Below, in pieces: positions 1 to 64,000 of a stretch of 64,000 nt of DNA. Position 1 is the first letter of the stretch. Each line of letters starts with the position of its first letter. This stretch comes from Candidatus Freyarchaeum deiterrae (GTDB lineage: Archaea; Asgardarchaeota; Jordiarchaeia; Jordiarchaeales; Jordiarchaeaceae), in the NCBI GenBank assembly GCA_037305845.1, contig CP147778.1:96001-160000 (forward strand). The letters run 5' to 3'. The position numbers were made by a program, and so were the translations under genes. The notes below the pieces were generated by a model. That model was not told the origin of the DNA. It saw only the letters and a program-made list of their open reading frames with translations, and made no database searches.

Positions 1-77
1 TAAAAAACGAACTAGCTGACCTTGAAAGGGAAATAACCGAAGTAAACGAGAAGCAAATGCACCAAAGCTACGTGTGA
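1..77 (+). CDS. 3' end of an upstream gene (coiled-coil tail ...KNELADLEREITEVNEKQMHQSYV*)
   Basis: Open frame from base 3 to TGA at 75-77; heptad-like pattern; abuts next ORF. Confidence 0.5.
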   Translation, partial: KNELADLEREITEVNEKQMHQSYV

Positions 78-78
78 G

Positions 79-798
79 TTGAACAGAATGGTTGAAGTCC
101 ACGAAATAAGTGACGGAGTGTACTTATTCTCTCAGTACCTTAGAGAAAACAAAATCTCGGTAGCATCCTTTCTTATACTAGGCAAGATGCCGACCATCGT
201 AGAAACTGGAACCCCTTACGCGGCGAAAAATTTCCTGCCGGAGATAGAAAAAATAATTTCCCTTGAAAAAATCTCTTACATATTCGTAACCCATGAACAC
301 CTAGACCACATGGGCGGCTTACCCGAATACATATCCGAAGCAAACAATGCGAATACAGTTGCACATGAGAACATCAAAGCTCAACTCGGGTTCATGGGAG
401 TATTCGGAAAAATAATTCTGACAAAGGGAGGAGAAACAATCCCTATCGGCGAAAGAAAAATACAAATCATACATGCACCCATAGAAACCGCGGGAACAAT
501 AATATTCAACCTCCAGCCAGACGGAATACTCTTCTCCGGAGACTACTTCGGACAACTATCAAAAGAAGAATGGGTACTGCACCCCCGGTCACAGGAAGAA
601 CTCCTCGACAATATAACCGAACTCCACCAGGGACTCGGATATACCCAAGAAAACATAAGAACTTACCTTTCTCCACTTCTCAAAATCCCACTCAAAACAA
701 TAGCTCCGTCCCACGGCTCAATTATACAAGAGGACGTACAACAGGTCATAGAAAAAACAATAAAAACAAAACTAAACCCCAACAAAAATGAACCCTAA
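79..798 (+). CDS. Metallo-beta-lactamase-fold protein (FprA/ODP-like N-terminal domain, no flavodoxin domain)
   Basis: THEHLDH motif, LFSGD, IAPSHG. Confidence 0.8.
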   Translation: MNRMVEVHEISDGVYLFSQYLRENKISVASFLILGKMPTIVETGTPYAAKNFLPEIEKIISLEKISYIFVTHEHLDHMGGLPEYISEANNANTVAHENIKAQLGFMGVFGKIILTKGGETIPIGERKIQIIHAPIETAGTIIFNLQPDGILFSGDYFGQLSKEEWVLHPRSQEELLDNITELHQGLGYTQENIRTYLSPLLKIPLKTIAPSHGSIIQEDVQQVIEKTIKTKLNPNKNEP

Positions 799-1090
799 GG
801 GTAAAAATATTCCACACATAAAAATCCCACCCAACAACCCTCGCAAACCGTAACCAAAAAGTGTGATTATAGTAAAAGCAGGCCGCCGGCTAAAAATTAG
901 TTATTTTAATGATGTAATCTTAAAGTACCCAGGGAATTTCCTTCTTGTTTGAGCAAACACCATCCCAACTTTTTGCAAGGGTTTACTCACCTTACGTGGG
1001 AACATTTTAATAGGAAGTAATTCTTCTTAATAGAAAGTTAGGGAGTGGATGAGAAAAGTAAAGTAGAATGCTTAAAAAATCATTTATCAG

Positions 1091-1594
1091 GTGAGATATA
1101 TAGTGTCGCAAAAAGAGGTTGAAGAGCTGAAAACGATTCAGAGCATTGTTGACGAAATCCTTGCCGGAATAGAACCAATGAGAGTTAAACCAGATTCTTC
1201 CACTATTAAGCAGTACTGCGAAATGGTTGGTGATAATAATCCGGTTTATTTTGATGATGATAGTGCCAGAAGAGAGGGTTATCCAGGGGCCATTGTTCCT
1301 CAATCCTATCTTATGACATTATTCGTCCCTATTGTGAACGAGGTTTTTATAAAAGGGGCTGAGAAGCTTTTCACCGGCTTGATTAGAGGAGTTATACATT
1401 CAGGGTCAGAGGTGGTTTACGATAAGCCTCTAATGGTGGGGGAAACCTATGTTATGCATTTGGAGAGTGTGAGTCTCAATAAAAAGAGTGGAGATACAGG
1501 AGACTATTACGTGTGGACTTTTAGAGCCGTTGTTTCCAGCGAGGATGGAGAAGAACAGGCTTACGATAAGCATACTTTCTTCCTAAAGATATGA
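1091..1594 (+). CDS. MaoC/FAS1-like hotdog dehydratase subunit
   Basis: GDNNPVYFDD..A...GY motif, IHSGSE. Confidence 0.8.
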   Translation: MRYIVSQKEVEELKTIQSIVDEILAGIEPMRVKPDSSTIKQYCEMVGDNNPVYFDDDSARREGYPGAIVPQSYLMTLFVPIVNEVFIKGAEKLFTGLIRGVIHSGSEVVYDKPLMVGETYVMHLESVSLNKKSGDTGDYYVWTFRAVVSSEDGEEQAYDKHTFFLKI

Positions 1595-1615
1595 AAACCA
1601 GGGGAGCGACTAAGT

Positions 1616-2047
1616 TTGTTGAAAAGTGAAGAAAAGGTGAGATTTGAAAATATTCGCAAGGGGGATAAGGTTCCTCCGCTCAGAGTAAAAATGGATAAGA
1701 AAAACTACTTGAACTATTCCAAAATGATTAATGAGATAAATCCACTACACTTCGACGAGAACTACGCTAAAAGTCTAGGATTCCGAACCATAGTGGTAGC
1801 GGGGGTTTACACCTACTCTTTTCTTCCCAAGATGTTTACCAACTGGCTGCAAAACCCATGCTGTGTCAAGAGCCTGGAAATCAGATACAAATCTCCAATA
1901 TACGTAGAAGACGAAATAGTGAATAAAGGAGTGGTGAAACGAAAATATCACAAAAACGGAGAAAAAACAGTTGAATGCGAAGTCTGGGTGGAAAACCAAG
2001 AAGGAAAGAAAGTAACAGAGGGAAAGGCAAAAGTAATTATTCAATAA
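1616..2047 (+). CDS. MaoC-family (R)-enoyl-CoA hydratase/dehydratase
   Basis: INPLHFDENYAKSLGF hydratase motif; paired with upstream hotdog gene. Confidence 0.85.
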   Translation: MLKSEEKVRFENIRKGDKVPPLRVKMDKKNYLNYSKMINEINPLHFDENYAKSLGFRTIVVAGVYTYSFLPKMFTNWLQNPCCVKSLEIRYKSPIYVEDEIVNKGVVKRKYHKNGEKTVECEVWVENQEGKKVTEGKAKVIIQ

Positions 2048-2241
2048 AAAAAATGATGCACCTTATAACTAAGGTTTGTTGGCCTTTTTGAAGCTTTTTT
2101 TCTTTTACGGATATAGGGTGATTTTTCCTTCATTTTTTGGGAAAGCGTTTTGATATCCAACTGGCTGAAAATTGATTTAACAGCCATCATTAATGCGGAA
2201 ATAGTGCGCTCATATGCGGATATTTAGATAAAAACCTTTTT

Positions 2242-2871
2242 TCAACTATATGAAATTATAAACGGTAAAATTACTACCAAAAATACTCCAAAAGCACCGA
2301 CAATTGCCACCCATTTATTTGTTCCTGAAGTTTTTTCCTCTACATCCGCCAAGATATTATTCATTATATCAGTAGGTACATTCGCTCCTACTATCTCGTT
2401 AGCATCTTCTCTTGTAATAATACTACCCGAGCTTAGATTGAAACGAATACCCATAAAACGGAAGTGATATGAAGACAGAAATGTGCTTACTGAAAGTTCA
2501 AGAGCTATTACACTAGTTACGATTCCGAGTCTAGTTGCAGTTGAAAGATTGCTTAGGGATATATTAAATGATAACCCTCCAACAGCACTGAAAGTCTCAG
2601 ATGTTACCGTATTTGCAACAAACAAGTACAGGCTCAAAGTAATAAGTAATGTAATAACTACTAAATCACCTAAAACAATTGACCACTTTATTAACCGGCC
2701 TTTCCTTATTCTTTCACTCACTTCTTCACAAAGATTGTCTATTTCTTTTGTTTTTTTAGGCTCAATTTCTTTGAGAGCTTTTGCCCAACCGAATTGAGTG
2801 TAAGAAGAAGTCCTGCTCTTAGTTTTGCCTGAGTTCAAAGAATTCCTCCGATAAATTTGAATATAAAACAT
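2242..2871 (-). CDS. Hypothetical membrane protein (about 3 TM), AT-rich
   Basis: 209-aa ORF with three hydrophobic segments. Confidence 0.65.
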   Translation of the reverse strand: MFYIQIYRRNSLNSGKTKSRTSSYTQFGWAKALKEIEPKKTKEIDNLCEEVSERIRKGRLIKWSIVLGDLVVITLLITLSLYLFVANTVTSETFSAVGGLSFNISLSNLSTATRLGIVTSVIALELSVSTFLSSYHFRFMGIRFNLSSGSIITREDANEIVGANVPTDIMNNILADVEEKTSGTNKWVAIVGAFGVFLVVILPFIISYS

Positions 2872-2922
2872 TCAATTAATAAATATAATAAGTATTTAAA
2901 ACTTTTGTAAAATATGTAAATT

Positions 2923-3011
2923 GAAATGAAAATTATAGATTGCGAAATCTTAGTGACAACAGAGAAGGAAAGGAAGTAACCGAGGGAAAAGCAAAAGTAG
3001 TTTTACAATAA
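2923..3011 (+). pseudogene. 3' remnant of a MaoC-family gene
   Basis: Reads EMKIIDCEILV..REGKEVTEGKAKVVLQ* versus GEKTVECEVWVENQEGKKVTEGKAKVIIQ* at the end of 1616..2047; 1-nt frameshift. Confidence 0.8.
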
Positions 3012-3025
3012 TCAGACTTTTTGTA

Positions 3026-4087
3026 TTAATATTTTAGTTTTGAAACAACTTTTTCAGCGAAGGTTACGAGTTTAGGTAGTGTTCCCATCAATGTGAAAAC
3101 CTTAACTCCGCTCTTGATCAGTTCCCGAATCGCTTCGATATGTGCGTCTGGTGTTGACGGGATATCTGCGATAATTTGTTTGGCTTTTTCTTCGGGTATA
3201 TTCGCTAATTGTAATGCTGCGACGCGTTGCTTGATCTCTTGTTCTGTTGGGTCAAGCCAGATTGAATATGTTGCTCCTATTCGAATTTCTTTGGGGTTTC
3301 TGCCAGTTTTTTGGCATCCTTCCTTTATTTTGAGTTTATAGTTGGCTACTTTTTCGGGGGTTGGGTCGAATATGCAGTGAATTATGTCGGCGTAACGTGT
3401 TGCTATTTGGATGCTTTTATTTTGGAAAACTCCCGCAATTATGGAAACATGTTCCTGTATGGGACGCGGGCTGTTTAGAACATTTTCAACGGAGAAGATT
3501 TTGCCCTTGTATGTAGTGTACTCGTTCTGGAACATGGATTTAACTATGGCGAGGGTGTCATCAAAACCCTGTAGGCGTTCCTTGGTGGGAGGGAATCTGC
3601 CGTAAAAGGTTTTGAACTCGGCTTCACGCCAACAGGCTCCGAGTCCCATTACGAGTCTTCCTTTGCTTATAATGTCCAGGGTTGTTGCAATCTTCCCTAA
3701 GAGGGTTGGTGCTCGGTAAGCGTAGCAGGATACGAGGGGTCCCAAGTGTATTTTCTTAGTGACGGCTGCGAGAGCCCCTAGTAAAGTCCAGCATTCAAGA
3801 GGATTATTCTCTTCAATCTTGGGATTAATCGCATTCATAAAGTGGTCGGAGACCGTGAATAGGTCGATTCCGGCCTTTTCGGCTGCTAGACAGGTGTTTT
3901 TCATCGCCTCAAAATTAGCTCCTTCAGGTGTGAAGTTATAACCAAACCATACTTCTAATTTTGACTTCTCAGCTAGTTCAAGAGTCGTGTTAGGCAACTC
4001 TTTTTCTTTTACAGTGACCCCGCCAACTTCTATTTTTTCAGTCAACTCCTCGGTGGATTCTTTGATTTCCTTCTTTTCTACTTTCAT
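3026..4087 (-). CDS. LLM-class (luciferase-like, probably F420-dependent) oxidoreductase with acidic N-terminal extension
   Basis: SDHF, LECWTLLGALAAVT, YRAPTLLGKIATTLDIISKGR. Confidence 0.9.
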   Translation of the reverse strand: MKVEKKEIKESTEELTEKIEVGGVTVKEKELPNTTLELAEKSKLEVWFGYNFTPEGANFEAMKNTCLAAEKAGIDLFTVSDHFMNAINPKIEENNPLECWTLLGALAAVTKKIHLGPLVSCYAYRAPTLLGKIATTLDIISKGRLVMGLGACWREAEFKTFYGRFPPTKERLQGFDDTLAIVKSMFQNEYTTYKGKIFSVENVLNSPRPIQEHVSIIAGVFQNKSIQIATRYADIIHCIFDPTPEKVANYKLKIKEGCQKTGRNPKEIRIGATYSIWLDPTEQEIKQRVAALQLANIPEEKAKQIIADIPSTPDAHIEAIRELIKSGVKVFTLMGTLPKLVTFAEKVVSKLKY

Positions 4088-4326
4088 TTAATCTCTCCCG
4101 TGAACGATTGTTTGTATTTTTAAGCGAGTCATTAATAAATTTTTTTGTAATAATCTGTTTCAATTAAATAAAATTAAATGATTTTCATTTCTGAAAAGAG
4201 TTATATAGAGATAACGTCCAAATTAGGATTTTTTAGGGTACCATGTTAAGTAAGATTAGAGGGAGAAATCCAATGAATAAAAACAAGTAAAAATTATTGT
4301 GCGTAATATGCATTTTCGGAAAAGGG

Positions 4327-5283
4327 TTATTTTATTTTTGAGACAACTTTCTCGGCAAATGCTTTGAGTCTGGGCAAGGATCCCATTAATGTGAAGACCT
4401 GCACCCCATCATTGATTAGTTCTTGGATTGCTTCGATGTGGGCATCTGGTGTTACTGGAGCTTTTTCAACTATTTGTTTAGCTTCCTCTCGGGATATGCC
4501 CCCTGGTCGTGTTCTTATTGCGTTGAATTGTACTCTTGCTATTCTTTGGTTGATTTCTGCTTCTGTTGGATTCAGCCAGATAGTGTATGCGGCTCCTATT
4601 CGGATTTCTTCGGGGTTTCTACCTGTTTTTTGGCACCCCTCTTGTATAATGCGTTTGCGTTCATCTACTTGGCTTGGACTGGGATCAAAGAGGCCGTGAA
4701 TTATGTCAGCGTAGCGGGTAGCCACATGGATCATATTTTTCTGGAATGCTCCCACGAGTATTGGTACGTGTTCTTGAACTGGACGCGGGCTGTTTAGAGT
4801 ATTTTCAACGGAGAAGATTTTGCCCTTATACGTGGTGTACTCATTCTGGAACATCGAGTGAACAATGGCGAGGGTGTCTTTGAATCCCTGTAGGCGTTCT
4901 TTTGAGGGGGGAAATCTACCGTAAAAACCTTTGAACTCAGACTCATGCCAACCGGCACCGAGTCCAAACACCAGCCTCCCATTGCTTATTATATCCAACG
5001 TAGTAGCGATTTTCCCCAAGAGTGTAGGTGCCCTATAGGCGTAACAGGATACCAGAGTCCCTAGTCGTATCTTACGGGTCACCGCCGCGAGAGCCCCCAG
5101 CGAGGTCCAAGATTCAAGCGGGTGATTCTCTCTACCCACCGGATTGGCCATGTTCATGAAGTGATCCGTCACTGTGAATAGGTCGACCCCCGCCTTTTCT
5201 GCGGTTAAACATGCGTTCTTCAAGGTCTCAAAATTAACTCCTTCCGGGGGAAAATGATAACCAAACCATACATCTTTGCTCAT
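4327..5283 (-). CDS. LLM-class oxidoreductase, tandem paralog
   Basis: TDHF, ATTLDIISNGRLVFGLGAGW; near-identical core to 3026..4087. Confidence 0.9.
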   Translation of the reverse strand: MSKDVWFGYHFPPEGVNFETLKNACLTAEKAGVDLFTVTDHFMNMANPVGRENHPLESWTSLGALAAVTRKIRLGTLVSCYAYRAPTLLGKIATTLDIISNGRLVFGLGAGWHESEFKGFYGRFPPSKERLQGFKDTLAIVHSMFQNEYTTYKGKIFSVENTLNSPRPVQEHVPILVGAFQKNMIHVATRYADIIHGLFDPSPSQVDERKRIIQEGCQKTGRNPEEIRIGAAYTIWLNPTEAEINQRIARVQFNAIRTRPGGISREEAKQIVEKAPVTPDAHIEAIQELINDGVQVFTLMGSLPRLKAFAEKVVSKIK

Positions 5284-5451
5284 TTCTTATCCTAACTCCT
5301 CCACAAAAAGGCCGTTTATACCTACACATTCCCCGAAAGCGTAATTTAAGACTATTGGTGAACGGAAAAACAATAATCAATAAAAGATGGATTATGAAGA
5401 CATTTTGAATATTTCAATTATTAAAAAAAATAGTGAATGAAGAATTTCTTC

Positions 5452-5907
5452 CTATTCAAATTCGTATTTAACATCGCTTGCCACCAGGTATATGACTATC
5501 ACTAGACTGATTAGCGTAAAGAAGCTGAGTATTCCCAATATTATTGCGAGGTAGTATCCCCACTTCTTCATGAAGAACAAACCAAAAGCAGCAATCAACC
5601 ATACCGCTGCAACTATCAGAGCAACCGGAAGCAACCAAATCATGATATTAGCAAAAGATTGCGCGCCCATTATACTACTAATCAGAATCCAATATGCAAA
5701 GTTTAAAAGCAGACTAGCGTATTGCGGTGGAAACATGGAGATGTTGTTTAGAATATAGTAATATTCACTGACTGCAATACTGATTGAAACGCTTTGACTT
5801 GAGGAAGCGGAAGCTGCGATTACTACTCCCACTAAAATTCCAATTATCCCTACCAATAGGAAGACTACGGCTATAACGGTTACCCCAAGGGGTCTTTCAA
5901 CACTCAT
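5452..5907 (-). CDS. Small multi-pass membrane protein (ERPLGVT N-terminus)
   Basis: Hydrophobic ORF with RPLGVT start and GL..MKKWG motif; GGAGG RBS upstream. Confidence 0.75.
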   Translation of the reverse strand: MSVERPLGVTVIAVVFLLVGIIGILVGVVIAASASSSQSVSISIAVSEYYYILNNISMFPPQYASLLLNFAYWILISSIMGAQSFANIMIWLLPVALIVAAVWLIAAFGLFFMKKWGYYLAIILGILSFFTLISLVIVIYLVASDVKYEFE

Positions 5908-6088
5908 TAGATTTCCTCCATTGTAGATTCTAGCGAAAACAGGCGTCTCTTAAATATTAAAATGTTATTGAATGGAGATTCAAGTCGATAGGTGAGCGAA
6001 GAGTGATAATGTAGCTTCGTTCGATTCCGACTCTTTCAATATTTGACCTACAGTTTTCTATTTAGATGAGCATTACCTTTATTTTAGA

Positions 6089-6244
6089 CTAGAAGGGTTT
6101 CCAAACAAGGTATCCAGATACTATTAACAGGAGTATTATAACGCCAATCGCAGCTAGCGCACAGATTATTAATGCCGCTAACGAATCGAGTTGTTCCCTT
6201 CTTCTAAATCTGGTCAATTTTGATTCACTTTGATCGCCTTCCAT
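6089..6244 (-). CDS. Small 51-aa single-TM protein (MEGDQSESKLTRFRRREQLDSLAALIICALAAIGVIILLLIVSGYLVWKPF)
   Basis: Read from sequence (below ORF-track cutoff); GGTGA RBS 6 nt upstream of ATG. Confidence 0.6.
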   Translation of the reverse strand: MEGDQSESKLTRFRRREQLDSLAALIICALAAIGVIILLLIVSGYLVWKPF

Positions 6245-6549
6245 TTTTAATCACCGTACAATTCTAGTTTTAATCTCTTTATGGTTCATAAAACTGCTTT
6301 TATTTTATTATCTTCTATTTCTGTTTGATTTTAAAAAAGTTAAGATTCGAAACTCTGAAAAAAGTATTTTCACATTTATGATGACCTTATTCCATTAAAA
6401 ACTTTTGTTATTACATTGCAATCGCTCGGGCCGGGAGCTCTCCAGTTTTTACAATTTTTTATATTAAGGGTTACCTCTATAATAACCTTTAACGCTTAGA
6501 GAATCAGTACAATATGCAATAAGGAGTTCTACGGAATGGTGATGGTGTA

Positions 6550-7329
6550 ATGGAAGATTCCAAGTATCTTGAGGATTTGAAGATAAAATATGGGAAAGGT
6601 GCTCCTAGGCTTATGGAGCGCATGTATTTATACTTGTCTATTGCTTCAATAATTTCTATTCTTCCGATAATTGGGATAAGTTATTTTCTTCTTGAAGTTT
6701 TTCCAATTAATATTCCTTGGTTTTTGATTGTGTCTCTGGCTCCGGTTTATGTTGTTCTTGCGCGGTGGGTTTTCAACTGTGTTCTGCTTTTGTTTGCTAG
6801 ATTTTCTATTAAACCGGTTGAGGAGGGGAGGTATGAAATGGATGTGAAAAACAAGAATGTTAGAAACTGGTTGATTAACGGAGTGGTCACGAGGCTTGCT
6901 ATTAACTACTTTGGTTCTAAGCCTTTCGGTATGCCCGGTCTGGGTACATACGTTCTAAAAATGCTTAAAGCCAAAATGGGCTATGGGACACAGGCATTCA
7001 ATGTCAGTGACCCTTATCTTGTAGAGTTCGGAGACGGAGCTGTAGCGGGTGTCGGCTCCCTAGTTATTAGCCACGCTTTCGCGGAAGGCAAACTAATGAT
7101 AGGGAAGATTAAAATTGGGAGAAACGTAACCGTCGGAGTGAGCTCGGTAATATTTCCAGGAGTGGAGATAGGAGACAATAGTATAGTTGCACCCCTCTCC
7201 ACAGTTTATAGCAAAACACGGATTCCTCCAAATCAATTCTGGGCAGGAAACCCAGCCCAGCAAGTGGGAATAGTAACCAAGGATGGAAATATAAAAACAC
7301 GGAAGAAAGCAGAGAAAGAGCTAACCTAA
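6550..7329 (+). CDS. Membrane-anchored hexapeptide-repeat (LbH) acyltransferase-like protein
   Basis: Two N-terminal TM helices; IKIGRNVTVG/VEIGDNSIV repeats; WAGNPA. Confidence 0.8.
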   Translation: MEDSKYLEDLKIKYGKGAPRLMERMYLYLSIASIISILPIIGISYFLLEVFPINIPWFLIVSLAPVYVVLARWVFNCVLLLFARFSIKPVEEGRYEMDVKNKNVRNWLINGVVTRLAINYFGSKPFGMPGLGTYVLKMLKAKMGYGTQAFNVSDPYLVEFGDGAVAGVGSLVISHAFAEGKLMIGKIKIGRNVTVGVSSVIFPGVEIGDNSIVAPLSTVYSKTRIPPNQFWAGNPAQQVGIVTKDGNIKTRKKAEKELT

Positions 7330-7397
7330 CCATCAACTAGGATTGAAAAACCCCTTCTCCTCCAATCAACTATTGAGTATAAACAGGAATGCAAATT

Positions 7398-7724
7398 TCA
7401 TTTCTTTTTTAATTCATTACCTAGCCAGTCCAGATATTCTTTGCTACCGCTAATAATGGGAATAGTGATTATCTCTGGCGTTTCATAAGGGTGTATCTTT
7501 CTAATAGTCGTCTCAAGCTCGCCATAAAGGGATTTTTTACTCTTAATGAAACATATCCACTCTTCCGCAGTCTCTATATTGTTCTTCCACCAATAGGTAC
7601 TAACTACGGGTCCCAATATCTGGACACACCCTGCCAGCCTCTTCTCCACCAGCGCTTTTGCAATGTTATCAGCGTCCTCTTTTTTCGCAGTGGTCGTAAA
7701 AACTTGGATAAATTCTTCCAACAT
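7398..7724 (-). CDS. cutA: Divalent-cation tolerance protein CutA
   Basis: LVEKRLAGCVQI, STYWW, HPYETPEI. Confidence 0.95.
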   Translation of the reverse strand: MLEEFIQVFTTTAKKEDADNIAKALVEKRLAGCVQILGPVVSTYWWKNNIETAEEWICFIKSKKSLYGELETTIRKIHPYETPEIITIPIISGSKEYLDWLGNELKKK

Positions 7725-7938
7725 GAATCATCTCCTATTCGAAACCTACCTGTTCTAAGTTTTAAAAAGTAATAATATAATCTTTGCCCCAGCCCAGTAT
7801 GTAAACCGGTTTCCTTTCAATCCTGTATTGTCCTAAACCTAATTGAAATCAATTAATTACCGTTATATAGAAAATAAGTCCACAAAAGTGGAGAATAGTT
7901 CGGTTCTAAATGAAGCATTAGATGTACGTTTTATTCCT

Positions 7939-9390
7939 TCATTTTCTTTTTTTTGGGTTTGTTCTTTTTTTATACTCGTACATTTTGGATAATACTTGTG
8001 CCGCGGTTTCCAGTGTGGAGTAGGCGGACACTCTGTTTTCTATAACCTTCTTTAGTGTTGAGGAGTCTGTGGTAACGGTCACCGACACGATGGGTTTATG
8101 GTACTTATCCACTAGGGCTCTTACTTCATCCACAATTACTTTGTTACTAGCTTCTGACCACAATTTGCTCTCTTCCCCTTCTTCTCTGCCTAAAAGTTTG
8201 AATAGGGATGAACCGATATTGCTGGTCAAAATGAATCCTGAGGCAATAGCCATGTCTATGTTCTCCGCTTTCACTACCTCTTCCAAAATTTTTGGTTGAA
8301 CATCTCTGTTTAACAGTCCTACGAGGTCCACCGGGTTGCCTTTGCTCCAGTAGGAGGGAAGAAATTGGTCTATACTCTTAATGGTTTCCGGGGTTAGGGC
8401 GGGTACCTCCAAACCAGCTAATTCGCAGGAGTCCGAGGCGACGACTCCGTATCCCCCGCCCCAGGTTATTATTCCCACCCTGTTTCCTTCGGGCAAGGGT
8501 AGGTACAGGAAGCCTAAGGCGAGGTCCAACATTTCATTTATAGTGGATGCTCTTATTGCTCCTGACTGTTTTATAGCGGCTTCAAATATTTTCGTTGACC
8601 CTGCTAGTGCTCCGCTGTGTGATTTCGCGGCGATCGCTCCGGCCTTTGACACACCAGACTTGTAAATGATGACCGGCTTTTCCTCGGTGATTCTCTTTAC
8701 TGTATCTATGAATTTCCGGCCTTGACGTATACCCTCCGTATATAGGAGTATTACTTTTGATGCGGGGTCTTGGGCGAAGTATTCCATATAATCTAGGATC
8801 GTGATGTCCGCTTCGTTTCCGCTACTGACGAACTTGTCGAAGCCTATTCCCTGAGCGCTGCCGAATGCCAGCAGATTAGTGCCTATGTTTCCACTCTGAG
8901 AAATGAGGGACACCTCACCAGGCTTAGGAAGAATGGGGGGCATCAGAGCGGATAAGCTAGCTTTACCACTGTAAATACCCATAGTGTTGGGTCCCACAAG
9001 CAGCATTCCACCCTTACGGGCGATTGCAGCTATCTCTTTCTCATGTTTTTCTCCTTCCTCTCCGGTCTCTTTGAAGCCTCCAGAGATAACTATTGTAGAT
9101 TTTACGTTGCTCTCTACACACTCTTCAATGTGTTCTGGAACCGTCTCAGCGGGCCTTGCAATGTCAACTAGGTCCACTTCTTCCGGTACGTCTCGGATGC
9201 GGGGGTAAGTCTTTAAGTCCCAAACTTTTTCCTCGTTGGGAGTAATGGGGTAAACTCTACCCTTGTAACCATTAGCCAAAATATTGGCGACTATTAAATT
9301 TCCATATTTGAAAGGATTATTCGTGGCTCCTATTAAAGCAACAGATTTGGGCTCAAAGATTGGACTAAGATCTCTAACGGTTTTACTCAT
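7939..9390 (-). CDS. acdA: ADP-forming acyl-CoA synthetase (acetate--CoA ligase) alpha subunit
   Basis: PKSVALIGA, GPNTMG, SQSG, SHSGALAG (phospho-His), NPVDL. Confidence 0.9.
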   Translation of the reverse strand: MSKTVRDLSPIFEPKSVALIGATNNPFKYGNLIVANILANGYKGRVYPITPNEEKVWDLKTYPRIRDVPEEVDLVDIARPAETVPEHIEECVESNVKSTIVISGGFKETGEEGEKHEKEIAAIARKGGMLLVGPNTMGIYSGKASLSALMPPILPKPGEVSLISQSGNIGTNLLAFGSAQGIGFDKFVSSGNEADITILDYMEYFAQDPASKVILLYTEGIRQGRKFIDTVKRITEEKPVIIYKSGVSKAGAIAAKSHSGALAGSTKIFEAAIKQSGAIRASTINEMLDLALGFLYLPLPEGNRVGIITWGGGYGVVASDSCELAGLEVPALTPETIKSIDQFLPSYWSKGNPVDLVGLLNRDVQPKILEEVVKAENIDMAIASGFILTSNIGSSLFKLLGREEGEESKLWSEASNKVIVDEVRALVDKYHKPIVSVTVTTDSSTLKKVIENRVSAYSTLETAAQVLSKMYEYKKRTNPKKRK

Positions 9391-9615
9391 AGAAATTCAC
9401 CATTTAATACATAATTTTTGCCGTGGGAAAACAGTAATAACTCAGTTATTTCGAGTAGCGGGGAGCAGTAATTAAATCTTTAGTGTCCTTTAGCTCCTAT
9501 GCTCAGATACTTTTTAAACAGAAGAGAGGTTAAAATCAAAAAAAGGTAATTTAGGATAATGCCGTTTTTGGTTTCACGGAGGATTTTTTTGAAATCTTCT
9601 CTCTTGCATGAATGG

Positions 9616-10317
9616 TTAGATCATATATATTCTGTTTATGCAATGTGATTTATCGAGTTCTAAGAGGTCATAGTCACAATCGTAACCTGTGGATAGTTTA
9701 AAAAGCTGGCATACGAATTGAGCATTAACGCATTTCAGTCCGCCGTCTGAACGTTTTAAAAAGCCCTTATCTTTTGAAGATTGGCATGCATCAATAAAGT
9801 AACACTTCCATAGTACGTCTATAGTTCCATCTTTGTTCTGTTTATATCCTACTTCCTGGTGAGCAATTTTCATAGCAACTGTGGCCTGACGGTACTGGGA
9901 TATAACACCCTCCGCATCAACTTTCCTTTCTGCACTGCCTAGGCTTTTTGACATGCTTCTAGTAGCACCATTTGTACCAACCCGAAGCCCTGCTGCATTT
10001 TGGCCCTCCAATAAGTTTCCCACCTCCATGCCGGCATAAACTATGGCATTGGCTGGAACGGGATATTTGTTGGATATTGAGACTAGGTATTCAGTCAACT
10101 GGCTTACATCTTTAATACCTTCGGGTGGTTTTTCTCCGATTTTTTTGGATGCAAAATTTATAACAGACTTTATGAATAGGGTTGTGTATATAGGTCCGTA
10201 AAATTTTTCGGATTCTTTAATCCCTATCATGCATGCTTCTACGAGGGCTCTGGAGTCAGGAATTTTCTGTGGAACCTTTTCAAACATTTTAAAATCAGAA
10301 ATTTTAAGTTCCGTCAC
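9616..10317 (-). CDS. Uncharacterised Cys-rich V4R/MetOD-like protein, subtype A (copy 1)
   Basis: Paralog of 30957..31673; WKCY..ACQ, LKC...VCQLFK, C..RIY. Confidence 0.75.
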   Translation of the reverse strand: MTELKISDFKMFEKVPQKIPDSRALVEACMIGIKESEKFYGPIYTTLFIKSVINFASKKIGEKPPEGIKDVSQLTEYLVSISNKYPVPANAIVYAGMEVGNLLEGQNAAGLRVGTNGATRSMSKSLGSAERKVDAEGVISQYRQATVAMKIAHQEVGYKQNKDGTIDVLWKCYFIDACQSSKDKGFLKRSDGGLKCVNAQFVCQLFKLSTGYDCDYDLLELDKSHCINRIYMI

Positions 10318-10690
10318 TCTCTAACACCTCGCTTACTACCATTATATATGTGATAATATATGAACGCCTTAGTATAAAAAAATTATCGAGATTTTATTAA
10401 TTATGAAAACGAATTAATTTTCATTAAAATATCAGTTTATAATCCCAATTTTTTAATGTTTCATTATTTTGGAAGGTTACATTTACGAGAAGCAATTTTT
10501 TTCTTAAAATTTTTAACCAAAATGGAAACCTGATGAATTAAGCATATTGCTACAAAAAATGCATTTAGTTAATACTCCCAAAGCATGTTGTTCTATAATG
10601 GGAATTTGGGCACTCAAAAAATATGGGGGGGTTCAAGGAGTTTGGATAGATGTGGGTATTTGAAACTGGACTCGTTTTAAATAAGAATTT

Positions 10691-11245
10691 TTATTTTAGC
10701 AATGGTTGTGCTTCTTTGAACTCTTTGTTCTTTGCGTCCCTTAGCAACTCGTATATTAGCATCTCTGTGGATGAAATTATGGCTCCATTGTCCCTCATTC
10801 TTTCCAAGCCTACCTGCCAGTTCTCTTTTGTGCGGGAAGAGATTGCGTCCGAGATCACGCAGGCTTTAATACTCTTATCCATGGCGTCTAGGGCGGTTTG
10901 ATTTACACACACGTGGGACTCGATTCCTGCAATAATTAGGGTAGTTATTTTATTTTTTTGTAGTAGTTCTTTGAAGCCTTCTGCTCCGAAGCAGTTGAAA
11001 GCGGTTTTCTCAATGGGAACAACTTCGGGGATTTTGTCTTTTATTTGTTTGATTGTTCGGCCTAGACCCTTTGGGTACTGTTCTGTTAGAATTATGGGTA
11101 GCTTAACTATTTTTGCGAAGTCGATAAGTTTCAAAATGTTCCCAGCAAATTTTTCCTGATCCTGCATCACAGCGAATAATTTTTCTTGAACATCAATTAT
11201 TAAAAGAGAAGCGTTTTCCGAAGTTAATAGTCTTGACTTCGACAT
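10691..11245 (-). CDS. Isochorismatase-family cysteine hydrolase
   Basis: IIDVQEKL, TEQYPKGLG, GIESHVCV. Confidence 0.92.
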   Translation of the reverse strand: MSKSRLLTSENASLLIIDVQEKLFAVMQDQEKFAGNILKLIDFAKIVKLPIILTEQYPKGLGRTIKQIKDKIPEVVPIEKTAFNCFGAEGFKELLQKNKITTLIIAGIESHVCVNQTALDAMDKSIKACVISDAISSRTKENWQVGLERMRDNGAIISSTEMLIYELLRDAKNKEFKEAQPLLK

Positions 11246-11289
11246 CTTCGTTAACCCTCCTAAAAATTCTCAGAGAATATTTAATTAGT

Positions 11290-12174
11290 TTACTTATAAG
11301 AATCACGCGTTCTCATGAATTTTTCCTTTAATTTAGTAGCTTCTCCTCTCTCGGAGAGTATATCAAGGTGTTTTTTTATCATCTGAGCTTCCCAGTAATC
11401 CAGAATATTCTTTGCGTAGGGCTTCTTCTTATAGAAGGGTGATATAGCTACCAGTTCCTCTAAGGTTCTTGGGGTGTCGAGTAATTTTAGCAGGATTTCG
11501 TTTCTTTTCTCAAAGATTTCTAGATAGTTCTGCAGCTCCTCAGTTATTTTTTCTCTTCCGAAAACTGGTTCCTCATGTCCTGATACAAAAATCTCGGCGT
11601 CTAAATCAATTACTTTCTCAATGGATTTCATGAATTCTTTGATGTTGCTTTCCCGGTGCCCGTACCATGGACCGAAGGAAGTTAAATCAATATCAGAGCC
11701 GAAAACTATTCTACCGTCTATGAGAAAAACATGTAGGTCGTCGGTGTGTCCGGGAATATGAATTGCCGTTACTTCGGGCTCTTTGAGTATTATGTCACCA
11801 TCGGCGTAATGGTCAGCTCTGAAATCCCGTACACCAATAGTATTTTTCACAAAACGCTTCCAATCATCCCTTAAACTTTCATCAATGAACCTGTTTGCGA
11901 GTGATTCCAGATTTGTTTCAAAACCCTCAGGCGACAGAACCGTTTTACCTTTCTCGTTAAAAATCCAGGCTCCCGCACAGTGATCGGGATGATTGTGAGT
12001 TAGTGCCGCAAATTCAACCTTGTCTACCAATTCCTTGACGATTTCAATTCCAACTCCCAAGTCTAAGATAACCTTGCTCTTTATGATAAGTGAATTGGAA
12101 AAAGGAAAAATAGCCCGGTGTTCACCCTTCACAAGGAAAATTTTGGGTTCTATCTCCACTGTTTCAAGTAGCAT
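11290..12174 (-). CDS. MBL-fold metallo-hydrolase with C-terminal winged helix (start likely MLLETVE at 12174)
   Basis: THNHPDH, PGHT, DIDLTSFGPWYG, SGH. Confidence 0.85.
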   Translation of the reverse strand: MLLETVEIEPKIFLVKGEHRAIFPFSNSLIIKSKVILDLGVGIEIVKELVDKVEFAALTHNHPDHCAGAWIFNEKGKTVLSPEGFETNLESLANRFIDESLRDDWKRFVKNTIGVRDFRADHYADGDIILKEPEVTAIHIPGHTDDLHVFLIDGRIVFGSDIDLTSFGPWYGHRESNIKEFMKSIEKVIDLDAEIFVSGHEEPVFGREKITEELQNYLEIFEKRNEILLKLLDTPRTLEELVAISPFYKKKPYAKNILDYWEAQMIKKHLDILSERGEATKLKEKFMRTRDSYK

Positions 12175-12338
12175 GCTCTCACAGTAGTCGGGCAAAATTT
12201 TAAAGCTTCGGATAAGTAGCTGTGAAAAATTAAAAAAAGTCAAGAAAACCAACGGTTTTTGTTTAGAAATTTGGAAAAAAATATTCTTGTAGGCTTCCAT
12301 TTTGTGATTGCTTTGTAGTCCCTTGATCCTATTTATGA

Positions 12339-13046
12339 TTAGACCATTAAGAACTTCTGTGCACAATATGGTTTGTCAAACTCTTCCAATTCGTAGTCCC
12401 ATTCGCAACCAGTGATTAGTTTAAAGAGTCTGCATGCAGTTGCGCCGCTAGAGCATCTCATCTTGCCATTTGGGCGTATCAATAATTTCTCTTTGGAGGC
12501 TTCTCGGCAAGCGTCAAGAGTTGGGCAAACTTTCCAGAGTAGGTAAAAAGCTTCGTTTCCATCTTTAAGATATCCCATTTCTTTGGGACTGACTTTCAGG
12601 GCAACCATGGTCTGGTTAAACTTTAGTGCAATGCCTGCTATGTCAACATTTTTGTCTCGAGCACATGCTCCTTCCGCTAACTTTTTACCAACACCTATGA
12701 CCTCAACCTGGGTTCCGGCTCCCGTTCTACCCTGTAAATCGCTTTCGGTTTTGACTTGGGCATATGAAATTGCACACCAAGTGTAGGGATACTTATCGGT
12801 TTTTTGAATTAGATACTCGCCTAACTGCTCCAGGGTTTTAATGTTTGGGGGTGATATTTCTCCAGTTTTTTTAGAGATGAACTGTAAAGCATAATTTATT
12901 AATTTGTTTGTGAATACGGGGCCGTATGTTTTTTCTACTTCTGTTACTCCCTTTAAAGCTAGGTCTATAATGGTTTTGGCATCTGGTTTATCGTATGGAG
13001 CCTTTTCAAACATTTTAAAATCTGATACGTTTATTCTCACCCACAC
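12339..13046 (-). CDS. Uncharacterised Cys-rich V4R/MetOD-like protein, subtype B (copy 1); probable GTG start at 13040
   Basis: Paralog of 32105..32812; YGPVFTN, YAQ.KTE.DLQG, conserved Cys. Confidence 0.75.
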   Translation of the reverse strand: MWVRINVSDFKMFEKAPYDKPDAKTIIDLALKGVTEVEKTYGPVFTNKLINYALQFISKKTGEISPPNIKTLEQLGEYLIQKTDKYPYTWCAISYAQVKTESDLQGRTGAGTQVEVIGVGKKLAEGACARDKNVDIAGIALKFNQTMVALKVSPKEMGYLKDGNEAFYLLWKVCPTLDACREASKEKLLIRPNGKMRCSSGATACRLFKLITGCEWDYELEEFDKPYCAQKFLMV

Positions 13047-13502
13047 ACCTCACATTGGAAGTATTTTATAGAAGATAGATATTATTATATTTTTCTCAAT
13101 ATAAAAACATTTTTGTGAAAATTGTATAATATTTAACGGAAAATTTTGCGAAAAACATATTTTTTTTGCGAAAATGAAATTCACTATTCTCTATTGTGAT
13201 TGTTAAAGATTGAGTAAAATCATATCTATAAAACGGAGTATTAAAAGAGTAATTAAGACAGATTTGGCTTTATGCATTTTTTATTTGTCCAAAATGATTA
13301 GCATTTTTCTGGATTGCCTGACATTAGAGGAGAGCTATAGTTCCTTGTTAAGGGTTTGTTTTTGTTTCTTAATTTTCTCGGATGATTTGATGAGTATCAA
13401 GTTCGATCTCTTATTTTAAGAAATCATATTTCAGGATATGTTATTCAAAAGGCTTAAGTACGAGTTTAAACAAATTTCTGAAACAGTTCATAAAAACGAC
13501 TC

Positions 13503-14657
13503 TTGGAGGGAGTACAAACGAGCTTGAAAAAGAAGACCCGTGTTTTGAGAGAGAAGGAAACGACTAAGAAAAAGGGAGTTAGTAAAGTTAGTGAAAAAAA
13601 AGGCGTTTCCAAGCCTCTGGATCTGGAATTAGAAGACCTAAAGCCGAAAAATTTGGACAAACCCCACTATAATGACTGGTACTCTGTAATAAATTTCCAG
13701 CACGAAGGAAAAGAGTGTCTGGCGAAATTTGCCATCACTGAAGGGACACTTATGGGTCAGAATACCAAATTACACTTTGCGGAGGGACCGGTGTCCCTTA
13801 AAAAAGAGGGAGATGCGCAGGTATTAGAAGAAAATACTAACGAAATAAACAAAATTAAACCGATGGAAGCAAACGCTTTCAAGTACAGCGAAAGCAGCGA
13901 TGCGATAAAAGTGGAATTGGGAGATTTTACAGCCATCTGTAAAAAGAACGAGCGAAAAATAATTTCCAAAGATGAAAATCTTGGTGGTGAATTAACCTTT
14001 ACACCTAGGGGCCCTCCTCTCTGGTGGGGTGGGAATAAAAATGCGTTGTGTCAAATAACCGAAAATACTGGAGTCTCGGGAGCGGAAACTTTAAACGACG
14101 TTAAAGGAAAGTTGGTCGTTAATGGGGAAGAGGTTGAGGTTGAGGGTAGGGGTCTTTTTGAGCGTGTATGGTTTGGATCGTTGAATTTTTTGGAGCTTAG
14201 GCAGGTGGACTGGATTTATTCGAATTTTGATCAGGCGTACATGTTTTTCTGTCCTGTTGAATCGGTTACAAGTGATGGTCGACCGAGCCGCTTTGTAACT
14301 GGAGAGATTTACATAATATCGGAAGATGACTATTTAATTGCCAGAGAAGTTCAGGTCATGCCTGAGAATTGGGTTTATGTAAAAGCCGCCTACAAATTTA
14401 TACCCACGCAACACAAAGTTAAGGTGAAAACAGACAAGGGAGAACTGGAAATGAAAGCAACTCTCTCAGCGTATCCGCAATTCTCCCAGACCAGAAGAGT
14501 TGACTTCCTGACCCTTCAAAACATAACAGGCTGGTACGTACTGTTCTTTGAACCTCCAACGGTGTTCGAAGGCAAATTCACATATAATGACGGCAAAACC
14601 ATTGAATTAACCAATGGGCAGGGAATGAATGAACAAATCAGAGTATCCCCACTTTAA
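13503..14657 (+). CDS. Hypothetical beta-barrel protein, AttH/tocopherol-cyclase-like
   Basis: HYNDWY, G.L.VNGE...VEGRGLFERVWF, DWIY patterns; family call tentative. Confidence 0.6.
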   Translation: MEGVQTSLKKKTRVLREKETTKKKGVSKVSEKKGVSKPLDLELEDLKPKNLDKPHYNDWYSVINFQHEGKECLAKFAITEGTLMGQNTKLHFAEGPVSLKKEGDAQVLEENTNEINKIKPMEANAFKYSESSDAIKVELGDFTAICKKNERKIISKDENLGGELTFTPRGPPLWWGGNKNALCQITENTGVSGAETLNDVKGKLVVNGEEVEVEGRGLFERVWFGSLNFLELRQVDWIYSNFDQAYMFFCPVESVTSDGRPSRFVTGEIYIISEDDYLIAREVQVMPENWVYVKAAYKFIPTQHKVKVKTDKGELEMKATLSAYPQFSQTRRVDFLTLQNITGWYVLFFEPPTVFEGKFTYNDGKTIELTNGQGMNEQIRVSPL

Positions 14658-14904
14658 ATAAGGCTAAGTATGCTCCATGCATAATTTTTTTTATTATAAC
14701 TCCTTCTTTTTTTATTTCAATTTTTGAAATAGTCTGGGCGAGTTCTTGTCATGATTATCTTTTTATAATGAGATTTCTTAATCGTACGCCTGCAGACGTT
14801 TTTCTTCATGTGTATTTCAAAGAAAGTAGGGCATAATCAATTTGTCAGCGAGTATAAAATAGGATTCTGAAGCATTTGTGAGGGTTTTGGATCGGTTATT
14901 TTTT

Positions 14905-17205
14905 TTATTCCGTCTTAGAAAGGCTGTGTATGGATTCCACATTGAAATCATCCTCTAGCTTTATATTCTCGGAGGATGCACCAATCATTACTTTGAAGAG
15001 GCCAGGTTCCACGGCGAATCTGCCTTTATCTCGATATACCGCTAGATCTTCTATGTTCAGCGTGAAGGTAAGCCTTTTGCTTTCATCTGGCTTCAGACAT
15101 AGTCGCTCAAACCCTTTCAGTTCTTTAATTGGTGTTACTCTTGAACTGCATACGTCGTTGACATAGAGTTGGACTACTTCATCCCCTGCTTTTTCTCCAG
15201 CGTTCCTAACCGTTACGGATACGTTGACTCTGCCCTCAACGCCGACCTTTTTGGGAGAAACTTCAAGGTCACTGTATTCGAAACGGGTGTAGCTTAAGCC
15301 GTGTCCGAACTCGTAGAGCGGCGCGTATGCTGGTGGGTGAATCTCTCTGAAGGGTCTAGTCTTATAGTTATATCTCGCCGGTATTTGGCCCACCGACCTT
15401 GGTATGGAGATAGGAAGCTTCCCTCCGGGGTTATAGTCTCCGAATAGCACATCTGCTATTGCCGTGCCGCCTTCTAAGCCGGGGTAGAAAGCTACTAGGA
15501 GTGCAGGTATGTTCTCAGCTATCCACCTCACAGTCAGAGGTCTACCCGCTAACAAAACCACAATGGTAGGTGTGCCCGTCTCATGTATCGCATTAACTAG
15601 TTTTAACTGAGCATCCGGCAGCTCCAAAATAGCTCTGGAGGGAAATGCATCGAGTCTAGATAAAAGCTTTTGTTTCAACTCTTTTGTCGGCTCGGCGCTC
15701 GGTAAACCTGTGTCAAGGCTTATGGTAGCCGCTAAATCCGCCAAATTCCAAAACTCGTGCATGTAAGCATATTCACCGAGTACAGCTACTGCGACATCCG
15801 CTCCTTTCGCCTTCTCTTTAACCTCATCCAAATTCTCGAGCTCGTTGTAGCCGGCACCCTTCATGTAGGAAACTTCTGTTCTAGATGAAACTTTAGTTTT
15901 TATAGCTTCCAAAACGGTCATCGCTGAGGGCCAAGGACCTAAATGGTTTGTCCAGCCACCTAGGAGCCCTTCAAGGTTATCAGCGTTAGGTCCAGTTACC
16001 AGTATGGAGTTTAGATTCTTTTTTAGGGGTAGAAGGTTTTCGTTTTTGAGTAGTACTATGCTTTTTCTTGATGCTTGTAAAGCTAGCTCTTTGTGCTTGC
16101 TGCTTCCCACAATCTTTGTTGTTTTCTCTGGATCTACGTAGACTTTGTTGAACAGGTCTAATCTGAATTTTACCCCTAGTATTCTTCTTACTGATGTGTC
16201 TATTCTCCTCTCGGATACCTCGCCTTCATTGACCAGCTCTAGGAGAGCTTGATAGAACCTGGCTCCCCCTATTGAATCTATATCTAAACCAGCTTCCACT
16301 GCCTGTTTAACTGCATCCTTGTAGCTTTCAGCGGTTCTGTGGTATCTGTAGAGCATTTCTACTCCTCCCCAATCTGATACCACTATACCCCTGAAGCCGA
16401 GTAAATTTCTGAGGAGCTCAGTGAGGTATTCATAAGAGCCGTGGGCAGGCTTGCCGTTTATCTCATTGTAGCAGGGCATTACGGAGAGGACTCCTGACCT
16501 TACAGCGGCTTCGAAGGATGGAAGATGAATGGTGTGAAACGTGTACTCTGAGACGTCTACGGGTGCAGCGTCTTCCCCACCTTCGGGAGAGCTGTAAGCG
16601 GGGAAGTGTTTAGCAGTAGCCGCTAAATGTTCATCGTCAACTCTGAAGCCTTCTCCTCCCTGGTAGCCACGCACCATAGCTGCAGCCATGACGGAGCATA
16701 GGTAGGGGCTTTCACCGAAGGTCTCGTAAGTTCTACCCCACCGGGGGTCCCTGGCGATATCGCAAACAGGGTTCAGATTCTGATGTATGCCGGTAGCTCT
16801 TGTTTCTCCAGCGGTTGCCCCTGCTACTTTAGTTGAAAAATCTGGATCCCAGGTTGAAGCCATGCCTAGATTGTGAGGAAAAACCGTGGTTCCCTTAACA
16901 AAGGCGTGGCCGTGGTCTGCATCAGTGTAGAGTAGGAGAGGTATGCCTAGCCGACTCTTCTCCACAGCGTAGCTCTGGAAAACATTGACGATGTTAACAA
17001 GGTCTGTGGCTTTCTCCCAAAAAAGAAACGGGGCTCCAGCTCCCGCATGATATTTTTCAACTGCTTCTAAGGCGATTTCGGGGCTCAGGATGAAGAAGCC
17101 GGTCATCTGCCCTATTTTTTCTTCTAGGCTCATCTTGGAGAGTAGATCTTCAACTCTCTCCTCTATAGGTATACTACTATCCCGGTACACATCGGTCAAA
17201 TCCAA
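14905..17205 (-). CDS. GH3 beta-glucosidase/xylosidase with C-terminal Fn3-like domain
   Basis: RDPRWGRTYETFGE, KHF, VVSDW nucleophile, PLYEFGHGLSYT. Confidence 0.95.
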   Translation of the reverse strand: MDLTDVYRDSSIPIEERVEDLLSKMSLEEKIGQMTGFFILSPEIALEAVEKYHAGAGAPFLFWEKATDLVNIVNVFQSYAVEKSRLGIPLLLYTDADHGHAFVKGTTVFPHNLGMASTWDPDFSTKVAGATAGETRATGIHQNLNPVCDIARDPRWGRTYETFGESPYLCSVMAAAMVRGYQGGEGFRVDDEHLAATAKHFPAYSSPEGGEDAAPVDVSEYTFHTIHLPSFEAAVRSGVLSVMPCYNEINGKPAHGSYEYLTELLRNLLGFRGIVVSDWGGVEMLYRYHRTAESYKDAVKQAVEAGLDIDSIGGARFYQALLELVNEGEVSERRIDTSVRRILGVKFRLDLFNKVYVDPEKTTKIVGSSKHKELALQASRKSIVLLKNENLLPLKKNLNSILVTGPNADNLEGLLGGWTNHLGPWPSAMTVLEAIKTKVSSRTEVSYMKGAGYNELENLDEVKEKAKGADVAVAVLGEYAYMHEFWNLADLAATISLDTGLPSAEPTKELKQKLLSRLDAFPSRAILELPDAQLKLVNAIHETGTPTIVVLLAGRPLTVRWIAENIPALLVAFYPGLEGGTAIADVLFGDYNPGGKLPISIPRSVGQIPARYNYKTRPFREIHPPAYAPLYEFGHGLSYTRFEYSDLEVSPKKVGVEGRVNVSVTVRNAGEKAGDEVVQLYVNDVCSSRVTPIKELKGFERLCLKPDESKRLTFTLNIEDLAVYRDKGRFAVEPGLFKVMIGASSENIKLEDDFNVESIHSLSKTE

Positions 17206-17294
17206 ACACCCGACTTTGATGATAGTTAAAATTATTTAAGGTCTTAATCAGAGTAAATGATGACAGCACGCGGGAAATAGGGCACTGTTACTTT

Positions 17295-17936
17295 TTAATC
17301 AATCCACTTTTTGCAAATGTTGACACCTGCAACAGCATCAGGGGCGTAGGCGTCTGCACCTATCTTTTTGGCGTAGACTTCGTTCAAAGCCGCTCCACCG
17401 ACTATAATCTTAACCTGACTTCTCAGGCCCTCCTCTTTGAGCTCCTTCATTATGTTATCCAATTCTAGCATTGTGACTGTTAGCAAGGCTGATAATCCCA
17501 AGATTTGGGGTTTTTGTTCGCGCACCGCTTCCGCGAATTTTTCCGCGGGTACGTTAACGCCGAGGTCGATTACTTCGAATCCCGCTGCAATCAGGAGAGT
17601 GACGAAAATGTTTTTTCCTATGTCATGAAGGTCTCCTTTAACAGTGCCGACAACGATTCTTCCCAGCATTTTAACATCTGAATCTTTGAGATAAGGCTCT
17701 AATATTTTCATGCCTTCCTTCATTACTTCCCCAGCCATAATGAGTTCAGCTAGGAAGTACTCTTTCACCTCATATTTCTGCCCGACGATATCCATACCTT
17801 TGGCCATTCCCTCTGTGACAGCCTTAATTGGAGGAATCCCTTTAGTTAATGCATCTTTACAGGCTTGTTTTGCGCCTTCGATATCCAAGTCTACCACACT
17901 GTCTCTTAACCTTCTTAAAACGTCGTCCTTACTCAT
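17295..17936 (-). CDS. Methyltransferase-system corrinoid (B12-binding) protein, MtaC/MtbC-like
   Basis: GDLHDIGKNI, LSALLT, VGGA; N-terminal cap domain. Confidence 0.93.
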   Translation of the reverse strand: MSKDDVLRRLRDSVVDLDIEGAKQACKDALTKGIPPIKAVTEGMAKGMDIVGQKYEVKEYFLAELIMAGEVMKEGMKILEPYLKDSDVKMLGRIVVGTVKGDLHDIGKNIFVTLLIAAGFEVIDLGVNVPAEKFAEAVREQKPQILGLSALLTVTMLELDNIMKELKEEGLRSQVKIIVGGAALNEVYAKKIGADAYAPDAVAGVNICKKWID

Positions 17937-17942
17937 TCCGAA

Positions 17943-18248
17943 TCACCAATGGACTGAATCTGAGGCTTTACCCTTCATAACAGCATCGGTTTCGTCTGGT
18001 TCAAGGGTTTTTCTGACACCAATTTTGTAGTGCCAGTCGAAAAGACACCATCTGATGAGCTTAATCTTTTTGCCCTTTAAGTTGTTCGGCAGGATTACAT
18101 GGGGGGTTCTCTTTGAGAAGCCGGTTAGTTCGAGGCTGAAAATGCATTTCTCCCAAGTATTTCCTTCTTCGTCTTTTTTCGTTTCACCGGTTTTTTCGAC
18201 TTCCAAAACTGTGCCCTGCAGCATCCTTATTTCTTGCTTAGACGGCAT
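17943..18248 (-). CDS. Hypothetical protein co-transcribed with the corrinoid protein
   Basis: 101-aa ORF ending 6 nt before the corrinoid gene start; WEKC and DWHY motifs. Confidence 0.75.
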   Translation of the reverse strand: MPSKQEIRMLQGTVLEVEKTGETKKDEEGNTWEKCIFSLELTGFSKRTPHVILPNNLKGKKIKLIRWCLFDWHYKIGVRKTLEPDETDAVMKGKASDSVHW

Positions 18249-18446
18249 TCTTTTTTCTCCTACCTTCCTTTCAATATTTTTCTATTCTCCCTTTAAATAC
18301 TTTCCACAAACTTTACGCCTTTCATAAGAGAATAAAATCTCACAATCACATCTCGACAACAAATATCAATAACAGAATCCTCAAACTTATATATCATACT
18401 TGGATAAGAAACAGAAGGAAGCCGACTTAATCATGGTGTGTTAGCA

Positions 18447-18718
18447 ATGAAGCCACGTGAAAGGGTACTAAGAGCTTTCATGCATGAAGAACCTCAGAGG
18501 AAGCCGCCCAAGAGGTGAGAAGGGTCATAGACATGGAGGGACATAACAAACAATTACAAGAAGTGGTTAACGAAGTTGTATCTGAGAAACTGAAATTTGA
18601 GGATGAAATAGAAGCATTAGACAACAGAGTTAAATGGCTTAAGGAGTTGGCATAAGATTCACATAGCATCATGAAGTTAGCGGGTTCAATAAAAAGGATG
18701 AAAGAAAAGAAAGAATAA
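18447..18718 (+). pseudogene. Internally deleted URO-D/MtaA-family remnant fused to a coiled-coil fragment
   Basis: MKPRERVLRAFMHEEP joined to EEAAQEVRRVID, matching the N- and near-C-terminus of 27334..28431; then coiled-coil text with an in-frame stop. Confidence 0.75.
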
Positions 18719-18739
18719 GAGGAAGAAGTGCATCCAACA

Positions 18740-19267
18740 TTAAAAGCTGAGAAGTTCCTTAGCGAATTTCCTGATACCGTGGTAGTATGCTGCCCCCCAG
18801 AGACGGGTTTTCTTGCAATAGTAAATTTTCTTTTCTTTAAGGGAAACAATTACTGGGAACTCCATGGCCGCAGTAAAATGTTCTTCCATTAATGTGTTTT
18901 CTATCCATTTTTTCACTTCAGGCTCAAAATCTTCAGAGACAACGACTGGAAAAGAAAATAAGCCTCCCCCAAACCATAATGGAGGAATAATTGATTTACG
19001 GTTATCAAATGCGAATTTAGTTGAAACTGATGAAAAATCACGTAAAACCTCGCTGTTTACCTTATCCATTGAGGTTACAAAAATAAATCTTGCTACCTTA
19101 CTACCACCAAATTTTGAAAGCTCAAAAGAAGCCTTTACGGCTATTAAATCTAATTGGTATGGCGGAATTGGAATCTTCCACATTATTCCGAATCCTTTAC
19201 TTCTCAACTTTTTCTCAAGATTCTCTAAATAAGTAGTATACCCTTCCATTCCCGTCACATTCCCCAT
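18740..19267 (-). CDS. Hypothetical protein
   Basis: 175-aa ORF with LWGAAYY and FPV motifs. Confidence 0.7.
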   Translation of the reverse strand: MGNVTGMEGYTTYLENLEKKLRSKGFGIMWKIPIPPYQLDLIAVKASFELSKFGGSKVARFIFVTSMDKVNSEVLRDFSSVSTKFAFDNRKSIIPPLWFGGGLFSFPVVVSEDFEPEVKKWIENTLMEEHFTAAMEFPVIVSLKEKKIYYCKKTRLWGAAYYHGIRKFAKELLSF

Positions 19268-20215
19268 ATTTTTTATGGTAAATCGGTGTACATATATTAC
19301 TATCGCTCTTTGACACCCATTTTACTAAAAAATTTTGCAGCGTATAGCAAGGAAAAGGAGTAAATCCGTAGTCCGAAAAGGTTTCCTTTCTCATCCCTTT
19401 TCTTTTCATCAGTTTTCTCGACCTCATTAATAGTTACTTGTAACATTCTAATTTCTTGCTTAGATGTCACCGCTTTCTTACCTCTATTTTCCGCTTACTG
19501 TTTTCCATCTATTTCCCTTTTAATATTTATCTTTTATTATTACAATCTGAACTGCCCACCACAATGCTGAAGCGGTGATCTTCACTCAGCAAAAGTTTTG
19601 CGACCAACCCTTTCGACTATCCCTTCATTTAGGAGAAGTTAGTTGAAAGAAGCTGAAACCCCAAAACTCCTAATTGAAACCGAACACGTGGCTGCTCCCC
19701 TAAGTCCCTAAAAAACCAGGATCGAAGGATTCTTCCAGTTGTTATAGACTACTACTGCTTCCCTACTGTTTTCCTCAATTCTGTGAATTCTGCCAGCCAA
19801 ATCTCTCATCACCACGTCCGTTTTTCTTTTTCCCCTTAGTTCTAGTTCTCCCTAGTGTATTTTCTACATAACTTTGATGTTTATCATAACTTAATTCCTT
19901 TCCTCCAACCACCGAAATCTCCAGTTGCTACTTCAAAAAAAGTTAAGAGCTCAAAGGGAAAGGAAGGAAAAAACGGATAGACAGTTCTACTTTATTCCAT
20001 TAATCGTTTTTATACACCTCATTCAAAAAATAGTTGAACAGAACTAAATCACTCAATCTGAGGTTTTAGATTTTTTCGCAGCGTTAAAACACTATTCTCA
20101 GAACCCTAGACTGATTATGATGACTTCTAGTTGAAGTGGGAAGGAAAAAAATAAAAAAAGAGGAATTGGTTGATGGGTTTGTCTCGTCGATTCTCGGTAG
20201 TGTTTCTACGTGATT

Positions 20216-21607
20216 TCAATTAACCTTGGTTACCTGTACACTGCCCGCAGTCTCCACGTTGCCCGCGTTATCGGTGGACCTAAAGTATACGGTTGTGGTC
20301 CCCTTGGCTGAGATGATGAAAGGACCGGTGTAGGTGATCCAGTTGCTGGTGCCGTTTATGCTGTACTGCGTCAAAGCTACACCTGAAATGTTGTCCGTAG
20401 CTGTGAGTGTGACGGTTACGTTCGAGGTGTACCCGCCGCTACCCGTGGTGCCGCTCAGACTATATTTGGTCACTGGAGGGGTTCTGTCGATCTTCACCGT
20501 TACGTTGTTCATGCTCTCCACGTTGCCCGCGCTGTCGGTTGAGTTGTAGTACAGGGTTGTGGTTCCCTGAGCCGTGATGGTGAACGTACCGGTGTAGTTG
20601 GTCCAGCTGCCGGTGCTGTTTAATTTGTACTGAGTCTTAGTTGTGCCTGAGTATTTACTAGATACTGTGAGTGTGACTGTTACGTTGGAGGTATACCAGC
20701 CGTTACTCCCTAGAGTGCCGCTTAAGTTGTAAGTGGTCACAGGGGCATAGTCGATACTTATTTTTACGTTACTCGTAGTCCCGGTGTTGTTAGCGAGGTC
20801 GATTGACCGATAGTACAGGGTTGTGTTTCCCTTGGCTGTGATGGTGAACGGAGTACCGGTGTAGTTGGTCCAGCTGCCGGTGCTGTTTATGCTGTACTGC
20901 GTCAAAGCTACACCTGAAATGTTGTCGGTTGCTGTGAGTGCAACGGTTGCATTCCAGGCGTACCCGCCGTTACTCCTCTTAGTGCCGCTTACACTGCTGA
21001 TTGTGGTCACTGGAGGGGTCTTGTCAATCTTCACCGTTACGGAATTTAGGTAATAGTTGCCCGCGTTATCGAATGAGCCGTAGTATACGGTTGTGACTCC
21101 CTGGGTTGAGATGGTGAAAGAAGTAGTGTAGGAGACCGGGTTGCTGGTGCCGTTTATGCCGTAATATGTTCCAGAAATGCCTGAAACGCTGTCGGCCGAT
21201 GCTAGAGTAATGTTTACATTGGAGGTGTACCAGCCGTTAAGCCCCTTAGTGCCGCTCAGACTGGCTGTGGTCACTGGAGGGGTCTTGTCAATCTGTATAA
21301 TGCCAAGGTAAATGTGATAAGGCTCTATATTGAGAGCATTGTCGTACGACCCATAGTACAGGGTGTGCTTGCCCTCGGCTGAGATGGTGAAAGTACCATT
21401 ACAGTAGATCCAAGTGCCGTTGTTGTCTAACATATAGCAATATATCAAAACGCCTGAAGTGCTGTCGGTCGCGTTGAGTGTAAAGGTCACATCAGAGATG
21501 TACCACCCGTTGTTGAAAGGCCCTAGTGTGCCGCTTACACTGCTGATTGTGGTCACTGAAGGAGTCTTGTCAATCTTTACCGTTACATTATTTATGTTCT
21601 CTACCAC
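20216..21607 (-). CDS. C-terminal fragment of the large repeat surface protein (separated by frameshift)
   Basis: Same ~88-aa IDKTPP...NGWY.S.V.VTL.A.D..SGV...D.AGN repeats as 21588..27152. Confidence 0.8.
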   Translation of the reverse strand: MVENINNVTVKIDKTPSVTTISSVSGTLGPFNNGWYISDVTFTLNATDSTSGVLIYCYMLDNNGTWIYCNGTFTISAEGKHTLYYGSYDNALNIEPYHIYLGIIQIDKTPPVTTASLSGTKGLNGWYTSNVNITLASADSVSGISGTYYGINGTSNPVSYTTSFTISTQGVTTVYYGSFDNAGNYYLNSVTVKIDKTPPVTTISSVSGTKRSNGGYAWNATVALTATDNISGVALTQYSINSTGSWTNYTGTPFTITAKGNTTLYYRSIDLANNTGTTSNVKISIDYAPVTTYNLSGTLGSNGWYTSNVTVTLTVSSKYSGTTKTQYKLNSTGSWTNYTGTFTITAQGTTTLYYNSTDSAGNVESMNNVTVKIDRTPPVTKYSLSGTTGSGGYTSNVTVTLTATDNISGVALTQYSINGTSNWITYTGPFIISAKGTTTVYFRSTDNAGNVETAGSVQVTKVN

Positions 21608-24600
21608 GTTGCCCGCGTTGTCGGTTGAGTTGTAGGATAGGGTGTGGACTCCTTCTGCCGAGATTGTGAAAGGAGCAGTTTTGCATTTTAAACCCTGTAA
21701 ATTTATTCCCTACCTTTGTGTGGACTCCTTCTGCCGAGATTGTGAAAGGAGCAGTGTAGGTGATCCAGTTGGCGCCGTCTAGGCTATACTTTATCGTCTT
21801 AACGCCTGACGCGTTGTTATTCGGTGTGAGTGTGACTGTTACGTTAGATTTGTACCAACCGTAAAGCCCCGCAGTGCCGTTTAAGCTAATAAGGGTCATT
21901 GACATTGCGACAGCTATTGTTTTTGTATAATCCATTTGGCCCGCGTAGTCGGTTGAGTTAAAGTATACTGTTGTGGTTCCCCAGACTGTGATGTTGAAAG
22001 GACCATTGTAGGTTTTCCAGTTGGTCCCGTCAAAGCTGTACTGTGTCAGAGCTACGCCTGAACTGTTGTCAGTCGCGTTAAGTGTGACAATCACATTCGA
22101 GATGTACACTCCGTTAACCTGTATGCCGTTTAAGCTGATTGTGGTCACTGGAGGAGTCTTGTCAATCTTTATTGTTGCATTACTTATATTGTATTCACCA
22201 GCGTTGTCGATTGACGCATAGGATAGGTTGTGGACTCCTTCGGTTGAGATGGCGAACGGACCATTGTAGAGGAACCAGCCATTGCTGTCTAACATATACC
22301 CAGTCATCCAAACGCCTGAAATGTTGTCGGTCGCGTTGAGCGTGACATTCACATCCGAGGTGTACCAGCCGTTACTCCCCCGCGTGCCGTTTAAGCTGAT
22401 TGTGGTCACTGGAGGAGTCTTGTCAATCTTCAGCGTTACATTGTTCGTTTTCTCCGCGTTGCCCTTGTTATCGGTCGAGTTGTAGTAAAGGGTGTTGATT
22501 CCCTCAGCTGAGATGGTGAACGGAGCGGTGTAGTTGGTCCAATTGTTGCTGTTCAATTTGTATCCTGTTGTCCAAACTTTTGTAGCGTTGTCTGTGGCGT
22601 TGAGTGTGACGGTTACATTTGAGGTATACCAGCCGTTAAGACCCTGGGTGCCGTTTAGTTTTACGGAGGTCACCAGGGGAGCCCTCTGAATAGTTATTGT
22701 TCTGGTGCTTGTGTTCTCCACGTTGCCCGCGTAGTCGGTTGAGTTGTAGGCTATGGTGTGGACTCCGTTGGTTGAGATGTTGAACGGACCGGTGTAGTTA
22801 ACCCAGCTGCTGCTATCCAATTTGTACCCCGTTATTATGGGGAGAGCCGTACAGTTGGTGGCTGAGGCGTTTTTGGTCGTGTTGAGTATGAAGTTTAAAT
22901 TCAGGAGGTTGGATGCTGCTGCAGCGGTGTCGGTCGCTTTAAGTGTGACGATTACGTTCGAGGTGTACGTGCCGTTACTCGCCTGGACGCCGTTCAAACC
23001 GATACTGGTCACTGGAGGAGCCTTGTCAACAAGTATTGGTTCAATATGTACATCCTCAATGTTTCCTGCAAAGTTGATTGACCTGTAGTACAGAATTGTG
23101 ACCCCTTCGTTTGAGATGGTTGTTGAGGTAGAGAGTGGCTTGGCGCTGGTGTTGCCCTGGTTAGTTGTTCGGGTGAGGAACGGAAAATAGAAGGTCTGGT
23201 TGGTTGAGACGGTGAGTGAACCATTGTAATTGAACCAGTTGATACAGTCAAAGCTATACTCAACCATAGCAATGCCTGAAGTACCAGTGGTTCCTGTGAG
23301 ATTAACGTTCACATCCGAGGTATACCAGTGGTTTTGCCCCAGTGTGCCGCTTAAATTTATGTTGGTCGCTGTAGGGGTCTTGTCAACCATTACTGTTGCA
23401 CTACTTGCGTTCTCAACGTTGCCCACGTTATCGGTTGACTTGTAGTATATGGTTGTGGTTCCCTCATTTGAGATGGTGAACGGACCAGTGAAATTGGTCC
23501 AGTTGGTGGTGCCGTTTATGCTGTATTGAGTTATAGCTACGCCTGATTCGCTGTCGGTCGGGTGGAGTGTGACGTCAACATCGGAGGTGTACCAGCCGTT
23601 AAGCCCCGGTGTAGCGTTCAAACTAGCTGTGGTTACTGGTGGAGTCTTGTCAATATTTACAGTTATGTTACCAGAATTCACGTTGCTCGCGTCATCAATT
23701 GACCTGTAGTATATGGTTGTGGTCCCCTCGGTTGAGATGGTTATTGATATGTTAGATGGTGGAATATATATCCAAAGGGGGATTTTCAACCACCCAATGT
23801 CCCAGAAGCCTATAAAATACAACTGACCGTTGTAGGTGTACCAGTTGGTGCCGTCGAAGCTGTACTGTATAGTAGTAACGCCTGAAACGGAGTCATTTGT
23901 TGTGAGTGTGAAATTCACATCAGAATTGTACCAACCGCTAAGCGTCTGGGTGCCAGTGCTACTCAAACCTGTTGTAACTACTGGCGGGGTCTCGTCAATC
24001 TTTACCTCATATATACCTGCTGGGTACTCTACGTTGCCAGCGTTATCAGTTGAGTTGAAATATATGTCTTTGATCCCCTCGGCTGAGATGATGAAAGGTC
24101 CGGTGTAATTGATCCATTCGCTGTCGTTTAAGCTGTACTGGGTCATAGCTACACCTGATGTACTATCGGTTGCTGTGAGTGTGACAGTTATGTTTGAGGT
24201 GTACCAGTTGTCTCTTCCCAGCGTGCCGCTCAAGCTAATTAAGGTCACCGGTGGAGTCTTGTCAATCATTATTGTTACGTTTTTTGCACTCTCCACATTG
24301 CCAGCCAAGTCGATTGATTGGTAATAGAGGGTTGTGATTCCCTCGGTTGTGATAATGAGTGAACCGGTATAGGTGTTCCAGTTGACGCCGTCAAGGCTGT
24401 ACTCCGTCTTAATGGAAGCGCCTGGAGCGTTGTCGGTCGCGTTGAGTATGACGTTCACATCGGAGGTGTACCAGTTGTTAAGCCCCGGTGTGCCGCTTAG
24501 ATTAGCTGTGGTTATTGGAGTAGACTTGTCAATCATTATTGGTACATTACTTGTAGTCTCCACATTACCCCCTTTGTCGACTGAATAGTAGTACAGGGTT

Positions 24601-27152
24601 GTGGTTCCCTCATTTGAGATGGTGAACGGACCGGTGTATAAATACCAAGTGGTATTGTCGAAACTGTACTCTGTCGCAGCAATCTGTGGGCCGTTGCTGG
24701 TCACCGATAGAGTGACCCTCACGTTTGATATGTACCAGCCGTTAAGCCCCGGTGTGCCACTAAAACTAGCTGTGGTCCATGGAGGAACCTTGAGCACTTG
24801 TATTGTTTTTGTGTCCTCCACATTGCCCGCATTATCAATTGACCTGTAGTATAAGTTTGTGGTTCCCATTTTTGTAATGGCGAACGGACCAGTGTAATTG
24901 AACCAGTTTACGCCGTCGAAGCTGTTCTCTGTACTGCTCACGCCTGAAATGCCGTCTCTTGCTGTTAGTGTGACGTTCACATCGGTGGTGAACCCTCCAC
25001 TTATCCCCTGTGTGCTGCTTAAAAGTGTACCGTTTAGATTGATATTGGTTACTGGTGGAGTCTTGTCGATCAGCACGGATATGTTGTTTGTGTTCTCCAC
25101 ATTGCCCACCAAGTCGATTGAGCGGTAATAGAGGGTTGTGTTCCCCTCGCTTGTGATGATGAATGGATTGGTGTAGGTGTTCCAGTTGGTGGTGCTATTG
25201 ATGCCGTACTGCGTAAGAGCTACGCCTGAAGCATCGTCTGTTGCGGTGAGTGTGACTGCTACTTTTGAGGTGTTCCAGCCGTTAAGTCCCTGGATGCCGC
25301 TTAAACTAGCTGTGGTTGCTGGAGGATTCTGGTCGACATATATCGTCATGGTGTTGGTCGGTTCCGTGTTGCCGGCGACGTCGACTGACCTGTAGTACAG
25401 AGTTGTGGTGGTTGATATCGTGGGTAGATTGCTGGAGTTGTAGATAATCCAATTGGTGCCATCAGTGCTGTACTCCGTCCTGTCTATGGCTAAGCCTAAA
25501 ATGCTGGTTGCTGTGAATGTTAAGATAACATTGGAGGTGTACCATCCGTTAATTGGTCCAGTGCCACTTAAGAGAATACTGGTCGACGGAGCCTTATTGA
25601 TCGTTATTGTAATACTCTTTGTTTGTTCCATGTTCCCTGCTTCATCGGTTGAGTTGTAGTATATGGTTGTGGTTCCTGCATTTGAGATGGTGAACGGACC
25701 GGTGTATAAATTCCAGGTTTTATTATCGAAACTGTACTCCGTCGCCCAAATTTTTGGGCCGCTGCTGGTTGCCGATAGAGTTACCCTCACGTTTGAGATG
25801 TACGAGTCACCGTTTCCTTTAATGCCGCTTAAACTAGCACTGGTCGAGGGGGGTGGAACATCGTCGAACCATATGAAAGAGCCTGCTCCGATGTAGTACC
25901 AGAAGCCAATAAACCAAGCAATCATAATATTGACATTATTATCAGCAAGTATATAGCACACTCCTTGGTCGGGACATATCTGCTCAGTTGCGCCATCATA
26001 CGCTACAACAAAGTTTTGCATATATGAAAAGCCAGCTACCAGTTCCCAAGCTGGGCAAATCAGGTGAAATGTCGTGAGTTCCATGAAACCAAAAGCGGGA
26101 TCATTATCCAAATTGAAGAGATAAGTCTGGTATATAACGTTAAAATCGTTTTCCAACTGGGTTGAATAATCTAGTAATGCTGCTTCAATTATTGCGTCTA
26201 TTAAAGCTCCAATAGGGTTAACCTTCAGAGCAATCATAGCTACCTCTGCTATTGCACTTAGTGAAACGTCCACATATGGATTAATTTCGAGTCCTTCATG
26301 GTCATAATAGAGGACATTAAGTGCTGAGTTTACGAATAAATACGCTTGATTATCCGCAGTAGGATACTGAACTATTGCTCCGCATTCAAAGCCGTATAGG
26401 ATACATATGCAACACCACCACCAAAAGTATACAAAATAATACAGCGGCAGAATCATTTCCATTACCCATGGGTCTGAGATCAGTGTTCCATTGAGATCGT
26501 ACACCGACGTTTTGAGGACATACATTGTTGTTCCGTTTACGTCCATTGCGTAGTCTCCTGTAACCTGTATGCAGTTGGTGCCGTTTATCGTTATAGTTTG
26601 GTTCCACTCTTTTACCAGTGTACCCTCGGTGGTGACGAGGCTCATGTAATTGGAAGTGGCTACTTCTTTTGTGAACTGGATCATGTTGGCTTGTATCTCT
26701 TGGCTGAGTAGTTGGTCGTACTGTTTGAAGAGTTTCTGGTCTTTGGGGTTTTCGGACAGGAACTGGGTGAACATTTTGGTGACGGTCGCGTTATCACGCG
26801 AGCTGGCTGCAGTCATCATCCTTTCTGTGCTGCTCAGCGTCCAAGTTTTGAAGTCCTCGTTTATCCGGGCTTGAACACCCTCCTTTGTGGTGTTCTGGTT
26901 GATGTTGTTTAGCAGGTCTGGGTTCATTGTATTCTGGGGGTTGAGTGAGTTGGGGGTTGTGGTGCTCATGGAGTTGGAGGTTGGTGCTTGCTTCTGGTTA
27001 AGGAGCGCCGCTAGATTGAGATTCGGGTATCCTGAGGAGGGTATTTTGTTGGTCTGCACTGCTATGATGCCTGTTCCTATGGTTAGCGTTAACACTGCTA
27101 GAAACACTACGAGCACTGTTCTAATGCTTTTCTTCACTCTTATTTCTCCCAA
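21588..27152 (-). CDS. Large secreted/surface protein with tandem Ig-like (OmpL47-type) repeats; frameshifted near 21.7 kb (restored gene 27152->20216, 2286 aa)
   Basis: N-terminal hydrophobic signal/anchor; roughly 20 repeats across both fragments; many N-x-S/T sequons; removing 76 bp gives 6861 nt = 2287 codons. Confidence 0.85.
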   Translation of the reverse strand: MGEIRVKKSIRTVLVVFLAVLTLTIGTGIIAVQTNKIPSSGYPNLNLAALLNQKQAPTSNSMSTTTPNSLNPQNTMNPDLLNNINQNTTKEGVQARINEDFKTWTLSSTERMMTAASSRDNATVTKMFTQFLSENPKDQKLFKQYDQLLSQEIQANMIQFTKEVATSNYMSLVTTEGTLVKEWNQTITINGTNCIQVTGDYAMDVNGTTMYVLKTSVYDLNGTLISDPWVMEMILPLYYFVYFWWWCCICILYGFECGAIVQYPTADNQAYLFVNSALNVLYYDHEGLEINPYVDVSLSAIAEVAMIALKVNPIGALIDAIIEAALLDYSTQLENDFNVIYQTYLFNLDNDPAFGFMELTTFHLICPAWELVAGFSYMQNFVVAYDGATEQICPDQGVCYILADNNVNIMIAWFIGFWYYIGAGSFIWFDDVPPPSTSASLSGIKGNGDSYISNVRVTLSATSSGPKIWATEYSFDNKTWNLYTGPFTISNAGTTTIYYNSTDEAGNMEQTKSITITINKAPSTSILLSGTGPINGWYTSNVILTFTATSILGLAIDRTEYSTDGTNWIIYNSSNLPTISTTTTLYYRSVDVAGNTEPTNTMTIYVDQNPPATTASLSGIQGLNGWNTSKVAVTLTATDDASGVALTQYGINSTTNWNTYTNPFIITSEGNTTLYYRSIDLVGNVENTNNISVLIDKTPPVTNINLNGTLLSSTQGISGGFTTDVNVTLTARDGISGVSSTENSFDGVNWFNYTGPFAITKMGTTNLYYRSIDNAGNVEDTKTIQVLKVPPWTTASFSGTPGLNGWYISNVRVTLSVTSNGPQIAATEYSFDNTTWYLYTGPFTISNEGTTTLYYYSVDKGGNVETTSNVPIMIDKSTPITTANLSGTPGLNNWYTSDVNVILNATDNAPGASIKTEYSLDGVNWNTYTGSLIITTEGITTLYYQSIDLAGNVESAKNVTIMIDKTPPVTLISLSGTLGRDNWYTSNITVTLTATDSTSGVAMTQYSLNDSEWINYTGPFIISAEGIKDIYFNSTDNAGNVEYPAGIYEVKIDETPPVVTTGLSSTGTQTLSGWYNSDVNFTLTTNDSVSGVTTIQYSFDGTNWYTYNGQLYFIGFWDIGWLKIPLWIYIPPSNISITISTEGTTTIYYRSIDDASNVNSGNITVNIDKTPPVTTASLNATPGLNGWYTSDVDVTLHPTDSESGVAITQYSINGTTNWTNFTGPFTISNEGTTTIYYKSTDNVGNVENASSATVMVDKTPTATNINLSGTLGQNHWYTSDVNVNLTGTTGTSGIAMVEYSFDCINWFNYNGSLTVSTNQTFYFPFLTRTTNQGNTSAKPLSTSTTISNEGVTILYYRSINFAGNIEDVHIEPILVDKAPPVTSIGLNGVQASNGTYTSNVIVTLKATDTAAAASNLLNLNFILNTTKNASATNCTALPIITGYKLDSSSWVNYTGPFNISTNGVHTIAYNSTDYAGNVENTSTRTITIQRAPLVTSVKLNGTQGLNGWYTSNVTVTLNATDNATKVWTTGYKLNSNNWTNYTAPFTISAEGINTLYYNSTDNKGNAEKTNNVTLKIDKTPPVTTISLNGTRGSNGWYTSDVNVTLNATDNISGVWMTGYMLDSNGWFLYNGPFAISTEGVHNLSYASIDNAGEYNISNATIKIDKTPPVTTISLNGIQVNGVYISNVIVTLNATDNSSGVALTQYSFDGTNWKTYNGPFNITVWGTTTVYFNSTDYAGQMDYTKTIAVAMSMTLISLNGTAGLYGWYKSNVTVTLTPNNNASGVKTIKYSLDGANWITYTAPFTISAEGVHTKVGNKFTGFKMQNCSFHNLGRRSPHPILQLNRQRGQRGREHK
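21642..21755. repeat. Exact 38-bp direct repeat (21642-21679, 21718-21755) flanking a 38-bp unique insert (21680-21717)
   Basis: GTGTGGACTCCTTCTGCCGAGATTGTGAAAGGAGCAGT twice around TTTGCATTTTAAACCCTGTAAATTTATTCCCTACCTTT. Confidence 0.95.
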
Positions 27153-27333
27153 TTTTTTATTTTAGCAGAAAGAATTCCGTTAACAGGACTATAGCTAATC
27201 CTGTTTGATGTCCTAATTCCCTGCTATTCTTTTTCTTTCGAAGGTTCAAGTATTTAAAAGTTTTTTTTCGTGCAAACTGTGTATCCTCGTAAATATTTAA
27301 AAGAATGATAGGAAATAGATATGGGATGATATT

Positions 27334-28431
27334 GTGAGGGATGCCCTGACTATGAAGCCGCGTGAAAGGGTTCTCAGAGCTCTTATGCACGAAGAACCGG
27401 ATAGGGTTCCGTTATTTGAACTGGCTGTCAGTCCCGTAGTTTTAGGTAAGATTTTCAATAAGAAGCCCGAGGAGGTTTTATCGGTATTCGCGGGGTGGGA
27501 GACTGAGTATGGCCTTTATGAGAAACTCGGTTTGGATAGCTCCACAATATATACTCTTATGTTCAACCCCAAAAACTCTAGAGGATTGGACAAGGACAGG
27601 TATGTTGACTCCTGGGGTAAAATCTATAGCGCTAATGTTTCAGCAGCGTACATTTCTCGGTTCTACATTGGAGGGTACCTGACGACCCCTGAAAAATATG
27701 ATGAATTTCCTAAACTGGACCCACTAGATTCCTATGGAATTGAACAATGCAAAAGTGCTCTGAAGGCTGCTGGTGACCGTATCTTTCCTGTAGCCGCTGT
27801 GGGTTCCATTTGGGAGGTTCAGGGTGAGGCTTTGGGCTGGGAGAATATGTTTCGTTACATTTTCACCAAACCGGATTTTGTTAAGAGAGTTTTGGAGGAC
27901 TCCACAAAGTTCCTCATTGAACTCGGAAAGGCGTGTATAGATTTGGGGGCTGAGGTGCTCTTGGATTGGGATGACTATGGTTACACGGAGGGTCCTATGA
28001 TTTCTCCGAAGCACTTTCGGCAGTTCGTCTTCCCCTGTCTCAAAAAGGCAGCCGATGAATTCCACCGTAGAGGCGCATTCTTCATGGTGCACTCCGACGG
28101 AGATATTCGACTGCTCATGGATACGATAATAGAGGCGGGTGTGGACGCTGTACAGCCTCTTGAACCGAAAGCGGGTATGAAAATCAACGAGGTTGCGGAA
28201 AAATGGGGGGGCAGAATTTGCTTGGTGGGAAACATTGACGCTGCTCACCTTCTGCCCTTCGGAACCACCGAGGAGGTAGCCCAAGAGGTGAAGAACGCCA
28301 TAAATGCAGCTGCTCCAGGAGGAGGCTACATTCTGGGCTCCGGACATCAGATTAATGACTGGTGCAAACCAGAAAACTTCCTAGCCCAAATCAAAGCGGC
28401 AAAAGAATATGGAAAATATACTACCCGTTAA
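27334..28431 (+). CDS. Uroporphyrinogen decarboxylase/MtaA-CmuA family methyltransferase-like protein (probable start 27352)
   Basis: PDRVP, DDYG, HSDG, GNID, GGGYILGSGH. Confidence 0.9.
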   Translation: MRDALTMKPRERVLRALMHEEPDRVPLFELAVSPVVLGKIFNKKPEEVLSVFAGWETEYGLYEKLGLDSSTIYTLMFNPKNSRGLDKDRYVDSWGKIYSANVSAAYISRFYIGGYLTTPEKYDEFPKLDPLDSYGIEQCKSALKAAGDRIFPVAAVGSIWEVQGEALGWENMFRYIFTKPDFVKRVLEDSTKFLIELGKACIDLGAEVLLDWDDYGYTEGPMISPKHFRQFVFPCLKKAADEFHRRGAFFMVHSDGDIRLLMDTIIEAGVDAVQPLEPKAGMKINEVAEKWGGRICLVGNIDAAHLLPFGTTEEVAQEVKNAINAAAPGGGYILGSGHQINDWCKPENFLAQIKAAKEYGKYTTR

Positions 28432-28715
28432 GAGACTTGTTAAAGTTATTAAATCCGTTGGATATGAAAAACTCGATAAGTGCCCTAAATTTTAAGGCGT
28501 TAAATTGACGACTGAAAATTTCGGAAATAAGATAAGGCTTCGGAATTTATTCAAGCTAACAATAAAGTTTTTAATAACATTCGCAATATTTTTAATTAGT
28601 AGGATTATTTATCATGAAAACGTATAACGGGTTTAAAAAAGATAGAAACACTCTCAAAGAGTGCTAAAGCAAACTGAGTCAAAACACTAAAGTATTATGA
28701 AAGAAGGAGACAAAC

Positions 28716-29330
28716 ATAGTAAGTGCAAAGACGAGGAAGAGAGTCATAATTATACTCTCTACAGTAGCTATTGCAATCGTACTAGTAACATGTCTCATCT
28801 TAATACTAATCCTGAACCAAAACCAAAACAATTTTCAGTTCCTCAGCTTCGCATTTGAAGGCATCATCACTTACTCACCTCCACCAATTTCTCAATTTAT
28901 TCTGTTTTTAGTCTTTTACTACGGGTATCAGAATACAAGCCAAACTCCTATTACTCTGTTTGAGTATTTGTGGATTGGGTTCTTTTCGGTAGACCTGTCT
29001 TTATTTTTGTTAGCTGTGTACTCCAAGCATAGAAGTAAGGAAGAGCACAATCACCATTGAGGGTATGTCTTAACGTGCCCCTCATTCCAAAAATTTAGGG
29101 TGCTTGTTCTGTGACGCTGGGATTACAGAAGATGTCGAATTCGGCCCTGTTGTGGTGAGGTTCGGACGAGGTGCTCCGTATGCAATCAGGACACCATTTC
29201 AGAAGACCAGTTCAGTTGGTGTCCCTAATGTGATACCATGAGCCATAGAGACCATTTACTTGATTGAGTAAAGGTGAAGAGGTACTGTCCGAGTTGCAGG
29301 CATGAACTTAAAAAAGAGATGTCACGTAGA
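28716..29330 (+). pseudogene. Decayed TM + zinc-ribbon + RING paralog of 45999..49109 (extracellular domains absent)
   Basis: Signal-like helix and TM segments, then RCSVCNQ...EDQF..CP*C...SHRDHLLD*VKVKRYCPSC with stops and frameshifts. Confidence 0.8.
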
Positions 29331-29572
29331 AGACCTTCTTTTTAAACAAATAGTGCCTTTCCCTTTCTTCGCTTGAGTTAAGTGAAGCAGGCTGAATATC
29401 TTGTTCCCATATTTAATTTTCACAACTTTCCTATTGAAACAAGACTCGGGTATGATATGAAATAGCGGTTAAGCCAATTCTCTTATTAATTCTCTCTTAC
29501 TTTCAATTCGGGATGATGTGCGGCTTCTAATCTTCAGAAAGAGACGCTGATGAGCGCTATTTGAGCAGAATA

Positions 29573-29683
29573 GAAGGTTATTTCATTGACTCTAATCATT
29601 AGATAAACGATTGGTGCGAGTCAAAAAATTTTCCTGCTCAAATTAAAACAGCTAAGGAATACGAGAAATATCCTTTACGCTGG
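29573..29683 (+). pseudogene. 3' remnant of a URO-D/MtaA-family gene
   Basis: EGYFIDSNH*INDWCESKNFPAQIKTAKEYEKY versus GGYILGSGHQINDWCKPENFLAQIKAAKEYGKY of 27334..28431. Confidence 0.8.
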
Positions 29684-29796
29684 ATTTTCGTAAAGTTTTT
29701 AGGTTATAGGTTTGCGGATAGTATTTAAACACGCTAGCTTAAAAATTTGATAAGTATTTAGTAAAACTTTTAATTCACTTAACAGTGGTTGAGTAA

Positions 29797-30852
29797 ATGA
29801 CTCCTAAGGAGAGAATCTTGAAAGCTTTGTATGGAGAGGAGCCAGACACCGTTCCCTTATTTGAGATTGAGATAAATGTGCCGATAGTTAGAAAACTTTT
29901 GGGAAGAACGCCAACGAATGCTCTGGATTTCTATGAGGTTTATAGTGGTTATGGATTGGATGGAATAAATTTTTGGGATAATTGGAGACCAGTCAAGCCT
30001 CTGAATGAGAAGTACTTTATTGATGACTGGGCTAGAGTTTGGGGAGTTGAAGAGAATGAAGTAACCTTTTATGTGGGGGGTACAATCAACACCACCGAAG
30101 ATTTTGATAATTTTTCGCCGCCCGACCCCTTTGATTACGATAGATTAGACAGGCTCAGGAAAGTGATAAAAAACAATAAGAAGCAACTCGCTGTCGTTGG
30201 TGGAATTCATGATGCTTACGAGATTCCCTCACAGATGAGGGGTGTGAACAACTTTCTCGTAGATCTGTTTAAGAATCCGAGTTTTGCAAGGAGAATCATT
30301 GAGACTTCTGTAGATTATAACATTGAACTGGCAAAGGCGATGATTGACCTAGGTGTAGACGCTCTGATTTCTGGCGATGACTATGCGTATAAACATGGAC
30401 CCTTTATGTCCTTGAAACTTTTCAGAGAATTCATAACCTCCTATTTAAAAAAAATCATAGACACGGTTCATCACTGCGGAATACCATTCATTAAGCACTG
30501 CGACGGCAACATATGGCCCATATTAGACGATATGGTGAACACCGGAATAGATGCACTGCACCCCATAGAACCCCAAGCAGGAATGAGCCTGAGGGAAGTC
30601 AAAGAAAAATATGGAAACAAGATATGCGTAATGGGCAACGTAGACGTGACAAACGTACTGCCCCTCGGAACCGTTGAAGACACGGTTAAAGATGTAAAAA
30701 GATGCATAGAAGAAGCAGCAAGCGGGGGAGGGTACATCTTAAGCTCAAGCAACTCTATCCACAACGCTGTCAAAATTGAAAACTTCAAAGCCATGATCGA
30801 AGCCACAAAAAAATATGGCAAATACATGCACAAAGAAAAAAAAGTTAAGTAA
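29797..30852 (+). CDS. URO-D/MtaA-CmuA family methyltransferase-like protein
   Basis: EPDTVP, GDDYA, HCDGNI, GNVD, GGGYILSSSNSIH. Confidence 0.9.
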   Translation: MTPKERILKALYGEEPDTVPLFEIEINVPIVRKLLGRTPTNALDFYEVYSGYGLDGINFWDNWRPVKPLNEKYFIDDWARVWGVEENEVTFYVGGTINTTEDFDNFSPPDPFDYDRLDRLRKVIKNNKKQLAVVGGIHDAYEIPSQMRGVNNFLVDLFKNPSFARRIIETSVDYNIELAKAMIDLGVDALISGDDYAYKHGPFMSLKLFREFITSYLKKIIDTVHHCGIPFIKHCDGNIWPILDDMVNTGIDALHPIEPQAGMSLREVKEKYGNKICVMGNVDVTNVLPLGTVEDTVKDVKRCIEEAASGGGYILSSSNSIHNAVKIENFKAMIEATKKYGKYMHKEKKVK

Positions 30853-30956
30853 AATCTTCTTTTTGATCTTCTCGGGTGAAAGGCCAGTCGAAAACCTCTT
30901 GGTTAGATTAAACTACTTCAGCTAGGTTCTTTGAAGGCTTCTTTCCGAATAAAATT

Positions 30957-31673
30957 TTAGAGTATGTAAATTCGGGTTATACATTGTGGTTTATTAATTT
31001 CTAAGAGATCATAGTCACATTCATGACCCGTTGTTTGTTTAAAAAGCTGGCATAAAAATTGACAACTACCGCACTGCAGTCCGCCGCCTGGACGTTTTAA
31101 CAAACCGTCATCTAGTGCTAATTGACAAGCCTCCCTAATGTAACATTTCCATAGTATGTCTATAGTTCCATCTGTATTCCTTTTATATCCTAATTCCTCA
31201 TGTGGTACTTTCATCGCAATCGTTGCCTGACGGTACTTGGATAAAATATCCTCTGTATCAACGTTTATCTCTTTATTAATCATCCTTTTCCCAATATTTC
31301 TAGAAGCCCCTGCTGCACTAACCCGAGTTCCTACTCCAACTTGACCCTCAAATAATTTTTCCATCTTGTATCCAGCATAAGGTATGGCATTGGCAGGAAT
31401 GGGATATTTATCAGATATTGAGACCAAGTAATCTGCCAACTGGTCGAGGGTCTTAATATTTTCTGGCGGCTTTTCCCCTATTTTTCGAGCCACAAAATTT
31501 AGAGCGGACTTTATGAATCGAGGGGTGAACGCCGGCCCGTAAAATTTTTCTTCTTCTTTAATCCCTAGCATACATGCGTCTACTAGAGCTCTGGGGTCAG
31601 GTATTTTCTGTGGAACTTTCTCAAACATTTTGTAATCTGAAATTTTAATTTCCGTTATTTTCCAACACCTCAC
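30957..31673 (-). CDS. Uncharacterised Cys-rich V4R/MetOD-like protein, subtype A (copy 2)
   Basis: Paralog of 9616..10317; the codon aligned with its GTG start is ATA at 31658. Confidence 0.75.
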   Translation of the reverse strand: MRCWKITEIKISDYKMFEKVPQKIPDPRALVDACMLGIKEEEKFYGPAFTPRFIKSALNFVARKIGEKPPENIKTLDQLADYLVSISDKYPIPANAIPYAGYKMEKLFEGQVGVGTRVSAAGASRNIGKRMINKEINVDTEDILSKYRQATIAMKVPHEELGYKRNTDGTIDILWKCYIREACQLALDDGLLKRPGGGLQCGSCQFLCQLFKQTTGHECDYDLLEINKPQCITRIYIL

Positions 31674-32104
31674 TTGCTATTCTTCTCTCTATGACTAGGG
31701 TATATTTCTATTATAATAATAATATATATCCTCCAATTTATAAATTTTCTATATTGAGGGTTTCCACCACATAATTAATTTCAAGTTTTACAGCCATATT
31801 CATAATAGTATTTATTCTGATACCGTCGACCCAAGGTTTATTTTGGAGGAGTTCTCCTTTCTCTAGGTTATGATTCGTCTAATCCACCCATATCCTGCTT
31901 GATGTATTAGACTTGAAAAAGTCAAAGAATTCTCCGAGGCTACAGGTCTAAAAGTGATTAAACATGAAAAAGAGGGATTACAAGGTTTGAAATCGATTAT
32001 GGGGGAAGCACTAAATCGTGTATGAGTTTTAAAGCAAAACATCATTTCAGATTTTCCTAGTGAAGTGTAAATTTCTCTAAGAGCCTCTGTTCCTAAGTGA
32101 ATGA

Positions 32105-32812
32105 TTAAATCATATAAAGCTTCACTAGACAATGTGGTTTGTATGATTCTTTTAGTTCATAGTCCCATTCATAATTCGAAACCAGTTTAAGAAACTGGCA
32201 TATGAATGCGGATGTACCACAATTCAACCTGCCGTCGGGCCGTTTTACCCCCTCATCGAAAGCCTGTCGACATCCGTCCATAGCATAACAATTTGGACTC
32301 AATAAGTCTACGCTTCCATCTCCATTTTTCCTGTATCCGAATTCGGGGGGACAAACTTTCATCGCAACCGTGTACTGGTGAAGCTTTGATATAGCATCGT
32401 CTACATCAACAACTCTCCCTTCAACGCTTGAGCTTTTAACAGCATCTCTAGAAAAACCCATTGCAGCAACTCGAATTCCCACTCCGATTTGGCCCTGTAA
32501 ATCGTTTTCGGTTTTTGCTTGGGCGTATATAATTGCGTTGTAAGCGCGGGGATGTTTTTCACATATTGATATTATATATTTTGCCAATTGGTTCAAGTCT
32601 TGGATATCTTCGGGAGACTCTTCTCCAAATTTTTTAGCTATAAATTTCAAGGCATGCATTATGAATCTGTTGGTGAATACGGGACCATACATGTTTTCCT
32701 CTTTCTTCTGTGAACCTATAATTAATTCAACAAAGGATTGAGGATCGGGCTGTTCAGACGGAGCCTTAAGCATTACAAAATCTGAAATTTCCAAATCCTT
32801 CAATTTCCACAT
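32105..32812 (-). CDS. Uncharacterised Cys-rich V4R/MetOD-like protein, subtype B (copy 2)
   Basis: Paralog of 12339..13046. Confidence 0.75.
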   Translation of the reverse strand: MWKLKDLEISDFVMLKAPSEQPDPQSFVELIIGSQKKEENMYGPVFTNRFIMHALKFIAKKFGEESPEDIQDLNQLAKYIISICEKHPRAYNAIIYAQAKTENDLQGQIGVGIRVAAMGFSRDAVKSSSVEGRVVDVDDAISKLHQYTVAMKVCPPEFGYRKNGDGSVDLLSPNCYAMDGCRQAFDEGVKRPDGRLNCGTSAFICQFLKLVSNYEWDYELKESYKPHCLVKLYMI

Positions 32813-33329
32813 CTCACTTGCGATTAATTTTATCTATATAGTTACATTAAAATAATATTTTTAAATTAATATTTTTTTTCCTACAAGTTTTATAACGAAT
32901 CCCATAATTTTTCTAGAATCAATAATAAAGGAAGTGCTTAATCGAGAGTGGTCTAACTTCTCAAAGATGCAATCCCCCTGGGTAAAGTATTATGTTTTAT
33001 GAAAAATTAGCTATGGCTCTATTTTTCACTGTTACTATTATATTAAGAAATTTCAGAGAAAATAGTTTCTCCAAAGATTTTTTATTTGATATTTTTAGAC
33101 TGGTTAATTCAGTTACCTTAACTAGAAATTTGCACGACCATTTTCTAAAGTTGAATAGCGAAATAAGCTGTTTGCCGCAGAATTAATGCACTCAAGTTTA
33201 TTAGTGTGGAAATCCAAAAAAACGTTTAAATATTCAGACATATTATCTAATTCAGTTTATATGTTTACGCCTAAGATTTTAGGCAGTGCATGATTAAAGA
33301 AATTCCAAGCGATGTTGAGAGGTGTTGAT

Positions 33330-34535
33330 ATGGCGGATAAGATTAGTCGTGTTGCAATTATTGGAGCGGGAACGATGGGGTCTGACCTTTCTCTTGAATT
33401 CGCTCTCTGCGACTTTGACGTGGTTGTAAATGATATATCGCAAAAGGCGTTGGATACTCTGGAGAAGAGACAGAGACAAACTATGGACGAACTGCACGCA
33501 CTAAAGTCGCCGCCGAAAGAATCCCAGAAAGAATACGACACAGTTAAAGAGAGAATAACTACCACCAATAAACTCGAGGATGTTAAAGACGCGGATTTCG
33601 TTCTCGAAGCCATAAAAGAGGACTTGAATGTGAAGAGGAAGCTTTTCTCTTATCTCGATGAGAATCTCCCCGGAGTGGTTCTCGCTACGAACACCTCAAG
33701 TCTGAGGGTCTCGGACATAGCTAAGGGATTGGAGGGAGCAGACAGAATCGCGCTTATGCACTTTTCAAATCCATTAATTATAAGCCGTTTGGCTGAGATT
33801 ATGAAGGGAGAAGAAACTAGCGAGGAAACCTTGGAAACCATTTCCCGGTTAGCTGAAAGGATAGGGAAAACTCCTGTGGTCCTAAGGAAGGATATGAACG
33901 GAGCTGTTATGAACAGAATTCTCGTAAGCATTAATAATGATGGCTTAATGGCACTCGATAAAGGAGAGGCAACACAAAAGGAGATAGACGCCTCATTCTT
34001 CAGAGCGATTGGATTCATACTGGGAATGACTGGAACCATCGATGTAGTTGGATTAGACGTTGCGGTAGACGTAGGCCGGTATTTAGGTAGGGCTTATGGT
34101 AAGCGCCTCGTACCCTCCGTTGGAGTGGTGTTAGAGAATGTTAAGGCGGGAAGATTGGGGAAGAAGAGCGGCATAGGATTCAACGATTGGAGTAAAGGGC
34201 CTCCCGTAGCAGACAAAAAACTTGCGAGCAGGTATGATGATAATAGAATATTTGCCATGGGGGCGAACGAAGCCTTCTGGGTAATGAAGGACCAGATGGC
34301 TGACCCCAAAACAATAGACACCATCCTAAAAGGCGGCTTCAGGTTACGAACTGGAATATGCGAGTCGGCAGACTCCATAGGTTTAGATAAACTGAGCGAA
34401 ATCCTGAAGGGACTATACGCAAAGTATGAATTAGAAATGTATGAGACCTGCCCCCTGTTCGATGAATATGTAAAGAAAGGTTGGACAGGTAAAGCAGCCG
34501 GAAGAGGATTCTACACTTATCCAATCGAGTCTTAA
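33330..34535 (+). CDS. 3-hydroxyacyl-CoA dehydrogenase with two C-terminal domains
   Basis: GAGTMG, EAIKE, NTSSL, MHFSNP, GKKSGIGF and GKAAGRGFY; GAGGTG RBS before ATG 33330. Confidence 0.92.
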   Translation: MADKISRVAIIGAGTMGSDLSLEFALCDFDVVVNDISQKALDTLEKRQRQTMDELHALKSPPKESQKEYDTVKERITTTNKLEDVKDADFVLEAIKEDLNVKRKLFSYLDENLPGVVLATNTSSLRVSDIAKGLEGADRIALMHFSNPLIISRLAEIMKGEETSEETLETISRLAERIGKTPVVLRKDMNGAVMNRILVSINNDGLMALDKGEATQKEIDASFFRAIGFILGMTGTIDVVGLDVAVDVGRYLGRAYGKRLVPSVGVVLENVKAGRLGKKSGIGFNDWSKGPPVADKKLASRYDDNRIFAMGANEAFWVMKDQMADPKTIDTILKGGFRLRTGICESADSIGLDKLSEILKGLYAKYELEMYETCPLFDEYVKKGWTGKAAGRGFYTYPIES

Positions 34536-34994
34536 GCCGTTAAGTTCAGCACCTAAAACAAACTGAACTGAAAATCGCCCAAGGTTACTTAAAGAAGGAG
34601 TAAAAACCTTCTCTCCTATTTTTTGGTGTAGTTGATTATTGAAAATTAGAGAATATTAAAAGCGCTACTTCATAAAATTTTGTGAATGCATTTTATTGGA
34701 AAATCTTTCAAGAATTTATGTCACGCTACATTTCTGACTAGGGTTGCGTAAAATCGCTAAACTAAGAATAGTTAGTTTCTAATCAAGCTAAGGTTCATTT
34801 GCATCGTTTTAGAAAGAAACAAATCCACCTTTCATTTTCTTAAGTTCTCTCAAATTCCTCTTCTAGCTCTCTTTTCACATTTCTTTTTGACTTAATCTAG
34901 AATGAATATTAACCAAAAAGGTACCTTCCAAAGGAAAAAATTACACTTTATTTTCGCAATAACTTTTTATTCTTTAAGGAGGTGAGGTTATACT

Positions 34995-35207
34995 ATGAAG
35001 TTTAGAGTTGTTATTGAACTCGATGAAGACGGGATTTACGTTGCTCAAGTGCCCTCCCTTCCCGGCTGCATTTCCCAAGGAAAAACCAGAGCGGAAGCCT
35101 TGGAAAACATAAAGGATGCAATAAAAGGTTATATCGAAAGCTTGAGAAAACACGGGGAACCCATACCTCCAAGTATTGAGGAAGAGCTAGTTGATGTGAA
35201 TGTCTAA
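34995..35207 (+). CDS. hicB: HicB-family antitoxin (short, no DNA-binding domain)
   Basis: VPSLPGCISQGKT..EAL.NIKDAI. Confidence 0.92.
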   Translation: MKFRVVIELDEDGIYVAQVPSLPGCISQGKTRAEALENIKDAIKGYIESLRKHGEPIPPSIEEELVDVNV

Positions 35208-35424
35208 GCTTCCAGTAGTTTCAGCACAAAAAGTTGTAAAGGCTCTCAGCAAAATAGGATACGAATTTGACCATCAAACCGGAAGTCACATAATTCTAAG
35301 GCAAAGAGATTTTCCACACAGAAGATTAACTATTCCAAATCACAAGGAGATATCTAGGGGAACCCTAAGGGCAATAATCAAAGAAGCCGGGTTAACCGTG
35401 GACGAATTCGTAAAACTACTCTAA
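35200..35424 (+). CDS. hicA: HicA-family toxin
   Basis: QTGSH, TIPNHKEI..GTL; overlaps hicB by 8 nt. Confidence 0.92.
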   Translation: MSKLPVVSAQKVVKALSKIGYEFDHQTGSHIILRQRDFPHRRLTIPNHKEISRGTLRAIIKEAGLTVDEFVKLL

Positions 35425-35738
35425 TTTCGAGAGTCTTAAGCAGATAAGAGTTTTTTAGCTTGAGATATTTAATCGCTTATCTTTTGTTTTCCTTGTAATC
35501 GACTTATGCTTTTAGGGTTCCACATTCCCTTATTTCTATTAACGGTCAACTGCATCTCTCCAGTAAATTAAAAAAAGGATTTTTATGAATAGAGAGAAAC
35601 CGGTATATCTAAACTTGATTAAAACAAATAACATATATGAGAATAAAAAATTTGGAAAACCGTTTAGGATAGTTAAGGAAATAGTTTCACAATATTACAA
35701 AATGAAGGTTAAGGAGTATCGTGTTTTTCAAGTTGTAG

Positions 35739-37229
35739 TTACTCTTTAACTTCGAGTAACTGATCTTTTTCTATTCCAGCTATTCTCTTAGCCAGTTTCT
35801 TTTTGAAGTCCATGTTCACTTCTCTTTCGATCATAATCCTTTGTGATTGTGGTGAACCTGCACCGTGCATTGATTCAGTTCGGTATCCAACGGCTCCCAG
35901 TCCCATTGTTAGGTTTTCTATGAGCCTGAGCATGCGTAGTCTGTCCTCAGTTGGGCATCCACTAACGCCCTTTAGGTATTTCTCCACGAATTTACCTATT
36001 TTGGGATTTTTGAGATCTTTCTCCGATGGAGCAGTTACCAGCAGGCCGCCCGCGATGTCTTCTGCCAGTCGGGCAATCTCGTAGGGAAACCTGGTTACGT
36101 TGTGCTTGCAGATGTTCGCTAATAGGGTGTTAACAAAGTAGGTTCCTGATGGTTTTTTACATCCTTCCGAGGAGCATGCTATTCCGCAGGAGTATATTGT
36201 TTCGTTCAGGTGATTCATTTCAACGAGTTTGTCTTTTACGCTTGATGCTCCTGACGTTCCGTTATACTCGGCGATGTTGGCTGTTGCACCTATCAGTACG
36301 TCGCCCACACCGGATTTGCATCCGCCGTAGCTTTGTCTGTGATAAGCTGAGAAAGTATCAACAAGTGGCCATGCGAACTCGTACTCTCCGCACATGAAGA
36401 CTCTCTCCCAGGGCACAAAGACATCGTCGAAAACTATCATCACTTCCTGCCCTCCGTACGTCGGATTCCCCATGTCAAATTCTCCTCCTTCGAGTTTTCT
36501 TGTATCGCATGATTGTCTGCCGTAGATGTAAATCAGTCCTTCGGTGTCGCTTGGAACCGCGAAGGAAACAGCATAATCCTTATCGTCCTCACGCATGGTA
36601 CGGGTCGGCATAACAATTATTTCATGAGAGTTAACTCCACCGGTTTGGTGAACTTTTGAACCTCTAACCACGATGCCGTCGTCTCGTCTCTCAACAACCC
36701 TCAGATACATGTCGGGGTCCGCTTGCTGGCTGGGTCTCAAGTTTCTATCCCCTTTTGGGTCGGTCATAGCACCGCAGCACACGAGGTCATTTTCTTGAAC
36801 ATATCTCAAGTATTGATTGAATCTATCATAATATGTGGTTCCCAGCTTTTGATCCATTTCAAAGGTTATGATTGAGAGAGCGTTGAGGGAGTCCCATCCT
36901 ACGCATCGTTGAAAACACGTGCCAGTTTTTTGGCCTAATATCCGCTGTAATTTCACTTTCTTAATTAGGTCTTCGATATTCTGATGAATGTGTGTAAAAC
37001 GATTAATCTTTTCTCCCGTGAGGTGGGATGTTGCAGTGGCAATATCCTCATATTTTGGGTCGTTTGCCACTTCGTAGGTAGCGGCGATAGAATTGATTGA
37101 TGGTCTTATGACCGGGTTGTCGACTGGGTTTTTTACCTGCTCCCCGAACAGATATACGTTAAGTCTTCGCTTACGTAGGCTTTCTATATAGTCTTCTCTA
37201 GTTTTTAGAGTTATTTTAACCACCACCAA
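35739..37229 (-). CDS. abfD: 4-hydroxybutyryl-CoA dehydratase
   Basis: CFQRCVG, AMTDPKGDR, YHRQSYGGCK, TESMHGAGSPQ. Confidence 0.93.
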   Translation of the reverse strand: MVVVKITLKTREDYIESLRKRRLNVYLFGEQVKNPVDNPVIRPSINSIAATYEVANDPKYEDIATATSHLTGEKINRFTHIHQNIEDLIKKVKLQRILGQKTGTCFQRCVGWDSLNALSIITFEMDQKLGTTYYDRFNQYLRYVQENDLVCCGAMTDPKGDRNLRPSQQADPDMYLRVVERRDDGIVVRGSKVHQTGGVNSHEIIVMPTRTMREDDKDYAVSFAVPSDTEGLIYIYGRQSCDTRKLEGGEFDMGNPTYGGQEVMIVFDDVFVPWERVFMCGEYEFAWPLVDTFSAYHRQSYGGCKSGVGDVLIGATANIAEYNGTSGASSVKDKLVEMNHLNETIYSCGIACSSEGCKKPSGTYFVNTLLANICKHNVTRFPYEIARLAEDIAGGLLVTAPSEKDLKNPKIGKFVEKYLKGVSGCPTEDRLRMLRLIENLTMGLGAVGYRTESMHGAGSPQSQRIMIEREVNMDFKKKLAKRIAGIEKDQLLEVKE

Positions 37230-37370
37230 TTACTCAAAGTCATATTTCATCTTCGACAGATAATTCCTCACTATTAAGTGTTTGGGGTCTACGCTAAGCG
37301 GATTCAGTCAAATTTAAAAGAAGGATAAATGGGATAATACTCAGCTTGGATTTGGAGAGGTGAATTCAAC

Positions 37371-38168
37371 ATGCCTTCAGTTAATGTTAATGGTTTAAAG
37401 ACGTTCTATGAATCCAAAGGAGAAGGGAGACCATTGCTTCTGATACACGGAGCTGGTGGTACCAACGCGTACTGGGGTATCCAGCTTTCCGAACTATCAA
37501 AGAAGCTTAGAGTTATTGCCATCGATCTGCCGGGGCATGGAAAGACCGAGCACCTGAAAGAAAAGGCTACTACAGAACGATACGCTGAACATGTAGCTGG
37601 TTTCATGAAGCAGATTAAACTTAACCATGCAACTATACTGGGCCACTCAATGGGTGGAATTATAGTTCAACAACTAGCCTTGAAACATTCCGAGCTGTTC
37701 GAGAAACTCATTATAGTTGACAGCTCTGCTAATTTTCCTGGTCTACCCGGAACTTCGAACCAACCCGGAAATTCGGAAGCCCTTCGCAACTTCTTTCTCA
37801 ATCAACCACCTGAGGTGCTTCAGAGGGTAATTATATCTAGGCTTTTCTCTAAGAAAACGCTCGAAGAAGGACACCTATCCCCCTTGCTGAAATACCTTCC
37901 GCAGGACGCGGTTTCTGACCCTAGCATTTGGGTTACCGATTTTGAGGCTGGACGGGGAGTGGACTTGAGAGAGAAGATTAAAGATATCAAGATTCCAACA
38001 CTGATAATGGCAGGGGCAGATTCCCTAATTCCCATCTCAATGGCCCAGCTCATGCATGAAAACATTAAGGGTTCGGTGCTTGAAGTGATTCCCGATGCAG
38101 GGCACATGCTTATGCTGGAAAAACCAGACCTATTTAACGAGGCTATTCTAAGGTTCATTGAATCGTGA
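37371..38168 (+). CDS. Alpha/beta-fold hydrolase
   Basis: IHGAGG, DLPGHG, GHSMGG, AGH. Confidence 0.92.
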   Translation: MPSVNVNGLKTFYESKGEGRPLLLIHGAGGTNAYWGIQLSELSKKLRVIAIDLPGHGKTEHLKEKATTERYAEHVAGFMKQIKLNHATILGHSMGGIIVQQLALKHSELFEKLIIVDSSANFPGLPGTSNQPGNSEALRNFFLNQPPEVLQRVIISRLFSKKTLEEGHLSPLLKYLPQDAVSDPSIWVTDFEAGRGVDLREKIKDIKIPTLIMAGADSLIPISMAQLMHENIKGSVLEVIPDAGHMLMLEKPDLFNEAILRFIES

Positions 38169-38298
38169 TTTTCGTCAACCTACTTTTTTTATCACATAAT
38201 TCATTTGGAGTGGAGTCTACAAAGTTTAGTCAGCTAAATTTAAAAGAAGCATTAATGAGATAATACTTTAAGCTTGGATTTGAAGAGGTTAATTCGAC

Positions 38299-39066
38299 AT
38301 GCCTTTAGTTAATGTTAATGGCTTGAAGACATTTTACGAGTCCAAAGGGAAAGGAAGACCATTGATTCTGATACATGGGGCGGGTGGCAGCAGTGAGTAC
38401 TGGGATATTCAGCTTTCCGAACTCTCAAAGAAGCTCAGAGTCATTGCTATCGATTTGCCGGGGCATGGAAAGTCCGAGCGCCTGAAAGAAAGGGTATCCA
38501 TAGAGCAGTACGCTGAGCACGTAGCTGGTTTCGTAAAGCAAATTAAACTCGACCAAGCGATTATATTAGGTCACTCAATGGGTGGACTGGTGGTTCAGCA
38601 ACTAGCCTTAAAGCATCCTGAGCTAATCGAGAAACTCATTATAGTTGACAGCTCTGCTAAGTTTCCCGGTTCCGGTTCACTGGGATTTGCGGATCTCGTT
38701 CGCAACCAACCTGAAAAGCTTAGCGAACTCTTGCCCATGTTCTTTTCTAAGAAAACCCGCTCAGAAGGGAACTTGGCTTCAATACTGAAACACCTTGAGC
38801 CGAGTTCGGTTTTTGACCCTAACATTGTAGCTGACGATTTTGAGGCCACAGATGCGGTAGACTTAAGAGAGAAGATTAAAGGGATCACTGTTCCAACACT
38901 GATAATGGTTGGAGCAGAGGACATACTTCCCCTCTCACTGTCACAATTTCTCCATGAAAGCATCAAGGAATCGGAGATTGAAATAATTCCCGACGCAGGG
39001 CACCTGCCCATGCTTGAAAAACCAGACGAATTTAACAAGGCTATTCTAAGGTTCATTGAATCATGA
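38299..39066 (+). CDS. Alpha/beta-fold hydrolase, tandem paralog
   Basis: Same motifs; high identity to 37371..38168. Confidence 0.92.
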   Translation: MPLVNVNGLKTFYESKGKGRPLILIHGAGGSSEYWDIQLSELSKKLRVIAIDLPGHGKSERLKERVSIEQYAEHVAGFVKQIKLDQAIILGHSMGGLVVQQLALKHPELIEKLIIVDSSAKFPGSGSLGFADLVRNQPEKLSELLPMFFSKKTRSEGNLASILKHLEPSSVFDPNIVADDFEATDAVDLREKIKGITVPTLIMVGAEDILPLSLSQFLHESIKESEIEIIPDAGHLPMLEKPDEFNKAILRFIES

Positions 39067-39165
39067 TTTTCGTGAACCTAATCCTTTTATTTTATAATTC
39101 AGTTAGGCGGGGAAAGAGTTTAAAAAGTAATAATTGATTGTTTTCTTAATCATGAGTTGTAGTGG

Positions 39166-39750
39166 ATGATTATGCCCGGTAAAAAAGTTTTGATTGCTTA
39201 CGGTACTCGTTATGGAAGCACGGAAGAAATTTCCCAAGAGATTGGGAAGATTTTGAAAAAAGAGGGACTGGAAGTTCAAATTGTTGATCTTAAGAAAACG
39301 AAGTCTAAGGAATGGCCTTCTTTGACACCGTTTGATGGAGTTCTAGTCGGGTCTAGTGTTAAGATGTTCAGATGGATGAATGAGCCCCAGGAATTTCTCA
39401 AGAAACACAAAGCGGAAATCCAGAAGAAAGAGAAGATTCTTGGCGTGTTTGTGAGTTGTGGCATGGCTTCGGTTCCAGAAACTTGCGAGAAGGCGAAGAG
39501 TGATGAAGTGGAGAAAATTTTGGCTAAGATAGGAATTGAAGCGGATATTTATGATGCCTTCGGAGGAGTTTACGATTTTTCTGAATCTTCGAGAATGAGT
39601 GGCATGGACAAAAGAATGATGAAGATGGGCTTAAAACAAATGGAAAAAGATTATGGTATGAAAATAGATGAAGAGGGAAAAAATGATTTTCGGGACTGGG
39701 AACAGATTCAGAATTTCGCAAAAAAATTTGCAGCAATGGTAAAGAAATAA
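39166..39750 (+). CDS. Flavodoxin-domain protein (HemG-like)
   Basis: YGTRYGSTEEI FMN loop, FGG, DFRDW. Confidence 0.88.
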   Translation: MIMPGKKVLIAYGTRYGSTEEISQEIGKILKKEGLEVQIVDLKKTKSKEWPSLTPFDGVLVGSSVKMFRWMNEPQEFLKKHKAEIQKKEKILGVFVSCGMASVPETCEKAKSDEVEKILAKIGIEADIYDAFGGVYDFSESSRMSGMDKRMMKMGLKQMEKDYGMKIDEEGKNDFRDWEQIQNFAKKFAAMVKK

Positions 39751-39775
39751 ATGGATATCATTTGTGAAACAAGAA

Positions 39776-39872
39776 TTCGGTGCTTGAAGTGATTCCCGAC
39801 GCAGGGCACATGCTTATGCTGGAAAAACCAGATGAATTCAACGCAGCTATTCTAAGGTTCATTGAAGCATAA
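39776..39872 (+). pseudogene. 3' remnant of an alpha/beta hydrolase
   Basis: SVLEVIPDAGHMLMLEKPDEFNAAILRFIEA*, near-identical to the 3' end of 37371..38168. Confidence 0.9.
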
Positions 39873-39972
39873 TTTTTGCTACCTAACCCTTTTTTCACAG
39901 CATATCTCATTTAGGCTAGGAAAGAGTTTTAAATTAATAATTGATTGTTCTTTTAATCATGAGTTGTAGTGG

Positions 39973-40557
39973 ATGATTATGCCCGGCAAAAAAGTTTTGA
40001 TTGCTTATGGTACTCGTTTTGGGAGCACGGAGGAGATTTCCCAAGAGATTGGGAAGATTTTGGAAAAAGAGGGACTGGAAGTTCAACTAGTTGATCTTAA
40101 GAAAACGAAATCTAAGGAATGGCCTTCTCTGGAAAACTTTCATGGAGTTCTAGTCGGGTCCAGTATTGCGATGGGTAAGTGGATGAATGAGCCCCAAGAA
40201 TTTCTCAAGAAACACAAAGCTGAAATCCAGAAGAAAGAGAAGATTCTGGGCTTGTTTGTGTGTTGTGGCTCGGCTTCGTTTCCCGAAACATGTGAGCAGG
40301 GGAAGAGTGATTACTTGGAAAAAGTTATGGCCAAAATAGGAATCGAAGCGGATATTTATGAAGCCTTCGGAGGAGTTTATGATTTTTCTGAATCCTCAAG
40401 AGTGAGTGGCATGGCTAAAGGAGCGCTGAAGATGGCAGCGAAATATATGAACAAAAATCAAGGTACGCAAATAGATTTGAACGGAAGGAATGATTTCCGA
40501 GACTGGGAGCAGATTCAGAATTTTGCAAGAAAATTTGCAGCGATAGTAAAGAAGTAA
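39973..40557 (+). CDS. Flavodoxin-domain protein (HemG-like), tandem paralog
   Basis: Near-identical to 39166..39750. Confidence 0.88.
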   Translation: MIMPGKKVLIAYGTRFGSTEEISQEIGKILEKEGLEVQLVDLKKTKSKEWPSLENFHGVLVGSSIAMGKWMNEPQEFLKKHKAEIQKKEKILGLFVCCGSASFPETCEQGKSDYLEKVMAKIGIEADIYEAFGGVYDFSESSRVSGMAKGALKMAAKYMNKNQGTQIDLNGRNDFRDWEQIQNFARKFAAIVKK

Positions 40558-40645
40558 ATGGATACCATTTGTTAAAACAAGAAAGAAGTCTGTGGGAAAC
40601 CAAAATCAAACCCTTACTTAATCTTACCTTGACAGCGCCTATTTT

Positions 40646-42121
40646 TTATTTTACTCTGTATATTATGACTCCCTGGGAGAGGAGTGGAAGTTCGATTTCG
40701 TAGAGTGGACTTGTTTGAAGGTGTGCTAAAACTATTGGAGACACATAGTCTGATAGGCTTACACAGATTGCTCTAACATATCCACTTTGAGCCAAGGCAT
40801 CAACCGCAGATGGTAAGTCTGGTATCCAAAGGCACACTCTGTCTGTATACTGCCTGGCCATAGGGTAAGTGTTTGTGAGTATTACCTGCCAAGGAAGTGT
40901 GGTGTACTTCAAGTATTCGTAGGCGGGGATTGGTGCTGAAAGTTCGGCCATAGTGCGTACAGCGTAAACTCCTACTATGCCTGTGGAAAGGTTAAGGAGA
41001 ATCAAGAGAATTGCTAGTTTTTTCCTGCCCTTAAGAAAGCTTTTTCCATTTTTGAGTTGAAACTCGTTTGTTAGCATCATTGCTAGGCCTAATCCGGTGA
41101 GTATACTAACCGCTGGTAGCGAGGTTTGATTGTACCTTAGGAAGTCTACGAGGCGGGCGTCTGAATTAATTAGAGGGTAGACTACAAGGAACAATGCCAC
41201 CCAGAGGATTAGGGATATTGCCTGAGTTGTTTTCCACTCCTTTTTTATAGCTAAAAAGAAGTACGGGAAGAGGAAGAGGGATACAAAAAATGGAGCTGCT
41301 GCAAAAGCAATTGTCTCTAGGTCCCAGAGAATTGTCTGTGTAGCTGTTTGTGGAAGGATTTGGATAAGGGTTCTACTCCAGTACTGGTTTATAGTGGAGT
41401 ACACACTGAGTAGACCGAAATAACTTGTAGTAATCATTTGACTGTAAAGAAGCCAAGGTAATACAGTTAGAAAGGAGCAAAGCAAACCCAAGTAGAGCCA
41501 GGGTGACTTAATGGTTCTGATAGTTCCCTTTGACGCAATAATATAAGCGAGACCAACGAAGGCTATGAGAATCCCGGGGTATCTTGAGAGAAAGCTTAGG
41601 GCTAATGAAACTCCTGCTGGTATGTAGTACTTTGTGTTCTTCTGAGCCCTTACCAAACACAGTAAAAAGAGCGTTGAGAAGAGTATGAATGGAATCTCTG
41701 TAAGTAGTCCTAAGAGAAAAGAAAAGCCGAGACAACCGCTTGTTAGAGCTAGGGTGGCGTATTTTCCGACACTTTCACTGTAAAGCTCCTTTCCAAGCAG
41801 GTATACAACATACAGGGCGGGCAAAGTAATAAGATAAACAACATATTGTGCAACTATGATATTTGGTCCTGTTAAGAGATAGGCGAAGTATAATGTGAAG
41901 GTGAGGAGGGCAGGTCTTGAGAAATCGAGTAATTGCTGGATGCTGTAGATGTAATGAACGCCGAAGTAGTAAAAGTCACTTGCCAGATTGACGTATACAG
42001 CTTCATCCCAAGTTAGAGGCACGGGAACAGCTGCTAAAACGCCTCTAGCCACTGTGATTAGTATTATGACTTTTATCGTCCAGTCAAGTTCTCTAAGCCG
42101 CCCCAGCATTTTAACCACCAA
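40646..42121 (-). CDS. ArnT/PMT-like (GT-C fold) membrane glycosyltransferase
   Basis: WDEAVY motif after TM1, RP motif, multiple TM helices. Confidence 0.85.
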   Translation of the reverse strand: MVVKMLGRLRELDWTIKVIILITVARGVLAAVPVPLTWDEAVYVNLASDFYYFGVHYIYSIQQLLDFSRPALLTFTLYFAYLLTGPNIIVAQYVVYLITLPALYVVYLLGKELYSESVGKYATLALTSGCLGFSFLLGLLTEIPFILFSTLFLLCLVRAQKNTKYYIPAGVSLALSFLSRYPGILIAFVGLAYIIASKGTIRTIKSPWLYLGLLCSFLTVLPWLLYSQMITTSYFGLLSVYSTINQYWSRTLIQILPQTATQTILWDLETIAFAAAPFFVSLFLFPYFFLAIKKEWKTTQAISLILWVALFLVVYPLINSDARLVDFLRYNQTSLPAVSILTGLGLAMMLTNEFQLKNGKSFLKGRKKLAILLILLNLSTGIVGVYAVRTMAELSAPIPAYEYLKYTTLPWQVILTNTYPMARQYTDRVCLWIPDLPSAVDALAQSGYVRAICVSLSDYVSPIVLAHLQTSPLYEIELPLLSQGVIIYRVK

Positions 42122-42480
42122 AAACGATTCTTATTTGAGTTCAAGTTATATAAAAACTATTCTGTGTAATTGGGGGTGAAACTGGTTTTCCTGTGATTTT
42201 TAAGAGAAACTAAAACCATAAACAGTTAATTTTCTCCTCCTCCTGCATAAACCTTGCAATCAGCTAGGAATGAATTCTTAATTTCCAATCTGTACCTAGA
42301 AAAATAGAAAAAAATGAGCTAATTGTGGGTTGATTTTTCGGTTATAACGCATTCTTATTTCGAGTTATGAAACTGAGAAGCCAATATACTTTCTAATTGG
42401 TTATTCCACGAGTTAACGGTCCGATTTTTAAATAATTAACTTAAAAAAAAATAAAAGAGACTTGCCGACTCTTAGTTTTA

Positions 42481-43203
42481 TTGGAGGCTCTTCGATTGAG
42501 TGAAGAGAGAATAAGCTACGGAATTTACTCGCCGGGTGTTCTTGGTGTTTTTATTTTAGGGATAGTAGTGTGCTTTTTCCTCTACTTAATATTTAACAGT
42601 CTTGTTATAAAATACATTATCCCATTAATTATAATTGCATTAGCCATTATTATTGGATTAATATTTTATGAAAGCAGCAGCCCCCTAAGAGTTAAGCGCA
42701 GCGAAATACTTGTAGAGTTCGCCGAACCCAAGGACAATTCTCTCATGCTCGATGTGGGAACAGGCCGGGGATTGGTTGCGATAATACTCGCGAAGGCTTG
42801 TAAAAACTGCAAGGTAATCGGAATCGACACCTGGTCCCCCGTCGCTTTGTCTGGCGTCTCCGGAAACACTATGGAAAATGCGGAGAAAAACGCGGAAATC
42901 GAAAAAGTAAGCCGCAAAGTTAAATTCCAGCAGGCCGACGCTCAAAAACTACCCTTCCCCGACAACACCTTTGACCTAGTTGCCGCCCACGAGGTTCTAG
43001 ACACCATGGTCGTCGGAAGAGACAAAGCATTAAGGGAAATATACCGGGTTACAAAAAAGGGAGGAAAATTTGTTTTCTCAACAGCCTTATCAAAATATAT
43101 CTTAATCAGAAAATGTGCCAAATTAGGATTCAGGAAATTTCAATCCGAGTGGCTTGGCTTAAAAGAAGGACCCATAACCTACTATGTTCTATGCACAAAA
43201 TAA
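42481..43203 (+). CDS. Membrane-anchored class I SAM-dependent methyltransferase
   Basis: LDVGTGRG, DAQKLPFPDNTFD; two N-terminal TM helices. Confidence 0.88.
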   Translation: MEALRLSEERISYGIYSPGVLGVFILGIVVCFFLYLIFNSLVIKYIIPLIIIALAIIIGLIFYESSSPLRVKRSEILVEFAEPKDNSLMLDVGTGRGLVAIILAKACKNCKVIGIDTWSPVALSGVSGNTMENAEKNAEIEKVSRKVKFQQADAQKLPFPDNTFDLVAAHEVLDTMVVGRDKALREIYRVTKKGGKFVFSTALSKYILIRKCAKLGFRKFQSEWLGLKEGPITYYVLCTK

Positions 43204-43228
43204 AAGAAGTTTATTGAGGAAAAACAGT

Positions 43229-44458
43229 TTAAAAGTCTGTTGATGGGAAATTTATTCGTTCTAAGTACTCGCTAGCAAGTTCATGGTTGTGTTCATTGTG
43301 TTCAAGAATTTCTTTGCTTTTTAGAACTTGTCTCTCAATCCGATCCAAACCCAGGTGGAAGGTTTCGTCTACATTCCAGCCTTCGGCGGAGCTGAAATAG
43401 TTTCCCTTCAGAGTTCTCAGCTGAAGCCGGCAGTGGACAATTCTTTCTCCCCTGTGGGTTGCGCCGTGTGTTTTCAAGTAAACGAAAAGTGTGCCGAATT
43501 CTAGTATTTTTTCGAATCGGCTTCGGAATGCATCGAATTCTTTCATCATATAATCTCGTTGTGATTCGTCTATGTCCAATTCTTTGACTGCGAACTGTAT
43601 GGAAAGCGTCTGTTGTTTCATTTCCATTTGGGCTATTGGCTCCAGAAAATCTCTTTTCGTCACGATTCCTGCGAGGTTTGCTCCCCTGACAACTACTAAT
43701 GAGGAAATGTCTGAGTCATGCATTTTTTTCTCAGCTTCCTTCAGGCTAGTTTCAGGTGGAACCGTAATTAGGGGGCGTGACATTATATTCTTCACCGAAG
43801 CGGTCAGAGTCTCGACTTTCGCTCTCCCAACTGTTTCGCCAAACCTTTCGGGCTGCGTCGGTTTAAAGAAATGATCAATAACATCTCGAATACTCACCAT
43901 CCCTACAGGCTTTCCATGGCTAATTACGGGTGCGTGAGAGATGTTGTGCTCCTTGAAGATGTTCAGCAGCCCTCCTATCGACTCGTCTTCATTAACAACA
44001 ATGAGCTGTTTATTCATTATTCCTTCAATTTTATTTTCGCCCCACTCTGTCATCACTGCTCCATGAATAATATGTTCGTCCGTGACAACACCCACAAGCT
44101 TCCCTTCATTGAAAACTGGAAGCGCCACAAGATTATTCTCTATCATCAAAGTAGCCGCCTTACTGAGAGAATCCTCCTCTCTAACCTCGGGGGCTGAACG
44201 CATCAATTTCTCTACTTTAGTTTTAGATGGATCAATCTGCCTCGACCGGACTATCCATTTTCGCGCCAATAAACCTTCATATTTGCCTCTGTTATCCAAG
44301 ACAATTAATACTGGTACAGTTCCTTTTTTGAAGAGCTCGAGGCACTGGGAAAGTGTGTCCTCATTACTAACGCTGGCGAATTTCTTCGAAAAAACTTCTC
44401 CGACAGTAGTGCTTGAACTCATATCTTCACTCCTTCTTTCTTTTCCTAAAAAATCCAA
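43229..44458 (-). CDS. 4xCBS-domain protein with C-terminal HPF/RaiA-like domain (candidate ribosome hibernation factor)
   Basis: Two CBS pairs (LPV..LVGVVT, APV..VGMVS, LVV..AGIVT); C-terminus SAEGWNVDETFHLGLDRIERQV. Confidence 0.8.
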   Translation of the reverse strand: MDFLGKERRSEDMSSSTTVGEVFSKKFASVSNEDTLSQCLELFKKGTVPVLIVLDNRGKYEGLLARKWIVRSRQIDPSKTKVEKLMRSAPEVREEDSLSKAATLMIENNLVALPVFNEGKLVGVVTDEHIIHGAVMTEWGENKIEGIMNKQLIVVNEDESIGGLLNIFKEHNISHAPVISHGKPVGMVSIRDVIDHFFKPTQPERFGETVGRAKVETLTASVKNIMSRPLITVPPETSLKEAEKKMHDSDISSLVVVRGANLAGIVTKRDFLEPIAQMEMKQQTLSIQFAVKELDIDESQRDYMMKEFDAFRSRFEKILEFGTLFVYLKTHGATHRGERIVHCRLQLRTLKGNYFSSAEGWNVDETFHLGLDRIERQVLKSKEILEHNEHNHELASEYLERINFPSTDF

Positions 44459-44775
44459 TTAACACCAAAAATTAATGATGATGTTACCCTGCGTTTGGAT
44501 GTTTTCTTTCGATGCTTGATAAATTCCGTCAGTATGGGAAATTCTTTCTAACGTTTATATTGATGATATCATACTGATATATAAGAGTTAGGAAATAATC
44601 AAACAAATAGTCTTTCTGGAGTAAAAAGGAGGGAGCCCCTTTTAGTACTTACTTCTTTTCTGATCTGGTTGGAGGAAGGTAAGCTGAAAAGTTGAATACT
44701 TAAATATTTGTATAACAATTGTCACTAATAGATAATTATTTTAAAAAGGCCTTGTGCACTTGAATTTTTGGTGGT

Positions 44776-45909
44776 TTGATTTTTATGGTTAAAGAAGATG
44801 TTTATGAAAACATTCGGCTAATTATGAACAGAGGAACTGCTGTTAAACTGCCAAAACATAAAGCGGTTACCGAGATGCTTAAGAGTGTTTTCAGTAAAGA
44901 GGAAGGAACCCTCCTGAGTGTTTTTGAGAAAACTGGTCAGCCTCTAACCGCAGATAATATAGCGCAACTTTCTGGTGTTCCGAAGGAGAGAGTGGTTCAG
45001 GTTTTCGATGATATGGCTTACAAGGGAAAGCTGGTTAAGGCGGCTAATTTTTATGTCTTGCTGCCCTTCGTTCCAGGATTGTTTGAGGTTTACTTCACCC
45101 ACAATAGAGACAATCCCGAGAAAATGAAGAAAGCTGCCAAGGCGTACCGAGAATTATTCTATTCCGGTCACCCCTTCGAGCTAAGTGCAGGTGGCTATAC
45201 CCTTTACCGTGTTATACCTGCTGTGGAGCCCACCGAGAAAACAATCGAAATAAACAAATCACTGGAAGTACAGCGTCAGGTTTTACCATACGAGATTCTG
45301 AAGGAGTACCTTTCAAAAGCCGATCTGCTCGCCGTGGTTCCCTGCAGCTGTCGAACCGCAGCCAAATACGCGGGTCATCCCTGCGAACGGACCGATGAAA
45401 ATTTCTGCGTCACTACGGGATTCCTCGCAAAGAGCGTAATCGACGAAGGGGTGGGTCGTCAGGTCACCCTAGACGAGCTCATGGAGATTATGAAGAAAGC
45501 TGAGAAGGCGGGACTGGTGCACGAAACAATAAACATACAGGACACCTCGGTATTCATCTGCAACTGCTGTCCCTGTTGCTGCGGCTTCCTAAAATCGGTC
45601 AAGGAATTCCAAAACTACAACGCCATAACAAAGGCAAACTTCCTCCCCCGAACCAATAATGATCTATGCAGTAAGTGCGAAAAATGCGTAGAAATCTGCC
45701 CCATGGACGCTCGATACCACCACTGGCCCCACTCGGAAGACCTATCCGACAACATGATAATAACGAGAGAAGACCTATGCATAGGCTGCGGTGTCTGTGC
45801 TTCCAACTGCCCAAAGGAAGCTATCACCCTCGAAAAAGTCAGAGACATCGTACCAGTTAAAAACCAAGCCGAGATGGACCAAAAATTCAAGGAAGGAAGA
45901 GTCCACTAA
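44776..45909 (+). CDS. 4Fe-4S dicluster protein with N-terminal wHTH-like region and Cys-rich core
   Basis: CSCR, CNCCPCCC, CSKCEKCVEICP, CIGCGVCASNCP. Confidence 0.88.
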   Translation: MIFMVKEDVYENIRLIMNRGTAVKLPKHKAVTEMLKSVFSKEEGTLLSVFEKTGQPLTADNIAQLSGVPKERVVQVFDDMAYKGKLVKAANFYVLLPFVPGLFEVYFTHNRDNPEKMKKAAKAYRELFYSGHPFELSAGGYTLYRVIPAVEPTEKTIEINKSLEVQRQVLPYEILKEYLSKADLLAVVPCSCRTAAKYAGHPCERTDENFCVTTGFLAKSVIDEGVGRQVTLDELMEIMKKAEKAGLVHETINIQDTSVFICNCCPCCCGFLKSVKEFQNYNAITKANFLPRTNNDLCSKCEKCVEICPMDARYHHWPHSEDLSDNMIITREDLCIGCGVCASNCPKEAITLEKVRDIVPVKNQAEMDQKFKEGRVH

Positions 45910-45998
45910 TTTTAACTCTCTACTTTTTAAAACCAGAGAAAAACATTGAAAAATAAGGCAAAATGGAAAAATTGCTGGCACTTCCAAGAGAAACAGTT

Positions 45999-48900
45999 CT
46001 AGATTAAATCTTCCTGGCTTAGCTTCTTCTTGCAACTTGGACAGTATCCCTTAACTTTGACCCACTCTAACAGGTGGTCTCTATGACTCAAGACGCCACA
46101 GTTAGGACACTCAAGGAACTGTTCTTCTGAGGTTACATACTGGTTGCACACGGAACATCGCGCAGTGATACTACCACAGACTGGACAGTACTTGGCGTCC
46201 TCGGGAACCTCGTGACCGCATTTTACACACTTGGGTTTTTCTGAAGTGGGTGCCGTTCTACTAACTTTAGGCGTTATATTAGGCTTAGGAACCTCTGTCT
46301 CTCTTTTTATCGGAGTAGGAGCCCTCTCATACCTATTTGGAGCCTCTGTCTGAGAAACTTGTTCTTCTCTCCTTCTGCGAGGAGTGGGAGCCGCCCTATA
46401 CCTAGTTGGTGTTTGTGCTTCCACTTCTGAAACCTGTTCTTCTCTCCGTCCTCTTAGCCCCAGCGCCGCAACAGTGACTACCGCAACCCCAACCAAGCCC
46501 AGAACCAAATAAATCAGGGGATTTAAGCCGCTCGGCGTAAACAATGAAAATAGTAGAAAGGGAAGATATGATGAAAAGGGAATTCCTAGAGGCATTGTGG
46601 TTCCGATTATAGCGAAATTAGATAGATGATCCGTATACGCGGTTACTGTGTTGTTTACCGTGTCTACGGTGCTTGGCAGCTGAGTCCAGTTTCCTGAAGT
46701 TGTGTCCAAGTAACATATCGCAAGAGAGCTTTCATTAAGACCGAGTTCCAAGACTTTCGAATCAGGGTAGTGAATAGTTATGTTGAATCCTAGAATCGCA
46801 GAAACATTTTCGGATATACTTACACAACTTTCCAGTATGGCTGAACCTGAGGGAACATATCCCCCTACACCACCTATCTTTCTTGACATGCTCAGCGAGA
46901 CCGAGTCATTAAGGTTTAAGAAAAGTTCAACACCCAACTCGCTGTAAGCGTTCCAAGGTTGTTGGTTTCCACTAGTAAATTCGTGGGTGAAAATCGAAAA
47001 AGATTGACTCTCTTCGCTTCCCCAACCTCCGTGGGTTGGTTCTGGGTCACATAAATTTTTTACAAAGCACCAATCAACTGTTACACTTGTACCAGTACCT
47101 CTTGCTCCAAAATTTAAACCCATATTAGCTTGAGGTATATTGGTCGTCATCTGAGCTTTTAAATTGTCGTCTTCGTAGAATTCGACGTCGTTTTTCCAAA
47201 TTATCTTTAAAATATGGTAAGAGCTTAAATCTGATGTTCTGGGTATACTAGTTGCAGAGCCTAATCTAAGTGTTTGATAAGCACTCAAATCAAACTCGGC
47301 AACATCACAGGAATTTATGGGATTGCCTGTTGCACTTCTATCATCCGCAGCCATTTGATATGCATTTTGTCCCCCTGCTTGTCCAGAGGCTTTAGCTCTG
47401 AAATAAAAAGCTCTTGGACTGTTGAATTGGACTTTAGCACCGATGAGTTCAAAATTGATACCTCCGTTACCCATAATTGTTAATTCGGTTCCAGACTCGG
47501 AATATGAACCGCCTGAATACCAGTTATACCATTTGTTTGTGTCCAAACTATTGTCATCAAAATGATCAAAGAATGCAAATGTGCTAGTCCCATTACTGGT
47601 TGTTGATGCATCATTTTTTCCATAATAAACACAAATAGTAGCTTTGTTTGGCGCAACTGGGATGGAATCTATTTCAACCCAGAAGGTTGCGTTATCACCA
47701 TCGGTTTTATCTTGCAACCAATAGTTTAGGAGGCTGGTTCCATCAGAGTTTGTGAACCTTACGTCCCCGAAATCATATCGGCAGTGAGCGTTGCAGTAGA
47801 CGTTCTCAGCGTTATCGGTACCGCTGCTATAATGCACCACTATTCTCATCTGGTAATTGGTCTGCGCACCCGCAGTACTTCCTGCTATCATATGCTGTTT
47901 ACAGTAAGCCCATCCGGACAGCCAGGGGTGTGTATATTCTTCTGTTCCCCAGGTTCCGTGGGTTGGTTCTGGGCTGGCGTAGTTGCGTACTCTCGCCCAG
48001 TCGTATTTGCACTCCGATGGTCTGGCTGCTCTTAGGTCGATGTAGAATGAGAAATCCGAAACTGTCTTGCTGCTGGAAGTAGCTCTTTCGGAATAATCTG
48101 GATTAATATACTTAGCACTAAAAACATTTCCATTTTTAATAATTTGAAATATTTTGTACGTTGTTGGTTGCGTCGTAACGTAATAATCCTCACTATTCCA
48201 AGAAGAACCAGTCCACCATGAGTGTCTTATGCGATCTGTACCCAAAAAGAAGTTTGTATCCGAATAAGAGAATGATTGACCGATTGGAGCACTTGTTATA
48301 TCCAACAATGGTGTTTGAACATCAATTGAACCACCGTCATATATTCCTTCAGCACTTGTTTCTATTATGCAATTGCTTTGCGTTATTGAATTATTTGTTT
48401 GGATATTCACATAACCAGTTCCGCTTGTTATCTTCATGTCTAACTCGCTATTAGAAACAGAAATCGAACCATAGGGATCCGTCTGCTGAACCCATTTAGT
48501 TCCATTCACTGAGTTGCCTAGAAAGTCGTCGAAGAAAATAAATGTGTTATCACCGCTGCTTGTGGTGGTTGCGTCACTCTTACCGTAATACACGCAAATA
48601 TTCACTGTGGCTGGGCTGGCGGGTATGCTGTTTATTTGGACCCAGAAGGTTGCGTTATCACCATCGTACTCGCTCTCCATCCAGTAGTTCAAGAGACTGG
48701 TCCCATCCGAATTCGTGAACCTTACGTCCCCGAAATCATATCGGCAGTGAGCGTTACAATAAACGTTCTCAGCGTTATCAGTACCGCTGCCATAATGAAC
48801 TACTATTCTCATCTGGTAACTGGTCTGCGCACCCGCAGTACTTCCAATTATTGTGAGGTTTTTACGGCAATTCCATCCTGAAAGCCAGGTATCTTTGGCA

Positions 48901-49109
48901 TTAATATTATTGTTATTTGAGGGATTATTTAGAAGGAGAGTTTGAAGGTAATTATTTGTATTAGTAGAAGGCGGGGAGGAGAGGAATACGGATGTATACA
49001 TTGATACGAGGAAGAGTGAAACTGCGATGAGCGTGATTAGTTTTCGTTTATTTTTAAATAAGCGGTTTTCGAGTCTCAAGTTCCACCCAGCCACCTTTCT
49101 TTCATCCAA
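45999..49109 (-). CDS. Receptor-like membrane protein: signal/TM, 2x DUF2341, extracellular domain, TM, Pro/Arg-rich linker, zinc ribbon, RING-like finger
   Basis: Two W..GW..R/K...DFGDVRFT...FWV.I...YYG...F.FFD.F units; C-terminal CVKC..CPVC and CSVC-x12-CPNC-x4-HRDHLLEW-x6-CPSC. Confidence 0.85.
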   Translation of the reverse strand: MDERKVAGWNLRLENRLFKNKRKLITLIAVSLFLVSMYTSVFLSSPPSTNTNNYLQTLLLNNPSNNNNINAKDTWLSGWNCRKNLTIIGSTAGAQTSYQMRIVVHYGSGTDNAENVYCNAHCRYDFGDVRFTNSDGTSLLNYWMESEYDGDNATFWVQINSIPASPATVNICVYYGKSDATTTSSGDNTFIFFDDFLGNSVNGTKWVQQTDPYGSISVSNSELDMKITSGTGYVNIQTNNSITQSNCIIETSAEGIYDGGSIDVQTPLLDITSAPIGQSFSYSDTNFFLGTDRIRHSWWTGSSWNSEDYYVTTQPTTYKIFQIIKNGNVFSAKYINPDYSERATSSSKTVSDFSFYIDLRAARPSECKYDWARVRNYASPEPTHGTWGTEEYTHPWLSGWAYCKQHMIAGSTAGAQTNYQMRIVVHYSSGTDNAENVYCNAHCRYDFGDVRFTNSDGTSLLNYWLQDKTDGDNATFWVEIDSIPVAPNKATICVYYGKNDASTTSNGTSTFAFFDHFDDNSLDTNKWYNWYSGGSYSESGTELTIMGNGGINFELIGAKVQFNSPRAFYFRAKASGQAGGQNAYQMAADDRSATGNPINSCDVAEFDLSAYQTLRLGSATSIPRTSDLSSYHILKIIWKNDVEFYEDDNLKAQMTTNIPQANMGLNFGARGTGTSVTVDWCFVKNLCDPEPTHGGWGSEESQSFSIFTHEFTSGNQQPWNAYSELGVELFLNLNDSVSLSMSRKIGGVGGYVPSGSAILESCVSISENVSAILGFNITIHYPDSKVLELGLNESSLAICYLDTTSGNWTQLPSTVDTVNNTVTAYTDHLSNFAIIGTTMPLGIPFSSYLPFLLFSLFTPSGLNPLIYLVLGLVGVAVVTVAALGLRGRREEQVSEVEAQTPTRYRAAPTPRRRREEQVSQTEAPNRYERAPTPIKRETEVPKPNITPKVSRTAPTSEKPKCVKCGHEVPEDAKYCPVCGSITARCSVCNQYVTSEEQFLECPNCGVLSHRDHLLEWVKVKGYCPSCKKKLSQEDLI

Positions 49110-49559
49110 AAAGAATATTCTGTAATACGTTTATAAACTTGCTTATTGCGACAAAAGCTTAATGTCGGAATTGTTCAGAGGAATACCAAGAATTCTTGGC
49201 AGGGCGTCTAATCAAGTTGCGGTGAGTTCGGTATTAGAATGTGTTTGGAATTAGTATTTTTAATGAAAGGAACCAAATATTAAAAGATGTTTATATTTTA
49301 GAAGCATAAACTTTTTAAGTGATTACTTTGTTTTTATCAACAAATATTAAAATGAGGTTGAAGACCTTCCGATGTTTGGTTTAGCAGTTAGGCAGAATCG
49401 TTTCAAATTTGCTTTGTACGTGTCTAAAAATAGGAGAAAGGCAGCAAACTCTTTTTCCATTGATATTGAAAGCAGTAAAGGAAATCAGTCTGAAAGGATA
49501 TGATTTCGAAAATACTCTATGAGAGTTGAACGATTTTTAGAAAATTCTAATACCAATGA

Positions 49560-50510
49560 GTGAGATTTAGGGTGAGAAAAATGAAAAAAACTTGTTCGGA
49601 AGCAACGCTAACCAACAATTCGGCGCAAACGCATGCAGACAGCAGCGACAGCACATCCTCATCCGATTCCAGTGAATCGGGCAATAAACACAATGCGTAT
49701 AACGTGTTAAATGAGCTTTTAAAAGAGGAAGAAATTACTCTTTACAATTTGCCCGAGTACTATGACATAGCTCTCTCTCGAGATGTTTCTGGAGAAATAA
49801 AATTCTATATCGATTGTTTTAGGAAGTACTGCAGCTTCGATGTGAAAACAGTTTTAGAGCCGGCCTGTGGTAGCGGTGTCTTTCTGGTTAATTTTCCGAA
49901 ATACGGATGTAATATCACTGGATACGATATTAGTCCAAAGATGGTGGAATACGCAGAAGAGAGGATAGAAAAGGCAAGGTGTTCTGACAGAGCAAAGGTC
50001 TTACTAGGCGACATGGTAACCATGAAATTTAATCCAAAATTTGACGCGGCAATAACTCCACTTAGCAGCCTCGGTTATCTGCGTTCAGATGAAGAGATAA
50101 TAAGTCATCTAAGAGCCATGTCTGAATCTCTCCGGAAAGGCGGACTTTACATCGTAGAACTCTCATGCGCCTGCGACGACATAAACAACGAGAAGACACC
50201 GGACGAAACGTGGTTTGCGGAAAGGGATGGAATTAAAATAGAAGCTACATGGCGTCCTTATTACTACGACAAAGAAAACAAGGTAAGACACATTGAATTT
50301 AGAATGAAAGGTCAAGACAACGGTAGAGTATTCGAATTCCAAGAAGAACATAAACTGAGGCTCTGGTTCTACGAAGATTTCAAGAAATTAACTCAAGAAG
50401 CAGGATTTAGAATCGAGGTAATTTACAATCAGGAATATCAATTAGTTTCCAAAGATTGCCGCATTACTGGAGAAACGGGTGCCCTTTACTATGTTCTGGT
50501 GAATGAGTAG
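49560..50510 (+). CDS. Class I SAM-dependent methyltransferase with Ser-rich N-terminal extension
   Basis: YYD, VLEPACGSG, GYDISPKM, GDM, LRKGGLYI. Confidence 0.88.
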   Translation: MRFRVRKMKKTCSEATLTNNSAQTHADSSDSTSSSDSSESGNKHNAYNVLNELLKEEEITLYNLPEYYDIALSRDVSGEIKFYIDCFRKYCSFDVKTVLEPACGSGVFLVNFPKYGCNITGYDISPKMVEYAEERIEKARCSDRAKVLLGDMVTMKFNPKFDAAITPLSSLGYLRSDEEIISHLRAMSESLRKGGLYIVELSCACDDINNEKTPDETWFAERDGIKIEATWRPYYYDKENKVRHIEFRMKGQDNGRVFEFQEEHKLRLWFYEDFKKLTQEAGFRIEVIYNQEYQLVSKDCRITGETGALYYVLVNE

Positions 50511-50512
50511 AA

Positions 50513-51487
50513 CTAGTATCCTAGGTCTACTCTTATTTCATTTTTGATTGGTTCTTCTCTGTATAATCTCCAAACGTTGTCTAGGGCGAATTTTACGCAT
50601 CTCTTTCTACTTTCTTTAGTCCACCCGCCCATGTGTGGGGTAAGCACCACATTATCCAGTTTTAAGAGAGGATTATCGGGATGAGGGAGGTAATCGTAAA
50701 ATACGTCGAGCCCTGCTCCCGCGATTCTACCGTTTTTTAAGGCGTTGATGAGGGCTTTTTCATCTACGGCTTTGCCTCTGGAAACGTTGATGAGGTAGGC
50801 TGTTTTCTTCATCTGTTGAATTTCTTTTTCCCCGATCATTTCCTTTGTTTCTTCGGTCAAAGGAACACAGAGTGCCGCAAAATCGGAATTCTTCAAAACA
50901 TAGTCTAGGCTATCTAAACCCCCCAAAAAATCCATTTCCACTCCCTCTGTCTCCTCTTTTGAGGATTCGGGGTGCTTCTTTATGGCAAGTATCCTCATTC
51001 CGAAAGCTTTCGCTCTCTTAGCCAACTCTATCCCTATCCTACCCAAACCAATGATTCCTAAGGTTTTATCCAATAGTTCGGTTCCCTCGTACTTATCCTG
51101 GAAGTTTTTCCACTCGCCTCCAATCACTCTGTAGCATTCCTGAGGAAGTCTTCGAATCAGCGCAAGCATGAGGAGCATGGCATGTTCCGCTACGGCTGGG
51201 GCATTACATCCGGAGGCGGTAGCGGTCTTGATTCCCTTTTTTGCTGCGGCTTTAAAATCAATAACGTCCCCACCAGCTGCTGCCGTTTGAATCAGTTTCA
51301 GTTTTTCTGCTTTTTCAATTATTTCGGCTGAAGCCCAGGGCGAGAGCAGTACGTCCGCGTCCTTAATCTCCTCCAGTATCTCTTCCCCAGTGTCTGGAAA
51401 AACCAGATCGACATCCGGGGGCAAACCGTTCCTAACAATTTCTTCTATGTTTTCACCGAAATATTTCCAAAGACAAACGACCTTCAT
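50513..51487 (-). CDS. D-isomer-specific 2-hydroxyacid dehydrogenase
   Basis: VAEHA, GLGRIG, INVSRG, LDVF, TPHMGG. Confidence 0.92.
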   Translation of the reverse strand: MKVVCLWKYFGENIEEIVRNGLPPDVDLVFPDTGEEILEEIKDADVLLSPWASAEIIEKAEKLKLIQTAAAGGDVIDFKAAAKKGIKTATASGCNAPAVAEHAMLLMLALIRRLPQECYRVIGGEWKNFQDKYEGTELLDKTLGIIGLGRIGIELAKRAKAFGMRILAIKKHPESSKEETEGVEMDFLGGLDSLDYVLKNSDFAALCVPLTEETKEMIGEKEIQQMKKTAYLINVSRGKAVDEKALINALKNGRIAGAGLDVFYDYLPHPDNPLLKLDNVVLTPHMGGWTKESRKRCVKFALDNVWRLYREEPIKNEIRVDLGY

Positions 51488-51572
51488 CCTAAACTACTTC
51501 CTAGTCCAAAACTGTTTTTTAAGTAATTAGAGTTGAATTATTAAAAAAATTTGTGTAAAGAGAATAGAGGAA

Positions 51573-54500
51573 CTACTGATAGGTGAATAAGTTTTTATTG
51601 TATGGTACAATGGACGCTAGCTTTTCTCTCATTGGTGGGGGGGTTCCGAGCAGGTTCTCGGCGGTGTTTGTGACTATTATTTCTAAGGTGTTTTCGCCTT
51701 TTTGTACCAGTTCTGTTATGTCTATTCTGTATGGTGGCCATAGTTTTGGACTGGTTTCTTTTCCGTTAATTTTAGCTTTGAAGGCGTTTTTGAAACCGGA
51801 ACACTCTAGCATAAGTTTCTTTTCCAAGTATTTTTCATCTAGGGTGAATTTTTGTTTTAGGGTGATATCACCGCTGTAATTGGGAATTCCCATTTCGGTT
51901 TCTGTTTTTTCTTGGACTATAAATTTCGGTTCATCAATTTTATGATCTTTAATCGCAAAGTTTCCTACTAGCACTACTGGTTCTATACCGTGGGTGCTTG
52001 GGATTTTGTCTTTGAACGCGGGGTATCTGGTTTTAATGGTAATTTGATTTCCTCCTTTTTTCAAGTACTTCTTAATCTCCAAGGAACGGTTGCTTCGATC
52101 CCAGAGAAAACATTTTTGCGGTTCCTCCTCCACCTTGGATTTGTTGATGTAAACCTCAAACGGTTTTCCAAAATTCTCATAGACCAACTGAATCTGTTCG
52201 GGAACGTGTTTCATTTCAAACTCGGTGGTCATTTCGTAATCGCTCCCAAGGGGGATAAGCTCTACAGAAAGACCCGCTCCACTCTCCCTTGTCTTCGCCT
52301 CTATAATGTCCAAAACTTCGTAAAAACTGTATTCTTTCATATTAATGCCGAGGAGTTTGGTGACTACGGGAATCTGAGAAAACAATTCGTCTACTGGTCT
52401 ATATCGGCTGACCATTACCGGTTTTTGACCATTTTTCTTTTCATCTTTCTCGGCAGATTCAGAGCCTTCTCCGACTCTTATTCTCCACGGTTCTAAAACC
52501 ATGTAGTTAGTCGGAATTTCCACACTCCACTTCGATATGGTTATTGGTTCGAGAAGTGCCTGCGGTTCCGTTGCCAGTTTACGTCCCTCAAACATGGCTT
52601 TGGGTTCGGAAATTCTTGAATACCCCGTAATTTTTTGTGCGGTTTCATAAATTCCAGTAATGTTAACGTTAGATGAAGTTAAATGCTTGTTTTCTTTACT
52701 CTTTTTCACAACAAAATAAACACCCTCATAGGGCTCAAAGAGGTACGGAATTATGGTTTTCCCCTCTTCTCTACGGTAAATGTATACCGGTGCTATTTCT
52801 CCTGTCTCTGGATCCCATTTCTCAAGTTTACCACTCGCGACGCTTAGAGTAACTTCCCCTTCAACTGTTCCCTCCGATAAATTAGCCACAAAATAAAACT
52901 CATCTCCTCGTATACTGCGGTGCAAATAGATTAGGTTTCGACTATTGGGAGAATTTATCCTTAGATCGCTATCGATTAGGTTGTTTAGTACCTCCTGAAG
53001 AATTTTTTCTAGTCCTTCACTATTCAAATCATCAGGCAGAGGAACGAAAACCGCCTGCCCTCCACCATTACTCTTATTGCTGCTTTTCTTTTTGTTCAAA
53101 GCCGCATCCGAGAAAATATCCTTAGTATCAGCTTCAATTTTGGGGTCATTCATTTTCGCATCGGAGTTGGTGGGAAGAAATCCGAGGCTGACCACGATTC
53201 CACCCTTCTCATAGAAGTCTTTTGCCAGTTTAATAACCTTGGCTGGTATCGTGGTCATTGGTGGGAGGATGAGAACACGGAACTTCTCATCAGCCACTCT
53301 TAGATAGTTGCCATCTATGCTTAGCAAGTTATCAAGAACCTCATCCTCAAAAAGAATATCGTAATCTCTTTGAATTCTCAGAAGCGCAGTGCTAATCATT
53401 CCAAAATATTTCACAATTTTTTCAAAAACCTCGGTTTCTGCTCTTAGAGTGTACTCCGCCCACAACGATCTGACTGGGCAAAGTAGCAACACGTCAGCAA
53501 TGTGTGTTCCCGAACTGTTGAGGTAGCTAAGGCGTGAAATATAATTTGAGAACGCCGCGTAGTACTTCCACCAGGGTTCTTGGACAAAATGAGATGTTGG
53601 AAAATCCCTTTTACGAAGACCTTTGAGTGAGAGGTGCGCCGCGTGATGGTTCATGAAGTTAACGCCAGTAGCCTGCAGATAGTTCACCAGATTCTTGAGG
53701 GACATTAGTGTGACACCCCAGCCGCCACCACCACCATACTCACAAAGCACCAACCTTTTTCCATTAGCGTGCGCGATACTACTCACTATTTTCGAAGCCA
53801 AGACCGGAGCCTTAAGCAGAGGAATTTCATCGTAACCAGTTTTACAGCCCAACCAGTCCAGCCCTGGCATATCCATCTCTTTTAGTGCAGTGTAAACATT
53901 ACCATGGTAGCATGGAAGCGTTTCCATTTCTTCCTCCATAAACAGATGCCCAGTGAACTTCAAACGGTTCTCTTTGCACCACTTTCCAATTTGTCCATAA
54001 AACGCCTCGGAGAACAATTCGGATACCATACCAAAATAATCGCAGCGGGTCTTAACATAGTCACCCACATTAAAAGCCAACTCATGTATTTTTTCCTCTA
54101 AACTGTAACCCTTTCTCTTACTGAACTCCTCCAAGAAATTTCTCGTCCACGGTAATCCTCGGTAATTAGCTGGCTCATCGGTAAATATACCAGGTATTAA
54201 ATCTCCAAAATCTTTTCCGAAACGTTTCTTGTACTCTTCATGTGTACAATTAATAAAACACTTAACAGCATCCTTGTTCAAAAGATCAAGGTAGCCTCCC
54301 TCATTCTTTGCCCAAGAGGCACAGGTGCTGGAAAAGAAAGTGTCGGAGTTAGTTCTCTCGGTGAAAACTGCTACATCCCAGTTGCCCAGCTCGGGCTGAA
54401 ATTCCAAAAGGGAGCCGGAAATTTTATCCTTTAAAGAAATAACTTTATTCCTGGACTCGCTTATCGCTACTGCTGTTATAGGCTTACCTTGTACAGTGAT

Positions 54501-54884
54501 TTTAACCGTTTTCCCCATTTCCGCCTTTTCATGCTTGGTATCAAGATAAATCTCAGAGTACTCTGGGTGTTCGCGTAGAATCTTTCCACCTGCAACACCG
54601 CTTGGCCAGTTGTACTCATCATACAGCCAAGCCTTTAATCCATACTTTCTACAGGAGTCTATACAATAAGCAATTTTATCCCAGAAACTTTGAGTTAGGT
54701 ACTCAACATCCATGCCGGTTCGGGGATGCAAAAAAACTCCGGAGTGACGCTTTTCGCTTAACTCTTGGAGAAACCAGTCTATCTCCTCTCCGGGAAGGTC
54801 GTTGTTCAGAAACCAGAAAGGGGTAGGACCGTAATCCTTCAGGGGCTTCTGAAAATTCTCTTCAAGGAATTTTTCATTCTCCAT
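51573..54884 (-). CDS. GH106-like glycoside hydrolase (alpha-L-rhamnosidase family)
   Basis: PFWFLN, WLYDEYNWPSGVAGG, FTDEP, GHL..EE, C-terminal LWPPY..DIT. Confidence 0.85.
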   Translation of the reverse strand: MENEKFLEENFQKPLKDYGPTPFWFLNNDLPGEEIDWFLQELSEKRHSGVFLHPRTGMDVEYLTQSFWDKIAYCIDSCRKYGLKAWLYDEYNWPSGVAGGKILREHPEYSEIYLDTKHEKAEMGKTVKITVQGKPITAVAISESRNKVISLKDKISGSLLEFQPELGNWDVAVFTERTNSDTFFSSTCASWAKNEGGYLDLLNKDAVKCFINCTHEEYKKRFGKDFGDLIPGIFTDEPANYRGLPWTRNFLEEFSKRKGYSLEEKIHELAFNVGDYVKTRCDYFGMVSELFSEAFYGQIGKWCKENRLKFTGHLFMEEEMETLPCYHGNVYTALKEMDMPGLDWLGCKTGYDEIPLLKAPVLASKIVSSIAHANGKRLVLCEYGGGGGWGVTLMSLKNLVNYLQATGVNFMNHHAAHLSLKGLRKRDFPTSHFVQEPWWKYYAAFSNYISRLSYLNSSGTHIADVLLLCPVRSLWAEYTLRAETEVFEKIVKYFGMISTALLRIQRDYDILFEDEVLDNLLSIDGNYLRVADEKFRVLILPPMTTIPAKVIKLAKDFYEKGGIVVSLGFLPTNSDAKMNDPKIEADTKDIFSDAALNKKKSSNKSNGGGQAVFVPLPDDLNSEGLEKILQEVLNNLIDSDLRINSPNSRNLIYLHRSIRGDEFYFVANLSEGTVEGEVTLSVASGKLEKWDPETGEIAPVYIYRREEGKTIIPYLFEPYEGVYFVVKKSKENKHLTSSNVNITGIYETAQKITGYSRISEPKAMFEGRKLATEPQALLEPITISKWSVEIPTNYMVLEPWRIRVGEGSESAEKDEKKNGQKPVMVSRYRPVDELFSQIPVVTKLLGINMKEYSFYEVLDIIEAKTRESGAGLSVELIPLGSDYEMTTEFEMKHVPEQIQLVYENFGKPFEVYINKSKVEEEPQKCFLWDRSNRSLEIKKYLKKGGNQITIKTRYPAFKDKIPSTHGIEPVVLVGNFAIKDHKIDEPKFIVQEKTETEMGIPNYSGDITLKQKFTLDEKYLEKKLMLECSGFKNAFKAKINGKETSPKLWPPYRIDITELVQKGENTLEIIVTNTAENLLGTPPPMREKLASIVPYNKNLFTYQ

Positions 54885-55711
54885 GACGTCTCCCGTAATT
54901 AAAAGTCGTTAATAATTAATAAATATATCACAACAAATGTTCTCATACTAACATCCCTTATACTCTAAGGAATTATAACAGATTTACCTATTTTTTTATA
55001 AGATAGATTTAAAAATTGGCATTAATTTTAGAGTAAATCTTTACCCAAAAGCTAATTATCTGAATAAAAAATTCTAGAAAAAATTTCATTGATATAAACG
55101 TTTTAATGAGGAGTTTTATTGATTAGAATATAAAAGATGGAATAATATGTAGTTCACTTGAGATACATTAGGTAACGAGAAAATTTTGGAAATAGCAACA
55201 TTTATGGGAAGCTTCAACGGGATAAAAAAATAATTAATGCGAAAAGACAAGCGTCTGAATATTATCAGAATAAGGAGTACGAAAGCATGAAAAAAGTAGT
55301 ACTGTGGGAGAAAGAAGACGGAATTGCAACCATAACACTGAATAGACCAGAATCCCTAAACGCGATAAACAGGGAGTTAACTGACCAGTTCTACGACACC
55401 CTAACCGAAATTGACCGTGACTGGGACGTGCATGTGGTTATTCTTAAGGGAGCGGGTAGAGCTTTCTGTACCGGGGCGGATCTCAAAATGATTTCAAATA
55501 TTTTAGAGAAGGGAGCGGATTATATTTACGAAACAATGTTTAAGGTTCAACAGGTTAATTTTCTTCTCAAAACGCTGAGACCCCCAGTAATAGCGGCAAT
55601 GCACAAATACGCCCTAGGAGGAGGCTACGAGTTCGCCGCTTCCTGCGACTTCAGATTCTGCACCGAGGATACTATAATGGGTCCCATAGAAATAGAAGTA
55701 GGATTGCTTCC

Positions 55712-55870
55712 GTTTCTGGAAATGTGTATATTTCTATACGGCGTTTCCATTCGGAGCGTTGGCCGTCTCAGTCCAACCCGCTCTGGCGACATCAGGCTTG
55801 TCACCAGCGTACAGGTATTCCTCCTTCAGCGTCGGCCAAGAGGCGTCCGCACTCACGGTAAACGGGTAGC
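55712..55870 (-). ncRNA. Putative TnpB omegaRNA/reRNA scaffold
   Basis: GC-rich stems such as CGCTGGTGAC..GTCGCCAGAGCG between the tnpB Zn-finger and the right end, the known position of omegaRNAs; boundaries approximate. Confidence 0.5.
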
Positions 55871-56176
55871 CGCACAGACGCAGACCGCCCCGGAGTATCG
55901 CCAGACTGGCGAGCCTGTCCCGGTGGTAGTCCACGCCACAGGTTTTTTCGCATCTGCTTATCACCCACGCTGGGTGCTTCAGGTTTTCACCGCAGACGGG
56001 ACATCGGGAGGAAGTCCCCCGTGGGTTCACGTAAAGAATCCAATGTGAAGACTAAAAGTCATAGTATGAATTTAAGTTTAATCTGGAAAAAGTGGTCGTT
56101 TAAAGTTACATGTGTAAGGGTTTTCTTCTCTCTCTTGCTCTTTTGATGCTTCTACTTGCGTCGAGGACTTCTGCAT
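55734..56176 (-). pseudogene. tnpB: TnpB remnant (short N-terminus MQKSSTQVEA plus Zn-finger/RuvC-III C-terminus)
   Basis: VNPRGTSSRCPVCG...CEKTCG..YHRDRLASLAI. Confidence 0.85.
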
Positions 56177-56881
56177 TACAGGAAAATATATGTTTATACA
56201 CTTTTCCCTCAACAGTTACACGCCCTTTTTCACCGGTATGACTATTATGCCCCGAATTTTGGGGTCCCAGATAGCGAAGAAAACAATCCTAACTGGTGAT
56301 AGATTCGACGCTCGGTACGCTAAGGAGATAGGGTTCGTCTTAGATGTAGTTCCGGAAGAAAAATTAATGGATGTGGTTACTGAGTTTGCGAAGAAACTGA
56401 ATAGCAGGAATTCGCTTCTGCTCTCTTTGGGGAAAATGATTATTAATAGAGCATTAGCTTCAAATATCTCCTCAAACCTCAAAGTTGAGGCGGAGATAAT
56501 AAGAATGTTTTCCTACGGAAAGTTTACACAGGAAAACGTTAAGATACTTTTAGAAAAGACCAGAAAGGAGTTATGAAAATCAAAGTAAGTCAAGTTCTTG
56601 GGTGTATCAAAGCACATCAAAAGCAACAAGATTACCGCAAAGCAGTTTCATAAATATCTCTCAAACTCTAACAGCCATTTGGACCTCAACCAAAACCTTA
56701 TCGCTAAACTTTTTTAGAAAAAGATTAATGAAAACAAAATATCAGCTAAAGAGAAGAGTTTCTCAATAGCCATAATTATTCAACATTAGTGATTAATTTA
56801 AACATAAAAAAAGGATGTGTAAAGAGCGCAGCTTGGTCTCGGACTAAAAATAACCGAGTCGAGTGGCTGCAACTTAATTCT

Positions 56882-57508
56882 CTACTTGCCTACGATATCC
56901 GCAAATCTTTTGGTCACTGTAGCCCAGTTGACAATGTTCCAGAACGATTCAAGGAACTTGCCTCTATCGTTCTTGTAGTCAATGTAGTATGCGTGTTCGA
57001 AGACATCGACCACCATTACGATTCTGAACGTAGGGATAACATTGGTGTTGTGTTTCTCAAGCTGCATTATTATCGGTCTCTTGGTCTGCATGCAGTAGGC
57101 CAGCGCCGCCCATCCTGAGCCTTCTACGCTGGAAGCGGCTTGAGTGAATTCTTTCTTGAACCTGTCGAAGCTTCCGAACTCTTCGTTCAGGGCGTTTGCA
57201 AGAGGTGCGCCTGGTTTGCCGCTTTTGGCCGCGGGCGCTAGGTTATCCCAGAAGTACGAGTGCATTATATGTCCTCCAACATTCCAAGACAGCTCCTTGC
57301 ATGTAGCTTTCATGTCTACGTCGGCATTGTCTTTTCGGGCTTTGTCAAGTTTTTCAAGTAATGCGTTTGCACCATTAACATACGCTTGATGGTGCTTTGT
57401 ATGATGTAACGTCAATTGTGCCTCAGACATTTGAGGTTCAAGATCCTTATATCCGTAGGGCAATTTTGGCAAAGCATAAAACTTGGGCTTAGCCTCTTTA
57501 GAACTCAT
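56882..57508 (-). CDS. sod: Fe/Mn superoxide dismutase
   Basis: [22 protein letters not shown]. Confidence 0.96.
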
Positions 57509-57715
57509 ATATAATAACCTCCTTTTATATTCCCATTAACCCTTGAATCTATCTTTTTTTGAGGAATTTTCTCTAAAAATCCCTCCGACAGATTCTATAC
57601 CTCCTCTTTGGAATTGGGTATCCCTTTATCCTCAATCAAAGCAAATTTAGGGATATACATTTATTAGTAAATAGTTAGCTTATAAATTTAATTGGAGTAC
57701 TTTTAAAAATTTATT

Positions 57716-60220
57716 TTACATGCCGAATTTTCTTACTAAGAAAACTTTGACAGGATCATTTACTAGTAAGCAGGATGCGAGTGGGAAGGCTAGAGCTACC
57801 AGAGTTCCGATAATGCCAATTGGAGCGAGTTCGTATAATCCTAAAATAGAAATTAGTGATACAACAATTACGTCGAGCAAAATAGAAACTGTAAGGGTTT
57901 TACTGGGCCTTGAGTTCCAGAAGTGCTTTCGCTCTCTTAGTATTATCACATTGAACAATCCAAAGAAAACCAGAAAATCCAAGACAAAAGTGTATAACTC
58001 ATTAGCATTGTTATATAATCCGAAATATTCTCCGAGGTAAAGTAATATCATGGACTCAATTATCATTAAAATGCCTAGGAAAATTGATAATTTAACGAAC
58101 GCGGTTACGTTCCATTTATCAGGTTTACTCGAATACCTAGCATTATCAGTTGAAATTGATATTGTAACAAAATCAACCAAAAATAGAAAGAGCACCATGC
58201 TAAATATCGATACCACGTACTTTCCTGTAAGAAGAAAAGCCAGAATTATGAAGATGGCTACTTGAAATGTTTTGACTATTTTATTTATTGTATAGGTGAC
58301 TATTCTCTGGTATATTTTCCTTCCATTTTTAACTGAATCCACTATGCCTTCCAGCCCTTCTGTAGTTAGAACCAGGCTGGCTGACTCTTTTGCTACATCG
58401 GTTGCGTTGCTTACAGCTATTCCCACCTCAGCCTGTTTTAAGGCGGGAGCATCGTTAACCCCATCACCAGTCATACCCACAATATGATTCCTTTTCTGTA
58501 GACTTTTAACAATATTGTACTTGTCTTCGGGATAAATTTCGGCGAACCCTTCACTCTGTTCTATAATCCGGGAGCGCTTATCTTCTTTTTTAATATCTTT
58601 AAGCTCCGACATTTTAGCTATATTATAGCCCAAGCCCAGTTGCTCAGCAACTTCCTTAGCTATCGGTTGAGCGTCACCAGTCAACATTTTTACGGAAACA
58701 CCTAGTTCTTTAAGCTCTCTTATAAGATTGGAAGAATCTGGCCTAGGTTTATCGTAAAGAGCTACAACTCCCACTAACCTGATATTGTCATTTGTGGATC
58801 CTTCGGCGACGGCTAGTACTCTGTAACCCTTAGCGGATAAGCTTTCCACATCTTTTGCAATCTTTGAACATTCTTCTTGACAGCTTTTTGATAGAGAGGC
58901 TATAGCGTTAATTGCGCCCTTCATCACAAGAAATTTTTGTCCATCTTTTTCTATCGTAGCTTCTGTTCTTCTGGTTGACGGATCGAAGGGAACAAAATTT
59001 TTCTGCGAGTAACTATCTAATGGAATTTTCATGTTTCTAGCTGCTGAAACAAAAGCCAAGTCTATGGGGTCCTGATTCGCCTCCTGAGAGGCTAGTGCAC
59101 CGTATAGTATTACATCTTCTTTTTTATAGTCTTCAAGGGCTTCAATGTCTGTTACCGAGAGCTTGTTCATAGTCATTGTACCGGTTTTGTCCACGCAGAG
59201 AACATCCATCGAAGCCGAGTCCTCGGTAGCACTCAATCTAGTAACCAGCACCCCCTTTCTTATGAGTTCCAAAGAGCCTAGCGCCATGCTTATAGTAAAC
59301 ATCGTCGGCAACGCAACGGGTACAGCCGACACTAGAAGAATAACGGCTAAGGGAAGTATTCCATAGAGGTTCGTGAGTTCCAAAGAGCCTAACGTCATGC
59401 TTATAATGAGCATAGTTGGCAACGTAACAGGTACAGTTGATACTAGAAGAAGCGTGGCTGAAAAAAGCGTTTCATAGAGATTCATACTTTGTAATATCGT
59501 GAAAGCTAGAGCGACTAAAAGTAGGATGCTTACCATTATAACAAGCCATCTTACCACTTTCAGAATGGCTTCTTCCATATGTGACTTGGGCTTCGCTATT
59601 TGGACCAGTTCTACAGTTCTTCCAAAGTAAGTTTTTGTGCCCGTCGAGGTAACAACTCCAGTGACTTCGCCTCTCTTAACCGTCGAGCCAGAAAAAAGCA
59701 CATCATCAACATTTTTTTCAACTGTGAGAGATTCTCCGGTCAGAGCGGACTGATCCACTTCCACATTACCTTCAGCCAACTTAACGTCGGCAGGAACAAA
59801 ATCACCCGCCCTCAATCTAACAACATCCCCGGGAACAAGCTCTCTAGCTGGAATCAAAATCCACTTACCATCCCTCTTCACTCTCGCAGTAATTCTCAGC
59901 TTTTGCTTGAGAAAATCGAGGGCGGAATTTGCTTTTTCCTCTTGAGCAAAGCTAATAATAGAATTAAAGATCAGGAGACCCAATATGATAATCGTCTCAG
60001 GATATTTTCCCAAGAGCCAGGTCAACACTATTGTTATCTCAAGCATCCAAGGAATAGGTCCCCAAAATTTTTTAACAACACGGGTAATTCGTCTAGTTTT
60101 AATTTCGGGAACCTCGTTGTACCCGTACTCACCTACCCTCTTTTGAACCTCTTTTGAACTCAATCCACTTTCCAAGTTCGTAGTGAACTGTTTTTGTGAT
60201 TTGTTATCGACTGTTTTCAT
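57716..60220 (-). CDS. P-type IIIA (plasma-membrane H+-efflux) ATPase with duplicated M4 segment
   Basis: TGES, DKTGT, KGA, TGD, GDGVNDAP; PVALP in M4. Confidence 0.92.
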   Translation of the reverse strand: MKTVDNKSQKQFTTNLESGLSSKEVQKRVGEYGYNEVPEIKTRRITRVVKKFWGPIPWMLEITIVLTWLLGKYPETIIILGLLIFNSIISFAQEEKANSALDFLKQKLRITARVKRDGKWILIPARELVPGDVVRLRAGDFVPADVKLAEGNVEVDQSALTGESLTVEKNVDDVLFSGSTVKRGEVTGVVTSTGTKTYFGRTVELVQIAKPKSHMEEAILKVVRWLVIMVSILLLVALAFTILQSMNLYETLFSATLLLVSTVPVTLPTMLIISMTLGSLELTNLYGILPLAVILLVSAVPVALPTMFTISMALGSLELIRKGVLVTRLSATEDSASMDVLCVDKTGTMTMNKLSVTDIEALEDYKKEDVILYGALASQEANQDPIDLAFVSAARNMKIPLDSYSQKNFVPFDPSTRRTEATIEKDGQKFLVMKGAINAIASLSKSCQEECSKIAKDVESLSAKGYRVLAVAEGSTNDNIRLVGVVALYDKPRPDSSNLIRELKELGVSVKMLTGDAQPIAKEVAEQLGLGYNIAKMSELKDIKKEDKRSRIIEQSEGFAEIYPEDKYNIVKSLQKRNHIVGMTGDGVNDAPALKQAEVGIAVSNATDVAKESASLVLTTEGLEGIVDSVKNGRKIYQRIVTYTINKIVKTFQVAIFIILAFLLTGKYVVSIFSMVLFLFLVDFVTISISTDNARYSSKPDKWNVTAFVKLSIFLGILMIIESMILLYLGEYFGLYNNANELYTFVLDFLVFFGLFNVIILRERKHFWNSRPSKTLTVSILLDVIVVSLISILGLYELAPIGIIGTLVALAFPLASCLLVNDPVKVFLVRKFGM

Positions 60221-60617
60221 TGAGACCCGCTCAAATTTTACTAGGCTTGACTTTTAAAGATTTTAGCCTGCAAACTTTATGATTTAATTCTAAAATAGTG
60301 GATTTAGCTGAGAAGTTATATTACTGTTTTCTCCCAGACACTAACTAAGTTACTGTTACCCTATTCCCATAATCCGAATTGAGGATATGTAAAGCCAGAA
60401 ATCGTTTTTAATATTTTCTCTACTTAACCCAAGTTCAATAATTTTTCCACTCTTCCTACTGTTTACCCCTAGCCCAATAATAGAATCATGAGAAACCGGT
60501 GAAGTTGGAACCGGCATGAACGGACACCTGAAAACCATAAAGTCGAATTAACCACTCTCTATATTATTTGCTAAACGAATTTTACCAAAAAAAAGTAAAA
60601 AGCGTATTAGAAAAAGA

Positions 60618-60642
60618 GGTGACTCCGCTAAGCGGAGTTACT
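60618..60642 (-). terminator. Hairpin downstream of the ABC permease
   Basis: GTGACTCCGC-TAA-GCGGAGTTAC stem flanked by T/A tracts. Confidence 0.55.
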
Positions 60643-60692
60643 GTTTTTGAGATAGTTTTTCGTGAAACCAAGAGTGCGATATGGCGGTTCTC

Positions 60693-61820
60693 TTATTTTT
60701 GAGTTCTGAAAGAAACGATTGCTCCAAGTGCTACCATTACTACATCGAATCCACCTAATACAGCTAGGTCTACCCACATTGGATTAACCATGTTTCCGAG
60801 TAATAGTGCCTGGGCTATGTTGGCCGTGTTCATGAAACCGAATGATATCACTGTGTTGCCTAGTATAATTCCTTTTAATGCGTCGACGGCGTAACTTAAT
60901 GGGTTATAAAAGTTTAATATTTGGAACCAGGATGGAGTACCGTTTACCGGTAGTATTGTCCCAGGGAGTGATAACGAAAAAGGAGGAATTATAGCTGTAA
61001 GTGTGCTTTCAGTATGGATAAAGTATAGTAACTGGAACAAGGGGGTAATACCGGATATCGGTAGTATTTGGCTCCAAGCTTCCCAGGCTAGTATTACGAA
61101 CCATGATGGTGTAGGTGCTATCGGGAACACTGAGCCACTGGAAAAGAATAGAGGTAAGATAATCAAGTTCATTATAAAGCTGAATGCTTCAAAACTTTTT
61201 ATCCTCGAAGCAATAACTAAACTCATGCTCACGAAACCTATGGCCATTAATAGCATAACCCCTAAGCAGCCGAGGAAAGTACTAGGGGTCATGGGAACGG
61301 CGAATATGAAAGATAGTAATAGAACAATTACTCCCTGAAATACTACGTTAGTAGCTCCGCCAAGCATCTTGCCTGAGAACACCGAAATCCTTCTGATTGG
61401 CGCAATAAGCATTTCCTTCAAAAAGCCGAATTGTCGGTCAAATATTGACCCAACTCCAAAAAAGATAGACCCGAATATCATAGTCATCGCTACGATGCCT
61501 GGAAAGAGGAAGTCCAAGTAGTTGACGCTGCCTGACGAGGATAGGAAGCCCGCAAATCCTAAACCGAATAGTACCAGCCATATTAGAGGAGAAATAATAG
61601 TAATAATTATGCGCGCCCTGTCCCGTATGTATCTTTTAACTTCTCTCAGCCATACCGCGTATGTACCTCGCAGCTCAACACGTGTAGCAAATGTATCTTT
61701 TTCTCCTGCCTTCGCTTTTATTAATTCGTCTTCTTCTTCTTCTTCTTCTATTAATTCTACTTTTTCTTTCGTAACTTTGCTCTTTTTTTCTTTTGCCATT
61801 TTTATTTCGCCTTCTTTCAC
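60693..61820 (-). CDS. ABC-2 type exporter permease (DrrB-like)
   Basis: YLDFLFPG, DRQFGFLKE..AP, NPLSYAVD. Confidence 0.9.
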   Translation of the reverse strand: MKEGEIKMAKEKKSKVTKEKVELIEEEEEEDELIKAKAGEKDTFATRVELRGTYAVWLREVKRYIRDRARIIITIISPLIWLVLFGLGFAGFLSSSGSVNYLDFLFPGIVAMTMIFGSIFFGVGSIFDRQFGFLKEMLIAPIRRISVFSGKMLGGATNVVFQGVIVLLLSFIFAVPMTPSTFLGCLGVMLLMAIGFVSMSLVIASRIKSFEAFSFIMNLIILPLFFSSGSVFPIAPTPSWFVILAWEAWSQILPISGITPLFQLLYFIHTESTLTAIIPPFSLSLPGTILPVNGTPSWFQILNFYNPLSYAVDALKGIILGNTVISFGFMNTANIAQALLLGNMVNPMWVDLAVLGGFDVVMVALGAIVSFRTQK

Positions 61821-61822
61821 AT

Positions 61823-62812
61823 TTAACGGAATCTAGACCTACCAATTTTTGCGTACAATCCGCTTGATGCGGGTGCAGCCTCTTCGCGGATTTCTTTTCC
61901 TGTGTAGAAGAGGAATACATCGTTGAGGGTGGGTTCGTGGAGTGTTAGTGATTGTACACCTATTCCCTGGTCTCTGGCTTCGATGCCGATAGATATTATG
62001 TGTTCCTCACCATTCTCGACAGTTATCTTCACCGAGTCCTCTGTAATCTGTGTGTTTTTCACATAATCAAGTCTGGATACCATGTCAGCCAATTTTTTAG
62101 CAGATTTAGTTTTAACGGTAATCACGTCTCCACCGAGCTGTTTTTTCAGCTCTGACGGGGTTCCCTCAGCCTTTATTTCACCGAGGTCGATTATCGCCAG
62201 TCTGTTGCAGAGTCGATCCGCTTCATCCATGTAGTGGGTGGTTATGATTATGGTCATTTTCTCCTGTTTGGCCAGCTCGTCTATGTAGTCCCATATCTTC
62301 GCACGGGTCTGGGGGTCAAGTCCGATTGTTGGCTCGTCGAGGAAAAGGACTCTGGGCCTGTGTATGAGCCCACGCGCGATTTCGAGACGCCTTCGCATTC
62401 CCCCAGAGTAGGTTCTGACAAGGCTATTGGCTCTGTCTGTGAGTTCGACAAGTTTTAGGGCTTCATCTATTCTCTGTTTTACGTTTTTTTGGGGGACATT
62501 GTAGAGCATTGCGTGTATTTCCATGTTTTCGCGTCCGGTTAGGTTTTCGTCTATGGCGGGGTCTTGGAAGACTACTCCTATTGATTTTCTCACCAGGCTC
62601 TGCTGCTTGACGACGTTGTAGCCGTTCACGTAGGCCGCGCCGGATGTTGGCTCTAGCATGCAGCTCAGCATGGAAAGCAAGGTTGTTTTGCCAGCTCCGT
62701 TTGGACCAAGCAATCCAAATATTTCACCCTCACTAATCTTGAGGTTTACTCCTTTTACGGCGACCAAATCACCATACTTCTTCACAAGATTGCGCGTTAC
62801 TATTATGTTCAT
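61823..62812 (-). CDS. ABC exporter ATP-binding protein (DrrA-like)
   Basis: GPNGAGKT, YSGGMRRR, LFLDEPT, TTHY; start taken at MNIIVT. Confidence 0.93.
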   Translation of the reverse strand: MNIIVTRNLVKKYGDLVAVKGVNLKISEGEIFGLLGPNGAGKTTLLSMLSCMLEPTSGAAYVNGYNVVKQQSLVRKSIGVVFQDPAIDENLTGRENMEIHAMLYNVPQKNVKQRIDEALKLVELTDRANSLVRTYSGGMRRRLEIARGLIHRPRVLFLDEPTIGLDPQTRAKIWDYIDELAKQEKMTIIITTHYMDEADRLCNRLAIIDLGEIKAEGTPSELKKQLGGDVITVKTKSAKKLADMVSRLDYVKNTQITEDSVKITVENGEEHIISIGIEARDQGIGVQSLTLHEPTLNDVFLFYTGKEIREEAAPASSGLYAKIGRSRFR

Positions 62813-63223
62813 AGAGACATCACTACCTTCAATTTTGTTGTGCATTTTCAAATTTATTTTTAAGAGTTTATCAAAAATCTATATTTTGTTTATCTTCCAA
62901 AATTATTAGAGTGATACATTCTCCTTTATTTTGAATGAGTCGATTATCTATTGACAAGCCTCTGTCCTGTATTCTCACAAAGATATCCTTCTAAATGATC
63001 GTTTTCTGAAGACTGTACCGAGCCGATTTCACCATAATGCGATTCAGCTTCGGTTTAGTCTCGTTGGGATGAGTGGACTTGAATTGGGGTGTGTCCATTG
63101 TCCCCAGGTTCACAATTGACATATTGTCGCTCATATACATCACCTACCTGCCAGTGAACTTCTTAACTATATTTTCAATCTTCATTGCAGCATCTTCAAA
63201 AGTCTTCTTAGCTTCCTCGGCAG

Positions 63224-63510
63224 CCTCTTCTGAACCTCTTTTAAACTCAATCCCTTTCCCAAATTCGTAGTGAATTGCTTTGAGGATTGGTCATCGACCC
63301 TTTTCATTGAGACCCGCTCAAACTTGACTTTGGGATTTTAACTTGCAAAATTTCATAACAAATCTAAGCAGCTACGTTTCAATGATTACTAATAAGGGAT
63401 TTGTACCATGATATTATTGTTTTCTACTCGATACCGAGTTATCTTTACCAAACTCTCATTATCCAAATTGAGAATATATAAAGTCAGACCCCATTTTTAG
63501 TATTTTCTCT
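63224..63510 (-). pseudogene. Duplicated 5' end and upstream region of the P-type ATPase gene
   Basis: MKRVDDQSSKQFTTNLGKGLSLKEVQKR versus MKTVDNKSQKQFTTNLESGLSSKEVQKR; homology to 60137-60421. Confidence 0.85.
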
Positions 63511-63720
63511 TCTTTTACTTTGTAGCATAATTAGCTCTGTTTACTTTTGCATTTGTCTCAAAAAAGGGTGCAAAACTTATTTTCTTTCCTCCTCCTATCT
63601 TCTTTCCATTACTGGAGGTCACTAAGAAGCAGTAAGTTTTTAGGAAGCCTCTAAAAGGTAACAGGTGTGTAAATTAATCAAGTTTGAAGGAACCCAAAAA
63701 AAAGAAGGGTGTGAGTGAGT

Positions 63721-64000
63721 TTATCGCTTATTCTCACAGGCGGTAAGTGGTTTCGTGCAGCTAAAGAAGAGAACTCCTCCACCTACAGCGAACACCTGTG
63801 TTGATGTTCCTCCTCTGTGAATCATTAGAATGATTTTTCCGAATTCGCCCTCGCCGTAGTAGAATTCGAATTGCCCCATCTTGATGTGTTTTACAATGTT
63901 CCAAGTAGCTATTTGGTCGCCTACCTGTATTCGAATCATGTGTTCTGAGAGGAATAGGGTAGCGTTCCCTGTGAACCATTGTTTGCCTATTAGAAGACCG
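63721..64000 (-). CDS. 3' part of a hypothetical protein running off the window
   Basis: Frame open from the window end: GLLIGKQWFTGNATLFLSEHMIRIQ...ENKR*. Confidence 0.6.
   Translation of the reverse strand, partial: GLLIGKQWFTGNATLFLSEHMIRIQVGDQIATWNIVKHIKMGQFEFYYGEGEFGKIILMIHRGGTSTQVFAVGGGVLFFSCTKPLTACENKR

Follow-up and report, generated by a model that had tools for sequence, protein, structure and literature searches.

Probable off-target CRISPR spacer integration into a surface-protein gene of the Asgard archaeon Candidatus Freyarchaeum deiterrae

A gene of Candidatus Freyarchaeum deiterrae encoding a secreted or surface repeat protein is interrupted by an additional 76 bp, which consist of a short chromosomal fragment and a duplicate of the sequence into which it was placed. 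The interruption probably arose by full-site integration off target, a recent and single event of the type known as neo-CRISPR, carried out by the host Cas1-Cas2 (with Cas4). This reading, first proposed from the sequence alone, is supported because the duplication has the length of the host CRISPR repeat, the insert has the length of a spacer, its donor was identified, cas1, cas2 and cas4 are intact, and contigs from public sequencing runs cross the junctions. The source genome is the complete, manually curated genome of this wetland-soil archaeon (PMC11291895), a single contig of 3,576,204 bp, of which positions 96001-160000 form the window analysed here (64,000 nucleotides). Positions refer to the window unless the chromosome is named.

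At the site, an exact 38-nt direct repeat (21642-21679 and 21718-21755, period 76) surrounds 38 nt. Removal of the 76 bp joins the two minus-strand open frames listed in Table 1 into one frame of 2286 aa with no internal stop, and also restores the domain consensus YT.PF.I...G..TL.YNSTD.AGNV, which is common to 16 other copies of the motif in the protein; the 76 bp are therefore regarded as an insertion into a once-intact gene. The sequence-only reading had described a unit of 38/38/38 bp. Its exact duplication, its frameshift and the 2286-aa frame after deletion all stand, but the division of the unit was revised, since the match to the donor extends one base into the first repeat copy, claiming base 21679, and thus covers 39/39 positions, one base beyond a 38-nt spacer. 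A 37-bp duplication with a 39-bp insert appears to be the better parse and 38/38/38 the less likely one, though the extra base could match by chance. The identity of the two duplication copies, the identity of the insert to its donor and the orphaned 3' frame, which is still open, point to a recent event.

Table 1. Features of the interrupted gene and of the insertion (window positions)
Feature	Position	Strand	Description and evidence
Target-site duplication copy 1	21642..21678 (37 bp; 38 bp to 21679 in the alternative parse)		Exact repeat, donor match, host repeat length
Insert ('spacer')	21679..21717 (39 bp, 28% GC)		Exact copy of chromosome 1640727-1640765
Target-site duplication copy 2	21718..21754 (37 bp)		Exact repeat; junction contigs in X2, X4 and X5
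5' part of the interrupted gene	21588..27152	-	1854 aa, made up of 1812 original and 42 new residues
Orphaned 3' part	20216..21607	-	463 aa from GTG; frame still open

The insert had been taken for unrelated, foreign DNA. A search of the host chromosome and of viral contigs, which the same reading had proposed for the 38-mer, found no match in the viral contigs and a 39/39 match to the minus strand of the chromosome, 1.52 Mb away; the insert is thus self DNA and not a copy of a local template. The donor is intergenic, lying within 3.2 kb that hold no long ORFs, upstream of cdc6 and the gene of the DNA polymerase small subunit, 2.8 kb upstream of cdc6 and about 0.7 kb from one ORB-like box. Three such boxes (chromosome 1639072, 1639834 and 1639994) were found with the ORB consensus, and the strict pattern occurs twice in the genome, both times here, so the region is a probable replication origin. 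Replication origins are among the reported hotspots of self-acquisition during primed adaptation in Haloferax type I-B, while no hotspots were seen in naive acquisition (10.64898/2026.05.08.723854); a hotspot at the origin of Ca. F. deiterrae is not shown by one event. The ORB-like boxes beside cdc6 (1639072-1640014) lie near the maximum of the cumulative GC skew (1.68 Mb, on a plateau of about 1.46-1.90 Mb). By the bacterial convention this maximum marks the terminus, and origin and terminus may be swapped in this genome if they are called from skew alone.

The presence of type I-B and type III CRISPR systems in Ca. F. deiterrae was reported previously (PMC11529989). Three large arrays, with 65, 79 and 79 repeats, have a common repeat of 37 bp, the same length as the duplication (38 bp if the ambiguous nucleotide is counted). 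Their 220 distinct spacers range from 34 to 42 nt with a mean of 37.6 (38 nt in 72/220 and 39 nt in 38/220), so that the 39-bp insert falls inside the spacer range. The genome has one cas1, which together with cas2 and cas4 adjoins the type I-B operon (Cas8b/Csh1, Cas7/Csh2, Cas5b, Cas3) at 57-67 kb of the chromosome, with type III genes alongside; cas1-cas2-cas4 are about 50 kb from the insertion. The frames of all three genes are open and their products score above the profile cut-off. Aligned along its length with the solved structure 4N06 of Cas1, the host Cas1 retains the E, H and E positions, the catalytic residues. Two cas6 genes, missed with PF01881, were found with PF10040. Cas1 genes were also identified in 5/5 congeneric genomes, and the arrays seen in three of these share the 37-bp repeat family. 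The host machinery thus agrees with the sequence-only reading, having a single intact cas1 and a repeat as long as the duplication. No array spacer matched the host chromosome over its full length (0/220), none matched the phage collection, and comparison with the five congeneric genomes gave matches to repeats or leaders only and no protospacers.

Several other features of the arrays were observed. One spacer is present twice in the third array, 45 units apart and with 1 mismatch (chromosome 2677292 and 2680640), and the leader-proximal spacer of the first array (28078) shares 22/23 bases with a spacer of the third (2679601). Solitary or degenerate 37-bp repeats and two-repeat mini-arrays (37397-47352, 71480, 86555-89840, 192041 and 3559147) are scattered between genes, both near the cas region and far away. 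A one-spacer mini-array at 2683147-2683242 has a 30-bp repeat that is unique in the genome, despite the presence of only one cas1. Immediately next to the leader of the second large array are genes for a HerA-like ATPase and an unassigned 491-aa partner (chromosome about 75-78 kb). In a congener, one array spacer (G004:C163, from 21346) fuses the terminal 9-10 bases of a multi-copy IS-like end to 30 bases lying about 100 bp into that element. The assembly of the congener has no second instance of this junction, and the three preceding bases of the element are CCG. An excised circle or a nested insertion may be the source of such a spacer.

On the Cas1-Cas2 reading, the 39-bp fragment of the cdc6/ORB region would have been captured as a prespacer, and its 3' ends would have been joined to opposite strands 37 bp apart within the gene instead of at a leader-repeat junction; gap filling would then have duplicated the 37-bp target. 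As the flanks are not true repeats, no guide RNA would be made and the self-matching spacer may have been harmless and so survived. The tolerance of a perfect self-match, at odds with the array spacers of the host, could thus be explained by the lack of a guide RNA. The insertion unit is therefore described as a product like that of spacer acquisition, located outside the functional arrays and probably yielding no guide RNA. It had been called a nascent one-spacer array, but it resembles a scar more than a working array: no leader likeness was found in either flank of the insertion site, and the hairpin geometry of the target is unlike that of the host repeat.

The target itself has little in common with the repeat. 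Its palindrome and ATTGTGAAAG motif had been put forward as repeat-like features, a view that the comparison did not bear out: in register, identity to the host repeat is 13/37, which is reached by 13% of genome positions, or 10/37 (48%), and folding z-scores are 0.0 on the plus strand and -1.6 on the minus strand, so that the hairpin is no better than in shuffles. The insignificant identity and the absent leader likeness are weak points and were counted against the Cas1-Cas2 reading. In the 37-bp parse both borders are G/C. In vitro, Cas1-Cas2 of Pyrococcus furiosus performs full-site integration outside CRISPR loci, at sites that match the repeat at scattered bases only and whose G/C borders are spaced by one repeat length (PMC6698737). 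The low likeness of the Freyarchaeum target is compatible with such behaviour, but is no support for it, and a single event cannot show a ruler of Cas1-Cas2. The 37/39 parse also hangs on one base that possibly matches by chance.

On one strand the donor is bordered by TCA, on the other by CCT, and no protospacers of the array spacers were found. The triplet TCA, read on the coding strand of the gene, fits the TTN/TNA PAM of the type I-B system of C. thermocellum (PMC6926293), whereas the closest catalogued 37-bp repeats have TTA or TTN as PAM, not TCA or CCT (PMC8482600). The chance of a TTN, TNA or CCN triplet at one donor end or the other is 37%. The orientation with TCA is that of the better repeat match, in which the target starts with CT and the purine-pyrimidine pattern agrees in 9/9 of positions 16-24. 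The composition of spacer ends cannot orient the insert, the leave-one-out accuracy being 51-58%.

The same features leave some room for a process independent of Cas1, either an insertion system not yet described or the repair of a staggered break in which a short piece of the chromosome was captured or copied, for which the CRISPR sizes would be a coincidence. The self origin of the donor, a target without significant likeness to repeat or leader, and the putative nature of the PAM in the donor flank all agree with such a process, but it seems unlikely. The homology between donor and junction is 1 nt at one end and 0 at the other, which argues against template switching and leaves at most 1 nt of microhomology for a repair process, and the lengths of the duplication and of the insert are both at host CRISPR values. 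In addition, scans of the whole host genome for exact and degenerate duplications with periods of 25-400 yielded in-frame coding repeats, CRISPR mini-arrays, three short or low-complexity pairs and the site at 21642-21754, and no other event of this kind. Outside CRISPR arrays, no other site combined a unique duplication of at least 20 nt with a period that is not a multiple of 3 and an insert that has a further copy in the genome. Because the scan found only this one frame-breaking, distantly templated site, no general duplication-plus-insert process is visible in the Freyarchaeum genome, and its sole event has CRISPR dimensions.

The presence of the insertion in natural populations was assessed in public sequencing runs via assembled contigs, with 31-letter words: X2, the possible source run of the genome; X4, another sample of the same study; X5, from a second study, maybe of the same site; and X6. 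Contigs cross the repeat-insert and insert-repeat junctions in three runs of two studies (X2, X4 and X5). With contig depth as a rough guide only, the junctions had depths of 50.9 and 55 in X2 (flanks 55 and 52.3), 20 and 17.8 in X4 (flanks 16.7 and 17.3), and 10.8 and 6.8 in X5 (flanks 8.9 and 7.7). Mapping across the site had been proposed as a check on its reality, and the junction-crossing contigs at about flank depth speak in its favour. Among the listed contigs of X6 there was no junction piece, this run having other holes too, and no single listed contig piece in any run spans the whole insertion unit. No sign of an empty allele was found in the runs, in which a minority without the insertion would leave no word of its own, a 31-letter word being shorter than the repeat. 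Nor did a DNA comparison with 60 relatives reveal such an allele; with the query used, the repeat region of the protein had no close orthologue, and metagenome contigs, a collection that may lack near genomes, contained no empty allele either. Across 1.6 kb, the listings of four runs contain no sequence variants.

The product of the 5' part carries an N-terminal hydrophobic signal or anchor, a genus-wide domain of about 450 aa and 15 OmpL47-type beta-barrel repeats; its N-terminal region had no usable ESM Atlas match. The lost C-terminal part comprises 474/2286 residues with 5 OmpL47-type repeats and no membrane anchor. The proposed truncation of a surface-protein gene is thus confirmed as to the cut in the frame, but 79% of the protein is kept, including its only hydrophobic segment. 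The designation as an adhesin or virus receptor is not supported by the predicted domains, of which only OmpL47-type repeats could be recognised. OmpL47-repeat paralogues are encoded at chromosome 160111-161367 (within a 4015-aa open frame just past the end of the window), 1003030 and 3075887.

An added claim, compatible with the Cas1-Cas2 explanation, is that the integration was selected because truncation of the surface protein is advantageous, for example as an escape from viruses, and that the 37-bp repeats permit reversion. Cas1 misfiring would then be a source of natural, selectable and reversible gene truncation, with recombination between the 37-bp copies switching the gene back on. 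Both the selective advantage and such a switch are improbable here. Three samples have the insertion at about the depth of its flanks and the gene does encode a secreted or surface repeat protein, but in the absence of listed variants over 1.6 kb in four runs the high frequency of the insertion can be explained by clonality without selection; moreover, there is no sign of the empty allele, most of the protein is retained and intact paralogues exist. The population carrying the truncated allele is probably clonal, and the allele itself probably close to neutral.

The footprint of an IS, MITE or casposon is very improbable and was largely refuted. Duplication of the target is a textbook mark of integrases and transposases in general, but the insert is present in two copies only, the donor copy has no flanking duplication, and there are no terminal inverted repeats, no multi-copy element with duplications, no transposase and no casposase, the only Cas1-family gene of the genome being inside the cas operon. 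The usual target duplications of IS elements are also far below 37 bp. Equally remote is an artefact of assembly or curation, namely a chimera of the surface gene and the cdc6 region: short reads were the basis of the curated genome (PMC11291895), X2 may be its source run, the whole unit is unspanned by any listed piece and X6 lacks a junction piece, but both junctions are found in contigs of three runs of two studies that were assembled independently of the host genome, and long-read support was given for the overall topology (PMC11291895).

Integration by Cas1-Cas2 remains the most likely origin, and the event then belongs to a known kind of accident, of which the Freyarchaeum case is unusually clean and well documented. 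Spacer integration outside arrays has been described in E. coli, and two other species supplied putative cases from the wild (Nivala, Shipman and Church 2018, doi 10.1038/s41564-017-0097-z, as represented in 10.1101/148544 and PMC6698737). As far as these two sources describe it, neo-CRISPR shares with the Freyarchaeum unit a repeat-length duplication around one spacer-length fragment outside the arrays. The Freyarchaeum unit differs from what they describe in its occurrence, with no overexpression, in an Asgard archaeon from the wild that has type I-B/III systems and Cas4, and in having an exact donor, junctions in several environmental runs and a target with no significant likeness to the repeat. 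The P. furiosus Cas1-Cas2 (PMC6698737) is likewise an archaeal integrase that accepts non-CRISPR targets bordered by G/C at a spacing of one repeat, but on a plasmid in vitro and with a 30-bp ruler, whereas in Freyarchaeum a fixed chromosomal scar of 37 bp is found. In Haloferax volcanii type I-B, too, chromosomal DNA, origins included, serves as prespacer (10.64898/2026.05.08.723854), but these self-spacers enter true arrays, while the Freyarchaeum insert sits off-array.

The Freyarchaeum insertion is one event, probably close to neutral, and its kind has been published before. Most off-array integrations known from the wild are putative, and to these Ca. F. deiterrae adds one with donor, integrase, both lengths, read-derived support and a complete genome. 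It may serve as a ready substrate for testing the target needs of archaeal Cas1-Cas2, which are apparently little beyond spacing. As such scars probably yield no guide RNA, they may keep self-derived prespacers that true arrays lose, and pooled over genomes they could map the natural sources of prespacers and reveal whether Cas1 acts as a true mutagen.
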